Origin: Nitrosopumilus sp. | GTDB lineage: Archaea; Thermoproteota; Nitrososphaeria; Nitrososphaerales; Nitrosopumilaceae | NCBI GenBank assembly: GCA_965205675.1 | Contig: OZ242186.1 | Coordinates: 1,504,001-1,568,000, forward strand | Length of the DNA stretch: 64,000 nt | Direction: 5' to 3' | Shown: positions 1 through 64,000 of the stretch, piece after piece | How the letters are laid out: every line of letters starts with the position of its first letter | Numbering within the stretch: the stretch's first letter is position 1 | Program-made: the position numbers and the translations under genes | Notes under the pieces: generated by a model | Database searches by the model: none | What the model was told of the DNA's origin: nothing | Seen by the model: only the letters and a program-made list of their open reading frames with translations

Positions 1-44
1 ACTCCTATGTAAGAACATGTTCTGATGGTAGCGCTATTGTAAGC

Positions 45-281
45 TTGATTGTGATTAGAGATGTTGATATTTCTTTTGATATTATTACAACTGCAGAAAG
101 GTATGCAAAAGAAAAAGATTCTTTCACAGTACATGTTAATACTCTTGAAAAAGTATCTAATGAAATTGATTTAGAACTATCTGAGTGGATTATCCATATT
201 GTAATTGGTAAAATTTTAATGATAGGTGTGGTTATGTTTATGTTCCTGAGAAGATCTAAATCTAATTTGGAAGAAGAATAG
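45..281 (+). CDS. Hypothetical protein with C-terminal membrane anchor; probably the 3' end of a gene starting before the window
   Basis: ORF track; hydrophobic segment followed by basic residues (RRSK). Confidence 0.45.
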   Translation: MIVIRDVDISFDIITTAERYAKEKDSFTVHVNTLEKVSNEIDLELSEWIIHIVIGKILMIGVVMFMFLRRSKSNLEEE

Positions 282-298
282 GAAAAAAGAGAAGAACT

Positions 299-508
299 CT
301 AGTTTTTTCTTATTTTTCTTTTATCTCTACAAATACCACAAAGATATTTTTTTGTAAATTCATTTAATTCTTTTTTAAATTCATTTGTTTGGAAATATTT
401 TTCTCCTGTTTTTAATCCTCCTGGCACAGATTTCCCACATATGATGCAATGAATTTCCAGATTAAATTTTATAACTTTTTCATTTTTTGATATTTTTCCT
501 ATTATCAT
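299..508 (-). CDS. Small hypothetical zinc-finger-like protein
   Basis: CIIC ... CGIC pairs, 69 aa. Confidence 0.65.
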   Translation of the reverse strand: MIIGKISKNEKVIKFNLEIHCIICGKSVPGGLKTGEKYFQTNEFKKELNEFTKKYLCGICRDKRKIRKN

Positions 509-594
509 GAGGGCTTATTTTCTTTCATTTTGACATAAACAATAGTGTTTTCCTAAATCTCATGGATATTATATTGAAAAATTGACTTCAGTAC

Positions 595-1527
595 ATGTTT
601 GCAGTGTGGTTTAGGGTAATTCGCATACGTTTTCTATTAGCATCTGTTATTGCTGTATCCGTAGGACTGTCTCTGAATTGGTGGCAGCACTCTTCAATAG
701 ATTTGATGGATGCACTTCTTACTTTTGGAGGTGTTATGGCACTTCATACTAGTGTTGATTTATTAAATGATTTTTGGGATTTTAAACGCGGTATTGACAC
801 TGCAACAAAAAGAACAAAAATGAGTGGCGGTACTGGCGTACTGCCTGAAGGCTTGCTTACACCCTCTTCTGTTTATCGTGCTGGTATTGCATTTTTAATA
901 ATTGGATCTATGATTGGCAGTTACTTTGTTATTACTGATGGCATCACCATTGCCATAATTCTCGGGTTTGCAATCTTATCTATTTATTTTTACTCTACTA
1001 AAATCATTGACTCTGGTTTGGGGGAATTTTTTGTGGCTGTAAAAGGTGCAATGATTGTCATTGGAACTTTTTTTATTCAATCTGGGCAAATTTCTGTAGA
1101 ATCTATCCTTGCCGGAATTTCTGTAGGATCTCTTTCTGCACTAGTATTGTTTATTGCATCTTTTCCTGATCATGATGCAGACAAGTCCAAAGGCAGAAAA
1201 ACTTTGGTGATTGTAGTAGGAAAACAAAAAGCTGCGAAGTTATTTTGGGTTTTTCCTTTAGTTTCTTATTTGGCAATAATCATTGGTGTTGCTACCACCC
1301 TTTTTCCAGTATTTTCTTTGATCAGCTTATTTAGCATCCCACTCATGATAAAATCGGGATTTGGATTACAGAAAAATTACAATTTTGTAAACGATCTTGT
1401 CCCATACATGTCTACAACTTTGATGTTTAGCAGAGTTACTGGAGCGTTGTTTGTGATTGGATTTTTAATTTCTGTCATGTGTAATCAGTTTTTCGATAGC
1501 TTCTTGTTACTGGAGCGTTGTTTGTGA
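595..1527 (+). CDS. menA: UbiA-family prenyltransferase, MenA/UBIAD1-like; C-terminus altered by an insertion
   Basis: NDFWDFKRGID and DHDADKSKGRKTL aspartate-rich motifs, multiple TM helices. Confidence 0.75.
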   Translation: MFAVWFRVIRIRFLLASVIAVSVGLSLNWWQHSSIDLMDALLTFGGVMALHTSVDLLNDFWDFKRGIDTATKRTKMSGGTGVLPEGLLTPSSVYRAGIAFLIIGSMIGSYFVITDGITIAIILGFAILSIYFYSTKIIDSGLGEFFVAVKGAMIVIGTFFIQSGQISVESILAGISVGSLSALVLFIASFPDHDADKSKGRKTLVIVVGKQKAAKLFWVFPLVSYLAIIIGVATTLFPVFSLISLFSIPLMIKSGFGLQKNYNFVNDLVPYMSTTLMFSRVTGALFVIGFLISVMCNQFFDSFLLLERCL

Positions 1528-1541
1528 TTGGATTTTTAATT
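1435..1541 (+). repeat. Exact 36-bp direct repeat flanking a unique 35-bp insert (single repeat-spacer-repeat unit)
   Basis: gttactggagcgttgtttgtgattggatttttaatt at 1435-1470 and 1506-1541; insert tctgtcatgtgtaatcagtttttcgatagcttctt at 1471-1505. Confidence 0.95.
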
Positions 1542-1588
1542 GGAATGTAACACTTTAACATAAATTTAGCAAATTATTTAGAAATTAT

Positions 1589-2689
1589 ATGATTTCCGGT
1601 CATGCAACTTCTGAAGGTACTCAAAAATTTGTTCAGAATTCAGGCGTGGAAAAATCCAATTTTACAAAATTTGAAAATTTATCCCTATCAAATGTTGGTA
1701 TGGGCACCTATCTTGGAGACTCTGATGCCAAAACTGATGAATTGGTGACTAGTGCAGTAAAACAAACAATTCTGTCTGGAATCAATGTTATTGATACTGC
1801 AATTAATTATAGATCTCAAAAAGCTGAGCGTTCTGTAGGAAAATCTATTTCTGAACTAATCTCTGATAATATAATTTCACGTGAACAAATATTTCTTAGT
1901 TCTAAAAATGGATATGTGACAAATGATGCAGATGTCAAACTTGGTTTTTGGGAATATGTAAAAGAAGAATACTCACAAAAAGGCGTGGTGAAAGAAGGAG
2001 ACATCACATCTAGTTATCATTGCATGACTCCCAAATATCTTTCTGATCAATTAGACCGAAGCTTAAAAAATTTGAATATCGAGTGTCTTGATTTAATGTA
2101 CCTTCACAATGCAGTTGAAGGGCAAATTAAAGATGTTTCTAAAGAAAAATTTTTAGAAAATTTACAATCAGTATTTGAGTTATATGAACAAAAACGAGAT
2201 GAAGGAAAAATTAAATTTTACGGGATGGCCACTTGGGACTGTTTTAGAGTTACGTCTGATAATCCCCAATATCTTTCTCTTGAAGAAGTTGTTACGATGG
2301 CAAAAAAAATTGGTAGTGACAACCATGGTTTTCGTTTTATTCAATTACCCTTTAACATGCATTATGATCAAGCATTACTTGCAAAAAACCAATCATATGG
2401 AACTGAAAATATTTCAATCTTAGAATCTGCTGTACGATTGAATATTGGTGTGTTTACTAGTGTTCCTTTCATGCAAGGTAAATTATTAACTCCTGGCATA
2501 ATGCCAGAGTTTAATGATCTGAAACCTTCTTTACGGGCGTTACAATTCATACGCTCATCTCCGGGTGTTTTGGCTCCTCTTGTAGGACAAAAATCATTAG
2601 AGCATGTATCTGAAAATCTTGAAATTATGAAAATTCCTCAAATTCCTACTGATGAATTTCTCACATTGGTTAAAAAATTAACTTTATAA
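1589..2689 (+). CDS. Aldo/keto reductase
   Basis: GMGTY, IDTAINY, SKNG, DLMYLHN motifs. Confidence 0.9.
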   Translation: MISGHATSEGTQKFVQNSGVEKSNFTKFENLSLSNVGMGTYLGDSDAKTDELVTSAVKQTILSGINVIDTAINYRSQKAERSVGKSISELISDNIISREQIFLSSKNGYVTNDADVKLGFWEYVKEEYSQKGVVKEGDITSSYHCMTPKYLSDQLDRSLKNLNIECLDLMYLHNAVEGQIKDVSKEKFLENLQSVFELYEQKRDEGKIKFYGMATWDCFRVTSDNPQYLSLEEVVTMAKKIGSDNHGFRFIQLPFNMHYDQALLAKNQSYGTENISILESAVRLNIGVFTSVPFMQGKLLTPGIMPEFNDLKPSLRALQFIRSSPGVLAPLVGQKSLEHVSENLEIMKIPQIPTDEFLTLVKKLTL

Positions 2690-2743
2690 TTTTATTTTTT
2701 AGCCTCAATAAATTATAAAAAGATAATAAACAAGTGACAATTA

Positions 2744-3121
2744 GTGTTTAGTAATTTGACTGCTGAAATATATGATTATACAAAAATATGTAATTCTGTT
2801 TTTGATATTGATCCTAAAATTAGATTTGCAGGTGTAATTAATGAACGAGGACGTTTGGTTGCAGGAGGGATGAAACAAAATGTGGAGCCATTAGAAAATC
2901 AAAAAGATGATGAGATGATTTTCATGGAACTTGCATTGCGTGTGAAAATGAGAAAAGAATTTGACAAACAATTAGGGCCCGTGAATTTTGCAATGGCTTC
3001 GCGTGAACGAGCTTTAGCAATTAGTGTAATAATCAATGATGATATTTTGTATGTCGTATCTGAACCTGACACTAATTATGCTACACTGCCTCAAAAAATT
3101 ATTGAAATAATTCATTCCTAA
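2744..3121 (+). CDS. Roadblock/profilin-like thaumarchaeal protein (DUF6659-like)
   Basis: IRFAGVINERGRLVAGG motif; paralog at 52343. Confidence 0.7.
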   Translation: MFSNLTAEIYDYTKICNSVFDIDPKIRFAGVINERGRLVAGGMKQNVEPLENQKDDEMIFMELALRVKMRKEFDKQLGPVNFAMASRERALAISVIINDDILYVVSEPDTNYATLPQKIIEIIHS

Positions 3122-3362
3122 TTTGATGAATTTCTACATATGAGATTTCATGATCTTCTTAATTAATAATAATTTTTTCATATCTTTAGATAAAAAAATT
3201 CAATTTTAATTTTTTACTATTTCTCAATTAACTAAAAAAAATTATCATTATTGTACAAAATACATTAAATCAGAGTATGAGAATCTATCTTTATCAGATA
3301 TTGAACATGTTTTAAAAATCATTTCTAATGTAACAATAGAATCAAACTCAGAAAGATGTCAT

Positions 3363-3617
3363 ATGAAATTTTGTAATAATAGCCATAATCAGGTCTATAA
3401 AATCAAACGCAATCCTGTATCTTTTGATGGTTATGTTAATGGAAGACTAGTTTGTGAGAAATGTTTTGGCAGACAAAAATTTTTTGGAGATATTGGAGAA
3501 ATTGAATCCATTACGTCTTTAAAAAATTATGAACATGTTGGATCAGACCTTGATCATCTTTTTATAATGACTGGGACTAGTGCAAAAAAACTCAAAAATG
3601 TTCTTTTGATTAATTAA
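3363..3617 (+). CDS. Hypothetical protein, possibly zinc-binding
   Basis: ORF with LVCEKC; resembles ORF 49631-49819. Confidence 0.55.
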   Translation: MKFCNNSHNQVYKIKRNPVSFDGYVNGRLVCEKCFGRQKFFGDIGEIESITSLKNYEHVGSDLDHLFIMTGTSAKKLKNVLLIN

Positions 3618-3669
3618 CATTGAATTGTATTAGATGAAACTATAAATTAAATTTGAATGTGGGTTATTT

Positions 3670-3816
3670 GTGCCAGTAGATCCTGTGTGTGGAATTGAAT
3701 TAGATGAAGATTTAGCATTACTTCATGATCATGATGGGAAAAAAGTGTATTTTTGTTGTTCAGGATGTAGAAGAATTTTTCTTAAAAAACCTAGAAAATA
3801 TAAAAAAAATATTTAG
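3670..3816 (+). CDS. YHS/TRASH-domain metal-binding microprotein (48 aa, not in ORF track)
   Basis: Hand translation from GTG: MPVDPVCGIELDEDLALLHDHDGKKVYFCCSGCRRIFLKKPRKYKKNI; DPVCG and YFCCxxC motifs. Confidence 0.85.
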   Translation: MPVDPVCGIELDEDLALLHDHDGKKVYFCCSGCRRIFLKKPRKYKKNI

Positions 3817-4757
3817 ATTGGGAATGCCCCACACATTCTACAAAATTTTGAATCCTTAACACCATATTTGCAATATGGGCATGTTTTATCTAAATTAGAT
3901 TTTATCGGCATACCAAATAATTTTTTAAAAATTTCATAGTAATACATTGATTCCCTGCTTTTAATTATCACTCCATCTGTTTTTTCAACTGTTAATTTTT
4001 TCTCTACAAATTGCTCTTCACTTATTATTGAATCAAACAAATCTGGCAATCCTACGGTTCCTGCCCCCTCTTGCATTGGTGATTTTTCTCTCCATGCAAT
4101 CTGTGGCGGCATATTTTTTTCAAACATCTTACGTAAAATCCACTTTCCATGTCTTTTTCCATCTTCTTCTTTAATCTTCAAATTAACTGGAATGCCTTTC
4201 GCTATTTCTATGACTTTGTCATTTAAAAAAGGGGATTCTATGTTAATTCCTAATGCTTTTCCAATTTTTTGTGTTGGAAAGTGCATTATTGTACACAATC
4301 TTTCAATTTCTTTTTTTAATTCTTCTTCTGATCTATTTCTAAGAAAACTATACCCTCCAAATAACTCATCTGCACCATCTCCTGTAATGATTGATTTTTC
4401 TCCTTTTTCTTTGGCCCATTTAATTGACAAGTACATCACAACATTGTTACGAATTTCAATATCATTAAAATTTTTTAAAATCTTAATTGTTTCTTCTATC
4501 GCTTCAAGAATTTGTTTTGTTTTAACATTTAAAATTGTTAATGGTAACGCTGTTTCTTTTGCAATCATTTGACAATATGTTAAATCTGTTGACACAAAAT
4601 CCTCTGAAATCACTGTTACTGCTTCTAGTTTTCTTGATTTTAAAAAATTTGCAATAATAGAACTATCCAATCCCCCAGATAATGAAAGTACATTTGATGT
4701 GCATTTATTACAAGATTCTTCTAGACACTGGTAAAGATTTTGAGAAAATTTCTCCAA
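3813..4757 (-). CDS. Asparagine synthase C-terminal-domain protein with C-terminal zinc ribbon
   Basis: LSGGLDSS PP-loop, TGDGADELFGGY, CPYC...CRMC; no glutaminase domain. Confidence 0.85.
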   Translation of the reverse strand: MEKFSQNLYQCLEESCNKCTSNVLSLSGGLDSSIIANFLKSRKLEAVTVISEDFVSTDLTYCQMIAKETALPLTILNVKTKQILEAIEETIKILKNFNDIEIRNNVVMYLSIKWAKEKGEKSIITGDGADELFGGYSFLRNRSEEELKKEIERLCTIMHFPTQKIGKALGINIESPFLNDKVIEIAKGIPVNLKIKEEDGKRHGKWILRKMFEKNMPPQIAWREKSPMQEGAGTVGLPDLFDSIISEEQFVEKKLTVEKTDGVIIKSRESMYYYEIFKKLFGMPIKSNLDKTCPYCKYGVKDSKFCRMCGAFPI

Positions 4758-4865
4758 CGTCCATGATAATATTTTGAAATTAAAATAGCTATGCCTAACA
4801 ACATTGTTAATTATTCTGGTTTTTTATTGCAAACTTTAAATTCTTTATACAGTTCTTGAGAAATA

Positions 4866-5282
4866 ATGCTACTTCCTGCTGAAATAGAATCTAAAACTTT
4901 GATTCCGGCATTACGAGCTATTCTTGCAAAAAAACTTGCAGAAGATCACAATATCAGAGAGGATGAAATATCTAAAATGTTGGGAGTTACTCAAGCTGCA
5001 ATTAGTAACTACATTCGTGGCACTCGTGGTGATCCTTCTTTGATTGCAAAACTCTTGGCAGAAAAACAAGTTGCCACAATGATTGACGAGTTAAGTGATA
5101 ATCTTTCATCAGATATGGCGTATACACCATCTAGTCTTTCAAAATTTATTGGTCTTTGCAATTATATTAAATCAAGTTTGTTAATATGTGAGATACATCA
5201 CAATTTAGAATCAAATATTGATGAACAAGTATGCAAAGAATGTGAAAATATGCTTCTAAAAGGACCTGGAAGCGTTTACTAG
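4866..5282 (+). CDS. HTH transcriptional regulator (archaeal predicted-regulator family)
   Basis: ISKMLGVTQAAISNYIRGTRG helix-turn-helix; C-terminal C/H/C/C. Confidence 0.85.
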   Translation: MLLPAEIESKTLIPALRAILAKKLAEDHNIREDEISKMLGVTQAAISNYIRGTRGDPSLIAKLLAEKQVATMIDELSDNLSSDMAYTPSSLSKFIGLCNYIKSSLLICEIHHNLESNIDEQVCKECENMLLKGPGSVY

Positions 5283-5593
5283 TTTTTGATTAAAATAATT
5301 TCAACTGTTGATGTCATGTTGCCAATTCCTGCAGCATCAACTGTATCTAAATTAATTTTTTCAATGTGAGAATTCCCTTTAAGCATTTTTTCTGTAATGA
5401 TATTTGCTACTGCCACTGCATTAGGAATAGAGTTCCCTTTTGATCTTAAAATTATTTTCTTTTTCTTTCCTAAGATTGCCAATACTTCAAGAGCTGACTC
5501 CATTGCAGGATAGTTTCCAATTTGTATTATGACTTCTTCAGACTCTTCGATCTGTTCTTGACCATGTAGTTCAGTTGTCTCTTCCATGAGCAT
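5279..5593 (-). CDS. albA: Alba-family DNA/RNA-binding protein
   Basis: IILRSKGNSIPNAVAVA and TSTVEIIL Alba motifs. Confidence 0.75.
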   Translation of the reverse strand: MLMEETTELHGQEQIEESEEVIIQIGNYPAMESALEVLAILGKKKKIILRSKGNSIPNAVAVANIITEKMLKGNSHIEKINLDTVDAAGIGNMTSTVEIILIKN

Positions 5594-5644
5594 TATTCAA
5601 TATTTAGGAATTTTATGTTCTTTTAAGTTTTATCGACCATTGAT

Positions 5645-6136
5645 TCATTTTTCAAAATAGTCAATTGGTATGTTTTGGTAATCTCCATTTGGAAGCACTC
5701 TTCTAATTGTGATTGGGATGACTCTTTGTTCTAACTCTTCCATTGAAATATCTAGTGAGATTCTTGCAGATTTTGGAATTGGGATAAATGGCGGTGCACC
5801 TAATGATAATTGTAGTGCTCTTGCCCCCATGATTCTTGCCTTTTCAAATCTTGTCAGTGTTGGCGGTCCAATTGTGATTTTATTTTTTTCACAAGGAATC
5901 TCTACAATATCATGGTCTTCAATTTTTTCGACAACTTCTCTTTCTTCAATCTCTTTGATTCTTTTCTCAAGATTATCTTGTTCTTTTTCAGATAATGGTT
6001 CTACAAGATCTTTTCTATCGATTAGTTTTCGATAAGTATCTAGTGCTTTGTTCAGTCCTGCATTTTCTTCAACTTCGGACTCTGCTTCTTCAGGTTGTGG
6101 AGTTTCAATTAATTCAGATTTAGCAGCATCAGGCAA
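5645..6136 (-). CDS. rpoK: DNA-directed RNA polymerase subunit K (Rpo6) with acidic N-terminal extension
   Basis: LTRFEKARIMGARALQLSLGAP, IPITIRRVLPNG; start placed at TTG 6136 to avoid overlap with the divergent gene. Confidence 0.92.
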   Translation of the reverse strand: MPDAAKSELIETPQPEEAESEVEENAGLNKALDTYRKLIDRKDLVEPLSEKEQDNLEKRIKEIEEREVVEKIEDHDIVEIPCEKNKITIGPPTLTRFEKARIMGARALQLSLGAPPFIPIPKSARISLDISMEELEQRVIPITIRRVLPNGDYQNIPIDYFEK

Positions 6137-6188
6137 GTAAGAAATTTTTCTTGAAACGTTATATAATCTAATCATTTTAAAATATGAA

Positions 6189-6575
6189 TTGAATACTTTA
6201 TCAGTCTCCAGAAAACAAGTAATTTTAGAAATCCGAGGGAAGGCGAAACTTTCTTGTGATCTAAAACGACATTTGTCTCCTCTAACTGTAGGCACTATAA
6301 TGAGATCTTTGCCATTAGAAGGTCATGCTCATTTGTTGGAAAAAAGTATTTTGTATTTTGAATCTAGCGCATATTCTGGAATTGAAAGATCTAGAACAGA
6401 ATTTAAAAAAGGGGATGTTGCATTTTTGCCTTCTACTGGAAGTTTGTGTTTTTTTCTAATTGATACAGTATTTGCAAAAGCTATGACACCTATCGGAAAA
6501 CTTGTCGGGGATATTGATGTGTTAAAGAATGTCAAGTCCGGTGATGTGCTTTGTGTCTATGAAGATACTGCTTGA
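6189..6575 (+). CDS. Cyclophilin-like fold protein
   Basis: SPLTV, LPLEG, KKGDVAFLPSTGSLCFF. Confidence 0.8.
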   Translation: MNTLSVSRKQVILEIRGKAKLSCDLKRHLSPLTVGTIMRSLPLEGHAHLLEKSILYFESSAYSGIERSRTEFKKGDVAFLPSTGSLCFFLIDTVFAKAMTPIGKLVGDIDVLKNVKSGDVLCVYEDTA

Positions 6576-6865
6576 TATAAATAATGACCTGAATAACCGC
6601 CTACTTTTTTGATCATTCCATTACTTGTGGATTTTTTTAGAAATGCATTTGCTGCAGAAATCTTAACTCCTGTTTGTCTTGCAAGATCTTGAACTGTGAT
6701 TATTTTGGAATTTTGAATAATTTTCAAAGCTTGTTGTTCATTAACCATTACTGTAATTTCAGCTTTTTTTGATCCTCCTTCCCCTTTGTCCTTCTTTTTC
6801 TTTGTATCTTTGGAACCTGTGGATTTGTCTTTATTTGCAGTTGTTGGTTTCTTTGCGCCACCCAT
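6557..6865 (-). CDS. rps25e: 30S ribosomal protein S25e
   Basis: Lys-rich N-terminus; ITVQDLARQTGVKISAANAFLK winged helix; HYLY C-terminus. Confidence 0.85.
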   Translation of the reverse strand: MGGAKKPTTANKDKSTGSKDTKKKKDKGEGGSKKAEITVMVNEQQALKIIQNSKIITVQDLARQTGVKISAANAFLKKSTSNGMIKKVGGYSGHYLYQAVSS

Positions 6866-6980
6866 GATTTTTAAAAAAAATATTCCTCTTATAAACGATA
6901 GAAACTATAAAAATCATTTACGATGATTTTAAACTCAAAATTATTTTCAAATATAAATAACATCTCGATTACTATTCTAT

Positions 6981-7193
6981 ATGGGAATAGTGGCAAAAGG
7001 TGCAAAATGTAACTTTGAAGGTTGTGATCAAGATGGTGCTCGTTCTCTCAACACTAGTAAAGTTGAAAATGCCGGTCTTCGCGTAAATTCACCTGGAAAA
7101 AAAACGGTTCTTTGTAAAGAACACTATAAGGAATACAAAAAAGAATCTAAAGATGATCGTGATTTAGAACGTGCTAGATTTGACAAATTTTAG
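6981..7193 (+). CDS. Small hypothetical protein, putative zinc finger
   Basis: CNFEGC ... LCKEH. Confidence 0.75.
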   Translation: MGIVAKGAKCNFEGCDQDGARSLNTSKVENAGLRVNSPGKKTVLCKEHYKEYKKESKDDRDLERARFDKF

Positions 7194-7201
7194 TTTTTCT
7201 T

Positions 7202-8269
7202 TTATGGTTTTGTACTCTTAAAATAATCATCACTTAGGTTTTGGTATAATTGATCTAATTTTTTGTACAGTCTTTTTGGTTCTTTATTTTTTTGATTACT
7301 CAGAACATATAATGCAAGAATTGGAAATGCTATTGTCGCATCTGCATACACTGTGACCATTCCATTATGGGGGTCCTGTACTTTTCCCCAACTTTTTCCT
7401 TCTTGTAATGTGGCACCGGATAATCCTCCTGTGTCGGGTCTTGCATCTGTAATCTGAATGATATAGTCTTGTCCTCCGTCTTCTCGTTTTAAAATTTGAT
7501 CCAATAACGGACCTGTTTGTTGAGCGGTGTTTTTTGGTACTCCTCCCCCCAATTCTAAAATCCCTGATTTTTTAGAATCATAAAGAATTGCTGCTTGTTC
7601 TATGATTTCTCTTACAAAATCTAAACTGTATGTTTTGTCTTGGAGTCTATGAACTGCTAAATTTAATGCCAATGAAGAATCTTTTATTGTTGAAATATAC
7701 ACAGGAACATCATATTCGTATGCTGATGTAATGAAACTTTTTTCAGGGTATTTGGCTTTTTCTTTACTTAATTTCCCCATTAAATTACAAAATTCTGCAG
7801 TTGTGAATGGTTTATTTAATAATTTATCTCCAAACATTTTTTGGACTATTTGATCTTGAGCTTCTAATGTCTCGTTAAATTTGATATACACATCTCTAAT
7901 TCTAACAATTTCGTTTTGATATAATTTCATATCATCTACATTAAAACTTCCTTGTTTTACTGGCAAGCCCCATGCAAAATGATCTTCATGGTATACATTT
8001 GCCCCTGTTGTAACAATCCAATCTACAAATCCTCGTTCAATCAAGGTTTTGATAATTCCTCCAAATCCCACTGGCGTCATTGCTCCTGAAACCGTCAGAC
8101 AAATTGTTGCATCTTCTTCGATCATTTTTGCATATAATTTTGCTGCATCTCCCAACTGCCGTCCATTATATCCAGAACTTGCAAAAACATCTACGAGATC
8201 TTCTATTGTCATTTTTGGATCTAATTTTATGTGTGGAATATCTTTACCATGAAATTGATGATAATCCAT
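7202..8269 (-). CDS. Deoxyhypusine synthase / homospermidine-synthesis family protein
   Basis: SGAMTPVG, GGGVPKN, TGGLSGATLQEGKSWGK with catalytic Lys. Confidence 0.9.
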   Translation of the reverse strand: MDYHQFHGKDIPHIKLDPKMTIEDLVDVFASSGYNGRQLGDAAKLYAKMIEEDATICLTVSGAMTPVGFGGIIKTLIERGFVDWIVTTGANVYHEDHFAWGLPVKQGSFNVDDMKLYQNEIVRIRDVYIKFNETLEAQDQIVQKMFGDKLLNKPFTTAEFCNLMGKLSKEKAKYPEKSFITSAYEYDVPVYISTIKDSSLALNLAVHRLQDKTYSLDFVREIIEQAAILYDSKKSGILELGGGVPKNTAQQTGPLLDQILKREDGGQDYIIQITDARPDTGGLSGATLQEGKSWGKVQDPHNGMVTVYADATIAFPILALYVLSNQKNKEPKRLYKKLDQLYQNLSDDYFKSTKP

Positions 8270-8449
8270 ATTTGAAAAACTGATTTTTTAGTAAATAAAG
8301 ATGTTGAAAATAAATGACGAACCGCCACTTTTATTTTTTCTCATTTTTTTCTAGATTCTATTTTGTATAGATCCCAACATCCGTACAATCTTCTGTTAAG
8401 TTCATTAGACCTCTTGCGTAATTAGACATATTTTACCATATAACACATA

Positions 8450-9543
8450 CTTCCTAACATAAGTTCGTCAACCATCCTCTCGTTGCATATACTTGAGAAT
8501 GTCTAAATTGAATCGTCTGGTTCTGTAATATTTGGAGATGTTATTTTTCAGATTACTTAGAGATGGTTGATACTGTGACACCAACAAATTGTATTTTCCT
8601 TGCTTCCATACTTCCTCAACTGCATTGAACTGTGGTGAGCCTTTTGGAAACCAATTCAATAGAACATCATCTGCATTCTCATCAAGATATTTTTGTACTA
8701 GTTTTGATCTGTGTTGTGGTGCTCGGTCTACATAGACTAGAATCTTGCCAAACTTTCTGTGCAATTCCTTTAGATAATCCAAAAAACAGTACTGATCAAA
8801 TTTTTCATATTGTCTGAATAATTGCCTGCCGTCATGAGTCAGTGCACCAAAAATGATTGTTTTTTGATGTGACCCGTTTACTAGAATAATTGGACGGGTT
8901 CCTTTCTTTACCCACATCTTTTTTCTAAATATCGCATCAGCAGTAAAGATGGACTCATCTTGTGCAAGAACTGTAAAGCCTTTTGCTATTTTTGAGGCTA
9001 TTTGTTCTTTGGAGTTTTTTTAAACCAGAGTTTTTCCTCAACACTAGCTGAATTTACAAATCTCTTTGCTGCAACCTTTGGAACAAATCCCCATTTGTGT
9101 AATAATCTGTACACATGAACCTCATGATATTTTACACCTGATTTTTGATAAATCAGATTCATCACTTGCTTTGCACTCCAGCCGGATTGTTTTTCTGCAA
9201 TTTGTAGTTGAATGCTGACTAGTTTCTTTTTTGGTATACTAGTTGGTCTGCCAGTTCTAGGCAAGTCTTGCAGTCCTGCAATTCCATATTCTGCAAATCT
9301 ATCTAACCATTTGTATGCCCATGAACGTACACGTCCAAGATTCTTTGCAACATGTGATGCAATTTGGTTCTCAAGTAATACTCGCTTTATCAAAAATAGC
9401 CTTTCTTTTACCTTGACGTTCTTTTCATCTTTGTATGCTTGAATTAATTTTTGATTATTCATGGTTTGATGTGTAATGTTTTGATCAATATGGCATTTGG
9501 TAAAATAAATCAGATCAACAGATCATAAAATTTTGTTAGAGAG
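8450..9543 (-). mobile_element. IS630-family element, type A copy 1
   Basis: TA duplication at 8448-49 and 9544-45; imperfect TIRs cttcctaacataag / attttgttagagag; HTH ORF plus DDE ORF. Confidence 0.92.
8468..9462 (-). CDS. IS630 transposase in two frames (8998-9462 HTH, 8468-8917 DDE), probably joined by a -1 frameshift
   Basis: GLQDLPRTGRP, QDES, DRAPQH, SPQFNAVEEVW; TTTAAAAAAA slippery run near 9015-9024. Confidence 0.88.
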
Positions 9544-10637
9544 TACAGATTCCTTTACAACAAGATCCAAAGCTAAGTTCAAACCATTCCATTTCATGTT
9601 AACACACAAACAACTCTCAAAAAAACCAAAGGCATTTCTCGCATACACAGGAGTGACTAGACAGCAATTTGGTATGATTCTAAAGGATGTCAGAAAGAAT
9701 AATCGTATAGAAGAAAAGAAGAGGACCACTATCCAAAGGAAAGAGACAGCATGGCATTGGTAATTGGCATCGCTTTGATTTGGATGTAAAATACAGGCAG
9801 GTAATGTTGCTGGTGCATTATCGACTGTATTTGAGATATGGTTTGATAGGACATTTGTTTGGATTAGACTGAGGAAGTAATGTTTGCAGAAACATCAAAT
9901 ATTTAGAGCCTGCAGTAAGAAAATCAATTCCAATTCCTGCAAAACTATACTCTGATTCTAAAAAGATCAATGATATTGTACAACTCCAACTGTTCTTTCC
10001 AGATTTGATTGCAATGACTGATGGTACTGAACAGTCAATCCCAAGACCCCAGAACAAGAAGAAAAGAAAGACTTACTATTCAGGCAAAAAGAAAAAACAT
10101 ACGGTAAAAAATCAGATCACCATAAATCAGAAAGGTAAAATAATACACACGCCATCACACTCTCCTCCTGACAGAAGAGATGATTATGCAATACTAAAAA
10201 TCAAGCATCCAATACTATCCAAAGATGTGATGGTATTTTATGACCTTGTGTATTTAGGAGTGAAAAAAGATTTCCCAGAACAGGTAAGTATTCTACCATA
10301 CAAGAAAAAGAAAGGAAAAAAGCTTAATGTGCATCAGAAAGAGTGAAACAAGATTCAATCCAAAATTAGAATCAAAGCAGAGCCTATCATTTCACAAATT
10401 AAAAAATTCAGAGTCAATTCAAATACATTCAGGAATGGATTGTGCAGATACGATGGAATAAGTGACATCATATGTGGAATTGTCAACTTTAAGACAAGAC
10501 AGAAACAAGAGTCTGTTGTGATTCCATGATATGTCCCAGAATAATCGAATGTTAAATGAGACAGAAGAAGAGATTTTGGTTCTAATTACGCAAGAGGTCT
10601 ATTTAAAACATATAGAAAGCCATTTCTATTATCTAGT

Positions 10638-10922
10638 GTGTCTCATACAGGCGTAGATGTAGTTGATTTTCTTTTCTACACAATTTATCCTGTAATTGGA
10701 ATTTTTGTAGTAGAAGCTATTAGTAGACTAGCAAAAGTCCCAAAATGGATAAAATTGTGGACTCAAGCTATTGTATCCATAGGTTTTGGAACATATTATT
10801 GGTTTATTCTACCTGCCCCACAAAATTTCCCGTTGACTGCCATGGTAATGTTTGCCCTTGCCATTGCTCTAATTTACCAAGGAAGACGAGCAAAAATTTC
10901 TCCAGATAAAAGCCCTTACTAA
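10638..10922 (+). CDS. Small membrane protein
   Basis: Three hydrophobic segments, clean ORF. Confidence 0.75.
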   Translation: MSHTGVDVVDFLFYTIYPVIGIFVVEAISRLAKVPKWIKLWTQAIVSIGFGTYYWFILPAPQNFPLTAMVMFALAIALIYQGRRAKISPDKSPY

Positions 10923-10984
10923 CTTCACTAATGTCATTTAAAATCTAAATTTTATTTAATGTGGGAATTTGAGTGTAATGAATT

Positions 10985-11560
10985 AGATAGATCTACAAAC
11001 TTACTGTAGAATTCTTTCCCTTTTTGATAATTATGATTGATTTTTCTTATGATCTTTTCAAAATTATTTTAAATGTTAATCGGTGGAAGATAAATTTCTA
11101 ATTCTTGAATTTTTTTTGCATTTATGTTTGCTTGTTTTATTGAACCTTGAGCCATACTCCTAATTTTAGTTTTAATTATTGGCAAATTCATGTATGTTGA
11201 AAGAAAAAATGGATTATATTTTTTAGAATTTATTACAAATCTAACCAAATATCCTACAAACATATTTTTTTATTAATAGACGTCTTGCGTAATTATTTCT
11301 AGGCGTGAATTTTGCTGGAGGATTTTTCAAATTGGTTGAAAAATTTGAATTTTCAGGTATGAATTCTGTTAAAATACAAAATTTGAGAAAAAATCTCTAT
11401 AATTACGCAAGAGGTCTAATGTCGAATACAGTTGTTTTTCCAACCAGTTTTTACTATTTGTTCTATTAAATAATAGATCTTCTTTATTCAACAAAGATTT
11501 ATCACCCTCTTCTCCGTCATAATATTTTAGATCGTGTAAAACTAAATCTTATTCTTCTGA
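10985..11560 (-). pseudogene. hsdS: Type I restriction-modification specificity subunit (HsdS) fragment interrupted by a MITE
   Basis: LNKEDLLFNRTNSK.LVGKTTVFD upstream of the MITE; GYLVRF...QANINAKKIQELEIYLPPI downstream; frameshifts; boundaries approximate. Confidence 0.75.
11278..11417. mobile_element. 140-bp MITE with ISL2-type ends, copy 1
   Basis: agacgtcttgcgtaatt ... aattacgcaagaggtct; TSD aat; near-identical copy at 43144-43283. Confidence 0.92.
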
Positions 11561-11591
11561 AAGAGTTAGCATTCTTAAACACAGTATACGA

Positions 11592-11912
11592 TTGGTCTTG
11601 TCAAGTGCTGTAGATGCACCATATTGTGTTGAAGTTATAATTTCTGACATGGGAAATGGATTTTATTTTTGGGTTTATGGGAGGTTTCCAAATGTTGAAA
11701 TAAAATTTGAATTAATTATGCCCAAGTCTCAGTTAACTGATATGGCACTAGAGATTTTGGGTAATAACGTGCAGCTAAAAGATGTTACAGGAGATGACCC
11801 ACTATGTGCCACAAGTACAATATACACTCAAGGCAGACAGGAACGAAACAGGGGCAAGCTACTTGAGGCTATGACCATACGGGTAAGGCCAGTTTTGTTT
11901 GCAAGTGAGTAA
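11592..11912 (+). CDS. Hypothetical protein
   Basis: 106-aa ORF with no recognised motif. Confidence 0.4.
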   Translation: MVLSSAVDAPYCVEVIISDMGNGFYFWVYGRFPNVEIKFELIMPKSQLTDMALEILGNNVQLKDVTGDDPLCATSTIYTQGRQERNRGKLLEAMTIRVRPVLFASE

Positions 11913-12017
11913 AGTATTAGCTTTCTGAAATCTGTAATGCCCTGGTTAAAATTTGAAATCTTTGTTATCTAATAAAACAACAATCATCTATATAATGGGT
12001 AAATTTGAATAATAGCC

Positions 12018-12254
12018 ATGTCACAAAGTCAAAAATCCATAAATTTGAAGTTCAAATACAAACCATCCAGCAATGGTTTTATCGCACAAGGCATCGAACT
12101 TCCCGCAATACTTGTAGAATCTGAAAATGAGGAACAATTAATGAAAGATCTTGACACAGCGACAGACTGTTTCTTTGATTCGTTCCCAGAAGAAAAACAA
12201 AAATTTGTTCTTGCAGAAAGTGAACAGATAACTAAACTGGAAAAACGCATCTAG
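12018..12254 (+). CDS. HicB-like antitoxin (short form)
   Basis: GFIAQGIELPAILVESENEEQLMKDL resembles the HicB N-terminal domain; acidic. Confidence 0.6.
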   Translation: MSQSQKSINLKFKYKPSSNGFIAQGIELPAILVESENEEQLMKDLDTATDCFFDSFPEEKQKFVLAESEQITKLEKRI

Positions 12255-12260
12255 TAAAAA

Positions 12261-12497
12261 TTGACAAATACCCATAACTGGAATCAGATTCATAAACTTT
12301 TAATTGATAAATTAGGGTATAGACAAATCATTTCTTCTTTTCAATCTAATATGATCTCTTATAAGAGCCCTAATGGCAGAAAAATTATTATTAAAAAATC
12401 AAATTCAATGAGTGTGGAATATGTTCAGTCCATATGTCTGCATGTTGGGTATGACTATGTTGCATTTGTAGAATTTTATTCCAACACAAATTCTTGA
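12261..12497 (+). CDS. HicA-like protein (divergent)
   Basis: IHKLLIDKLGY...YKSPNGRKIII...VQSICLHVG resembles the HicA fold; adjacent to HicB-like gene. Confidence 0.5.
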   Translation: MTNTHNWNQIHKLLIDKLGYRQIISSFQSNMISYKSPNGRKIIIKKSNSMSVEYVQSICLHVGYDYVAFVEFYSNTNS

Positions 12498-12540
12498 GAA
12501 ATATTATTTTATTTCTTATTAGATTTTGTAATTTTAATAG

Positions 12541-12693
12541 TAGAGCGACGATCAAAAGTTCGTGAACATTTTTGCAGGATTTCTAAAGATATAATTTGCA
12601 ACATCAAGCTTGAATCTTGTCATTCTAAAATATTTTGACACTGCATCATTCATCATCGTAAACATTGCATAATATTCTGAAACCAACAACGCA
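12541..12693 (-). mobile_element. 3' remnant of a second IS630 lineage (type B)
   Basis: Encodes LLVSEYYAMF...VSKYFRMTRFKLDVANYIFR, similar to the type A transposase C-terminus; about 80 bp shared with 28003-28082. Confidence 0.7.
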
Positions 12694-12695
12694 TA

Positions 12696-13005
12696 CTCTC
12701 TAACAAAATTTTATGAACTATTGATCTGATTTATTTTACCAAATGCCATATTGATCAAAACATTACACATCAAACCATGAATAATCAAAAATTAATTCAA
12801 GCATACAAAGATGAAAAGAACGTCAAGGTAAAAGAAAGGCTATTTTTGATAAAGCGAGTATTACTTGAGAACCAAATTGCATCACATGTTGCAAAGAATC
12901 TTGGACGTGTACGTTCATGGGCATACAAATGGTTAGATAGATTTGCAGAATGTGGAATTGCAGTACTGCAAGACTTGCCTAGAACTGGCAGATCAACTAA
13001 CATAC
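12696..13005 (+). mobile_element. Truncated IS630 type A (left end plus 5' part of transposase), opposite orientation to copies 1 and 2
   Basis: Near-identical to the reverse complement of about 9235-9543; ORF 12777-13019. Confidence 0.9.
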
Positions 13006-13321
13006 TAGAAAAATTGTAAATTACGTTAAAATTTATGAGGTGCAAGACCTCATCTGTTAATTGTGAATAATTCTAATGAACAGATAAAGATAGCATTGAT
13101 GATATGAATCTCGCAGAGATACATGTCTGCGCATCTTTTGTTTGGAACCATTCCCTAGTAAAAGCTATGATCTGATGTTTGAAAAGAAAGAGCGTATAAA
13201 AACAATTCACATGGATAATTATAGTTCAAAAGTCAAACTGTCAAAAAATGAATGGGTTTTTTAACCCTAACCAATGATTCTAGGATTTCAATTTAATAAC
13301 TAGTCAATCTAATTTTAAAAA

Positions 13322-13855
13322 ATGTCCCAAACAGAAGCCAGAAAGACCCTAAAAGACGCACCAGTAATGTGGAGAAGAATCAACTCCATAGGCATGATTT
13401 TAGACTGTAATTCAACATATGCTGCAAATTTAGGATATGCCAAATCTGAAATTTTAGGCAAGCCAATTTTTGAACATGTTCCAAAAGAATCATGGGAAGA
13501 CATGAATAATTCTCTAAAAACATGGTTTGAGACAGGTAAAGTTACAGATAGGAAAATGACATTCAAAAAACAAAACGGAGATACTTTTTTAGGATTATTA
13601 CAAGCAACTAGTCTTTATGATGAAAATAAAAATTTACTCGGAAGCAATACAGTAATTTTTAATTTAAAGGAAATAACAGATGAGAAAATAAAAGAATATC
13701 AAAACTTTTTCAAAGAATCAAATTTCAAATTAGATAAAATTAAAGAAACAGAATATGATCAGTTAGATGAAAATTCAAAATCAGAGCATAATGGATTGAA
13801 AAAAATGTTTGAGATGTTATCTGCAATCAATTTTAACGAATTAAAAAATAATTAA
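13322..13855 (+). CDS. PAS-domain protein
   Basis: ILDCNSTYAANLGYAKSEILGKPIFEHV PAS core. Confidence 0.85.
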   Translation: MSQTEARKTLKDAPVMWRRINSIGMILDCNSTYAANLGYAKSEILGKPIFEHVPKESWEDMNNSLKTWFETGKVTDRKMTFKKQNGDTFLGLLQATSLYDENKNLLGSNTVIFNLKEITDEKIKEYQNFFKESNFKLDKIKETEYDQLDENSKSEHNGLKKMFEMLSAINFNELKNN

Positions 13856-15774
13856 TTAGAATTTTCTTTGATTGATTTTTGTAGTTCATCAAAAACTTGT
13901 TTAACTTCAATTACTGCAGTACCATCTTCTAACGTACTTACATCTCCAATTTGTTCGTTGTTACCTATTGCTTTTAGCAATCTACGCATAATTTTCCCAC
14001 TTCGGGTTTTTGGTAATTTTGAAACAAAATAAATTTGTTTGGGAGTTGCAATTGCCCCAATGTCAGATCTAATCTTTTCAACTAGTTGTTTTTTTAAAAT
14101 TATAAAGTCAGTTGTAACGCCTTGTTTTAAAACTACAAATGCAATTATCACCTCACCTTTTATTTCATCAGGAATTCCACAAGCTGCAGATTCTGCAACA
14201 TCGGAATGAGATATAATGCAGCTTTCAAGTTCAGTTGTTCCAATTCTATGACCTGCAATTTTGAGTACATCATCTGCACGTCCCAATAACCAGAGATACC
14301 CATCATCATCTTTTAGAGCATAGTCACCAGGATAGTAGCAATTCTCATATTTTGACCAATAAACTTTCTTGTATTTTTCATCATCATTCCACAAAGTCAA
14401 AAGCATTCCAGGCCAAGGGTTCTTGATGACAAGATATCCCTTGACATTTGCAGGTACTTCGGCACCATTCTCATCAACTACAGTGATATTGACGCCTGGA
14501 ATTGGACGGGTACCAGATCCAGGTTTTAGCGGAATAGTCTCAAGGCCAGGAAGTGAAGAGATCAACATACCACCAGTTTCAGTTTGCCACCAAGTATCAA
14601 TGATTGGGCATTTTTCTTTTCCAATGGTTTTGAAATACCATTTCCAAATTTCAGGATTAATTGGTTCGCCAACAGTTCCAAGCAATCTTAAATTTGAAAG
14701 ATCAAATGAATTTGGAATATTATCTCCAAATTTCATAAACATTCTCAATGCAGTAGGAGTAGTGTAAAAGATTGTTACGCCATATTTTTGTAAAATATTC
14801 CACATACGTGAGGCATCAGGAAAATCAGGTGCGCCTTCATATATTACTTGAGTTGCACCATGAAGCAAAGGGGCATATACAACATAGCTATGTCCAGTCA
14901 CCCATCCAATATCAGCAGTGCAAAAAAAGATATCAGAGTCTTTAATATCAAAAGCCCATTTGAATGTAGAATGTATATGTGTTAGATAACCACCAGTTCC
15001 ATGTAAAACACCTTTAGGTTTTCCAGTAGTTCCTGACGTATACAAAATAAACAAAGGGTGATCACTAGGCAAGTCTTCAGCAACACATGAATCAGAAACA
15101 TCATCCATCAAAGTTGTCCAAAGTTTATCTTTTGGAGATATTAAGATCTTATTTTTTGTTCTCTCTAAAACAACAACGTGTTCTATAAAATCAAGTTCTT
15201 TAACTGCATCATCAACAATGTCTTTGAGTGGTACAATTTTTCCTCGTCTATACCCACCATCAGCAGTAATGATTATTTTGGAGTGCGAATCATGCACTCT
15301 ATCTTTAATTGATGTTGCACTAAACCCAGAGAAAATTACAGTGTGAATGGCACCGATTCTTGCACATGCCAACATTGCAATCAGAAGTTCTGGAACCATT
15401 GGAAGATAGATAGTAACTCTATCACCTTTTTTTACATCAAGTGATTTGAGCACATTTGTAAATTTCTGGACCTGGATGTACATTTCACCATATGTAATAC
15501 TCCTAGAATCGCCATTTTCACCCTCCCATAAAATGGCAAATTTCTCAGATTTTACCCCCTGATGGACATCCAGAGCATTATACGAGGCATTAATCGTACC
15601 TCCAACGAACCATTTAGCAAAAGGAGGTTGCCAATCAAGGATCTTCTTCCAAGGTGAAAACCAAGACAAATTCTTGGCTTGTAAATCCCAAAATGAGATA
15701 AAATCAGAATCAGCTTTTTTTCTCAAAGTATCATCATTGTTTCCCAGTCCAATTTCAAATGTCTTAGACATCAA
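13852..15774 (-). CDS. acs: Acetate--CoA ligase (AMP-forming acetyl-CoA synthetase family)
   Basis: YTSGTTGKPKG, DTWWQTETG, GRADD, PKTRSGKIMRR. Confidence 0.93.
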   Translation of the reverse strand: MMSKTFEIGLGNNDDTLRKKADSDFISFWDLQAKNLSWFSPWKKILDWQPPFAKWFVGGTINASYNALDVHQGVKSEKFAILWEGENGDSRSITYGEMYIQVQKFTNVLKSLDVKKGDRVTIYLPMVPELLIAMLACARIGAIHTVIFSGFSATSIKDRVHDSHSKIIITADGGYRRGKIVPLKDIVDDAVKELDFIEHVVVLERTKNKILISPKDKLWTTLMDDVSDSCVAEDLPSDHPLFILYTSGTTGKPKGVLHGTGGYLTHIHSTFKWAFDIKDSDIFFCTADIGWVTGHSYVVYAPLLHGATQVIYEGAPDFPDASRMWNILQKYGVTIFYTTPTALRMFMKFGDNIPNSFDLSNLRLLGTVGEPINPEIWKWYFKTIGKEKCPIIDTWWQTETGGMLISSLPGLETIPLKPGSGTRPIPGVNITVVDENGAEVPANVKGYLVIKNPWPGMLLTLWNDDEKYKKVYWSKYENCYYPGDYALKDDDGYLWLLGRADDVLKIAGHRIGTTELESCIISHSDVAESAACGIPDEIKGEVIIAFVVLKQGVTTDFIILKKQLVEKIRSDIGAIATPKQIYFVSKLPKTRSGKIMRRLLKAIGNNEQIGDVSTLEDGTAVIEVKQVFDELQKSIKENSN

Positions 15775-15826
15775 AAAGTGTATGAGATTAGATCTTTCTA
15801 AGTGTTAAAAAAATAAATTAAAAAAA

Positions 15827-16702
15827 TTATTGTGCTTCCATTCTAGCAAGCCAATCATTATCATTATCGTCGTTTGAAGTATCTGCGGTCACCTGTTGGG
15901 GTGGTTTTGGAAATGCAAATGTTGCCTCAGATTCAGTTAGAGGTTCTTGTATAGGGGTACTAGGAGCCTCAATAGGTTCTGAAGGTATTACTGTTGATTC
16001 GATTGGTACTTCTGGAAGTATAGTCTGAACTTGTTGTGGATCAGAAGTTTCCAGATATGAACGGGCAGATTCTTGGATGTCTGGCGTTGTAGGCGCAGTT
16101 ATCTCTTGCACTTCTAATTCAAGATCTGCAATTCTACTCTTTACATTTGCGATTTCTGTTGTTTCGTGAGCAACATGCTCAATTATCTTAGTTGTGCATG
16201 ATTTTACAATCTCAAATGTTGCCTCAGAGATTTCATTGCTTTTGAATTGTACTTTGGCATCAAACAATAACATTTTTGCAGACTTCATTTGTTCATCTAA
16301 CTCAATTAACCTTGTTTCCAAAATTGCTTTGATTTCATGTTCTGTTTCATCTAATGATACAAGTTTTGACCTGTATTTTTCATGAATTATTTCTGCATCT
16401 GCTTTCATGTCATCATTTTCTGAAACAATATCAATCAACGCTTTTAGTCGACGTAGAGTTAGTTGTTTTTCTCGAATGAGTCTTTGTGAGTCGAGTCTCC
16501 ATTTTGGAATAAAAATAACAACTTCACCTTGAGCCACTAATTGTTCATATTGGATTTGCTGTAATCCTTGTGAACCGCAGTCAATGCCAACGGATTGAAT
16601 ACTTCCGTCAATATCAGTTATTGTTCCTACGACTTTACCCATGAACGTTCCGTACATGTCTTTGACATTTTTACCGATAATTTCGATATCGTCATTTGTC
16701 AT
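15827..16702 (-). CDS. cdvA: Cell division protein CdvA
   Basis: PRC-barrel IIGKNVKDMYGTFMGKVVG followed by coiled coil and acidic Pro-rich tail; start placed at MTNDD. Confidence 0.88.
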   Translation of the reverse strand: MTNDDIEIIGKNVKDMYGTFMGKVVGTITDIDGSIQSVGIDCGSQGLQQIQYEQLVAQGEVVIFIPKWRLDSQRLIREKQLTLRRLKALIDIVSENDDMKADAEIIHEKYRSKLVSLDETEHEIKAILETRLIELDEQMKSAKMLLFDAKVQFKSNEISEATFEIVKSCTTKIIEHVAHETTEIANVKSRIADLELEVQEITAPTTPDIQESARSYLETSDPQQVQTILPEVPIESTVIPSEPIEAPSTPIQEPLTESEATFAFPKPPQQVTADTSNDDNDNDWLARMEAQ

Positions 16703-16835
16703 ATGAGATAGTTTAAAGATTTGTATAACCGACAAAGTGTAAGAAATATTTTTAGTTTTAGTAAGATTAAATTCACAAACTCAAGATCATCGGATTTTAA
16801 GTAATTTTAAAATCTAGAGAGAAAGTAGTAAACTC

Positions 16836-17123
16836 ATGATTCAAAAAGAAGAATTGGAACAAATTTTGAATTTTGTCGCAAGTAGATGGACTGAAGCAAC
16901 AAAGGATCCAAATAACAAAGCAATGGAGACTTTGCCAAATGATTTTTGGATGAATTCCATTGGAGGCAAAACTGCCAAAAAAGGATTATGGGTTACAACA
17001 TTGATGTATACTGAAAATGAGGCAGACGCTGAAGCATTCAAACAAGTGCTACTTAGATGGCAAGCAAAAGGTCAAGATAAAGACAAAGGACCCGATCTAA
17101 TTCAAATCGGAAAAAAGAAATAG
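16836..17123 (+). CDS. Hypothetical protein
   Basis: Clean 95-aa ORF. Confidence 0.7.
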   Translation: MIQKEELEQILNFVASRWTEATKDPNNKAMETLPNDFWMNSIGGKTAKKGLWVTTLMYTENEADAEAFKQVLLRWQAKGQDKDKGPDLIQIGKKK

Positions 17124-17155
17124 ACTATTAATAATTGTGAATCAATATATCGTTA

Positions 17156-18784
17156 TTGTCAGAGTTCTCAGTTAAAGAAAGAAAAATTCTATCAGATCAT
17201 TTTTCAAACACAAAAGACAATGTCTTTGCAATAATTACACCACAGCAAGTTGATCGCGGTGCATTGATGTCAAGATATAGTAGAACCGATAAAAGTATGA
17301 GGCAGATATTTCTCGAGGAATTTTTACAAAATAAAAATAGAGGCGAGGAATTTTACAACAGAGTACTTTTAGAGTATGGGGATGATTCAGTTGCAGAATT
17401 AGGTGAAGCACAGATTGCAATTGAAGGACTGTCAAACATTGCAGTAAAAAAAATCGAAGATAGAAGAATAGGATTATCATATTTAGAAAAATCATCAAGA
17501 TACGTTGCATGGAACAAAAAAGAAAAAGGAAAATACAGATTTTACAGAGAACCAGAAATTATGAAATCTCGTTTTGCAGATGTTTATGAAGAAACTTGTA
17601 ATTTTTCATTTGATATTTATTCAAAAAACATAAAACCAATGATAAATTATATCAGAGAAAAATATCCAATTGAAAAATATAGTTTCAAAGATTCAAAAGA
17701 TGGTAAAGAAAAATTATTTTCGAAATTAAAAAATAAATCAGATATCAAATCTGCAAATATGATTTACAAAGGTTCAACAAAAGCAAAAGCACTAGATATT
17801 CTTAGGGGATTGTTACCAGCATCAACTTTAACAAATGTGGGAATTACAGGAAATGGTAGGGCATATGAATATCTATTAACAATATTAGGCTCATCAGAAC
17901 TAAAAGAAGAACAAGATTTAGCCTCAAAAATCAAAAAAGAGCTAGACACTACAATCAAATCATTTGTCAGAAGAGCAGATGACAAATATGGTAAAGCGTT
18001 TCAAAAATACCTCAAAGATATAAAAAATAAATCAAAAATAATTACTGCAAACGAAATCAAATCAAGTCCAAAAAAAGGCACAGTTATAAAAATAGTAGAT
18101 TATGAATCAGAAAAAAATGCAATAGATAAAATTATTACAAGTATAATATATGAACAATCTCCAAGTACCGCATATCAAAATATTCTCCAACAAGTAAAGA
18201 AAATGTCAAAAGAAAAGAAAAATAAAATTATTGGCGAATTTACAAAAATTAGAACAAATAGGCGCCATAGACCATCCAGGGCATTTGAAAGTGTTTACTA
18301 TACATTTGATTTATGTAACAATTATGGAATGTTTAGAGATTTTCACAGACATAGAGCATTAACTCTTCAAAGACAGTTATTAACAACAGACCACGGATAT
18401 GATATACCAAATGAGATCAAAGTTTTAGGAATTGAAAAAGATTTCAAAGACTGTATGAATAAAACGAAAGAAGCATTTGATAAAATAAGAATAAAATATC
18501 CAGAACAAGGACAATACATAGTAAACTTTGGGTACAATTATCCATATTTTATAAAGTTTAATCTAAGAGAAGCATGTCATTTAATTGAATTAAGAACGAT
18601 TTCACAAGGGCATGTTGATTACAGAAGAGTTGCACAACAAATGTTTAAACAAATTAACAAAATTCATCCAAATCTCAGTAAAATTATGAAATATGTAGAT
18701 ATGAAAGAATACGATTTAGAGAGATTTGAATCTGAAAAAAGAACAGAAGGGAAAAGGAAAAAATTAAAAAATCGAATATCATGA
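17156..18784 (+). CDS. thyx: FAD-dependent thymidylate synthase, double-domain type
   Basis: [31 protein letters not shown] motifs. Confidence 0.9.
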
Positions 18785-19185
18785 CAGAAAAAATAGAAAA
18801 AACAAAAGAGGAATGGAAAGAAGAATTAACTCCAGAGCAATATGAAATTTGTATAAATCACGGAACCGAGCCACCATTTTCTGGAAAATATAATAGTACA
18901 AAACTAAAGGGTTCTTTCAAATGTACTTGTTGTGGAGAAGAACTATTCTCATCAGAGGCTAAATTTGATTCAGGTTCAGGATGGCCAAGTTTTTGGCAGC
19001 CAATATCAGAAGAAAAAATAGAATACATTTCAGACACAACATACGGAATGGTTCGTACAGAAGTGAATTGTAACAAATGTGGAGCACATCTAGGACATGT
19101 ATTTGATGATGGGCCAAAACCTACAAGCCAAAGATACTGTATTAATTCAGTTTCATTGCAACATGAAAGAGATGACAAACCATAA
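18781..19185 (+). CDS. msrB: Peptide-methionine (R)-S-oxide reductase
   Basis: [31 protein letters not shown]. Confidence 0.96.
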
Positions 19186-19317
19186 TAGCTACAGATTCGG
19201 AAAGGGCATCAGAGATGAAAATATACTTAAAAATTATTAATAAAACATAATTAATGATAAAAAAATCAGGGGAGATAAAATGAATCACAATAATATAACC
19301 AAAAGGAAAGAAAGAAT

Positions 19318-20328
19318 TTGAGAATCATACTATGTGGATTTGGTCTCGTAGGTCAAAGTTTAGTAAAATTATTTCAATCTAGATCAGATGAACTTTATTC
19401 AAAATACGGGCTAAAACCGCGAGTTGTCGGAGTGTGTGACAGTAAAGGCAGTACAGTAGATCAATCAGGGTTGGACTTTAGCAAACTAGTAGAAACAAAG
19501 AAAAAATTTGGTACCGTAAAAAATTATTCAGACACACAGAATTCAATGTTAGGAATAGAAATGCTAAAAAACATCCAAGCCGATGTTCTAATTGAAACTA
19601 CTGCAAGTAATTACAAAGATGCAGAGCCAGGCATGACCCACATTATGACAGCTATGAAAAAAGGCATGCATGTAATTTCAGTAAATAAGGGACCGCTGGC
19701 ATTAGCATTCCCATCATTGTTAGAATTAGCAGTATACAACAGGGTAATGCTAAAATTCAGTGGGACCGTAGGTGGAGGCACGCCAATTTTAGATTATGCC
19801 AAGAATAGCCTAAGCGGTGAAAGAATCACATCATTTGCAGGAATTCTAAACGGTACCACAAATTACATTTTGACAAACATGGGAACAGGAGTATCTTATG
19901 AAGAAGCACTAAGAGATGCACAGGATAAAGGATATGTAGAAGCTGATGAATCATTAGATTTAGACGGACTTGATGCGGCTGCGAAACTAGTGATTCTTGC
20001 AAATTGGATAATGGGGATGAAGGTAACACTCCCAGACATTGACTGTACAGGAATACGGAAAGTTACAGTCGAAGATATTAAAAATGCCGCAAAAAATAAT
20101 TGTACAATAAAATTAATCGCATCATGTAACAAAAAACTTGTCGTAAAACCAATAGAAGTATCAAATAATGACCCATTATGTGTAAACGGAACACTAAATG
20201 CAATTGCTTTTACATCTGAGCATTCAGGAACGCAGACAATTATTGGTAAAGGGGCAGGAGGTATGGAAACAGCTAGTTCCATACTAAGGGATTTGTTAGA
20301 CATCAGACAAGAGATTGCTAGAGATTGA
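19318..20328 (+). CDS. hom: Homoserine dehydrogenase
   Basis: GFGLVG, NKGPLA, GILNGTTNYIL, GKGAGG. Confidence 0.94.
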   Translation: MRIILCGFGLVGQSLVKLFQSRSDELYSKYGLKPRVVGVCDSKGSTVDQSGLDFSKLVETKKKFGTVKNYSDTQNSMLGIEMLKNIQADVLIETTASNYKDAEPGMTHIMTAMKKGMHVISVNKGPLALAFPSLLELAVYNRVMLKFSGTVGGGTPILDYAKNSLSGERITSFAGILNGTTNYILTNMGTGVSYEEALRDAQDKGYVEADESLDLDGLDAAAKLVILANWIMGMKVTLPDIDCTGIRKVTVEDIKNAAKNNCTIKLIASCNKKLVVKPIEVSNNDPLCVNGTLNAIAFTSEHSGTQTIIGKGAGGMETASSILRDLLDIRQEIARD

Positions 20329-20801
20329 AATCAAATCTAATTTCAAAAAGTGAAACATCTACACTTTTAAAAACAGTGTCAGAAGAATGGGGAATTAAGT
20401 TTCCTAAAATTAAAAATGTCAAAGTTTATCAGATTTTAGATGATGCACAAATCATTACCGGAAACGGAATTAAAATATTAAAAGTCAATGATGACTATTT
20501 GCCATTCTTATCCGAAGTTGGAACATTGGAAAAATTTCCAACAATAACAGTAGACATGGGAGCAGTGAAATTTATGTGTAAGGGAGCAAATTTGATGAGA
20601 CCGGGAATTAAAAAATTTACAGAATTTGATAAAGAAAAAATAGTATGCATTGTTGAAGAATCGCAACATAAATTTTTGGCAGTTGGAAAGTCAACGGTAT
20701 CAAGCTCAGAACTAGAAAATATGGAAAAAGGCGAAGTCGTAAAAAATATGCATTATATTTCAGATAGATTCTGGGAAACAGGTAAAACAATTTATGATTA
20801 A
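20325..20801 (+). CDS. PUA-domain RNA-binding protein
   Basis: VDMGAVKFMCKGANLMRPGI, HYISD. Confidence 0.88.
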   Translation: MKSNLISKSETSTLLKTVSEEWGIKFPKIKNVKVYQILDDAQIITGNGIKILKVNDDYLPFLSEVGTLEKFPTITVDMGAVKFMCKGANLMRPGIKKFTEFDKEKIVCIVEESQHKFLAVGKSTVSSSELENMEKGEVVKNMHYISDRFWETGKTIYD

Positions 20802-20829
20802 AAATTAAATTTTAGAATTATAGAAATAG

Positions 20830-21426
20830 TTATTTTATTTCTTCAGTAAATTCTTCAGTACCGTCTTTAGTAATGATAAGCACATCTAATCCATCACCAC
20901 TTGCAGAATCTCTAAGTGCTGCAGAACGTACTGCACGTTTTGCTAAATCAATCGCTTCATCTTTAGCCATGTTTGGTTTGAATTGTGGATCTAATACACC
21001 CAAAGCTATTTCAGCTCCTGTTCCAACAGCAGCAAAATCATCAGGGAGTACTGAACCTAGAGGATCAAGAGTGTACATAATTGGCGTGTCAACAACACCA
21101 CCAACAATTACCTGAGTTAGTAATGGGAAATATCTTCGTTCATACATCATATTAGACATCATTTTTGCAACAGTGTTTGGAGGAACATCTCGTTTTAATT
21201 CCATTTTTCTAATTTTTGCAAGAGCAGAAATCTGTAATGACAGAATTTGCATATCAGCCACAAGACCTGCACAAGTTGCACCGACTTTTGGAGTAATCGG
21301 AAATGTTTTCTTTGTGGATTTACTTACAAGAAAATTACCAAATGCGATCCGTTTCTCACTGGCAAGTACTACACCACCATCAAAAGTAATTCCAACAGCA
21401 GTTGCTCCTGGCATGTACATTGACAT
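20830..21426 (-). CDS. psmB: Proteasome beta subunit
   Basis: GATAVGI, GLVADMQ, LDPLGS, RDSASGDG. Confidence 0.94.
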   Translation of the reverse strand: MSMYMPGATAVGITFDGGVVLASEKRIAFGNFLVSKSTKKTFPITPKVGATCAGLVADMQILSLQISALAKIRKMELKRDVPPNTVAKMMSNMMYERRYFPLLTQVIVGGVVDTPIMYTLDPLGSVLPDDFAAVGTGAEIALGVLDPQFKPNMAKDEAIDLAKRAVRSAALRDSASGDGLDVLIITKDGTEEFTEEIK

Positions 21427-21520
21427 ATTTCAAAGGATTTTACCGCATAATAAAGGGCTTTCTACATTTGACAGATAATTCGAGGAAAAACAATTATAGT
21501 GAAAGTATTGGAGAGTTGTA

Positions 21521-21937
21521 TTGACTACCGCAGAAATTAGAGAGAAAATTCTAAACGATATTGTCTTTATCGGTTTAAGATCTACTATCGGCGTGATCTT
21601 TATTCTTCATGGTATGTCAAAATTTAATCCGGGATTTGCAGAAAACTTGCCAAATATGGGATTGCCTGCAGAGATGCAAATTCCCATAGCTTTGGCAGAA
21701 CTAATTCCAGGAATTTTATTGATCATTGGAGTGTTAAGCAGAATATCAGCATCATTGATTTCAATAATCATGTTAGGCGCAATTTTCATAGTTAAAGGAG
21801 CATCGAGCATTACAGGAAAGGGAGGAATAGAATTTGATTTGATTTTACTTGCGTCAGCACTTGTAATTATGATTGCAGGTCCAGGCAGGATATCACTGGT
21901 ACAGACAATTAAAAAAATACCAAGATGTCTTCATTAG
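21521..21937 (+). CDS. DoxX-family membrane protein
   Basis: LRSTIGVIFILHGMSKF, GIEFDL, GPGRIS. Confidence 0.88.
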   Translation: MTTAEIREKILNDIVFIGLRSTIGVIFILHGMSKFNPGFAENLPNMGLPAEMQIPIALAELIPGILLIIGVLSRISASLISIIMLGAIFIVKGASSITGKGGIEFDLILLASALVIMIAGPGRISLVQTIKKIPRCLH

Positions 21938-23295
21938 AACCTTCCAAAATTCTCCATAATTAGACACATGCATTTTGTAGTTTTCTTTAGCAAGTCAACT
22001 CGAGCAAATTCATTTGGAGAGTGAATTCGTGAAAACATGTATGTACTTCCAATAGAAATACAGGGAGATTTTAAAATTTCAACAAAAGGATACATGGGGC
22101 CAGTTCCAGCGTTTGAGACATTCAAAATAGAATTACCAAAAGATTTGTCAGCAGCATCTTTTATTTGTAAAACAAATGGATGTGAAGAAGAAGTCCTAGC
22201 AGCTGCCTCCCCATGATATATTTTAATTCCAATATCAGAGAATCCTTTAGATTTTAGATGTTTTTTTAATCTAGATATCTGTTTTTTTGGATCCATTTTA
22301 GGAATCAATCTAAAATCGATTTTCACTAGGGCATTTCTAGGAAGAACCGTTTTCGCCCCATCTCCAGTATAACCAGAAACAAATCCAGCAATATTACAAG
22401 TAGCGTCTCCTATCAGGGCTTTTTTTGCCTCTACTCCTTTTTTATTACCTACAAAGGAGGAAATACCAAATTCTTTCTTGAATACACTTTCATCAAATGG
22501 TTCTTTTTGAATTATTTTTAAATCGTTTTTTGAAAAAGGTAAAACCTCTTTGTACCAGTCTTTAATGAGAATTTTGCCATCTGAATCCCTAAGTGTATTT
22601 ACAGCCTCGATTAATCGCCATGCAGGATTTTTTATCAGAGCAGCTAAACTAGAGTGAGCGTCAATTTTTGATTCAGTTGCAGACAATTCTACAAAGAGTA
22701 GTCCTTTCATCCCAAGACCAATAATAGGTCTATTTTTTGCATCAACATATCCAAATTCCCAAATAACACCATCACAAGAGAATTTCTTTTGATATTTTTT
22801 TAAATAATCTTCAATGTGAGCACTGCCAGTCTCTTCTTCACCTTCGATTACAAATTTAATATTGCAAGGAACATCACCTGTTGTTTTAAGACAAGATTCA
22901 ACTGCTTTGATTCGGACAATCAATTCACCCTTATCATCAGTTGCACCTCGTCCAAAAATTTTGTTCCCTTTTCTAACACCACTAAATGGAGGATCGTCCC
23001 ATAAATCAAAAGGTTCAGCAGGCTGCACATCATAATGATTATAAAACATCAAAGTCTTTGTAGGATTTTGTTTGGATTTTATTTCACCATATACAATTGG
23101 TGCAACACCCTTCTTCAATCTTAGAATTTCAGATTTAATGCCAGATTTTTTGAGTAATTTTTGTACAAGTTTTGCACATTTTTCAATACCCTCATTTTTT
23201 GCAGAGACGCTTGGTTGACGAATTAACATTTGCAAATCAGCGATGAGATCATCCATATGAATATCAACATATTTTGTTGGAATCATTTCAGTCAT
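21934..23295 (-). CDS. M20/M25/M40-family metallopeptidase
   Basis: YNHYDVQP, GRGATDDKG, EGEEETGS, HSPNE. Confidence 0.92.
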   Translation of the reverse strand: MTEMIPTKYVDIHMDDLIADLQMLIRQPSVSAKNEGIEKCAKLVQKLLKKSGIKSEILRLKKGVAPIVYGEIKSKQNPTKTLMFYNHYDVQPAEPFDLWDDPPFSGVRKGNKIFGRGATDDKGELIVRIKAVESCLKTTGDVPCNIKFVIEGEEETGSAHIEDYLKKYQKKFSCDGVIWEFGYVDAKNRPIIGLGMKGLLFVELSATESKIDAHSSLAALIKNPAWRLIEAVNTLRDSDGKILIKDWYKEVLPFSKNDLKIIQKEPFDESVFKKEFGISSFVGNKKGVEAKKALIGDATCNIAGFVSGYTGDGAKTVLPRNALVKIDFRLIPKMDPKKQISRLKKHLKSKGFSDIGIKIYHGEAAARTSSSHPFVLQIKDAADKSFGNSILNVSNAGTGPMYPFVEILKSPCISIGSTYMFSRIHSPNEFARVDLLKKTTKCMCLIMENFGRF

Positions 23296-24155
23296 ACAAT
23301 TCTATCAAAAGGCTTCATCACAGTAGGAATTTCATCTAAAAGATCCATAGAAGTCATATGTAATCCTAATTTTTTTTGAGCAGATTTACCTGCCAATCCA
23401 TTAATGAAAGCAGCAGCAGCGGCAGATTGTAAAGGGTTTCTATTATTAGATAATAATCCAGCAACCAAACCAGACAAAACATCACCTGTTCCGCCCACAG
23501 TCATTCCTGGTATTTTTTTTTCATAAAGATATGTGGTAGTACCATTAGATATCACATCAGTTGGACCCTTTAACAGAACAGTAATTCCAAACTCTTTTGC
23601 TTTGGTTTCAACAAGTTTGATTCTTTCAGTTTTACAATTTGAAGGAAACTCTCCAAACAATCTCTTAAATTCTCCAGTATGAGGAGTGACTACAACATTT
23701 TTGTTTGCAAGTAATGGAAGTATTTCAGGAATTAATGCACTAGCATCCAAAGATAATCTAACATCGCTATTCAATAATGCTTTTACAAAATGTAACAGAG
23801 AATTCTTTTCTTGGATGACAAGACCCATGCCAATAGTAGCAGAATGTAAGTTACAAGGAAGGGATCCAATTAATTTATTGGTAGCACCTAAAGTTAATTT
23901 TTGATCTACTAAAGGAATCACAATTAGATTTGGGGAAATAGCACGAGTTGAAGCGACATTAATTTTTGGAACAGAAGTATAAACAAGGTCAGTGCCACAT
24001 TTCAAGGCAGCAAGGGAAGACAAGATAGGAGCACCGTGATAGATATAACTTCCACCAACAACTAGAACTATTCCATTATCACCTTTCCTAGATTTGGATC
24101 TTCTTGCAGGAATGAATGTCCTGACTAGGGATGAGGTTAGAGATTTTCTCACCAT
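23292..24155 (-). CDS. nnrD: ADP-dependent NAD(P)H-hydrate dehydratase
   Basis: KGDNG...VVGGS, TPHTGEF, GGTGDVLSG. Confidence 0.9.
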   Translation of the reverse strand: MVRKSLTSSLVRTFIPARRSKSRKGDNGIVLVVGGSYIYHGAPILSSLAALKCGTDLVYTSVPKINVASTRAISPNLIVIPLVDQKLTLGATNKLIGSLPCNLHSATIGMGLVIQEKNSLLHFVKALLNSDVRLSLDASALIPEILPLLANKNVVVTPHTGEFKRLFGEFPSNCKTERIKLVETKAKEFGITVLLKGPTDVISNGTTTYLYEKKIPGMTVGGTGDVLSGLVAGLLSNNRNPLQSAAAAAFINGLAGKSAQKKLGLHMTSMDLLDEIPTVMKPFDRIV

Positions 24156-24210
24156 GTAGTAGTCTTTAAAAAATAGATGAATAAATCTTGTTTCAAATGT
24201 GTGCTAACTG

Positions 24211-25131
24211 CTAGGTAGACTTTTTTGTAGATTTTTTTACGGTTTTAATGGTAGATTTTTTAGTTGTTTTAGAAGCCGTTTTTGAGGTATTTTTTGCAGG
24301 TGTTTTGATAATCGATTTTGAGCGTTTTTGTTTATCTGTAGAGTCTTTATTTCTATCAAAAAAGGCCTTTCGGGCAAAGCATAGATAGGTGGTATGGCCA
24401 ATTCCTTGAAATGAATGTCTAGTCTTTCCTTCTCGAGCTTCAATATTTCGAATGATGTGTTCAGTAGATTCTATATCTGTAAATTCATTTTCAACTAGAG
24501 CCATAGTTAGTTTCTCTAATTGATTCATCGTAGGACAAATTGCAAATACACCTCCACTTCCTTTTAACATCTGTCGAACTTGAGGAATCACAGCCCAAGG
24601 ATCGCCTAAATCAATTAATGCAACATCCATATCAGACAAGGGCATTTTTTTGACAGTTTTCAAATCCAAATTATGTTGTGTAATATATTTAGAGACGCCA
24701 GCTTTTTTGATATTTTTTTCAGCTATTTTCATAAAATTTTGATCAATATCAAATGTATACACATGGCCTCGAGGTTTTACAATACTTGCTACAAACGAAG
24801 TCAGAGAACCACTGCCAGTTCCAATTTCTAATATTTTTTGACCATCACCAATTCCGGCTCGTGTAACAATGTAACCAATATCTTTAGGGTATACAATTTG
24901 CGTGCCATGTTGAATTTTCATTATATAGTCATACAGGGTTGGCTCCAAAAGATAGACGTATTTATCCTTGTTTGTAGTCAACCGAGAACCATATTCTTTT
25001 CCAATTGCATCATCATGTTTAAGAATTCCAATATGAGTATGAAAAGATTCATTTTTAGAAATTTTTGCTAGCCATTTTTTAGAACTGTTATAAAAAAACA
25101 GTACATGAGAACCATTCTTAATTTTGGACAT
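24211..25131 (-). CDS. trmI: tRNA (adenine-N1)-methyltransferase with Lys/Ser/Thr-rich tail
   Basis: TQIVYPKD, LEIGTGSG, DLGDPW, GHTTYL. Confidence 0.9.
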   Translation of the reverse strand: MSKIKNGSHVLFFYNSSKKWLAKISKNESFHTHIGILKHDDAIGKEYGSRLTTNKDKYVYLLEPTLYDYIMKIQHGTQIVYPKDIGYIVTRAGIGDGQKILEIGTGSGSLTSFVASIVKPRGHVYTFDIDQNFMKIAEKNIKKAGVSKYITQHNLDLKTVKKMPLSDMDVALIDLGDPWAVIPQVRQMLKGSGGVFAICPTMNQLEKLTMALVENEFTDIESTEHIIRNIEAREGKTRHSFQGIGHTTYLCFARKAFFDRNKDSTDKQKRSKSIIKTPAKNTSKTASKTTKKSTIKTVKKSTKKST

Positions 25132-25207
25132 ATAATTGCCCTAGAAATTTTAGATAAGAATCTACTGGTTAATTTCAAAATGTTATTTACTTTAAGAGTC
25201 TAGATAT

Positions 25208-25282
25208 TATGCTGATGATTATTTCAAGGGATTCTCTCTGATTTTCCTCAAATGTGATGAATGTTGCCGAATTATGAAGCTA
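25208..25282 (+). ncRNA. Putative box C/D sRNA (2'-O-methylation guide)
   Basis: C ctgatga 25212-18, D' ctga 25238-41, C' gtgatga 25254-60, D-like atga 25274-77; guides complementary to AGAGAAUCCC and AAUUCGGCAA. Confidence 0.6.
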
Positions 25283-25381
25283 TTTTCTATCAAGTAAATC
25301 AAGTTGATCGGACGTTTAGAAAATTGACCCACAAGTAATCATTTTTGATTCTGGTTTTTTAACAGAAACATTGTCTTAAGA

Positions 25382-25510
25382 GAGATATTGAGTCAGAGAC
25401 ATCTCGCAGTGTTAGCTGGAAGAGCCCAATGCTCACATAAACTAGTTAATGCACTAGTCTCCAAAGTAAAGGAGACAAACTTTTTTTCCAGAATGCGCAA
25501 GTTAGAAACA
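25382..25510. ncRNA. Candidate structured RNA (multi-stem junction); strand unknown
   Basis: ctggaa/ttccag closing stem around three hairpins, plus upstream hairpin gagat/atctc. Confidence 0.4.
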
Positions 25511-25558
25511 ATTCAAGTACAAATAGTATTTTAATACCAAGACAAACACCATAACAGA

Positions 25559-25879
25559 TTGACAGAAATTCAATTAGCAGGTTCAGGCGGATGGATTAAT
25601 GCAGACCTAAATGATGAACAAGTAGCAAAATCAAAACTTGTTCCAAATATAGATAAACATTTTTTGGCATCACTTGAAAAATTAGATACTGCAAAAATGT
25701 TAAAACATTTTTGTAAACAGTGTAATTTGGAGTTTGGCGGACCAACTCAGATTCAAATTGAGGAAAGCCCAAACGAGGATGTGGCAGATAACCTAACCCT
25801 GATAGAAAGGGGACAATACACATGTCATAAATGTAATTCGATTATTGGAGAATACAGAGTATTCCAGAAAAAAGAATAA
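25559..25879 (+). CDS. Hypothetical zinc-ribbon protein
   Basis: CKQC ... CHKC. Confidence 0.75.
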   Translation: MTEIQLAGSGGWINADLNDEQVAKSKLVPNIDKHFLASLEKLDTAKMLKHFCKQCNLEFGGPTQIQIEESPNEDVADNLTLIERGQYTCHKCNSIIGEYRVFQKKE

Positions 25880-25976
25880 TCCATGAATCATCAAATCCAG
25901 TTAATATGATTTTGTTATTTTTATGCCAGCCTAAATAATACGTATTCATTAAATACGGCAATTTTTTATAATTATC

Positions 25977-26114
25977 ATGTCAAATCAAAAATGCGTATCA
26001 TGTGGAATTGGTTTCTTTTCCCCAACTGGTTCAGACAAATGTTCCAAATGTGCAGGAAAAGAATCTCAAGGTCATGAAGGCCATGATTCCTGTGGCTGTG
26101 GACACAGCCATTAA
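25977..26114 (+). CDS. Cys/His-rich metallothionein-like microprotein (45 aa, not in ORF track)
   Basis: MSNQKCVSCGIGFFSPTGSDKCSKCAGKESQGHEGHDSCGCGHSH. Confidence 0.75.
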   Translation: MSNQKCVSCGIGFFSPTGSDKCSKCAGKESQGHEGHDSCGCGHSH

Positions 26115-26160
26115 TTCTTTTTTTCCATAATATGACCATATTAAACTGAATGTGAGACTG

Positions 26161-26673
26161 ATGACAAAAACATCTCAAGAAATGAAAGAACAGGTTGAAG
26201 AATTTATCAAGATTACTAATATCAATTATGAGGATCAAACTGAAAAAGTTAAAGAAAAGAGCAAAATCATAGATTGGCAATTTCATGTAGGAACAAATGT
26301 CATAATTAGTAAGAACGTAAACAGAACAGATAGAATTCACATAAATGTAAATATGCGATTTTCATCTCAAGATTCAAAATTACTAGTAATGAAAAACCCA
26401 TCATTTTCAAAAGCAATTATGGAAATTAGTGAGATTTGTACAGCGTGTAATGTAGGACATCAATGGATTAGAAGAGAAGAGAACATTGCAGGTTTGGCAA
26501 TATTTTCCCATGTTGATGAGCAGATTCTAGATAGAGTTTCGTTTCACAATACATGGGATAATGTAGCAAGAGTATCAGGACATGTCCAAAAAATCTTGCG
26601 TTCAAATTTTAGTGGGTTTTCAGCACAAAATAACACTACAGACGCAACAATTGACAAGTCAATGTATGGTTAA
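26161..26673 (+). CDS. Hypothetical protein
   Basis: Clean ORF; ATG at 26161 preferred over upstream GTG. Confidence 0.75.
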   Translation: MTKTSQEMKEQVEEFIKITNINYEDQTEKVKEKSKIIDWQFHVGTNVIISKNVNRTDRIHINVNMRFSSQDSKLLVMKNPSFSKAIMEISEICTACNVGHQWIRREENIAGLAIFSHVDEQILDRVSFHNTWDNVARVSGHVQKILRSNFSGFSAQNNTTDATIDKSMYG

Positions 26674-26720
26674 GAACACACCGAAATGAACATACACTAG
26701 TAAAATACAGAAAAAATGAA

Positions 26721-27020
26721 ATGATTTCTTTTGAATATAGAATTCTTAGTGAATATAGAATAAAAATAGCAAAAATTGAAACACTTACTAAGTCCATTTT
26801 GTCTCATAGAAATCCCAAAGGAGATGAGGTAAAAGAAGCATCAGAATTTTTAGATATTTTGATTAACGAGACAGATGTGTTTTATAAAGATAACAGTACA
26901 ATATTATCAAATAATGGAAAAAGACCACATGCACGATCTCGTTTAACAGAAGTCAGAGAATGGAATGACAATGTTGAAAGATTCTATGAAAAAAATCCTA
27001 GACGAAGATCAAGAAAATAA
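26721..27020 (+). CDS. Hypothetical protein
   Basis: Clean 99-aa ORF. Confidence 0.7.
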   Translation: MISFEYRILSEYRIKIAKIETLTKSILSHRNPKGDEVKEASEFLDILINETDVFYKDNSTILSNNGKRPHARSRLTEVREWNDNVERFYEKNPRRRSRK

Positions 27021-27108
27021 TTGTGTTAGACAATTTGAAATGATTTTTGGATAACTAAAACATTTTTAGCTGTCAGGTTTAGTGCGTCTTGGATTTCTTG
27101 TTTGTATA

Positions 27109-27133
27109 TAGTTTAGGCATACAAATTTTGAAT
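27109..27133 (+). mobile_element. Orphan left end of IS630 type C
   Basis: tagtttaggcatacaaattttgaa matches the left end of the element at 58452 with one mismatch. Confidence 0.7.
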
Positions 27134-27686
27134 CAGTAGATGGGAAAGTACATCAAATTACACATTCTAGGAAATAATTATTTTTGTTATTTCTAAAGTA
27201 ATGAATAATTATCTTTACAAAGAAATATTTGAGAATTTCAATTGATATTATTGGTTTGTAATTTTTTACATTAGTTTCTTCTGAGATAATCAAATTAGCA
27301 ATTATCCATGCATTGTACAAAATCAATGAATAGTAAAAATACAACAATCTTATGGATTGATTCCCACTAGTAGTCTTTGGTCTGAACCTTCCCACACATG
27401 CATATCCTGTTTCAATTCCCCAACGTTTCTTGTAATCAGTTGGAATGTTTTGTATGTTATATGATATTTCTTTTGGTGAAACGTTTGTTGCAAACACAGC
27501 ATACTGATCAATAATATTTGATTTTTTTCTTGCATTTTTGTTTGGCAGAATAACTAGATTAAATGACTCGATGTGTCCTGATGATGATTTTATTGTGTAT
27601 GGCGAGATTGACTTTCTATCTCCATTAACGTATTGTACAATTGCATCTTTGATTCGAGAATTCTTTTTTGCAGGCATTAGAAATTT
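27134..27686 (-). mobile_element. Truncated ISH3-family element (one end plus transposase 3' part, ORF 27153-27677)
   Basis: cagtagatgggaaagta terminus; close copy of 56932-57484; YKKRWGIETGY motif. Confidence 0.9.
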
Positions 27687-27891
27687 TAAAATAACATCTG
27701 TTGAGAGGATTCATACAAATATCCTTGGCACTCAAGTCCACTATGATTCAAATACAGAAAACACATCAGTGGATGGTGTAAGAAATAGTTGCCATGTTAT
27801 CCAAAATTCTGAATCAATTGATGCAAGTGATCGAGCATCACTTGATAGTACGTTGGGAACTAGAATAACTGTTGGCGGTTATCATACATAA
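27687..27891 (+). pseudogene. C-terminal remnant of a gene paralogous to 28131-29128
   Basis: DRASLDSTLGTRITVGGYHT* vs DTAELESTLGSTITVTGSHA*. Confidence 0.6.
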
Positions 27892-27984
27892 TCTCCCCTA
27901 TTTTTTATTAAAAAGAAGTTAACACATATTGAGACTCTATTATCCTGAAATTAATTCACCCCATCATTTCCAGACTAAAATCCC

Positions 27985-28082
27985 GATACGTATGAAACAG
28001 AGGCAAGAATCAAACTGGATGTTGCAAATTATATCTTTAGAAATCCTGCAAAGATGTTCACGAATTTTTGATCGTCGCTATA
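27985..28082 (+). mobile_element. 3' remnant of IS630 type B
   Basis: gatgttgcaaattatatctttagaaatcctgcaaa...tttgatcgtcgct shared with 12543-12620 (reverse). Confidence 0.7.
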
Positions 28083-28130
28083 ATAGGTTTACAATCAGCA
28101 AACCAAAATTCAATTTAAAAAAATAAAGGG

Positions 28131-29128
28131 TTAAGCATGAGAGCCTGTTACTGTTATAGTTGAACCAAGAGTGGACTCTAATTCAGCAGTGTCCAACACA
28201 TCATTATCCACATAATGTGATATGCTAGTGCATTTAGCAAGCCACGAAGATCCAACTAAACTTCCATGTCCGCCATAACTTCTATCATGAGTTTTTGTTC
28301 CAAATCCATTATGCATTTCCTCAGATGAAGATTGATGGTAACGCACAGAATTATGATCGACGTTATTTGTAGAACATACTTCAGACCAGAATCTTACTCG
28401 GTCTGGATATGGAATGTTTTCAATCTCCGTCGATACAGTACTAGGACCAAACTCAGTATCCCAAGTAGGGATATGAATAACATAACCAGCAATTTCTGCG
28501 ATTGGAACCAAATGTAGGCTTTGTTCTCCAAACTTATATCACTAGTATGTATTGGCATGATACCATCTGTAATTAAAGACGCATACATTTCTGCTTGTCC
28601 ACCACAATTAAGATCACTGCCTAGTTCAAAACATACAGAACTGACAGAATTATTGTTTATGACATCACTTGCATTTTTAGCTTGTTGTGCCCAGTAGTTA
28701 GGGTTTTTGTCTAATTCCTCAGATGTTACTACACCGTATATTTTCAGAGTTTCCATTAGTGCAAATAATTCAGCTTCTAAATTCTGGATTTTTTCAGCAT
28801 CATCATCTGCTTTTGCTTGTTGTAGATTTAATGTTAATTGACTTCCAATATCGATTAGTTCTTGAACTGTACTTTGGTATGGATTTTGTTCTGCTTTGAA
28901 TTCATTTATTGCTTGTACGTATTCCTCTTGCTCATCAGATGTCATATTTTGATAGAAATCGTGTTGTTTTAGAACTTCCAAGTATGGATCATATACATTA
29001 GCAACTGGTCCTATTTCATCTGTAGAGTCTTCCTCTCCGGGTTCACTTTGAGCAAAAACATTACTCATTCCTACAGGAATTAATAATATCAATGCTAAGA
29101 GTGGAATTGCGTATTTTATTTTATTCAT
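28131..29128 (-). pseudogene. Secreted protein of unknown function split by a frameshift near 28505
   Basis: Signal peptide MNKIKYAIPLLALILLIPVGMSNVFA; overlapping ORFs 28394-29128 and 28131-28511. Confidence 0.65.
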
Positions 29129-29199
29129 GTTATTGTATTGTATCTTAAACTATCCATATTTAGACTGCAGTTTGTATCCAAATATCCCACCCTTTGATT

Positions 29200-29778
29200 T
29201 AGAGAAATCCCATTGAACAATCAGTATCAATTCCTGATATTGGTAAACGATTATTCTTCATGTCTGATTTGTGCCATACTGGACCCTGCTGCTTTTAGCA
29301 TGGAACTATCCCCTGATGCTGAATTGTTTTCTACTAATCCCTCTGAGATGAATTTGTTGCCCATGGTACTAATCATATCACTAATGGGTAGAAATCAAAA
29401 TCGTCTGTCAATAGTTCTTCTGTCTGGAATTCCGAGTTAATTTACAAACCTTGAACAATTTATCATTGATGCCTTTAGTCAAAAGAAAATAATGAAATGT
29501 ATTGTTGCTTGGAATTCTCATCCATGACTTTATGATGAACAATTGCACCATCTGGATGGTTGGATACACGTATGGTCTGCCGGCTCTGAATACGTCTTCA
29601 TACAGAGACAACATTCCCACCAAATGTAACACACCAATAAGAAATGATTCTGATAGAATCTTGCCTAGGAATTTTCATTTGTTTTGACATTCCAATGAAC
29701 AAAACATGATAAGATCCTTAGCTTTTTCCATTTGAATAATTTGAGAATTGACTCAAAAATTAGAATTAGTTATGCCCA
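29200..29778 (-). mobile_element. Degraded DDE transposase remnant (IS4/IS5-like)
   Basis: GRPYVYPT..., IPDRRTIDRRF, GDSSMLKA fragments in different frames; boundaries approximate. Confidence 0.6.
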
Positions 29779-29782
29779 TGTC

Positions 29783-30100
29783 TCAATTAATTACACATCT
29801 GATGGATATGGCAAAATATCTTTTGATTCTACTAGCAATAATAACAATTCCTTGGGAGTTCTCAGTGCATGCAGAGCCACCTGTTTTACGAAATTCTGCC
29901 CAAATACGTTGAATATGTCTCTGTGTTACATTCATTTCATATGCAATTGTAGCTGTTCTACGACCTTGTTTACACTGTGCAATGATGTAACGTATTGATT
30001 TCTCAGTAAGATATTTCCTCATAATTTTAGATCGATATAGTCTATAGTATTCCTTTACACAATGTCTAATCTTAGGACGACCTAATTTTTATACAATAGA
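29783..30100 (-). mobile_element. IS481-family remnant (left end and N-terminal HTH)
   Basis: ORF resembles the N-terminus of the 54174 transposase; end sequence repeated at 37283-37337. Confidence 0.7.
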
Positions 30101-30162
30101 ATTCAAGATAAAATGAATAAGACATAATTATCAGGATCCAAGCAGAAATTAGCATATACCCA

Positions 30163-30405
30163 ATGGCTACAAAAACTACTAGTGTTAGTTTTTACATTGC
30201 AAAGGCGATAGAATCCATTGAAAAAATAGAGAATCTCAGATATGAAATCAATGCAATGGGAACGATTTTGGAATCAGATAACATGGATGTAATAAATTCA
30301 GCAACAAAACAAATGACAGAAACAGTTCACAATCTAGGCATTATCAGAGTAGAGGTAATAATCAAGATAGATTCAAGACAAGACAAAGATATCAAAATGG
30401 GATAA
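30163..30405 (+). pseudogene. Thiamine-binding protein family (MTH1187-like), probably degraded
   Basis: YEINAMGTILES, RVEVIIKIDSRQDK; upstream IQAEISIYP lacks an ATG (agg-atc); early stop. Confidence 0.6.
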
Positions 30406-30434
30406 AGATCATATTCCATTAAAAAATAGATGAA

Positions 30435-31553
30435 TCAGAATTTTTTTAGAATGTTAAAGTGGGTATTTCGTTGTGCAGGAGTACGGCCAATCTCTTTTAC
30501 CATTGTAGCTAGTTCATTAACTGAAGAAGAAGTTGTTTTTCCAGCGGCTTTGTAAATTTCCTCAGAAAATGCAGTTCCCACCAAATCATTACCACCATTA
30601 GATAATGCAACTTGAGCAAGCTTCTTGCCATATGCCACCCAATAAACAGAAATGTTATTCAATACATTTGCAAGCATTAGTCGAGACAGTGCAATAACCT
30701 TCAAATCATAAACTGAAGAACATTCATTATTTACCAAATGTTCTTGCTCTAATTCAGTATTATCCAAACTAAATTTCAAAGGAATCAAAGTTAGAAAACC
30801 ACTAGTTTTCTTTTGCAATTGACGAATTTTAATTAGATGATCAACAATGTGTTCAGGTTTTTCAATATGTCCATAAAGCATGGTGACATTGCTTTTGATA
30901 TCCATGTTATGGGCCTCTTCAATGACATCAAGCCATTGTTGTCCTGTACATTTGCCTCGAACAATTTTTCCCCTAATATCAGGATGAAACAGTTCTGCAC
31001 CGCCTCCGGGCATCGAATCCAATCCAACATCTTTAAGACGAGACAGAATTTCTTTAGTTGAATTTTTTGTAAGTTTTGATAAATAGTAAATTTCAGCAGC
31101 AGTCAATGCTTTGATGTTTAGTTGAGGATGACTTTTTTTGATGGCCCGCATCATATCTTCATAATATTCTAAGGGGAGTTCGGGATGAAAGCCTCCAACA
31201 ATGTGTACTTCAGTTGCACCCATCTGTTTTGCAATACCAACTCTTTGTCCAATTTCTTGAGGAGTTAGCGTGTATGCATCATCTGCATCACCTTTACGAT
31301 AAAATGCACACATTTGACAGCTTGCAGCACAGATGTTTGTATAGTTCATGTAGTAAGAAGCTGCAAAAGTAACAATGTCATCAACTAGTTTTTTTCTAGA
31401 ATTGTCAGCTACTGCACCAAGTAAATGTAAGTTATCATAATTCATTAATTCAAGACCGTCTTTATAGGACAATTCTTCTCCAGCAAGAGCACGATCTAAA
31501 GCTTGTGAATCTCCAATCAATTTTTCTAGCATATTGATTCGTTTTTCCATCAT
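30435..31553 (-). CDS. mqnE: CofH/MqnE-family radical SAM enzyme, probably aminofutalosine synthase
   Basis: TNICAASCQMCAF, SMPGGGAELF, TMLYGHIE. Confidence 0.75.
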   Translation of the reverse strand: MMEKRINMLEKLIGDSQALDRALAGEELSYKDGLELMNYDNLHLLGAVADNSRKKLVDDIVTFAASYYMNYTNICAASCQMCAFYRKGDADDAYTLTPQEIGQRVGIAKQMGATEVHIVGGFHPELPLEYYEDMMRAIKKSHPQLNIKALTAAEIYYLSKLTKNSTKEILSRLKDVGLDSMPGGGAELFHPDIRGKIVRGKCTGQQWLDVIEEAHNMDIKSNVTMLYGHIEKPEHIVDHLIKIRQLQKKTSGFLTLIPLKFSLDNTELEQEHLVNNECSSVYDLKVIALSRLMLANVLNNISVYWVAYGKKLAQVALSNGGNDLVGTAFSEEIYKAAGKTTSSSVNELATMVKEIGRTPAQRNTHFNILKKF

Positions 31554-31606
31554 GATATATTCCTTATAGTCTCAAGAGATAAGTAATCAGTCATAGTAGA
31601 TACATC

Positions 31607-31780
31607 ATGGTATTGCCTCTAGTTGATGAACACAAACCAAAATGCTACTTATGTCATGAAGGTTTTGAGAATATTGGGAAATTAAGAGAACATCAAAATT
31701 TAATACATAAAGATTTTTTTGAAGAAAACAAAAAGCAAATAAACAGAGAACCAGCTCCTGGCGATGTTACCGTATTTTAG
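31607..31780 (+). CDS. C2H2-type zinc-finger microprotein (57 aa, not in ORF track)
   Basis: MVLPLVDEHKPKCYLCHEGFENIGKLREHQNLIHKDFF...EPAPGDVTVF. Confidence 0.8.
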   Translation: MVLPLVDEHKPKCYLCHEGFENIGKLREHQNLIHKDFFEENKKQINREPAPGDVTVF

Positions 31781-32267
31781 ATCTTTTTTCTTTGATTGGT
31801 TTTAACAATTCTTGAGCAATATCTTTTGAAATATTAGCCAAATCATAGTGTTTGTCAATAAACAGGGCTTTTTTGAAATATTTGATTGCGGTTTGAAGAT
31901 CACACATTTCCCCTAATGAAAGGCCCTTGTATGTAAGAGCCATGATACATTTTTTATCAATTTTTAAGGCAGAATCATAACATTGGATGGCTTCAAGATA
32001 TTTTTCATCTGAATGTAATGCTGTACCCTTGTTTAGTAAGGCATTCAGATTTTTAGGAGAAATACCAAGTGCCTTATTATATGAGCGAATAGCAAGTTTT
32101 AGTTTTCCCATATTTTGTAAAGTGACTCCTCTGTCAACAAGAATATTGGGATTATCAGGCTCTTCTTTTAATGCCAAATCATAAAATTTCAAAGCATCAG
32201 AATAGTTTTCATCCTCAACGCATTCAAAAGCTTGCATTAACATTTTTCCTACTTTATCACTCATCAT
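31767..32267 (-). CDS. Tetratricopeptide repeat protein
   Basis: About four TPR motifs (ALKFYDLALKEEP, AIRSYNKAL, AIQCYDSAL). Confidence 0.9.
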   Translation of the reverse strand: MMSDKVGKMLMQAFECVEDENYSDALKFYDLALKEEPDNPNILVDRGVTLQNMGKLKLAIRSYNKALGISPKNLNALLNKGTALHSDEKYLEAIQCYDSALKIDKKCIMALTYKGLSLGEMCDLQTAIKYFKKALFIDKHYDLANISKDIAQELLKPIKEKRSKIR

Positions 32268-32420
32268 ATTTGATAATATTTTGTCAATAATGTAGTTTTA
32301 CATTATAACATATCAAATATACAAACAAGTAATTACGTCCATGTATTGATTGAAGAAAACGAGGTATAAAATAATCATTTTTTGATTTATTTTTGAACTA
32401 GAGTATACAAGAATTCAGTT

Positions 32421-32774
32421 TCATTCAACAATGCTAACTGAAGTATCAAATTGTGTATTCCAGCGATTAGACCAACGTCTTATCAAAAACATTGCAAACA
32501 GGATGGTTCCAATTTGAACCCCCACAGAATATATGAATTGGTCACCATCGATGCCATAATAAAACGTCATTACATTTCTAAATCCCTCAAGACCCTCATC
32601 TTCAACAGGAAGAAATATGGCCGAAGTAATAGATACAGGAATTGCAATTACAAATATTACTAGTGCTAGATATTTTCTCAATTTTTTGATACGATATGCC
32701 GCATACATATCAAGAATAGGAATAGCACAAAATACCGTCTGAATAGTTAAACTCACTTTTCCTTTTGCAGGCAT
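32421..32774 (-). CDS. Membrane protein
   Basis: Hydrophobic segments; YAAYRIKKLRK, WSNRWN. Confidence 0.7.
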   Translation of the reverse strand: MPAKGKVSLTIQTVFCAIPILDMYAAYRIKKLRKYLALVIFVIAIPVSITSAIFLPVEDEGLEGFRNVMTFYYGIDGDQFIYSVGVQIGTILFAMFLIRRWSNRWNTQFDTSVSIVE

Positions 32775-32849
32775 AATGTTATGATAGCATGAGAGTTAAT
32801 TATGATTACTATTAAAAAACATTGCATGCAGTATAGAAGATTTATGTGT

Positions 32850-33077
32850 CTAAGAGGCAAATTTGTCTCGAGGTTCAATTTCAAGGGATCTGTTAAAACA
32901 ATCCAGAGATTCCTCATATCTGCCCAAAACACGTAATACAATTCCCTTGTTATTCCAAAGATCAGGATCATTTTGATTCAAAAGAAGTGCTTGTTCAAAA
33001 AAACCCAAAGCATCATCAAATTGTCCATTACTCATCAAAATTTTTCCTTTCTTGATAAATTCTTCAATTTCATCCAT
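32850..33077 (-). CDS. Short TPR protein
   Basis: Two TPRs (LWNNKGIVLRVLGRYEES). Confidence 0.85.
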   Translation of the reverse strand: MDEIEEFIKKGKILMSNGQFDDALGFFEQALLLNQNDPDLWNNKGIVLRVLGRYEESLDCFNRSLEIEPRDKFAS

Positions 33078-33330
33078 AAATTATTAAAGATTTCATTTGT
33101 ATTAAATCTGTGATTATATTTGGGTTGGATCTAGCTTTTACATGACTATAGTTCTTTCTTCTTTTCCAAACATATTCTGACTTTAGTCTGAAAATGATGG
33201 AGTGAGCTAGTTTGAGAATAACAGATGTGTATTAAATCTAAAACAAGATAATGCAGTAGTGATGGTAAAAAATAAACAAACTTACACTAATTTCATGAAA
33301 ATTTAAATAAATTTTTTGCCATAATAGATT

Positions 33331-33774
33331 ATGAGTCTGGATAAGACGGATGAAAAAATTATCAAACATTTACTAGTAGATGCGAGACAATCAGCAAGAC
33401 AGCTTGCAATAAAACTAGACATGTCTACAGTCACAGTTCTATCAAGAATAAAAAAACTAGAGAAAGAAAAAATCATTCACGGATATACTGCTATTATTGA
33501 TCACGAAAAAATTGGATATTCATTAACTGCCATTATTGAGATCATATCTAAAAACGACAAAGTGGTAGACATTGAAAAAGAGATATCTAAATTTGTAAAT
33601 GTGTGTGGGGTATATGACATTACGGGAACCACAGATACCGTAATTATAGCAAAATTCAAAGAGAGGGATGAATTGAGTAAATTTGTAAAGAGTTTAGCAA
33701 CTATACCAAATGTAATAAATACAATCACACACGTAGTTCTAAATACAGCAAAAGAAGATTTTAGATTATCATAA
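33331..33774 (+). CDS. Lrp/AsnC-family transcriptional regulator
   Basis: LDKTDEKII...DARQS, RIKKLEKEKIIHGY, ITGTTD. Confidence 0.92.
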   Translation: MSLDKTDEKIIKHLLVDARQSARQLAIKLDMSTVTVLSRIKKLEKEKIIHGYTAIIDHEKIGYSLTAIIEIISKNDKVVDIEKEISKFVNVCGVYDITGTTDTVIIAKFKERDELSKFVKSLATIPNVINTITHVVLNTAKEDFRLS

Positions 33775-33785
33775 GGTATAAAAAA

Positions 33786-34334
33786 ATGAATAATTTGAGG
33801 ATTTTAGTAATTTCAATTATCATATTTGGTGGAATGTATACAGCATATGCTCAAAATGATAATCTGGACATGGAATTAGAAATAACAGATGAAGAGAAGA
33901 TCATACTATTTTTAGGATTTACTATTGCAGTGTTGGCAATATTTTTGTTTCTAGCAAGAGACATAATTCTTAAGAAAAAAACATCATATGATAACGAGGA
34001 ATTTGAATCAAAAAAAGATAAGACGTTTGAAAAATATCACTCAGACTGGGGAGATGATTATGAGGAATTAGGACAAAGGAGAAATACAAAAGAAGATAAA
34101 GAATTCAGAGAAGCACTAGACAAAGATGAGTTACCAAATTATTATGAAATCATAGGGGTTTCCACAAATGCAACTTTAGAAGAAATTAAAAAGAAATTCA
34201 GAGAACAAGCAAAAAAAACCCATCCGGATAAAACAAAAGAAAATTCTGAAGAAGAGATGGTAGAACTAAACAAAGCATATGAGGTACTATCAGATAAAGA
34301 ACGCAGGGAGAAATATGATAAATATCTAAAATAG
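33786..34334 (+). CDS. Membrane-anchored DnaJ-domain protein
   Basis: NYYEIIGV, HPD, AYEVLSD. Confidence 0.9.
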   Translation: MNNLRILVISIIIFGGMYTAYAQNDNLDMELEITDEEKIILFLGFTIAVLAIFLFLARDIILKKKTSYDNEEFESKKDKTFEKYHSDWGDDYEELGQRRNTKEDKEFREALDKDELPNYYEIIGVSTNATLEEIKKKFREQAKKTHPDKTKENSEEEMVELNKAYEVLSDKERREKYDKYLK

Positions 34335-34335
34335 A

Positions 34336-34740
34336 TTAAACACATTCTAGTTTTACAACAATCATACTAAGTTCAATAGAGTTAGGAGTCTGAACACTAC
34401 TAGTCAGATTAGTAAAAATTTCAAGAGAAACAAGATTATCATCAGATTCAATCACAGTGGAGATTTTAAGTTCCCCAAATTCAGTATTGGGCCCTAGCAT
34501 TTTTTTAGTCAGTAAAGGAACAACTGAAAGATCTTCTAGCACACATTTCATTTTGTATGCAAATTTATCTGAAAAATATGCCCCACCACGAGTAGTAGGT
34601 TCACTAACAGGTATTGGGGAGTTTTTTATTGATGTACTGATGATCGGGTATGTTCGATCATTAAGATAAAGTGTAAATTGGGGAGAATTTTTTTCATTAA
34701 AGTCTATTAATTTATCCAATAATTCTTCGTTAAGTGGCAT
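34336..34740 (-). CDS. Hypothetical protein
   Basis: Clean 134-aa ORF (PTTRGGAYFSD). Confidence 0.7.
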   Translation of the reverse strand: MPLNEELLDKLIDFNEKNSPQFTLYLNDRTYPIISTSIKNSPIPVSEPTTRGGAYFSDKFAYKMKCVLEDLSVVPLLTKKMLGPNTEFGELKISTVIESDDNLVSLEIFTNLTSSVQTPNSIELSMIVVKLECV

Positions 34741-35106
34741 TCAAAAAATTACCAAATTATAATTCTATTGAGTGTTTTGCTAAAATTGGGGGGAAGAAAA
34801 GCAGATGTGTAGAAAAATATATGCAATCAAGGAAAAATAACTCCAATACAAGAGGGTCCATAATGTGTAGAAAAAACATTTTGTCACCAGATACACGGAT
34901 ACATTTGACAATAATATGCAAGCAGTAATCAGCAGTGACGATAGGGATATAATATAAATTCACAAGAGTTTTTGTGCCTGTATAACGCATATTCTGACTA
35001 TGAATAGTTCCCATAGAATTATAATTTGATATTGTTATTGATTTTGTAGTATTATTGAATCTCTTAGCAAATTCAATAAATCTTGAATATAATTAATTTA
35101 AATAAT

Positions 35107-37282
35107 AGACCTCTTGCGTAATTACAAACAAAATCTTATCTTTCATTGAATTTAATTTCAAATAATTTCTAATCTTATGGAATCACAACAAACTCTTGCT
35201 TCCATCTTGTCTTGAAATTCACAATTCCACATACGATGTCACTTATTGCATCATATCTGCACAATCTGTTCCTAAATGTCTCAGAATTAATCCTAAACTT
35301 TTTGATTTGAGAGATAATATGTTCTACTTTTATTCGGATTCTTGACTGCATCTTGTTCCATTCCTTTTGATGTATGGTCAGTTTTTTTCCTTTCTTTTTC
35401 TTGTATGGTAGAATGCTTGTCTGTTCTGGGAAATCTTTTTCCACTCCCAAATACCCAATGTCATAAAATATCATCACATCTTCGGGCAGTTCTGGATGTC
35501 TGATTTTCAGTATGGCATAATCATGTTACCTGGAGAATGTGGGGGTTTGTGGATTATCTCACCTTTCTGGTTTATGGTGATTTGGTTTTTTATTGTGTGT
35601 TTTTTCTTTTTGCCTGAATAGTGAGTCTTTCTTTTCTTTTTGTTCTGGGGTCTTGGGATTGGTTGTTCAGTACCATCAGTCATTGCAATTAATTCAGGAA
35701 AGAACAGTTGGAGTTGCTGTACATCATTTATTTTTTTAGAATCAGAGTATAGTTTTGCAGGAATAGGAACTGTTTTTCTTACTGCAGGCTCTAAATCTGA
35801 TGTTTCTGTAGACGTTGCTCTGGTCTAATCCAAACAGATATCCTGTCAATTCACATGTCAGGTACATCCGATAGTAAACAAACAACATTACAAGCTGGTC
35901 TTCAAGACTCAAATCAAACTTTCGCCCAGCTCCGATACTTCTTTTTCTCTTTGCTTTGGATAATCTCTTCTTTTCTTCTATACTTCCTAACATAAGTTCG
36001 TCAACCATCTTCTCATTGCATATACTTGAGAATGTCTAAATTGAATCGTCTGGTTCTGTAATATTTGGAGATGTTATTTTTCAGATTACTTGGAGATGGC
36101 AGATACTGTGACACCAACAAATTGTATTTTCCTGGGCTTCCATACTTCCTCAACTGCATTGAACTGTGGTGAGCCTTTTGGAAACCAATTCAATAGAACA
36201 TCATCTGCATTCTCATCAAGATATTTTTGTACTAGTTTTGATCTGTGTTGTGGTGCTCGGTCTACATAGACTAGAATCTTGCCAAACTTTCTGTGCAATT
36301 CCTTTAGATAATCCAAAAAACAGTACTGATCAAATTTTTCATATTGTCTGAATAATTGCCTGCCGTCATGAGTCAGTGCACCAAAAATGATTGTTTTTTG
36401 ATGTGACCCGTTTACTAGAATAATTGGACGGGTTCCTTTCTTTACCCACATCTTTTTTCTAAATATCGCATCAGCAGTAAAGATGGACTCATCTTGTGCA
36501 AGAACTGTAAAGCCTTTTGCTATTTTTGAGGCTATTTGTTCTTTGGAGTTTTTTTAAACCAGAGTTTTTCCTCAACACTAGCTGAATTTACAAATCTCTT
36601 TGCTGCAACCTTTGGAACAAATCCCCATTTGTGTAATAATCTGTACACATGAACCTCATGATATTTTACACCTGATTTTTGATAAATCAGATTCATCACT
36701 TGCTTTGCACTCCAGCCGGATTGTTTTTCTGCAATTTGTAGTTGAATGCTGACTAGTTTCTTTTTTGGTATACTAGTTGGTCTGCCAGTTCTAGGCAAGT
36801 CTTGCAGTCCTGCAATTCCATATTCTGCAAATCTATCTAACCATTTGTATGCCCATGAACGTACACGTCCAAGATTCTTTGCAACATGTGATGCAATTTG
36901 GTTCTCAAGTAATACTCGCTTTATCAAAAATAGCCTTTCTTTTACCTTGACGTTCTTTTCATCTTTGTATGCTTGAATTAATTTTTGATTATTCATGGTT
37001 TGATGTGTAATGTTTTGATCAATATGGCATTTGGTAAAATAAATCAGATCAACAGATCATAAAATTTTGTTAGAGAGTATATACGGTGATTCTTTCTGAC
37101 ATCCTTTAGAATCACATCAAACTGTTGCCTAGTTACTCCAGTAAAAGAGAGAAGTGATTTTGGCTTTTTTGAGAGTTGCTTGTATGTTAACATGAAATGT
37201 GTTAAGTTGTTCTTAGCTTTGGATCTTGCTGTGAAGGAATTTGTGTAATATGGTAAAATATGTCTAATTGCGCAAGAGGTCT
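35107..37282 (-). mobile_element. IS5/ISL2-group element, copy 2; degraded, with IS630 inside its transposase
   Basis: TIRs at 35107 and 37282; flanks aat and agt do not match; fragments GAGRKFDLSLEDQ, DIGYLG, RIKVEHIISQIK. Confidence 0.9.
35983..37077 (-). mobile_element. IS630 type A, copy 2 (DDE ORF frameshifted near its 3' end)
   Basis: Near-identical to 8450-9543; TA flanks; ORFs 36532-36996 and 36086-36451. Confidence 0.92.
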
Positions 37283-37980
37283 AGTATTCCTTTACACAAT
37301 GTCTAATCTTAGGACGACCTAATTTTCGTACAATAGACAAGAATGGGTACATGAAAATACTTAAATTTCGAAGATGTGTAATTGAGATATGAGCCAATTA
37401 ATTGATGATACATCAGGTAATGGAGTATTAGTTGATGAAACTGATAAATTCGAATTATCAATTTCTTTAGGATCTACGTTAATTATTGATAAATCTTCAT
37501 ACGTGCTTGAAGATGATTTATCGTAATAATTTAAAATATTAAACTTCAACAATCTTTAGTTATTGTAATTTCTTTACTGCAAATAATCAATTTATTTTTT
37601 CAGGATTTCCTAATTTTTTCTGTTATTGGTTTTAGACCTATTCAGATTGCACATTTTAATTCATCAAAATTTAATCTCACTGTAAATTATGTTCCATCTT
37701 CCCCCCCCCTTGTTAATGACAATGGTTATTATTCTATCCTGAAATTACCGATATTTAATATGAAAAAAGACCGACAATAATGATCAATACCTTTCTAGAA
37801 GAACGCATTTTAGAGTTATTTTTCAATTATAGAGACATCTCAAATGTGTCAACCATGTAAAAAATCACTATTTGCAATAAATGAGGAACATAGTGTTATC
37901 TGTAGATTCATCAAGCATTATTGGGTTATTCCAATCATACAGATTAGAAAATCAGGAAAGATGAGATCATCTTTAAAAAC

Positions 37981-39318
37981 ATGAAACTAGATCGAACTGT
38001 ATTGCAACAATTTGCAAAGATCAGTACAATTAGAAATGAAATTCTCAGCCTCATGGTGGAAAATAAGTTAGAAGATAATTGCTATGTAGAAATGCTAGAT
38101 TATACTATTAATTTATTTGAAAGTCAAGGACTTGGAACAGAATATTATGGGTATCACAACATCAATCACGAATTAGAAGTAACATATGTTTCACTATTAG
38201 CAATAAATCAGAAAAAAATACAATTCACAGATGAAGATATAAAATATCTATATGTTGCAGCTTTGTTTCATGATTTTGATCCTCAGAAAAGTGTAGATAA
38301 ACCTCACGAAGAAAGCGTTTTGAGATTTATTTCAATGGATAAAAAACTATGCCAGTTAATTAATGATGCACATATAGACTTGGAAATAATCAAAGTTTTA
38401 ATCTTAAGAACAACATATCCATGGAGTGGAGAACTAAGAAAGAATGCAGAAGTTCAAATCAAGGAATGTTTTAGTAATTCAGAGATATCAAGAAATGATC
38501 TCCCATACCAAGAACACATTATGGAGATGGGATGGTATCTCTCAGTAGTAGATAGAATAAGCGGTTATGCGTTAGGGGATTTTACAAAAGCCATGGAGAT
38601 GGCAAAAATGAATGCACATGCATTAGCCTGGAGACCATCATTAATTGTTAGAAGTGCAGTGGCATACTTTGAAGAATTGTTAAACAAAGAAACAAACATG
38701 GCAAAAGGGATTCTTAAAGTACTTCCAAAAGAAATGAGAAAGAACTTTTTTGATACAGTGCTGTCATTTATGGAAATTAGACAACAAGAAATTACAATTC
38801 AAGCCGATTATTCATACGAAAATTTAAAATTAATTCCAATAATAGAATCAATGGGAACAAGAGAAGACCCAAGTTTCATCAAGGCATTATATAACATTTT
38901 TTTAGAATTACCAACACCGCTACAGTTTGAAAAAGAAAATTTTGAAAAATCAGTTAAAGACCCCCAAATAATTATCAACACATTAAGATTAAATGATAAA
39001 AATGGAGAAATCATAGGATTCTCAAAAGGCGGACCTCTTGAAAACTATAGGTTACGAGAAGAAATTAGAGATGAAAATTATGGTTTAGGGAACACAGTAT
39101 TTTTAGAACCATTGGCACTGAAAATGGGATATTGGGGATTGAAGGGAGGTAGTGAAATGAGACACATGTTCATAATGCAGGCCCATTCCATGAAATTTAA
39201 ATTTTTGACAAGTTTTGCATTACGTGATGTCATCAGAGCTAGAATAGATAAAGAGCAAGCAGAATTTGTAACATTATTTGATCCCGAAAGATGGGATTAT
39301 TATAGAATCAAAATTTAG
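37981..39318 (+). CDS. HD-domain protein with possible GNAT-like C-terminal domain
   Basis: YHNINH, AALFHDFDP, PHE, VVD; C-terminal GEIIGFSKG...GYWGLKGGS. Confidence 0.8.
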   Translation: MKLDRTVLQQFAKISTIRNEILSLMVENKLEDNCYVEMLDYTINLFESQGLGTEYYGYHNINHELEVTYVSLLAINQKKIQFTDEDIKYLYVAALFHDFDPQKSVDKPHEESVLRFISMDKKLCQLINDAHIDLEIIKVLILRTTYPWSGELRKNAEVQIKECFSNSEISRNDLPYQEHIMEMGWYLSVVDRISGYALGDFTKAMEMAKMNAHALAWRPSLIVRSAVAYFEELLNKETNMAKGILKVLPKEMRKNFFDTVLSFMEIRQQEITIQADYSYENLKLIPIIESMGTREDPSFIKALYNIFLELPTPLQFEKENFEKSVKDPQIIINTLRLNDKNGEIIGFSKGGPLENYRLREEIRDENYGLGNTVFLEPLALKMGYWGLKGGSEMRHMFIMQAHSMKFKFLTSFALRDVIRARIDKEQAEFVTLFDPERWDYYRIKI

Positions 39319-39397
39319 AAAAATTAGAATAATTTACAGTTAAAGTTAGAAATTTTAATGGAGAAAGGCTTTTGTAACTAAAAAATATTCGAAAATC

Positions 39398-39820
39398 GTG
39401 GTTGGTAAGAGCATAGAACTGTTAGTGATACTAGTAATTATTGTAAACATCGCTCCAGTATTTGCATCAGATTTAGAGAGAACATCAATTAGCAATCCAA
39501 GATTAGAAAATACATCTAGGACATCAGTTAACGATAAAATAAACACAAATCAACAAATTCAAATTTCAGCAGACATTACAAATCATCAGACAAAATCACA
39601 GAGTTTTGTACACATTATTCAAATTAGAGACGAGATGGATCTAATTGTAAAAGTAGGATGGATAAGTGCAGGATTATCACCAGAACAAAAATTGACAGCG
39701 TCACAATCATGGATTCCAACTGAATCGGGAGAATACACTGTAGAGATTTTTGTTTGGGAAAGTTTAGCAAACCAGAATGCATTAGCAAATTTTGTGAAAT
39801 TACCAATTAGTGTAAGTTAA
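39398..39820 (+). CDS. Secreted Ig-like protein
   Basis: Signal peptide; SWIPTESGEYTVEIFVW. Confidence 0.8.
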   Translation: MVGKSIELLVILVIIVNIAPVFASDLERTSISNPRLENTSRTSVNDKINTNQQIQISADITNHQTKSQSFVHIIQIRDEMDLIVKVGWISAGLSPEQKLTASQSWIPTESGEYTVEIFVWESLANQNALANFVKLPISVS

Positions 39821-39962
39821 AATTCAGAGAAAATTAACAAGGAATCAATGACCAATACGAAAAAAATAGATTTGGAGCACAATAAATTGGATCGAGGATT
39901 CGTCTAATAGTAAAAAAAATTCGACTAGTTCTCGCTAATATTACCTTGAGCCTAATATGAAT

Positions 39963-40115
39963 ATGACAATAGGATATTGTGTAAAGTGTCGAGATAAACG
40001 AGAAATCGGCGGCCCTAAACCATACACTATGAAGAATGGCAAACCTGCAATCAAGGGTACATGCCCTACATGTAGCACAGCCATTTTTAGAATTGGTAAG
40101 ACTAAATCTCTCTAG
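39963..40115 (+). CDS. DUF5679-like small zinc-ribbon protein (50 aa, not in ORF track)
   Basis: MTIGYCVKCRDKREIGGPKPYTMKNGKPAIKGTCPTCSTAIFRIGKTKSL. Confidence 0.85.
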   Translation: MTIGYCVKCRDKREIGGPKPYTMKNGKPAIKGTCPTCSTAIFRIGKTKSL

Positions 40116-40390
40116 CGAGAAGTTTAGTATTGTCAATCATCAACAAGGCCATTTCATATTAAACGCATTGGAATGGATCTTTTTCTATTTCTTCAGTAAT
40201 TTTATTTTTTAATACAAAAAAGAAATTCTCTAATGCATCAAGATGCCATCGCCAACCAATTCTTTACCTGTCTGGATCTCTCTGGAATAGGATCAGATAA
40301 AATAAACTGATTTTTAGTTTTTGAGAATTATTTAGTTCACAAACTTTGTCTTTTCGCTATATTTTTAAACAAACTTTGTAATGTAAGATA

Positions 40391-42490
40391 TTGTATTTAC
40401 CAGCAACGTTAATTTTTATTTTTTGTGTTCTAATCTTTATTCCCGTACATTCTGAATCAATAACTCCTCCTTCCCATAAGACAATGTCAGGCACATTCCA
40501 CGATTATAAGATCTCTTTAATGTTTAATGATGGAATGGTGCAAGGAACCATAAACAATAGTGATAAGATAATCAATCTAGATGACATCAAAATAATAGAT
40601 AGGCATGATAGATTTTATATTTTTGACAAAGATAACAATCTAAAGATTTTCTCAAAACAACTAGGGAATACCGACAAATATTTAGTTTTAGTAAAGATAT
40701 ATCCAGATACCAAACTTAGATTCATTACAGAAACAAACGAGTCAAAGAAGAATTTAGATCAGCGTAATTTACTTGATGCAATGAATCAAAAACAATCACA
40801 GTCAGAAGAAATAGAATCAGAAAAATCATTCAAAGAACAACAGTTACAAAAAAAACACAATAAACTAGAACGGCAATTAGAGAAATTACAAAACAATTCA
40901 CAACAAACAACTAAACAAGAAAAACAAGTTCTAAACTCTGAAAAAACAAAAGAGCAAATTATTGCAGATTTTGAAAGATCAAAGAGAATCACAGGAATGA
41001 CTTTGGTTGAAAATAAAGATACCGAAACAACTACAACAAGCAAAAGAGAAACAGCAACTGTACCAGATAAGGCAATTGAATTATTCTTATCTGTTCCACA
41101 TAATGTTCTATGGGAAAATGAGTTGAGATATACCATACTAGTCACTGATGGTAGCGGACACAGATACAATTTAGATTATGGAGATTATACTGGCAATGAG
41201 ATTGAAGATGCAAACATTACTGGACAAATAACAGATCCATCAGGTGAAATATTGCAAAATTTTAATGGTACTACTAATTCACAAGGAACCTACTTTAACA
41301 AATTCATTATCCCTGATCGGAGTACAACTATAGGAGAATATACAGTATCAGTTCAGGTAGCAAATACCTTCAAAGATGGAACAGTTGTAGAATCCGATGC
41401 CAGTGAGACATTCTTTGTGTTTGGTGGGATAGATACAACCGGAGATGTTGCAGGACCTGAATTTGTTTCTGCTGCATTTGATGCCAACACCGGAGTTTTA
41501 AATATTACATTTAATGAGACCGTACGCAACACTGACTCTTCTCCTGTGGATCTCTCAAAGCTGTTCCTTAGTGCACCAGGCACTGAGAATCAAGTGTCCC
41601 TTGCAGATGCAACAGTTGATACTGAAGGCAACTCTGTCACACTATCTATCACCCTAACTGAAGAACAGAGAATATCAACACTTGGCAACTCTCTTACACC
41701 ACAGCTAGACATTGCAGAAGATGCAGTAAGTGATTTTGTAGGAAACGGCATTGCAGCATCAGAGGACAATGTGATAACTACAACTGGAGATACTGCCAGT
41801 CCTGAATTCCATTCTGCTGCATTTGATGCCAACACCGGAGTCTTGGATATTACATTTAATGAGACCGTACGCAACACTGACTCTTCTCCTGTGGATCTCT
41901 CAAAGCTGTTCCTTAGTGCACCAGGCACTGAGAATCAAGTGTCCCTTGCAGATGCAACAGTTGATACTGAAGGCAACTCTGTCACACTATCTATCACCCT
42001 AACTGAAGAACAGAGAATATCAACACTTGGCAACTCTCTTACACCACAGCTAGACATTGCAGAAGATGCAGTAAGTGATTTTGTAGGAAACGGCATTGCA
42101 GCATCAGAGGACAATGTGATAACTACAACTGGAGATACTACTGACCCTAAATTTGTTTCTGCTGCATTTGATGCCAACACCGGAGTTTTAAATATTACAT
42201 TTAATGAGACCGTACGCAACACTGACTCTTCTCCTGTGGATCTCTCAAAGCTGTTCCTTAGTGCACCAGACACTGAGAATCAGGTGCCCCTTGCAGGTGC
42301 AACAGTTGATACTGAAGGCAACTCTGTCACACTATCTATCACCCTAACTGAAGAACAGAAAATGTCAACACCTGGCAACTCTGGGACTCCACAGCTAGAC
42401 ATTGCAGAAGATGCAGTAAGTGATTTTGTAGGAAACGGCATTGCAGCATCAGAGAACAATGCGATAACTACAACTGAACCCCCTGTATAA
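40391..42490 (+). CDS. Secreted/surface protein with an MG2-like domain and three 115-aa beta-rich repeats
   Basis: Signal peptide, Gln/Lys coiled coil, ITDPSG...GEYTVSV, repeats beginning PEFVSAAFDANTGVLNITFNETV. Confidence 0.85.
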   Translation: MYLPATLIFIFCVLIFIPVHSESITPPSHKTMSGTFHDYKISLMFNDGMVQGTINNSDKIINLDDIKIIDRHDRFYIFDKDNNLKIFSKQLGNTDKYLVLVKIYPDTKLRFITETNESKKNLDQRNLLDAMNQKQSQSEEIESEKSFKEQQLQKKHNKLERQLEKLQNNSQQTTKQEKQVLNSEKTKEQIIADFERSKRITGMTLVENKDTETTTTSKRETATVPDKAIELFLSVPHNVLWENELRYTILVTDGSGHRYNLDYGDYTGNEIEDANITGQITDPSGEILQNFNGTTNSQGTYFNKFIIPDRSTTIGEYTVSVQVANTFKDGTVVESDASETFFVFGGIDTTGDVAGPEFVSAAFDANTGVLNITFNETVRNTDSSPVDLSKLFLSAPGTENQVSLADATVDTEGNSVTLSITLTEEQRISTLGNSLTPQLDIAEDAVSDFVGNGIAASEDNVITTTGDTASPEFHSAAFDANTGVLDITFNETVRNTDSSPVDLSKLFLSAPGTENQVSLADATVDTEGNSVTLSITLTEEQRISTLGNSLTPQLDIAEDAVSDFVGNGIAASEDNVITTTGDTTDPKFVSAAFDANTGVLNITFNETVRNTDSSPVDLSKLFLSAPDTENQVPLAGATVDTEGNSVTLSITLTEEQKMSTPGNSGTPQLDIAEDAVSDFVGNGIAASENNAITTTEPPV
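41456..42475 (+). repeat. Three near-identical 345-bp intragenic tandem repeats
   Basis: Unit starts at 41456, 41801, 42146. Confidence 0.95.
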
Positions 42491-43677
42491 TTAGAACAAT
42501 TTTACAACATTGCATAAATTCATTCACAGCAAGATCCAGAGCTAAGAACAATAACTCCATTTCATGTTAACACACAAGCAACTCTCAAAAAAGCCAAGAT
42601 CATTTCTCTCTTTTACTGGAGTGACCAAGCAGCACTTTGATGTGATTCTAAGAGACGTCAGAAAGAATCATCGTATCACAGAACAAAAGAGACGGTCTCA
42701 AAGACAGAGAAAAAGAGACATCGGAGCTGTGGGAGAAAGTTTGGTTTGAGTCTTGAAGACTAGCTTGTAATGTTGCTTGTTTACTATCGACTATACCTGA
42801 CATGTGAGTTGACAGAGTATTTGTTTGGATTGGACCCAGGGCAACGTCTACAGAAACATCAAATTTAGAGCCTGCAGTAAGAAAGTCAATTCCGATTCCT
42901 GCAAAACTATACTCTGATTCTAAAAAAATAAATGATGTACCGCAACTCCAACTGTTCTTTCCTAGATTAATTGCAATGACTGATGGTACAGAACAGTCAA
43001 TCCCAAGACCCCAGAACAAAAAGAAAAGATCCACTATTCAGGCAAAAAGAAAAAACATACGGTAAAAAACCAAACACCGTAAACCAGAAAGGTGAGATAA
43101 TCCAAATCTCCACATTTTCCAGATAACATGATTATGCGATACTAGACGTCTTGCGTAATTATTTCTAGGCGTGAATTTTGCTGCAGGATTTTTCAAATTG
43201 GTTGAGAAATTTGAATTTTCAGGTATGAATTCTGTTAAAATACAAAATTTGAGAAAAAATCTCTATAATTACGCAAGAGGTCTACTGAAAATCAGACATC
43301 CAGAATTGCCCGAAAATGTAATGATATTTTATGACCTTGGATATTTGGGAGTGGAAAAAGACTTTCCAAAGCATACAAGTATTCTACCATACAAGAAAAA
43401 GAAAGGAAAAAAACTGACCATCACTCAAAAAGAATGGAATAAACTGCAATCCAGAATCAGAATTAAAGTGGAGCACATCATCTCTTAAATCAAAATTTCA
43501 GAATTAATTCAGAGACATTCAGGAACAGATTGTATGATGGAATAAGTGATCATATGTGGAATTGTCAACTTAGACAAGGCAGAAACAAGAGGTTGTTGTG
43601 ATTCTATAATGTCAGAAATTATTTGAAATTAAATTCGATGAAAGAAGAGGTTTTGTCTGCAATTACGCAAGAGGTCT
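42476..43677 (+). mobile_element. IS5/ISL2-group element, copy 3; degraded, carries a MITE
   Basis: Intact right TIR ending 43677; degenerate left TIR gaaccccctgtataattag; fragments MLTHKQLSKKP, DLGYLG. Confidence 0.85.
43144..43283. mobile_element. 140-bp MITE, copy 2
   Basis: TSD act; differs from copy 1 at about 2 positions. Confidence 0.92.
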
Positions 43678-43693
43678 AATAAAAAAAGAAAAT

Positions 43694-45076
43694 CTATTCG
43701 ACAAGAACGCTTCCAATCATCCATGGATGTAATTGGCAATAGTAATCATATTCTCCAGGTGTTTTGAAAGTATGTTCGAATATTGCACCACCAGACATAA
43801 AGTCACTATCAAATCCATTTCCACCAGGATAGTTAAGACCTATTGTTTCAGAATCAGGCCAACCTGCAGTTACAGTGTGAGGGATTGAACCATCAGAATT
43901 AATCCATGTCACAGTTGTTCCTGTATGAATTGTCAGACGTACTGGCGTATAGCATACATCATTTGTTTCACACCCTGGAACTCCTGCACCTATAGGCATA
44001 TCCACAGTATTTGGAGACAATTCTTTTACCACTACATCATCTACAGATACTAATGCGGCCATGGCAGACTCTTCTTCAATCACTTTATGAATTTCTTCCA
44101 AGACATGACTTGCTGAATCATTACCTGATTCATAGAGGTTAAGTTGAATACCAATAACGTCAATAAGATCAGATGTGATGTAGAGGTCAACAAAACCATT
44201 ATGTGCTTTTGTGATTCTATCTAGTGCTTCATCAGCTGAGATTTTATCCAACTCAAATTTGTGGATAATCTCATCTAGTGCACCTTGGTATTCAGGGTTT
44301 ACATTTTGTGGTTCAGCTGTCAAGTGAATTGCTTCAACTGCTTGAGCTCCTGATAGTTTACCCGAATCAATCAATGCAATCTTTCCTTCTACTGCCTCAA
44401 TTATGTCTGAGGTAATGTAGAGGTCAACAAAACCATTATGTGCTTTTGTGATTCTATCTAGTGCTTCATCAGCTGAGATTTTATCCAACTCAAATTTGTG
44501 GATAATCTCATCTAGTGCACCTTGGTATTCAGGGTTTACATTTTGTGGTTCAGCTGTCAAGTGAATTGCTTCAACTGCTTGAGCTCCTGATAGTTTACCC
44601 GAATCAATCAATGCAATCTTTCCTTCTACTGCCTCAATTATGTCTGAGGTAATGTAGAGGTCAACAAAACCATTATGTGCTTTTGTGATTCTATCTAGTG
44701 CTTCATCAGCTGAGATTTTATCCAACTCAAATTTGTGGATAATCTCATCTAGTTGTGCAGAGAATTCTTGATCAGCACTATGTGTAGAAGGTACAATTTT
44801 ACTTGCATCATTAGAATCAACACGATCATTAGAATAATCATCCATAGAGACACGGGAAGGACTAACAAAAGAGTTAAACCAATTTGCCTGATATGCTTCT
44901 TTTTTACCCGGATAATCAGAACACAACACCAATCCACAGATGTCAGTACTAGAGCCATATTGAGAAATCCTAGTTCCTTTGCTTTTTAGGGCATCAGCAC
45001 TTGAAAGAAAACTAGTTCCCAATACGCCAACAACTATGATCGACATCATGAATATTACCAGACTTGTGTTTGTCAT
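43694..45076 (-). CDS. Secreted blue-copper (cupredoxin) protein with internal 79-aa helical repeats
   Basis: Signal peptide; PHTVT ... YYCQLHPWM type-1 copper ligands. Confidence 0.9.
   Translation of the reverse strand: MTNTSLVIFMMSIIVVGVLGTSFLSSADALKSKGTRISQYGSSTDICGLVLCSDYPGKKEAYQANWFNSFVSPSRVSMDDYSNDRVDSNDASKIVPSTHSADQEFSAQLDEIIHKFELDKISADEALDRITKAHNGFVDLYITSDIIEAVEGKIALIDSGKLSGAQAVEAIHLTAEPQNVNPEYQGALDEIIHKFELDKISADEALDRITKAHNGFVDLYITSDIIEAVEGKIALIDSGKLSGAQAVEAIHLTAEPQNVNPEYQGALDEIIHKFELDKISADEALDRITKAHNGFVDLYITSDLIDVIGIQLNLYESGNDSASHVLEEIHKVIEEESAMAALVSVDDVVVKELSPNTVDMPIGAGVPGCETNDVCYTPVRLTIHTGTTVTWINSDGSIPHTVTAGWPDSETIGLNYPGGNGFDSDFMSGGAIFEHTFKTPGEYDYYCQLHPWMIGSVLVE
44178..44752 (-). 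repeat. About 2.4 identical 237-bp intragenic tandem repeats
   Basis: caccttggtattc at 44281 and 44518 (period 237). Confidence 0.92.
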
Positions 45077-45127
45077 CAGAATTTTTTGGATAAGATTTCC
45101 ATTTAAAGTATTGATTGAATCTATAGA

Positions 45128-45151
45128 GTTGTTCTATATTATGAGAACAAC
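45128..45151. promoter_or_regulatory. Inverted repeat just upstream of the cupredoxin gene's TATA-like box
   Basis: gttgttct-N8-agaacaac; tttaaa at 45102-45107. Confidence 0.4.
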
Positions 45152-45278
45152 ATCAGTTCAAACAAAACAGTAGAAGCAGATTATAATACAAGAGAAAGAA
45201 ATTACAGATCTAGGAAAAATTAAATTATTTTTTAGTTTTCATAATGCTTATAGCCAGTAAAAATTTCAAAAAAACAAG

Positions 45279-45470
45279 ATGAATATTCTAATAATGTTAG
45301 TAGTTGCAATGTTTATCATCACAGGCACATATGTAGGATATCATGCCTCACAGCAAACAGAGGATATCTCAGAAGGACACGATATTGTCATCGAATTGTA
45401 TATGCTAGAGACAGATACAGGAATAGCACAAATTCTTCAAAACATCGAACCTAAAAAATCTATAATATAA
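45279..45470 (+). CDS. Small protein with N-terminal TM/signal segment
   Basis: ORF track; hydrophobic N-terminus. Confidence 0.5.
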   Translation: MNILIMLVVAMFIITGTYVGYHASQQTEDISEGHDIVIELYMLETDTGIAQILQNIEPKKSII

Positions 45471-45519
45471 TCAACTGATTTTAGACTTGTATTAAATTAG
45501 GGAGATTTTTCAAAAAATC

Positions 45520-45729
45520 ATGACACTGTCAAATAAAGAAAAAATTATAGCAATAATTGCAAATGGGATAGCCGTTTTTTCATTATTACAAGAAAGAGAA
45601 GAATTGCCAGAAAATACAACAATGTATGATTTTGTACTAAAAGTCATTCCAGATAATATCAAATCAGAACTAAGTGTGGAATTGATAGATGAAGTATTTC
45701 AGTATGTTACATCCGCACATAGTTCATAA
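45520..45729 (+). CDS. Small hypothetical protein
   Basis: Clean 69-aa ORF directly upstream of purP. Confidence 0.7.
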   Translation: MTLSNKEKIIAIIANGIAVFSLLQEREELPENTTMYDFVLKVIPDNIKSELSVELIDEVFQYVTSAHSS

Positions 45730-45741
45730 AGTACAAAATAC

Positions 45742-46779
45742 TTGCAAAATTATATGACATCAGTTGCCACGTTAGGTTCTCACTGCTCACTACAGGTACT
45801 AAAAGGAGCAAAAGATGAGGGTTTGAAAACACTTCTAGTATGTGAAAAAAAACGTGAAAAATTATACAAACGATTTCCCTTTATTGATGAATTAATCATA
45901 GTTGATTCATTCAAAGAAGTGTTAGATCAAAGATGTCAATCAATCCTTGAAGAAAACAAAGCAGTGTTAATCCCACACGGCACACTTGTTGCACAAATGA
46001 GTTCAGAGGAAATTGAATCAATCAAAACACCAGTCTTTGGAAATAAATGGATTCTGAGATGGGAATCAGATAGAGAAATGAAAGAAAAACTAATGAGAGA
46101 AGCAAGACTCCCAATGCCAAAACCAGTTACAAATGCTAAAGATATTGAAAAATTATCAATTGTCAAAAGACAAGGAGCCGCAGGCGGAAAAGGATACTTT
46201 ATGGCAGCAAATGAAGAGGAATATAATTCAAAAAGAACCCAGTTAATTTCTGAAGGAGTCATTTCTAAAGAGGAAACTCTATACATTCAGGAATATGCCG
46301 CAGGGGTTTTAGCCTATTTGACATTTTTTTATTCACCATTAAAAGAAGAGTTAGAATTTTTTGGAGTTGATCAAAGACATGAGTCAGACATAGAAGGATT
46401 GGGAAGAATTCCTGCAGATCAGCAATTAAAATCAAACAAAATTCCATCATTTAACGTAATTGGAAATAGTCCCCTAGTTTTGCGAGAATCACTATTAGAT
46501 GAGGTCTATAAGATGGGAGAAAACTTTGTTGAGGCATCTAAAAGAGTTGTGAAACCAGGAATGAATGGACCATTTTGTATAGAAGGAGTATATGACGAGA
46601 ATGCAAAGTTTACTTCTTTTGAATTTTCAGCAAGAATTGTTGCAGGATCAAATATTTACATGGATGGTTCACCATATTACTCATTATTATTTAATGAAAC
46701 AATGAGTATGGGTAAAAGAATAGCAAGAGAAATTAAAACAGCAACAGAATTGAATCAGATAGATAGAATTACAACATAA
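45742..46779 (+). CDS. purP: 5-formaminoimidazole-4-carboxamide ribonucleotide synthetase family
   Basis: ATLGSHCSLQVLKGAKDEG, GGKGYF, FEFSARIVAG. Confidence 0.92.
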   Translation: MQNYMTSVATLGSHCSLQVLKGAKDEGLKTLLVCEKKREKLYKRFPFIDELIIVDSFKEVLDQRCQSILEENKAVLIPHGTLVAQMSSEEIESIKTPVFGNKWILRWESDREMKEKLMREARLPMPKPVTNAKDIEKLSIVKRQGAAGGKGYFMAANEEEYNSKRTQLISEGVISKEETLYIQEYAAGVLAYLTFFYSPLKEELEFFGVDQRHESDIEGLGRIPADQQLKSNKIPSFNVIGNSPLVLRESLLDEVYKMGENFVEASKRVVKPGMNGPFCIEGVYDENAKFTSFEFSARIVAGSNIYMDGSPYYSLLFNETMSMGKRIAREIKTATELNQIDRITT

Positions 46780-46788
46780 GAGTTTATT

Positions 46789-47604
46789 TTATTTTGTAGT
46801 AACTTCCATACCGTGTTGAGATTTTACAATATACTTGTCTCGAATTTTAACACTGACCCAATCAATAATCAGAACAGTAATCAAGACAACAATCATGAAC
46901 ATGGCTGCTTTTCCATATTCAAAGAATTTGATGTATTGAATGATAAAGAATCCAATTCCTCCAGCACCTACAATTCCAATAATACTAGTTTGACGTACAT
47001 TGTAATCAAACATGTAAAGCATTTGTCCAAGAAGATGTGAGGCAGATTCAGGAATTACAACATAACGAATTAATTGGAATTTGGAAACACCAATGGATCT
47101 TACAGCATCCATAGGATCTGAATCAATGGTCTCAATTGATTCGTATTGAAGTTTTGTTACAAATCCAACCGTATACATGATAATTGCCAAGATACCTGCA
47201 AAAGGGCCTAAACCGACCATAATCACAAACAAAAGAGCCCACAAAATAGAAGGAAAAGTACGCACAGCTGCCAATAATGCTCTAATTGGAGCATAAACTA
47301 ATTTGTTGTTCAGATTACGTGCAGCAAGCATGCTAAATGGCAATGCAATGACAACACCAATTACAGTTCCAATAAATGCCATCTGCAATGTCTCAAGCAT
47401 AGCCCAAAAAGCAGTTGGAATATATTTTAGATTATCAATAATATTTTCTAAAACAAGAATTTCTTCCAAGACAACAATAAGATTAGGAATACCTTCAGCA
47501 AAATCCAAAGGATTTGCATCTACATTATAGGATGTAATTACAACTAGTGCGACAATAATACCAATTATGATATTATTCTTTGGTGTCATTAGCATACCTC
47601 TCAA
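46789..47604 (-). CDS. phnE: Phosphonate/phosphite ABC transporter permease
   Basis: ETLQMAFIGT, FDYNVRQTSIIGIVGAGGIG. Confidence 0.9.
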   Translation of the reverse strand: MRGMLMTPKNNIIIGIIVALVVITSYNVDANPLDFAEGIPNLIVVLEEILVLENIIDNLKYIPTAFWAMLETLQMAFIGTVIGVVIALPFSMLAARNLNNKLVYAPIRALLAAVRTFPSILWALLFVIMVGLGPFAGILAIIMYTVGFVTKLQYESIETIDSDPMDAVRSIGVSKFQLIRYVVIPESASHLLGQMLYMFDYNVRQTSIIGIVGAGGIGFFIIQYIKFFEYGKAAMFMIVVLITVLIIDWVSVKIRDKYIVKSQHGMEVTTK

Positions 47605-48409
47605 TTATTTCATCAGCGTTAAGATCACCTGTTTGAAAATCTACTATGGTATCGCCTTCGACTCCAATCTCTAAAATTTTGTGACCTTCTTTAATTACAG
47701 CAACTCTGTTTGCATATTCTAATGCCAATTGCATATCATGATGCACCATAATTGCAGTGAGATTCATTCTTTTTTGAGCATCTGCAATTAAATTCATTAT
47801 TTCATGAGCAGTGACATGATCTAATTCTGAAACAATTTCATCAGCTAGTAATATTGTAGGCTTTTGCATTAATGCCCTAGCAATTGCAACCCTACGTTTT
47901 TCACCACCACTTAGCATATGGGTTTTTCTATCTTCTTTACCAGATAATCCAACAAGAGAAATCATTCTTTTAGCTTCTTGAATTTCATTTTCAGGGAATT
48001 TCTTAAACAGAGACTGTATTTTACTCAATCTAGGTAATGCACCCATCATAATATTTTCAAGAACATTGATATTTTTTACCAAACCAAGACTTTGTGGAAT
48101 ATAGCCAATGGTGTGCATCATTTTTTTAAATTTCTTATCATGCATGTTAGGTGTAACATAATCAATTTTGACAGTACCTTTACTTGGAATCATCATGCTG
48201 TTCATCAATTTTAATAGAGTGGATTTACCTGAACCAGATTGACCCACTATAGCATAGTTAGTGCCTCGGTCAATAGAGAGATTTATTTCCTCTAATGCAA
48301 AATTTTTAGAATCATAAGATGTCCATACATCACTCATTTGAATAATTTTATGTGTTGAAATTAATGAAAAAGGAAGGTTTTTGGTCATCTGAACTTGTTT
48401 TATATTCAA
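47573..48409 (-). CDS. phnC: Phosphonate ABC transporter ATP-binding protein
   Basis: GQSGSGKST, LSGGE, LLADE. Confidence 0.9.
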   Translation of the reverse strand: MNIKQVQMTKNLPFSLISTHKIIQMSDVWTSYDSKNFALEEINLSIDRGTNYAIVGQSGSGKSTLLKLMNSMMIPSKGTVKIDYVTPNMHDKKFKKMMHTIGYIPQSLGLVKNINVLENIMMGALPRLSKIQSLFKKFPENEIQEAKRMISLVGLSGKEDRKTHMLSGGEKRRVAIARALMQKPTILLADEIVSELDHVTAHEIMNLIADAQKRMNLTAIMVHHDMQLALEYANRVAVIKEGHKILEIGVEGDTIVDFQTGDLNADEIIERYANDTKE

Positions 48410-48420
48410 AATCCCGGGTT

Positions 48421-49509
48421 TTATTTGCTCTTGTCATATTTGTCAAGAATCTTTTGATCAATACCAGTTAAGGCATCAATGAATGTTCCAAATTCCCCTA
48501 TATGCATAGTAGTAGTTGTTGGGACTAGAGCTTCTGCACCGTACAAATCTTTCAAAATTTGATTGTGTTCATCATAATTCAATTCTACTAGTGCGTCAAC
48601 AAGGGCATTCTGAGTAGAGTCGGACATGTCAGAGCTTACCATAAACACGTGTGACGGAACAGGTCCAATGGTAGTAACTGGACGAAGTTTTACTTGATCT
48701 TCTAATTCAAGATATTTTTGTGGAGCAATATCTGAACCAAATGCAACATCTACTTTACCATCAAGAAGTAATTGTAATGCAGCTTTGTAGCCTCCAGCAA
48801 AAGTATAACTCTCAAAGTTATTTGCTAATGCATATTCCAAAGCAACAATATCATCACCTTCAATGTTTACATGACCATCAGTAACCAAAGTCCCCATAGG
48901 ACGGACAAAACCAGATGAGCCAGTAATACTAGTAAATGCTACTTTCTTCCCAACTGTGTCTTCCAATGAATTTATAGAATCATTGTCAGTTAATGCCCAG
49001 ACAGTTGCTTGATAGTTTACTTTACCTGCAACAAGTTCTGCCATTACAGCTTCTGCACCAGTTCTTTGATGAGCAATCCATGCAGGGCCAGTATCCATAA
49101 AGGCAGCATCAATGTGACCGAATCTCATTCCTTCGATAATAGTCTCATAATTTGTTGGAACAACAATTTCAACATCTATACCAAGTTCATTTTCAAGAAA
49201 TGTTTCCAATGCTTGAGCTTTGGGAGTTAATTCATCAGCTTTTTCAACTGGAATAAACCCAATAGTGAGAATATCTACATCCACAGTGTTTGATTTAGAT
49301 GAAACATCAATGACGCCATTTTCTATAAGGAATGTAATTCCATTTAGAAAAGTTTCATCATCTAAATCACCAGCAGCCCACCATCCGGCATTAGTTTTAA
49401 TCCAATCAGGAATTATACTCGCTGCTTGAGCACTTTGAGATAATGGTACAGACAAAGCACCAGCTACTGCAAAGGCAATAATTAGTGCCAAAGTTATTTG
49501 TCGTTTCAT
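48421..49509 (-). CDS. phnD: Phosphonate/phosphite ABC transporter substrate-binding protein
   Basis: LTIGFIPVE, NYETIIEGMRFGHID, VAFTSITGSSGFVRP. Confidence 0.9.
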   Translation of the reverse strand: MKRQITLALIIAFAVAGALSVPLSQSAQAASIIPDWIKTNAGWWAAGDLDDETFLNGITFLIENGVIDVSSKSNTVDVDILTIGFIPVEKADELTPKAQALETFLENELGIDVEIVVPTNYETIIEGMRFGHIDAAFMDTGPAWIAHQRTGAEAVMAELVAGKVNYQATVWALTDNDSINSLEDTVGKKVAFTSITGSSGFVRPMGTLVTDGHVNIEGDDIVALEYALANNFESYTFAGGYKAALQLLLDGKVDVAFGSDIAPQKYLELEDQVKLRPVTTIGPVPSHVFMVSSDMSDSTQNALVDALVELNYDEHNQILKDLYGAEALVPTTTTMHIGEFGTFIDALTGIDQKILDKYDKSK

Positions 49510-49630
49510 GATTTACAAGAAATTAGGATAAACTAAATTATTTAAATCAGTGCCTCATTACAAACTATTATTCTAAACATATAGAATAAAAAAAGATTAA
49601 GCGAGGTTAAATTTAGATTATCTCGATAGT

Positions 49631-49819
49631 TTATTCATTAATATCAAGAATTCTTTTTTCATGACAATGTTCACATACTAACCATTCAGGTTGATAATCA
49701 CTTTTCTTTTTACCTTTGTAAATAATTCTGTGATCAGATCCGCAGAATTCATTGTATTTGTTCATAAATAATTTAAAAAAATAAATTTTTGCATATAATG
49801 AATATAGGAAATGTATCAA
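49631..49819 (-). CDS. Small putative zinc-finger protein, possibly degraded
   Basis: FCG...WLVCEHC; true start probably MNKYNEFCG. Confidence 0.45.
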   Translation of the reverse strand: MIHFLYSLYAKIYFFKLFMNKYNEFCGSDHRIIYKGKKKSDYQPEWLVCEHCHEKRILDINE

Positions 49820-49858
49820 AAATGAAAAATAATCTGAAATGCAATTATTTTGTATTAA

Positions 49859-50221
49859 TTAACATTTAGCAGATTTGGGATTTATTGTGTTTGAATAAAG
49901 ATTCAAACTAGGTTCCAAGTCATCTAAAGTGATTTCAGCTTTGCTAATTCTACTTCGGTACAATTTGATTTTTTTTCCTTCTGAAGAAATCACATATTTA
50001 TCAACTTCAGCCAAAGCTAAATCTTCTAAAGTAGACAAGGTTTTATAAACAGTAGAAAGGGAGATTTTTAATTCATCAGCGATTTGTGTTGCATCTTTTG
50101 ATTGGTTTTTCACTGAAAAAAGAACAGATCTAGTACAAACATTACTAAGAGATTCAATAATTTTTTGAGCGATATCAAACTCAGATAATTGTATGATAGT
50201 AGGTTTTTGCATCAATATCAC
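49859..50221 (-). CDS. ArsR-like winged-helix regulator
   Basis: IADELKISLSTVYKTLSTLE, GKKIKLYRS. Confidence 0.88.
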   Translation of the reverse strand: MILMQKPTIIQLSEFDIAQKIIESLSNVCTRSVLFSVKNQSKDATQIADELKISLSTVYKTLSTLEDLALAEVDKYVISSEGKKIKLYRSRISKAEITLDDLEPSLNLYSNTINPKSAKC

Positions 50222-50551
50222 TTAGTTTGGAATTAATGTAAGAGTAGGTTCTGGTTTTTTAATAGAAATATCAGCTTTGCTAATTCTACTTCGATAGACT
50301 TTGTATTTTCTCCCCTTCTCAGATAAAAGCAGGTTTTCAACTTCAATCAGAGTTAATTCTTCAAGATCTGCTAATTTTTTATACACAGAGCTAAGAGGGA
50401 TTTTTAATTTGTCAGATAGTTCTGTTGCAGTATTGCCCTTTTTAATAATAGAAAATACTATAGATCTAGATTCAGAATCAGCTAATGCTTTGATTATTTT
50501 TTGAGCGATGTCATATTTTTTTAATTGCGGTAATGTTAATTTTCGAGGCAT
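50222..50551 (-). CDS. ArsR-like winged-helix regulator (tandem paralog)
   Basis: LSDKLKIPLSSVYKKLADLE, GRKYKVYRS. Confidence 0.88.
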   Translation of the reverse strand: MPRKLTLPQLKKYDIAQKIIKALADSESRSIVFSIIKKGNTATELSDKLKIPLSSVYKKLADLEELTLIEVENLLLSEKGRKYKVYRSRISKADISIKKPEPTLTLIPN

Positions 50552-50582
50552 GTAAATTTAGAAAATATTGTAGGCATATTTA

Positions 50583-50605
50583 AATGAGATGCAACTATTC
50601 TCATT
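50583..50605. promoter_or_regulatory. Putative operator palindrome upstream of the regulator pair
   Basis: aatgaga-N9-tctcatt next to a TATA-like tttaaa. Confidence 0.45.
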
Positions 50606-50622
50606 CTAGATAATCAGAACAA

Positions 50623-51345
50623 CTAAGTATATTGAACTGGTTTTTTAGTAGGATCCAAACGATTCCAAAATAACCCAAGAATCAATCCTACAGAAATCCA
50701 AAAAGAAGAAAGGCCCAAAATAGACATTAAACGAAATTCAGTTACAAGATTCATTGGAGCAGTTACTTCATCAGGATTATCAGGCATCAAGAAGAAAATA
50801 GTGGAAACAAAAATACCATATCCAACTAAAGAAATGAATTTTTTATTAAGTTTTTTAGACAACTTGTAAAAAGCAAGAGCACCAAATCCAGATAGTCCAA
50901 TAAAAGACAGATAAAGAAGTGTTCTTAAGACAATAGTTTCACCATCACCTACAGTGGGAGGATTCGCAGGATATTTGAGAAAAGGTATAAAGTATAACGT
51001 AAACCACATCATTCCAGCTAGTAAGATAGATTTTTGCACATCATTACTTCCAGGCAAAGAGTTTCGAGATAAAGCATAAACAATACCAAACAAAGCACCC
51101 ATAGACATTCCCAGAACAATGCCGGCATAGATTAATCCACTTTTCTGCCACATTCTATAAGCATTATATTCTGCCCAAAATTGAGGAGTATTTTCAGCCT
51201 CACCAGAATCAAATAAATTCTGATTTTCAATTCCTATTGCTTGATCAAGATAAGGTTCTATAATTACAAAATTCACAGTTCCAAGAACTAGTCCTGCTAG
51301 TGCACCAGAGACTAGTACAATAGTTATGAAAATAATAGTTTTCAT
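50623..51345 (-). CDS. cbtA: Putative cobalt transporter subunit CbtA
   Basis: EPYLDQAIGIE, PFLKYPANPPTVG, FRLMS. Confidence 0.9.
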   Translation of the reverse strand: MKTIIFITIVLVSGALAGLVLGTVNFVIIEPYLDQAIGIENQNLFDSGEAENTPQFWAEYNAYRMWQKSGLIYAGIVLGMSMGALFGIVYALSRNSLPGSNDVQKSILLAGMMWFTLYFIPFLKYPANPPTVGDGETIVLRTLLYLSFIGLSGFGALAFYKLSKKLNKKFISLVGYGIFVSTIFFLMPDNPDEVTAPMNLVTEFRLMSILGLSSFWISVGLILGLFWNRLDPTKKPVQYT

Positions 51346-51355
51346 TTCTCATCAC

Positions 51356-51592
51356 TTAATGACAAGGAAAGCCTGCTGCATGTCTCATATCATGAGTAAG
51401 CTCATGAATTATAAGAGGATCAATTCCCCCAGAAGAGCTATCTTCAGCAAACACAAAATTTACAATTTGTCCGTTATCAAATGCAACAACAAACAATCCT
51501 ACAACAAACACAACTGCCAAAACAAGAATTGCTAGTTTTGGAACATCGGATTTGGATACTGGGATTTGTCGGGATTCAGACATGAAAAACAA
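51356..51592 (-). CDS. cbtB: Putative cobalt transporter subunit CbtB
   Basis: HELTHDMRHAAGFPCH. Confidence 0.92.
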   Translation of the reverse strand: MFFMSESRQIPVSKSDVPKLAILVLAVVFVVGLFVVAFDNGQIVNFVFAEDSSSGGIDPLIIHELTHDMRHAAGFPCH

Positions 51593-51904
51593 GGTTCTCT
51601 GAATATATTTAAGCTCTTGGATGATGAACTTTGTTTCCTAATTATACAATCTAGGCTCAAAGTATCATTGAAGAAGACTTGGATCATAAATTTTCAGGCT
51701 CAAATAGTGTAATTGGGAAACAAAGTTGGATGATGGCGTTGTTTATAAATAAATCAGGAATTGTTAATGAAGTTTGTTAGTACAGATCCTGCAGGGAAGG
51801 TCTTTTTGATAGAATTTATCTAGCCAACACACTATTTCAACTACTAACAATTAGACAGCATCACTAAAGTAAGCCACAAATATAGCAAATTCGGGTAATA
51901 ATCC

Positions 51905-52276
51905 ATGGAAAACATGATAATAAATCATCTGCATGATCTTTATGGGTTAAATCCACACATACCACATCTAGCATTTCAATTCCCCAGATTGCCTCCAGGA
52001 TTATCAAACCCTATGTTCAAAATCCAAGAGAACCCCATGAAGAAACAATTCTTACAAAATGCAGATAATATGGCTCAAAAATTAAAAGGATTCCAACACA
52101 TGTATCAGCAATATGCCGCAGGTCTACTTACTATGAATTCAACCGTGATTCCTCCAGGCCATCCGGCATACACTAGACAAAATTCCATAGAAACATTGCA
52201 AACTGAAAATGATAAACTGTTAAAAGAAAATTTAGAATTAAAGAAGAAATTAGGAAAAGAGACAAATTCTAAATAA
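51905..52276 (+). CDS. Hypothetical protein with C-terminal coiled coil
   Basis: IPPGHP motif; leucine-zipper-like tail. Confidence 0.65.
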   Translation: MENMIINHLHDLYGLNPHIPHLAFQFPRLPPGLSNPMFKIQENPMKKQFLQNADNMAQKLKGFQHMYQQYAAGLLTMNSTVIPPGHPAYTRQNSIETLQTENDKLLKENLELKKKLGKETNSK

Positions 52277-52342
52277 ATTCTATTTTAATCTTGAAAATTA
52301 TAATCGCCAATACTCTTATTAATTTCAAAGAATAGTTTTATC

Positions 52343-52729
52343 ATGGCTAAAACTCCTGCAGACAAGTGGAAAGAAGCAGTCACCAAATATAGAAAGCAAT
52401 GCCAAAACATCTTAAAAATCTCTACAAATATCAGATATGCAGGAATTGTAAATGTATATGGTAGAACGATAACAGGAATTGTCAAACCTAATTTAAAACC
52501 TTTATTAAAATCAGAACAAGTTAAGAATGAATTTTTTATAATTTCAACTTTGATGTCTTTGAGAAAAGAGACTGTCAAGATTGTAGGAAAGTTAGAACAT
52601 ATTATTTTACAACATCAAAAAGTCACAATTATTATTTTACAGAAAAACAACATGACATACTATATTTCAATTAATAAAAAAGAAAAAGGCTCGGAGAAGA
52701 TTATCTCATCAATTAAAAAGATAATCTAA
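52343..52729 (+). CDS. Roadblock/profilin-like protein (DUF6659-like)
   Basis: IRYAGIVNVYGRTITG. Confidence 0.7.
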   Translation: MAKTPADKWKEAVTKYRKQCQNILKISTNIRYAGIVNVYGRTITGIVKPNLKPLLKSEQVKNEFFIISTLMSLRKETVKIVGKLEHIILQHQKVTIIILQKNNMTYYISINKKEKGSEKIISSIKKII

Positions 52730-53139
52730 GCTGGTGTAAATCCTTGATATCCACCTGTTTGCTCAGCTTTATCATCAAAACTTGGCTCAAATAAGGAAAT
52801 AAGATAAGCATCAGGATCTAAAATTACAGCATTTTTTCCTGCTTCTTTTTCAATAATATCACGATGAATCGTTATTCCTTTTGCTCTTAATTCCTCAACG
52901 GCGGATTTTACATCGCCTACAAGAAAACCTATAGTGATTCCGTTTTCAATAGAACTGCCAATATGTTGTGCAGTCAACGATGCTGGATGTAAACTCAATA
53001 AAGCACCAGAAGTACCCAAATCAATCCAGGATCTTCTCTGACTTTTGATTGGAAGTCCTATGATTTCATGGTAGAATTGTAGAGATTTGTCAATATCACT
53101 TACAGCTAAAATGACATTGCCTACCTTTTTGATGTTCAC
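52726..53139 (-). CDS. VOC/glyoxalase family protein
   Basis: VILAVSDIDKSLQFY, ILDPD. Confidence 0.9.
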   Translation of the reverse strand: MNIKKVGNVILAVSDIDKSLQFYHEIIGLPIKSQRRSWIDLGTSGALLSLHPASLTAQHIGSSIENGITIGFLVGDVKSAVEELRAKGITIHRDIIEKEAGKNAVILDPDAYLISLFEPSFDDKAEQTGGYQGFTPA

Positions 53140-53175
53140 ACGTATGGTAAGATCAAAGTTCTTTAAATCAATTGC

Positions 53176-53394
53176 TCATTGAACTTCAACCATAGTTTCA
53201 GTTCTATCTACACCATTAATTTTCTGAATTTGATTGGCCACTTCTTTGATTTGTACTAGTTCTTTAACATCTATTATGGCAACTGCATCAAACTGTCCAC
53301 TAGTTGGAAATGAATCTGTAACTGTAGAAATTTTTCTCAATCTTGCAGCAATTAGTTTTTTAGGAGATTTGACTAAAATGATTGCCCTTACCAT
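53176..53394 (-). CDS. Stand-alone Lrp/AsnC ligand-binding domain protein
   Basis: SGQFDAVA, IQKINGVDRTET. Confidence 0.85.
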   Translation of the reverse strand: MVRAIILVKSPKKLIAARLRKISTVTDSFPTSGQFDAVAIIDVKELVQIKEVANQIQKINGVDRTETMVEVQ

Positions 53395-53627
53395 CCCATG
53401 TTAACCTCCACTTCAATTAATGTTTCAGTTGTGACAATGTCTTTGATTTTCTTAAAATCGATAACCATATTGTTAATTTCATCAATATTGCCTTGTAATA
53501 GTACACTTATGTCAGCCCTACCTGCTACAACCATAATCTGTTTTACAATTCTTCGTTTTTTCTTTAAAATATCTACAACTGAATCGACTGTACCAGGTTT
53601 AACAATAATCAAACATAATGCACGCAT
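53388..53627 (-). CDS. Stand-alone Lrp/AsnC ligand-binding domain protein
   Basis: LIIVKPG, AGRADI, IVTTETLI. Confidence 0.85.
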   Translation of the reverse strand: MRALCLIIVKPGTVDSVVDILKKKRRIVKQIMVVAGRADISVLLQGNIDEINNMVIDFKKIKDIVTTETLIEVEVNMGW

Positions 53628-53661
53628 ATATTCTATACATTACCTAATCTGATAAAGATTT

Positions 53662-54054
53662 CTAGTCAAATGCTTCCTGAGAACGTGCTTCTTCAAGATA
53701 GGCTCTTCTCTCCTCATTAACTTTTTCTTGATCAATTTCAATATCATCATCTACTATGACTATGCCCATATCCCCAAGGGGTTCATTTTTACCTTTTTTT
53801 GTTTTTGCTTTTGATTTGGTACCTTTTGTGGGTTTTGCTTTTGATTTGGTACCTTTTGTGGGTTTTGCTTTTGATTTGGTACCTTTTGTGGGTTTTGCTT
53901 TTGATTTGGTACCTTTTGTGGGTTTTGCTTTTGATTTGGTACCTTTTGTGGGTTTTGCTTTTGATTTGGTACCTTTTGTGGGTTTTGCTTTTGATGTTGC
54001 TTTTTTAGCAGGTGTTTTTTTCACTTTTTTCTTTGTAGCTTTTTTTTCAGCCAT
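53662..54054 (-). CDS. Histone H1-like Lys-rich protein with acidic C-terminus
   Basis: (KAKPTKGTKS)x6 followed by IVIVDDDIEID. Confidence 0.8.
   Translation of the reverse strand: MAEKKATKKKVKKTPAKKATSKAKPTKGTKSKAKPTKGTKSKAKPTKGTKSKAKPTKGTKSKAKPTKGTKSKAKPTKGTKSKAKTKKGKNEPLGDMGIVIVDDDIEIDQEKVNEERRAYLEEARSQEAFD
53803..53995. repeat. Perfect 30-bp tandem repeat, about 6.4 copies
   Basis: Unit ttttgcttttgatttggtaccttttgtggg. Confidence 0.97.
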
Positions 54055-54110
54055 GAATGTCGAAAATCAAGAGGGCATGGTGACTTTTAAAGATTATGCA
54101 GAATTAATTT

Positions 54111-55157
54111 TGTTATCTTTTCCGGAAATTATTTCACCCCTTAACTAGGAGAGCATCATTCCCATACTATCGTATGCGTGGGTATCGTGGTATACCTATG
54201 GTAAAGTTAGATGAGAATAAGATCAGGTGGATTATACAATCTAAAAATGAAAAAGTCAAGAATTTAGATATTTCAGTAATCCTCAAGATAACGCCTAGAA
54301 GAGTACAACAAGTCTACTCTCAGTACAAAAAAACCAAAAAGATTCCCACACTCAAAAGGCCAGGGCGTCCAAAAAAGCCAGTCACTGTACACGAGATAGA
54401 GCTAGTCAAACAAGTTCAAGAAAAATACCACACAAACGCACTATGCCTTGAGAAAATCATATCAAAATTGTGCAATACCAAGATAAACCACAATCGCATC
54501 CACAAGATTATGCTAGATGAAGGATTATCAGTTGAGCAACCACGGAAAAAGATGAGAAGAAAGTGGATTAGGTATGAACGTGAATATTCAAATTCATTGT
54601 GGCATACTGACTGGCACACAATACATGATTCACGTTGGGCAGGAAAACAACTAATTGCATTTGAAGATGATGCCTCACGATTTATCACGGGTTTCGGAGT
54701 GTATGATGAGGCAACATCTGTGAATTCTTCTGCAGTACTATCTGATGCAATAAAGAATCACGGTAGACCAGCATCTGTACTATCTGATAATGGAAAACAG
54801 TTCACATCAAATGTCAATACTCTTGATCATAACAAGCCAGTAGACTTTGAGCAGCAACTAATGAGACATCACGTAAAGCACTCTCGTACAAGAGTGAGAC
54901 ATCCACAAACAAATGGTAAGCTAGAAAAGTTCTGGGATATCTTTGAGTGTAAAATAGAATACTTTGAGTCAGTGGAGCAGTTTATGCATTGGTACAATCA
55001 CATTAGAGTTCATGGCGCACTAGACTTGGATAACATGGAGACACCATCTGATGCGTATCACTCTAAGATGATAACAAACGAAATACTCATAGACCCAAGT
55101 ATTCTATGGAGGAATTACTCATGAAAGTGACACGAAATAATTTTTGGAAAGAACACA
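54111..55157 (+). mobile_element. IS481-family element
   Basis: TGT...ACA imperfect TIRs (tgttatctttccggaaattatttc / gaaataatttttggaaagaacaca); flanking gaattaattt duplication. Confidence 0.9.
54174..55124 (+). CDS. IS481-family transposase (rve core)
   Basis: WHTD, DDASR, SDNGKQF, HPQTNGKLEKF. Confidence 0.92.
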   Translation: MRGYRGIPMVKLDENKIRWIIQSKNEKVKNLDISVILKITPRRVQQVYSQYKKTKKIPTLKRPGRPKKPVTVHEIELVKQVQEKYHTNALCLEKIISKLCNTKINHNRIHKIMLDEGLSVEQPRKKMRRKWIRYEREYSNSLWHTDWHTIHDSRWAGKQLIAFEDDASRFITGFGVYDEATSVNSSAVLSDAIKNHGRPASVLSDNGKQFTSNVNTLDHNKPVDFEQQLMRHHVKHSRTRVRHPQTNGKLEKFWDIFECKIEYFESVEQFMHWYNHIRVHGALDLDNMETPSDAYHSKMITNEILIDPSILWRNYS

Positions 55158-55166
55158 GAATTAATT

Positions 55167-56556
55167 GTAACTGTCTAGAGTTTTGAAGTACTTTCTTTAA
55201 TATTTTTTATCTATATCTTTTCTGATCAGTGACAAATTACAATATACAATTGTCAGTATATGATGAGCTGGAATATTATCGTAACAGATGTCGCTCGCTG
55301 GAGCAAGAAAACCGTCAGTTACACAGAGAAATTGCAGAACTAAAACAAACAGTGTCTACACTTGTTGCAAGAAATATCAAAGCAAAACCAAACAAGACTG
55401 AAACTGCAAAAAAGAAGAAAACATCAAGACATCCTAGAAAAAGCAGAAGCAGACGGGCACACATTGATGATGCCATTACAGTTGACCAAAAAGAGTGCAA
55501 CACATGTGGCAAATCACTCTCAGAACCAACTGATTCATACACCAGAATAGTAGAAGACATCATTCCTGCAAAAGCAGTTGTGACAAAATATACGATAGTT
55601 AGACGATACTGCACAAACTGCAAAAAACAAATCTCAGGTAACATTCACACTGTACTGTCAAATGAAAGGTTTGGAATTAGGCTCATGGTGCTAATCATAT
55701 CACTGAAAACTATCGGATTATCGTATGGTAAAATATCTCATCTTTTGCAGATGCTCTTCTCACTGCACATTACAGAATCTGCAATTAATCATGCAGTATC
55801 AATAGTATCAAAAGCATTTGGGAGCAGATATGATACAATGATTGTAGAGTTAAAAGAAGATCTAAACATACATGGTGATGAGACAAGTTGGAGGATAGAT
55901 GGCCAGAACCACTGGTTGTGGGCATTTGTGAGTAAATGGACTGTAATTTACGAGATTGACAAATCACGTTCAATGGATGTTCCCAAGAGAATTCTCAAGG
56001 GATATGATGGCAACATTACAAGTGATTCGTACCCTGCATGGAACCATGTTGGAAGCACTCACCAGAAATGTCACATCCATTATCTCAGAGAGGTTAATGA
56101 TACCATTAATCACAAGAATCCCGGACCAGAATTTGCACCATTTGCCAAGAATCTCAAGAAAATAATTTATGACTCTCATGGTGTGGCAAAAATAAAATCA
56201 GAATCAGAAAGAATCCATGCAAAAAAGAATCTTGAAAGGAGAATTAATCACATCATATCAAAAAAATACACAGAGAAAAACTGTATCAGGTTTGTAAAAA
56301 GATTGAAACGTGAGAGAAAAATGCTTTTTACATTCCTAATTACTGGAACTGATTCACACAATAACACAGCAGAGAGGGCAATCAGACCAAATGTGATAAT
56401 TCGTAAAATTACAAACGGTCATAGAACCATTCATGGTGCTGATTCTCATAAGATACTGATGAGTATAAAGGAGACATGCAGATTACGAGGATTAAACTTT
56501 CATGATTATTCTTTAGAATATCTTGGAGATTTTACTTCAAAACTCTAGACAGTTAC
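55167..56556 (+). mobile_element. IS66-family element (single-ORF, ISBst12-like)
   Basis: Perfect 24-bp TIR gtaactgtctagagttttgaagta; 8-bp TSD aattaatt. Confidence 0.93.
55229..56548 (+). CDS. IS66-family transposase
   Basis: Coiled coil, CxxC zinc finger, HGDETSW, QKCHIHYLRE, NNTAERAIR. Confidence 0.92.
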   Translation: MTNYNIQLSVYDELEYYRNRCRSLEQENRQLHREIAELKQTVSTLVARNIKAKPNKTETAKKKKTSRHPRKSRSRRAHIDDAITVDQKECNTCGKSLSEPTDSYTRIVEDIIPAKAVVTKYTIVRRYCTNCKKQISGNIHTVLSNERFGIRLMVLIISLKTIGLSYGKISHLLQMLFSLHITESAINHAVSIVSKAFGSRYDTMIVELKEDLNIHGDETSWRIDGQNHWLWAFVSKWTVIYEIDKSRSMDVPKRILKGYDGNITSDSYPAWNHVGSTHQKCHIHYLREVNDTINHKNPGPEFAPFAKNLKKIIYDSHGVAKIKSESERIHAKKNLERRINHIISKKYTEKNCIRFVKRLKRERKMLFTFLITGTDSHNNTAERAIRPNVIIRKITNGHRTIHGADSHKILMSIKETCRLRGLNFHDYSLEYLGDFTSKL

Positions 56557-56931
56557 AATTAATTTTGTATCAAGTCGGACATATTTTATCGATCAAAATA
56601 GCCATCGGAGTTGACAAATAACACATAATTCACTTTATCATATAATGTCCAAATATCATTTTCATATAGAAATGAAGTGAAACAGCAAAATTGGCAGATT
56701 ATTAGATAATAGAGAACAGTGCATCATTAGTTAAAATTGAAGATCAGCTCGGGACAATCACATTTGTAAGAAATTCCAACTATACACAAGGAAGGACAAC
56801 CACGCCAAGAATAAAGATCACAACTAAAAATGTTTAAAGTGGATGGAAATCAAGCTAGCAAATTTCATACCACATTAGTAATAGTCAATAAATTCAAAAA
56901 TGACAGACTTTGAGAAGACATTAACAATAGA

Positions 56932-58251
56932 CAGTAGATGGGAAAGTAACTCAAGTTACACATTCTAGAAAATAATTATTTTTGTTATTTCTAAAATAAT
57001 GAATAATTATCTTTACAAAGAAATATTTGAGAATTTCAATTGATATTATTGGTTTGTGATTTTGTACATTAGTTTCTTCTGAGATAATCAAATTAGCAAT
57101 TATCCATGCATTGTACAAAATCAATGAATAGTAGAAATACAACAATCTTATGGATTGGTTTGAACTGGTGGTTTTTGGTCTGAACCTTCCCACACATGCA
57201 TAGCCTGTTTCAATCCCCCAACGTTTCTTGTAATCAGTTGGAATGTTTTGTATGTTATATGATATTTCTTTTGGTGAAATATTTGTTGCAAACACAACAT
57301 ACTGATCAATAATATCTGATTTTTTTCTTGCATTTTTGTTTGGTAGAATAACTAGATTAAATGATTCTACATGTCCTGATGATGATTTTATTGTGTATGG
57401 CGAGATTGACTTTCTATCTCCATTAACGTATTGTACAATTGCATCTTTGATTCGAGAATTCTTTTTTGCAGGCATTAGAAATTTCAGATTCTTTTGTTTT
57501 ATTTCTGAAATTGTTCCAGCTGTGAAAAACTCCCTATCCACTAGCAATAGTTTAATCTTGATTCCATTATTGATGCCATCAGAGAGTAATTTACGCACAA
57601 AATCGGCATTTGATTTGTTGTCATACAAAGGATAACAACCTAATTGAGCCCTGATTCTTTTTTCAACGCACTGCATGGTGCAGTAACTCTCAAAATGAGT
57701 AGTACTGTTTTTTGATTTTGATTTTATTAAAGAATGGTTTGGCAATTTGTCATATCTTGGGATTAGATGTTTGTCAATTGCTACAGTAACTGGTTGTTCC
57801 AATACTCCCAGTTCTTGTAATTTTGATACTGTACTATCTAGTGACTGATGTAATTGAATTTGCATTGTTTTTTGTGATATTTTTGATATGATTTTTCTCA
57901 ACCATGAAACCAGTTGGAGAATGATTCTGGGATTCCATTGCCAGTCTCTTTAATCCAGATTCAGAGTATGAATTTCCCAAACACAATGACATGACAGAAT
58001 TATGTGCATCTGCATTGTGGAACCGTGAGTTATTTTTACTAGAGCATGGAAACAATAAGATATTGTACATTATTTTAGTGATAATCTCAAATGCTTTAGA
58101 TAGTATCACGCCTTGGCGTGTCATGGTATCAAATGAAGTACAATGCATATTTGATGGAGTGACATACTTCCATCAAGCTTTTTCTATCTGAATAGATTGA
58201 TTGAATAATTGATAGTTTTTGATCTAAATTGAGTTACTTTCCCATCTACTG
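56932..58251 (-). mobile_element. ISH3-family element; transposase split by a frameshift (57834-58148 and 56951-57901)
   Basis: Perfect 23-bp TIR cagtagatgggaaagtaactcaa; 5-bp TSD ataga; AID, VDREF, YKKRWGIETGY. Confidence 0.92.
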
Positions 58252-58453
58252 ATAGACAAATATCTTCAGGTCTCGTCAAATGTGTATCTAAAAAAATCAG
58301 CGTGGTAATTTTTAGAGGAACTTCATGTAATCCAAAACAAGATTTTCAAATACATCCCAATTGTAAAGAAAGGTGAAAGTAAGAGCAATTGTTGACAGAT
58401 ATGCCGATTTTAAAAATAATAAAATCTGAAAAAATTATGTTAAAAGTGATATA

Positions 58454-59595
58454 GTTTAGGCATATAAATTTTGAACGAATTATCAACTATTTTAACCCAA
58501 AAGATCTAGATCATAGTTTATACGTACAGAATCATGTCAAAACAAACTAAAGCATTAATGGTATCTTCAGGAAGCCATTTCATGAAAGGAACAAGCATTA
58601 ATTTTTTAAGAAAAACATGCAAGAATGAAAAAAATGCAAAAGCGAAGATAAGATTAAAGTCTGCAATACTAAGAAAACAAGATATTCCGTATTCTGTGAT
58701 ATGCGCCAGTTTGGATGTCATACCATCAACTCTGTCCTACTGGCTAAATCGAATGGATAAAGAGGGAATAACTGCATCACACCGTAAGGAATATTCTGGC
58801 TCTAGATGTTTCTTAAATAAAAAACAACTAGTGTCATTAAGAGGTGATCTAATTTCAGGTCCAGAAAAGTTTGGATTCAATCAATTCATGTGGAGTACAA
58901 GAATGGTAATTACACATGTGAATAAAAAATACAACACGCTATACTCTGCAAGAGGAATGCGTGAATTGCTGCACAGAATCGGATTCTCATCTAAAAAACC
59001 AAGACAGACTCATCACAAATCAGCCTCAAAAGAGGAACAAACCCGTTTTAAAAAAACGCAAAAAGGAGTATCAAAAAATATTCCAAATTGGGATACACCA
59101 CACTATGTCTGGACGAGTCAACAAATAAAGTAGCACCCAACATAAAGCGCGGATGGTATCTTGCAGGCAATAACATTACCACACCAATTAATTACACTCG
59201 AGAAAAATTTCAATCATTTGGTGCATTGGGCAATAACGGTGTATTTTTTTGCAGGTTCTATGATAAATCAAACACAGACTCATTTCTTGATTTTTTAGAA
59301 TCACTGCAAAAACAATTTGGTAAGAAATTGTTACTGTTTGCAGATAATGCATCATACCACAAAAGTGTCCGAGTAAAAGAATTTCTCAAAGCACCAAAAA
59401 ATAAAGTAATAATTAGATATTTTCCTGCATACACTCCAGAACTCAATCCAATTGAGATACAGTGGAGAGAAGAGAAAAATGGTAATGCCAATACATTCTT
59501 TGCAAATGGAACTGAAATGAGAAAACACATGCAGAAGAGACTAGATAATGGAGCGGTTCGAGTTGTTAAAGTGTTCAAATATTTAATGCCTTAAC
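58454..59595 (+). mobile_element. IS630-family element, type C
   Basis: TA flanks; imperfect TIRs gtttaggcatataaattttgaac / gttcaaatatttaatgccttaac. Confidence 0.9.
58534..59594 (+). CDS. IS630 transposase in two frames, probable programmed frameshift at TTTTAAAAAAA near 59050
   Basis: LDES, DNASYH, YTPELNPIE. Confidence 0.88.
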
Positions 59596-59605
59596 TACAA
59601 AACAG

Positions 59606-59679
59606 TGCCGCGGGCGGGATTTGAACGCGCGACAGCCCGGTCTTCAGCCGAGTGCTCTCCCAGGCTGAGCTACCACGGC
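59606..59679 (-). tRNA. tRNA-Phe (GAA), intronless, CCA not encoded
   Basis: GCCGTGGTAGCTCAGCCTGGGAGAGCACTCGGCTGAAGACCGGGCTGTCGCGCGTTCAAATCCCGCCCGCGGCA folds as a cloverleaf. Confidence 0.93.
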
Positions 59680-59723
59680 ACTTAGAAAAAAAGGATTATG
59701 ATGAGGAATTAAAGTTTGCCTTT

Positions 59724-60260
59724 TTAGATCTTCCAAGAGATATCTTGGATGTTTTTTCGTTTATTGATTAAACGACCCATTACAAAAAATAGATCAGATA
59801 GTCGATTAAGGTATTTTATGCAATTAGAGTTAATTTCATCTTTTTCACTTAGATGAACCGTCTGAGATTCTGCCCTTCTTACCACTGTTCTTGCATGGTG
59901 TAATTGCGCCGCAGAGAAATCTCCTCCGGGAAGTATAAAATTAGTTAGTGTGGGCAGCTCTGATTCAAATGTATCAATATATTCTTCTAATTTTTCAACC
60001 ATTTCTAATGATACTCTATTTTTTACTTCATTCAGACGAGGATTTGAAAGATCAGCACCTACTAAAAATAGGTCGTTTTGAATTTTAGTTAAGACTATCT
60101 CAATATCCTTGTCTAGAGAATTTGTAAGAACTATTCCTAATATGGCATTAACTTCATCTACTGTTCCATATGAAGCAATTCGAGGATGGGATTTTCCTAT
60201 TCTATAATTTCCTTGCAAACTAGTATTACCATCATCTCCTGTTTTGGTGTATATTTTCAT
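59724..60260 (-). CDS. pduO: Cob(I)alamin adenosyltransferase, PduO type
   Basis: IYTKTGDDG, YGTVDE, FILPGG, YLNRLSD. Confidence 0.93.
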   Translation of the reverse strand: MKIYTKTGDDGNTSLQGNYRIGKSHPRIASYGTVDEVNAILGIVLTNSLDKDIEIVLTKIQNDLFLVGADLSNPRLNEVKNRVSLEMVEKLEEYIDTFESELPTLTNFILPGGDFSAAQLHHARTVVRRAESQTVHLSEKDEINSNCIKYLNRLSDLFFVMGRLINKRKNIQDISWKI

Positions 60261-60351
60261 GATTTTCTTATTTTTAAGATTGCTATTATGTTTTCGAAAT
60301 TAATGGATATGAAAATTCATTAAGAGAAAACATTTGATATGATATAACAAA

Positions 60352-60885
60352 ATGATGATAGATTTTCTCAAAACTGCAGTCCATCTTAAAAAAATTCAAA
60401 GACAAGGATGGATTGATAAATTATCTATGAGTAATCCTGAATCCGTAGCAGATCATTCTTTTTCCATGGCAATAATAGGGATGATGGTATCAGATTTGGA
60501 AAATTATAACTCTGAGAGAATACTCAAAATGATACTGCTTCATGATTTAGCAGAATCAGAAATAGGAGATTACACCCCAGAACAAATTTCAGCGGAAAAA
60601 AAGAAAGAAATAGAAAATAAAGCATTTTTAAAAATTTTAGAAAATTTACCTAGTTCTATAAAATCACAATACTTGGAAATTTGGCAAGAATATCAAAAAC
60701 AAGATTCCTTTGAAGCAAAGATAGTAGATCAGCTAGATAGATTAGAAATGGCATTGCAAGCAAAAATATATCAAGATGAAGGATACTCGAAAGAAAAATT
60801 GCAGACTTTTTTTAATACTGCCAAAAAAGAGATAATTCATCCTAAACTAAAAGAGATATTTAGAAATATTGTAGAAGATGTGTAA
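60352..60885 (+). CDS. HD-domain hydrolase (YfbR/HDDC2-like)
   Basis: RQGW, ESVADHS, LHDLAE, DRLE. Confidence 0.9.
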   Translation: MMIDFLKTAVHLKKIQRQGWIDKLSMSNPESVADHSFSMAIIGMMVSDLENYNSERILKMILLHDLAESEIGDYTPEQISAEKKKEIENKAFLKILENLPSSIKSQYLEIWQEYQKQDSFEAKIVDQLDRLEMALQAKIYQDEGYSKEKLQTFFNTAKKEIIHPKLKEIFRNIVEDV

Positions 60886-61105
60886 AATGTTAGATAAAAA
60901 CGAATTAATTGATGCACAAAAACAAGTCATAGGAATTTTATTTGAATTGGTTAAAAGACTCCAAGCTAACAATGATCTAGACGAAGAATATTTTCAAATA
61001 ATACTAGAGGGTGTAGAAAATAACACCCGCGTTAGTAAAATTATTAATGAGAGGGCAGAAAATAGTAAAATTATATCTAGATTGTTAGAGCAATTAGAAA
61101 TTTAG
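60878..61105 (+). CDS. Hypothetical protein
   Basis: Clean ORF coupled to the HD gene. Confidence 0.65.
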   Translation: MCKMLDKNELIDAQKQVIGILFELVKRLQANNDLDEEYFQIILEGVENNTRVSKIINERAENSKIISRLLEQLEI

Positions 61106-61401
61106 TTGCCACAACTACAATCATCATCAGAAATAATTCTAAGATGAGCTGTTTGCAGATATTTGTCTTGTACATAATTTGCTAGATTTATTATTCTAAT
61201 TCGAGGTTCACGGGTAGTCCAACTCCCTTCATTTTCAAACCAAAATTCTATTTCATCAAGATCATATCTTTCATTTTGTTCAACAAGGTTTGTAAAAATT
61301 AGTTTAATTTCATTAATTTCTGATTCTGAGATATTTGATTTATCCTCAGTCATAGTGGTAATTTCATTTAATTTTATTATTACATTATTTGTAAGAGGCA
61401 T
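61102..61401 (-). CDS. Hypothetical protein
   Basis: Clean 99-aa ORF ending CSCGN. Confidence 0.7.
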   Translation of the reverse strand: MPLTNNVIIKLNEITTMTEDKSNISESEINEIKLIFTNLVEQNERYDLDEIEFWFENEGSWTTREPRIRIINLANYVQDKYLQTAHLRIISDDDCSCGN

Positions 61402-61475
61402 GTATTTTCTTATCAGAAGATTCTATACAAATCTTTAGAAGCAAAATTGTTATAGCAACTATTTCATTGTGAATC

Positions 61476-61823
61476 ATGCAATATTTTCAGGCTTTAAAAT
61501 TAGGTCAAAAAAGAGTAGCAGAAGCAAGAGAATATCTAAACACACTGACAAATGGAAAAGCCATGCCCGCATTAGCTCTGGCAGATACTAAATCTGATGT
61601 CTGGGCTCCAGTAGGTGAAGAAAATCTATATGCCTTTGTTGATGAATCTGCAGGCTTTGTCCTAACTGATAGCAGTGGATACATACTTGCGCTAGTAGAT
61701 AAGACAGGATCATCAAAAACCATAGTTCAAGGAGTTACCGAACAACAAAAAGAGATCTTGGAAAAATCATTTGAAGCAGACAAAATTCCAAAATTTGAAG
61801 GCAAAGTAATCTTACCTGTTTAG
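61476..61823 (+). CDS. Hypothetical protein
   Basis: Clean 115-aa ORF. Confidence 0.75.
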   Translation: MQYFQALKLGQKRVAEAREYLNTLTNGKAMPALALADTKSDVWAPVGEENLYAFVDESAGFVLTDSSGYILALVDKTGSSKTIVQGVTEQQKEILEKSFEADKIPKFEGKVILPV

Positions 61824-61873
61824 GCTTCATAAAAAACGTAAACTTTAGTTATGATATCATTTACATCTATTAA

Positions 61874-63097
61874 ATGAGCAAATTTTCTCAGGAAATCGAA
61901 GTTCAAGGTCATTTGATTGATTCTTCAATTTTGACTAAAATTTTTGATAAAATAATGGATTTGCGTGGAGAATTTCAAGTGCAAGAGATACAGATTGGTA
62001 AAAAGAAAAGAGATCAATCATTTGCAAGATTGCAACTAACAGGTAAAAACCAAAAACATCTGGATGAGATTTTAGAAACTGTATATCGTTTAGGAGCAGT
62101 ATCCAAAACTCAACAGCAGATAACATTAAAAAAATCTCCAAAAAACTATGTAATGCCAGATAATTTTTACAGCACAACTAATAATCAGACTCAAGTTTTT
62201 CACAATGACGAGTGGATTCAAGTAAAAAACATGATGATGGATAAATGTATAGTTGTTAAGGGCGACAGAGCATTTTGTGTTCCAGTAAGAGATGTGAAAA
62301 AAAATGATCAGATAATTGTTGGTGAAAAAGGTATCAAAATTACACCACCAGAGCGTCCAAGAGAAGGAGTTAATGTCTTTGAATTTATGAATAGTTCTAG
62401 CTCTAGTGAAAGACCAACTCAACATATTGCAAAGCAAGTGGCAGATGACATTTACAATACAAAAAAGAAAGGAGGGAAGATTGTGATTGTGGGAGGTCCT
62501 GCAATTGTCCATACAGGAGCTGATGATTCCGTCTCAGAATTAATAAAATCAGGATACATTGATGGGATTTTAGCAGGAAATGCACTAGCAGTACACGATA
62601 TAGAGTATGCAACACTGGGAACATCATTAGGAATGAATGTACAGAATGCAACATTGGCATATCATGGACATCGAAACCATATGGATACAGTCAATGCAGT
62701 ATTCAAGGCAGGTTCTATTGCAAATATGGTAAAAAATAAAAAATTAACTAAAGGGATTATGTATGAATGTGTTAAAAATAAAATACCTTTTGTTTTAGCT
62801 GGATCTATCAGAGACGATGGCCCATTACCGGATGTAATAACAGATGTAGTTCAAGCACAACGAGAATATAAAAAAATTCTAAAAGATGTAAGTATGGTAA
62901 TTATGATTTCAACTATGCTACATTCAATAGCAACAGGAAATATGCTTCCAGCAAATGTCAAAGTAATCGTGGTGGATATTAATCAACCTACAGTTACCAA
63001 GCTTATGGATAGAGGTACTTGGCAAGCTTTAGGGATTGTATCTGATGTAGGGGCATTTTTGCCAATGGTTGTACAACAAATTAGGAAAAAAAAATAA
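61874..63097 (+). CDS. TIGR00300-family protein (ornithine cyclodeaminase / LOR-SDH-like)
   Basis: GHLIDS, PDNFYSTTN, LAGNALAVHDIE, LAGSIRDDGPLP. Confidence 0.88.
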   Translation: MSKFSQEIEVQGHLIDSSILTKIFDKIMDLRGEFQVQEIQIGKKKRDQSFARLQLTGKNQKHLDEILETVYRLGAVSKTQQQITLKKSPKNYVMPDNFYSTTNNQTQVFHNDEWIQVKNMMMDKCIVVKGDRAFCVPVRDVKKNDQIIVGEKGIKITPPERPREGVNVFEFMNSSSSSERPTQHIAKQVADDIYNTKKKGGKIVIVGGPAIVHTGADDSVSELIKSGYIDGILAGNALAVHDIEYATLGTSLGMNVQNATLAYHGHRNHMDTVNAVFKAGSIANMVKNKKLTKGIMYECVKNKIPFVLAGSIRDDGPLPDVITDVVQAQREYKKILKDVSMVIMISTMLHSIATGNMLPANVKVIVVDINQPTVTKLMDRGTWQALGIVSDVGAFLPMVVQQIRKKK

Positions 63098-63426
63098 TCA
63101 TATCCCCTTCAAGTTTTTTCTATTTAAATTTCTGTTTAGTGGACTTGGAAATCATCACATAAACTAAACCAATCAAAGTGTGTACTTGTCGTATCAAGAT
63201 TCTTGAAAGAAATAGTGCTATTTTAGACTAGTTTCCTGTTTAATTGTGGTATTATTTTATAATAAATCTTTATTTTTGCTCTGATTGTTTGTATTGCATC
63301 ATCAATTTTGAATATGTTGATAAATTTAGAAAATCAAGTATGATTAGTATAAAGTGAAATAATTCAGAAGAACCATTAAAAACAATATCTGCATAAATAA
63401 CTAAATTAATTTAGAATAATTTGTTG

Positions 63427-64000
63427 TTACATTGCAGAGTCAAGCTTTTGAAGTTTGCCAGTTGTTTTTTTCTTTATTGTTTTTTTCTTTATTGTTTTTG
63501 ATTTTTTAACAGATTTTTTTTCAATTGATGTGAATTTGAGTTCTGGTTGAAGTCCCCACTCCATTTCTTCAAGTTGTTTTTGTAGTTTTATTGTTTCAAC
63601 ACATGCAGTTGTTATTTTTGTAATAAAATAATTAATTCTTCTTTATGATCTGTAAAATTATATGTACTGAATTTTTTACATATTTCTTCAGAATTTGATC
63701 CTTTATCTTCAAACATGTGATTTTTGGATTCCTTATAGTTTAATATCCACCATAAAGGACTTTTTGATACTAGAGTATATTCTAATGTTTCTATTGGTAT
63801 TTTTTCAAGTGTTGTTTTATTATCTATTTTAATTTTTATTGTAGTGTTATTTTGTTTTGTTATTATTAGGCTCAAAGAATTTTTATTTTTTGATATTTTT
63901 GTGTCTGTTCTTTTCAAATTATATTCGGGAACATCATTGAAATTATAATGCATATTGAATAATTGTTTACCAATATCTGAATATTTTTGAAATTTATGTT
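63427..64000 (-). pseudogene. C-terminal part of a Type ISP restriction-modification enzyme, frameshifted; runs off the window
   Basis: IGKQLFNMHYNF, IPIETLEYTLVSKSPLWWIL, KFSTYNFTDHKEELIILLQK, then in another frame ITTACVETIKLQ. Confidence 0.7.

What the first reader, a model, noticed from the sequence alone, without database searches (positions are those of the whole stretch)
1435..1541. CRISPR-like repeat-spacer-repeat unit inside a housekeeping gene: candidate natural off-target Cas1-Cas2 integration
Seen: an exact 36-bp segment of the MenA-like coding sequence is duplicated (1435-1470, 1506-1541) around a unique 35-bp insert. Removing insert plus one repeat gives a clean end VTGALFVIGFLIGM-stop; the present allele reads through the insert to give SVMCNQFFDSFLLLERCL. 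The insert has no terminal inverted repeats, and the duplication is much longer than the 2-10 bp TSDs of the ISs here. The duplicated segment starts GTTAC, like many CRISPR repeats. Established: Cas1-Cas2 inserts spacers of about 30-40 bp while duplicating one repeat length, and off-target integration has been shown experimentally in E. coli. Inference: this is a fixed ectopic spacer acquisition that remodelled a protein C-terminus. No cas genes are in the window. An alternative is an attL/attR scar of an almost fully deleted integrative element.
Basis: partly seen in the sequence, partly recalled or inferred. Interest (0 to 1): 0.85.

Follow-up and report, generated by a model that had tools for sequence, protein, structure and literature searches.

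The report
Stray CRISPR spacer inside menA-like gene
A 35-base foreign snippet flanked by an exact 36-base duplication at the end of a quinone-synthesis gene is most likely a CRISPR "memory" that was pasted into the wrong place, one of about a dozen such misfires in this archaeal genome.

Summary
An exact 36-bp direct repeat (window 1435-1470 and 1506-1541) brackets a unique 35-bp insert at the 3' end of a MenA-like UbiA prenyltransferase gene. All 11 aligned congeners carry the empty site, and contigs of 4 public runs from 3 studies hold the unit.

The genome has a type I-B cas4-cas1-cas2 module with a 12-repeat array (30-nt repeats, 34-37-nt spacers). It also has 10 more isolated repeat-insert-repeat units whose unrelated inserts are 32-40 bp long. 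Three units duplicate exactly 30 bp at repeat-like sites. Eight, including this one, duplicate about 37 bp (period 70-73). One insert is copied from the genome's own chromosome. Three further units have empty copies in paralogous or orthologous IS elements.

The 37+35 geometry matches a second type I CRISPR family: 37-nt repeats, spacers mostly 35 nt. That family is common in the genus and mobile in one congener, but I found no trace of it in this genome.

Best reading: fixed off-target Cas1-Cas2 spacer integration (about 0.85). Which integrase did it is open: a lost or in-trans 37-nt-type system, or the resident one with a relaxed ruler. No protospacer was found. The phenomenon is known experimentally, and this is a rich natural archaeal case.

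The parts
595..1527 (+). Present MenA-like UbiA prenyltransferase ORF (310 aa). After the first repeat copy it reads through the insert and into the second copy in a shifted frame, ending ...SVMCNQFFDSFLLLERCL-stop.
   Evidence: ORF list; Pfam PF01040; best NCBIfam hits are MenA models, all below their curated cut-offs, with homology ending near residue 292-297.
1435..1470 (.). Copy 1 of the duplicated target segment (36 bp). It is native coding sequence for the last transmembrane stretch, ...VTGALFVIGFLI.
   Evidence: Exact repeat; a single homologous copy in 11 of 11 aligned congeners.
1471..1505 (.). 35-bp insert of spacer length. It is unique in the genome and its source is unknown.
   Evidence: unique; absent from 11 of 11 relatives. 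Its length falls within the range of the resident array's spacers, 34-37 nt. No exact match in the viral, metagenome or genome collections.
1506..1541 (.). Copy 2 of the duplicated target segment (36 bp), now read out of frame. It contains the present stop codon TGA at 1525-1527.
1542..1550 (+). Ancestral last two codons and stop (GGA ATG TAA), now downstream of the new stop.
   Evidence: restored-ORF computation; the relatives' ends.

Best explanation
The unit is a fixed off-target (ectopic) CRISPR spacer integration. A Cas1-Cas2 adaptation complex carrying a roughly 35-bp prespacer attacked the chromosome at two phosphodiesters about 36-37 bp apart on opposite strands, inside the last codons of the menA-like gene. 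Gap repair then duplicated the intervening 36 bp, giving target-insert-target.

The gene keeps its whole conserved body. Its 2-residue tail is replaced by an 18-residue read-through tail, which is presumably tolerated.

Shown:
- The unit is an insertion plus duplication relative to congeners.
- The genome has an intact adaptation module.
- Ten sister events exist, with inserts of spacer length.
- Three of these events have 30-bp duplications at repeat-like sites.
- One insert was copied from the genome's own chromosome.

Inferred: the enzyme. My committed version, at about 0.5 absolute, is that this unit and the seven other roughly 37-bp events were made by an integrase of the genus's second type I system (37-nt repeats, spacers mostly 35 nt). 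That system is mobile, and it has since been lost from this genome or acted in trans. The nested alternative, the resident 30-nt integrase, is listed as the first rival.
For: 1. All 11 aligned congeners have the empty site.

2. The genome encodes Cas4, Cas1b (437 bits) and Cas2, plus Cas3, Cas5b and Cas7. Next to them lies a 12-repeat array of 30-nt repeats with 11 spacers of 34-37 nt.

3. A genome-wide scan gives 11 clean isolated units with exact duplications of 30-39 bp and inserts of 32-40 bp. Among 47 isolated exact direct repeats of at least 24 bp lying within 1 kb of each other, 14 have gaps of 30-39 bp, and 10 of those 14 are these units.

4. The three 30-bp events match the resident repeat at 15, 18 and 19 of 30 positions, where the null mean is 9.6 and the 99th percentile is 15. 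They share its ATTnCAA end.

5. Empty sites exist for three more units. Unit 1474824 lies in 1 of 7 otherwise identical IS copies. Units 1478538 and 1479353 have empty counterparts in an own-genome paralog and in G052 and G015.

6. The insert of unit 1774762 has 5 exact copies in a tandem gene family of the same chromosome. In the congener G052, the insert of unit 1421049 likewise has an exact second copy. This is copy-and-paste of a spacer-sized piece.

7. The congener G052 has the same array type and a single Cas1. It carries 3 such events, two of them stacked as target-insert-target-insert-target.

8. The eight longer events have periods of 70-73 bp and a mean duplication of 37.6 bp over seven of them (unit 732797, 32 bp, was left out of the mean). 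The genus's second array family has 37-nt repeats, periods of 69-76 bp and spacers of 32-39 nt with mode 35 (n=93).

9. One end of the duplication is G in 9 of 14 events, against 31% expected (p=0.01). This fits the G preference reported for P. furiosus Cas1-Cas2 (abstract and Results/Discussion passages of PMC6698737).

10. The unit stands in contigs of 4 runs from 3 studies.
Against: - No protospacer for this insert was found: 0 exact matches in IMG/VR, JGI metagenome contigs and GTDB genomes, nothing credible in phage records, and 0 of 8 ectopic inserts tried were found in IMG/VR.
- The duplication is 36 bp, not the resident repeat's 30 bp.
- The duplicated segment resembles neither repeat family: 12 of 30 identities with the resident repeat and 14 of 36 with the 37-nt family, both at null level. 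The eight longer events as a set are not repeat-like either (p=0.40 and p=0.22).
- The 37-nt system is not in this genome. There is no such repeat and no such cas gene, and only one Cas1. Yet unit 1474824 is younger than a burst of 7 identical IS copies, so any loss would have to be very recent.
- No consistent PAM emerges from the two self-protospacers.
- Everything is inferred from sequence. No integrase activity was measured.
Confidence: 0.85

Rival explanations
1. This is nested within the best explanation. The resident 30-nt-repeat type I-B Cas1-Cas2(-Cas4) made this unit. At sites that carry the repeat's end motif it cuts 30 bp apart. At sites without the motif it falls back on a protein-set stagger of about 37 bp.
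For: It is the only Cas1 in this genome and in G052, and both genomes have roughly 36-38-bp events. Unit 1474824 is very recent, being 1 of 7 identical IS copies, which fits an enzyme that is still present. In Haloarcula type I-B the size of the duplication follows internal repeat motifs and becomes aberrant when their spacing is altered (abstract of PMC4872114).
Against: In P. furiosus the off-target stagger equals the repeat length, 30-31 bp (PMC6698737). The aberrant sizes reported for Haloarcula are 29-33 bp, not 37. The tight cluster at about 37 bp equals the repeat length of the genus's other CRISPR family. That would be a coincidence under this reading. G052 has a remnant array of the other family.
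Confidence: 0.35
2. A mechanism unrelated to CRISPR made the unit. Candidates are an attL/attR scar of a deleted integrative element, a transposon footprint, or filler-DNA capture at a staggered double-strand break.
For: No protospacer or PAM supports a CRISPR origin for this insert. The duplicated segment is not repeat-like.
Against: All 11 aligned relatives have a clean empty site with no element. The 11 inserts are unrelated to each other. I saw no terminal inverted repeats in them when reading the sequences; this was not tested with a tool. Insert lengths (32-40 bp) track the spacer lengths, and the duplications fall into two tight classes that equal the two repeat lengths of the genus. 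From recall, IS target duplications are 2-15 bp and casposon duplications are 14-15 bp.
Confidence: 0.1
3. The unit is an assembly or sequencing artefact.
For: The genome comes from a single assembly. De Bruijn contigs break at the 36-bp repeat, so no single Logan contig spans the whole unit.
Against: Overlapping contigs cover flank-repeat, repeat-insert-repeat and repeat-flank with 0 differences in X2 only. X4 and X6 cover the left flank-repeat and repeat-insert-repeat pieces. X5 has one piece running from the end of copy 1 through the insert and copy 2 into the right flank. That is 4 runs from 3 studies. Ten sister units share the same geometry.
Confidence: 0.02

Closest known systems
Off-target ('non-canonical') spacer integration that spawns neo-CRISPR loci in E. 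coli (Nivala, Shipman & Church 2018). The paper itself is not held; I saw it only through citing passages in bioRxiv 10.1101/148544 and PMC7054753.
   Same: A spacer-sized insert outside any array, with duplication of the target. The citing passages mention circumstantial evidence in two other species.
   Different: This case is natural, fixed and in an archaeon. There are 11 events in one genome, in two duplication-size classes. The event studied duplicates 36 bp, whereas the resident repeat is 30 nt.
In vitro off-target full-site integration by Pyrococcus furiosus Cas1-Cas2 (PMC6698737; abstract and Results/Discussion passages).
   Same: Integration at non-CRISPR sites, a preference for G or C at the attacked positions, and sites that share features with the repeat. 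The three 30-bp events here behave in just this way.
   Different: In that work the stagger is 30-31 bp, equal to the repeat length. The event studied here and its seven siblings have about 37 bp and are not repeat-like.
Repeat-length ruler of Haloarcula hispanica type I-B (PMC4872114; abstract only).
   Same: A type I-B system with a 30-bp repeat. The size of the duplication is set by internal motifs and can be aberrant.
   Different: The aberrant sizes reported are 29-33 bp within a mutated repeat. They are not 36-39 bp at unrelated chromosomal sites.
Ectopic spacer acquisition inside arrays in Streptococcus type II-A systems (PMC7999890; search listing and abstract start only).
   Same: A spacer is integrated away from the leader-proximal repeat.
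   Different: Those events use genuine internal CRISPR repeats. Here the target is coding sequence with no likeness to a repeat.
Casposon integration by Cas1-like casposases (PMC6614799, listing and abstract start only; the target-duplication size is recalled).
   Same: Cas1-family chemistry with a target-site duplication.
   Different: Casposons are kilobases long, have terminal inverted repeats and (from recall) duplicate 14-15 bp. No second Cas1-family gene is in this genome.

Membership tests
Product of Cas1-Cas2 spacer integration | An insert of the system's spacer length | tested here: met
   The insert is 35 bp. The resident array's spacers are 34-37 nt. Spacers of the 37-nt family are 32-39 nt with mode 35, n=93.
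Product of Cas1-Cas2 spacer integration | A target duplication equal to the repeat length of the integrase's own array | tested here: inconclusive
   The duplication is 36 bp. This is not met for the resident 30-nt repeat. It is met within 1 bp for the 37-nt family of the genus, which is not found in this genome.
Product of Cas1-Cas2 spacer integration | cas1 and cas2 present in the genome | tested here: met
   One cas1 and one cas2 at C1:699.6-700.9 kb, typed as Cas1b, with cas4 alongside.
Product of Cas1-Cas2 spacer integration | An empty site in relatives (an insertion, not ancestral sequence) | tested here: met
   11 of 11 aligned congeners have one copy and no insert.
Product of Cas1-Cas2 spacer integration | The insert is traceable to a protospacer with a consistent PAM | tested here: not met
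   0 exact matches in three collections and nothing credible in phage records. Two sister events, one here and one in G052, do have self-protospacers, but their flanks show no shared PAM. Only exact matching was possible in the large collections.
Product of Cas1-Cas2 spacer integration | The target resembles the repeat, as in published off-target sites | tested here: not met
   12 of 30 identities with the resident repeat and 14 of 36 with the 37-nt repeats, both at null level. Only the 5' G is shared. The three 30-bp sister events do meet this feature.
Bona fide CRISPR array | A non-coding repeat shared with other arrays, a leader, and usually three or more repeats | tested here: not met
   The repeat is the coding sequence of a conserved gene. 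It occurs only twice in the genome, and there is only one insert.
IS or transposon insertion | Terminal inverted repeats, a transposase or an element family with multiple copies, and a short target duplication | tested here: not met
   The insert is 35 bp, unique, and unrelated to the other 10 inserts. The 12-mer shared with an IS is internal to that IS.
attL/attR scar of an integrative element | Relatives or strains carrying an element at the site, and remains of an integrase or element | tested here: not met
   None of 11 aligned congeners has an element at the site. The 35 bp hold no gene.

The most novel reading that the evidence does not exclude
Stray integrations record which CRISPR systems a lineage has hosted. 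The duplication length of each stray unit equals the repeat length of the integrase that made it. This genome's eight roughly 37-bp units would then be footprints of a mobile 37-nt-repeat type I CRISPR-Cas element. In a congener that element sits as a roughly 22-kb insertion, and here it has visited and left without any other trace.

The converse reading is equally new: a type I-B integrase with two discrete rulers, a motif-anchored one of 30 bp and a default one of about 37 bp.
Probability: 0.45. Interest if true: 0.75.

Novelty: new member of a known kind. Interest (0 to 1): 0.62.

Why it matters
From what I could read, off-target spacer integration has been shown with over-expressed E. coli Cas1-Cas2 and in vitro, and natural evidence was called circumstantial (passages). 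This genome offers 11 natural, pristine events with defined empty sites, and a congener offers 3 more. They show several things:

- Adaptation modules do hit chromosomes in nature, including a housekeeping gene, a tRNA-like gene and IS copies.
- Self DNA is captured.
- The events fall into two sharp geometric classes.

This gives a natural data set for studying how integrases choose targets and measure the repeat. It shows how new arrays could be seeded: a stacked two-insert unit exists in G052. It also puts a cost on carrying CRISPR. The mismatch between the roughly 37-bp class and the resident 30-nt array is a concrete puzzle that can be tested.

Tried and rejected
- **IS remnant.** The insert's first 12 bases recur 11 more times in the genome, 10 of them inside copies of one IS. 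The word lies inside that IS, not at an end, and only 12 bases match. Rejected.

- **Protospacer searches.** The 35-mer gave 0 exact matches in viral contigs, metagenome contigs and genome contigs. blastn of the unit and of the whole resident array against phage records gave only chance-level hits. Seven other ectopic inserts gave 0 exact matches in viral contigs. The resident array searched against 150 genus genomes found other arrays but no spacer targets. Only exact matching was possible in the big collections, so diverged protospacers would be missed.

- **A 5' T bias in spacers.** It appeared in the small resident array (7 of 11) and in 6 of 8 of the longer-class inserts. It is not seen in larger arrays of the same family. 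Dropped.

- **Likeness of the longer-class targets to either repeat family.** Not significant as a set. One unit, 1479353, reaches 21 of 37 identities (single-test p=0.002).

- **Candidate units dropped.** For 30670, the 'insert' is native sequence with a homolog in G052. 422831 is low-complexity sequence. 98278 is ambiguous: 25/39, or 32/32 with one mismatch. Two diverged candidates, 1247934 (period 72) and 1480041 (period 75), were seen but not verified.

- **Empty sites for units 199961 and 1599699.** Their flanks have no homolog in the 40 genus genomes searched. No conclusion.

- **Remnants of the 37-nt system.** None found in this genome by tblastn or blastn. No such array in plasmid or phage records.

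- **Reads.** The k=31 contigs cannot tell an empty allele from a filled one, because the repeat is 36 bp. The lower depth of the insert piece in X4 (31 against 41) is not interpretable.

- **Not available.** The Nivala 2018 paper is not held. Supplements of papers were not opened.

- **Not done.** No structure prediction, complex prediction or protein-homolog search was run, because none bore on the question.

Full report
**What is there**

Window 1435-1470 and 1506-1541 are identical 36-mers separated by a unique 35-bp insert. The window is G000:C1:1504001-1568000 of a single-contig 2.01-Mb genome with 33.7% G+C.

The unit sits in the last codons of a UbiA-family gene (Pfam PF01040). The best NCBIfam matches of that gene are MenA-type 1,4-dihydroxy-2-naphthoate prenyltransferases. 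All are below their curated cut-offs, and the homology ends near residue 292-297.

The present ORF (595-1527, 310 aa) reads through the insert and stops inside the second copy. Removing 71 bp gives a 294-aa ORF ending GM-stop at 1548-1550.

**It is an insertion, and it is real**

A search of 40 relatives split the query exactly at the unit. The 11 congener loci that I aligned all show one copy of the segment followed by 2-3 codons and a stop. Contigs of four public runs from three studies hold flank-repeat, repeat-insert-repeat and repeat-flank pieces without a single difference. Those k=31 contigs break at the 36-bp repeat, so they cannot show whether an empty allele co-exists.

**The genome has the machinery**

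One cas1 and one cas2 are present. NCBIfam names the neighbourhood Cas4, Cas1b (type I-B), Cas2, an inserted IS630-family transposase, Cas3, Cas5b and Cas7/Csh2. Next to cas4 lies an array of 12 copies of a 30-nt repeat with 11 spacers of 34-37 nt. The mutated repeat is at the far end, so the leader faces cas4.

**The unit is one of a family**

I scanned the genome for exact words recurring at short range. Besides the array and ordinary tandem repeats, this found 11 isolated units of the form target-insert-target. Given as start (duplication length/insert length), they are:

| Unit (start in C1) | Duplication (bp) | Insert (bp) |
|---|---|---|
| 199961 | 30 | 37 |
| 439378 | 30 | 35 |
| 1478538 | 30 | 35 |
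| 541166 | 37 | 35 |
| 732797 | 32 | 40 |
| 1474824 | 38 | 35 |
| 1479353 | 37 | 36 |
| 1505435 (this finding) | 36 | 35 |
| 1599699 | 38 | 34 |
| 1704607 | 39 | 33 |
| 1774762 | 38 | 32 |

- Of 47 isolated exact direct repeats (at least 24 bp, within 1 kb), 14 have gaps of 30-39 bp, and 10 of those 14 are these units.
- The inserts are unrelated to each other.
- Most units lie at gene ends, between genes or in IS copies.
- Unit 541166 splits a tRNA-Phe-like gene. Its acceptor stem is perfect only in the restored form.

**Independent empty sites**

- Unit 1474824 lies in one of seven otherwise identical copies of an IS. The other six have a single copy of the 38-mer and no insert.
- Units 1478538 and 1479353 lie in another IS-like element. 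Its paralog in this genome and its copies in G052 and G015 are empty.
- For units 199961 and 1599699, the flanks have no homolog in the 40 genus genomes searched.

**Where inserts come from**

The 32-base insert of unit 1774762 has five exact copies in a tandemly repeated gene family of the same chromosome. The match runs on for two more bases, which resets that event to 36/34.

No other insert has a second copy in the genome. This finding's insert has no exact match in IMG/VR, JGI metagenome contigs or GTDB genomes, and nothing credible in phage records. Seven other inserts also gave nothing in IMG/VR. A review of thaumarchaeal mobile elements states that most thaumarchaeal spacers match nothing known (Discussion passage of PMC6563490).

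**Two geometric classes**

The three 30-bp events duplicate exactly the resident repeat length. They match the repeat at 15, 18 and 19 of 30 positions (null mean 9.6, 99th percentile 15) and share its ATTnCAA end. This is what was described for P. furiosus Cas1-Cas2 in vitro: off-target full-site integration at G/C positions 30-31 bp apart, in sequences that share features with the repeat (PMC6698737).

The other eight events, including this finding, have periods of 70-73 bp and a mean duplication of 37.6 bp over seven of them (unit 732797, 32 bp, was left out of the mean). As a set they are not like the resident repeat (p=0.40). This finding's segment has 12 of 30 identities, which is null level.

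One end of the duplication is G in 7 of 11 events here and in 9 of 14 when G052 is included. The expectation is 31% (p=0.025 and p=0.010).

**A second genome repeats the pattern**

I fetched the whole 1.84-Mb contig of the congener G052. It has a large array of the same 30-nt family and a single Cas1. It holds:

- A stacked unit, target-insert-target-insert-target (35/37 and 36/36, period 72). The stacked unit was later copied within a duplicated element.
- A 36/38 unit in one copy of an IS. Six other copies carry the 36-mer once, with one mismatch each. Its insert has an exact second copy elsewhere in G052.
- A three-repeat remnant of a different repeat family.

**The second CRISPR family**

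That remnant led to large arrays in at least eight of 150 genus genomes, but none in this one. The repeat is 37 nt, the periods are 69-76 bp, and the spacers are 32-39 nt with mode 35 (n=93).

In G157 the array adjoins Cas7, Cas5b, Cas3, a divergent Cas1, Cas2 and Cas4. The whole roughly 22-kb block there interrupts a gene that is intact in this genome at about C1:730,480, and it is bounded by short repeats. It is therefore mobile or was precisely gained.

This genome has no repeat or cas gene of that family. I found none in plasmid or phage records either.

**Reading**

The evidence points to off-target Cas1-Cas2 integration (about 0.85):

- insertion with duplication at several sites;
- spacer-length inserts that are unrelated to each other;
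- self-derived inserts;
- an intact adaptation module;
- repeat-like 30-bp events;
- the same picture in a congener.

For this unit the geometry (36+35) fits the 37-nt family better than the resident one, and published off-target staggers equal the repeat length. I therefore favour an integrase of that mobile family, since lost or acting in trans (about 0.5). Against that, no trace of the family remains, and unit 1474824 is younger than a burst of identical IS copies. The resident enzyme with a relaxed ruler therefore stays a serious alternative (about 0.35). Non-CRISPR mechanisms (about 0.1) explain neither the two sharp size classes nor the spacer-length inserts.

**Known or new**

Off-target integration and 'neo-CRISPR' loci were reported for E. 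coli, with circumstantial evidence in two other species. I saw this only through citing passages, because the paper is not held.

I ran six literature searches: off-target integration, neo-CRISPR, the title of the 2018 paper, ectopic spacer, and Nitrosopumilus with CRISPR and type I-B. None turned up a natural archaeal catalogue of such events or a roughly 37-bp class in a 30-nt-repeat genome. Supplements were closed and subscription journals are not covered. The genus name used is my guess from composition and gene content, not a tool result.

I file the finding as a new member of a known kind, with an unexplained geometric twist.

Noticed in passing
G000:C1:9808-9905 (outside the window): An orphan mini-array of two repeats, 28/30 and 26/30 identical to the resident 30-nt repeat, with a 38-bp spacer. 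It lies far from the cas genes.
   Followed up: partly
G000:C1:541136-541274 (outside the window): One ectopic unit splits a tRNA-Phe(GAA)-like gene. The restored form has a perfect 7-bp acceptor stem, while the present form has two mismatches at its top. ARAGORN lists four other tRNA-Phe predictions in the genome, one of them in the window at about 59605-59679.
   Followed up: partly
G000:C1:701.2-702.3 kb (L015 13265-14263): An IS630-family transposase gene sits between cas2 and cas3 of the type I-B operon. The adaptation genes are intact, but expression of the interference genes may be affected.
   Followed up: no
G157:C1:about 1444.7-1466.8 kb, compared with G000:C1:about 730,480: In a congener, the whole 37-nt-repeat type I CRISPR-Cas block (about 22 kb, with an IS6-family transposase) is inserted into a gene that is intact in this genome. 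It is bounded by a repeated ACATCACAAATACC word, so it looks like a CRISPR-Cas system carried by a mobile element.
   Followed up: partly
G000:C1:1474-1480 kb (outside the window): Three pristine ectopic units, and one diverged candidate at 1480041, cluster within 6 kb in a patch of IS copies. Two other units lie 100-150 bp from the ends of a roughly 1.25-kb 12-copy IS.
   Followed up: partly
G052:C2:53744-53927 and 679581-679764: A stacked ectopic unit with three target copies and two inserts. The two duplications are offset by 4 bp. The unit is present twice because the surrounding element was duplicated. It could be a seed of a new array.
   Followed up: partly
G000:C1:1336-1346 kb (outside the window): Five tandem copies, with a period of about 1.9 kb, of a 330-363-aa gene. 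They are the source of one self-derived insert. The region also holds 21-bp tandem repeats.
   Followed up: no
Just before the window start, G000:C1:about 1503.5 kb, and nine other sites: A 10-copy IS. One copy ends about 0.5 kb upstream of the window. It shares only a chance 12-mer with the insert.
   Followed up: yes
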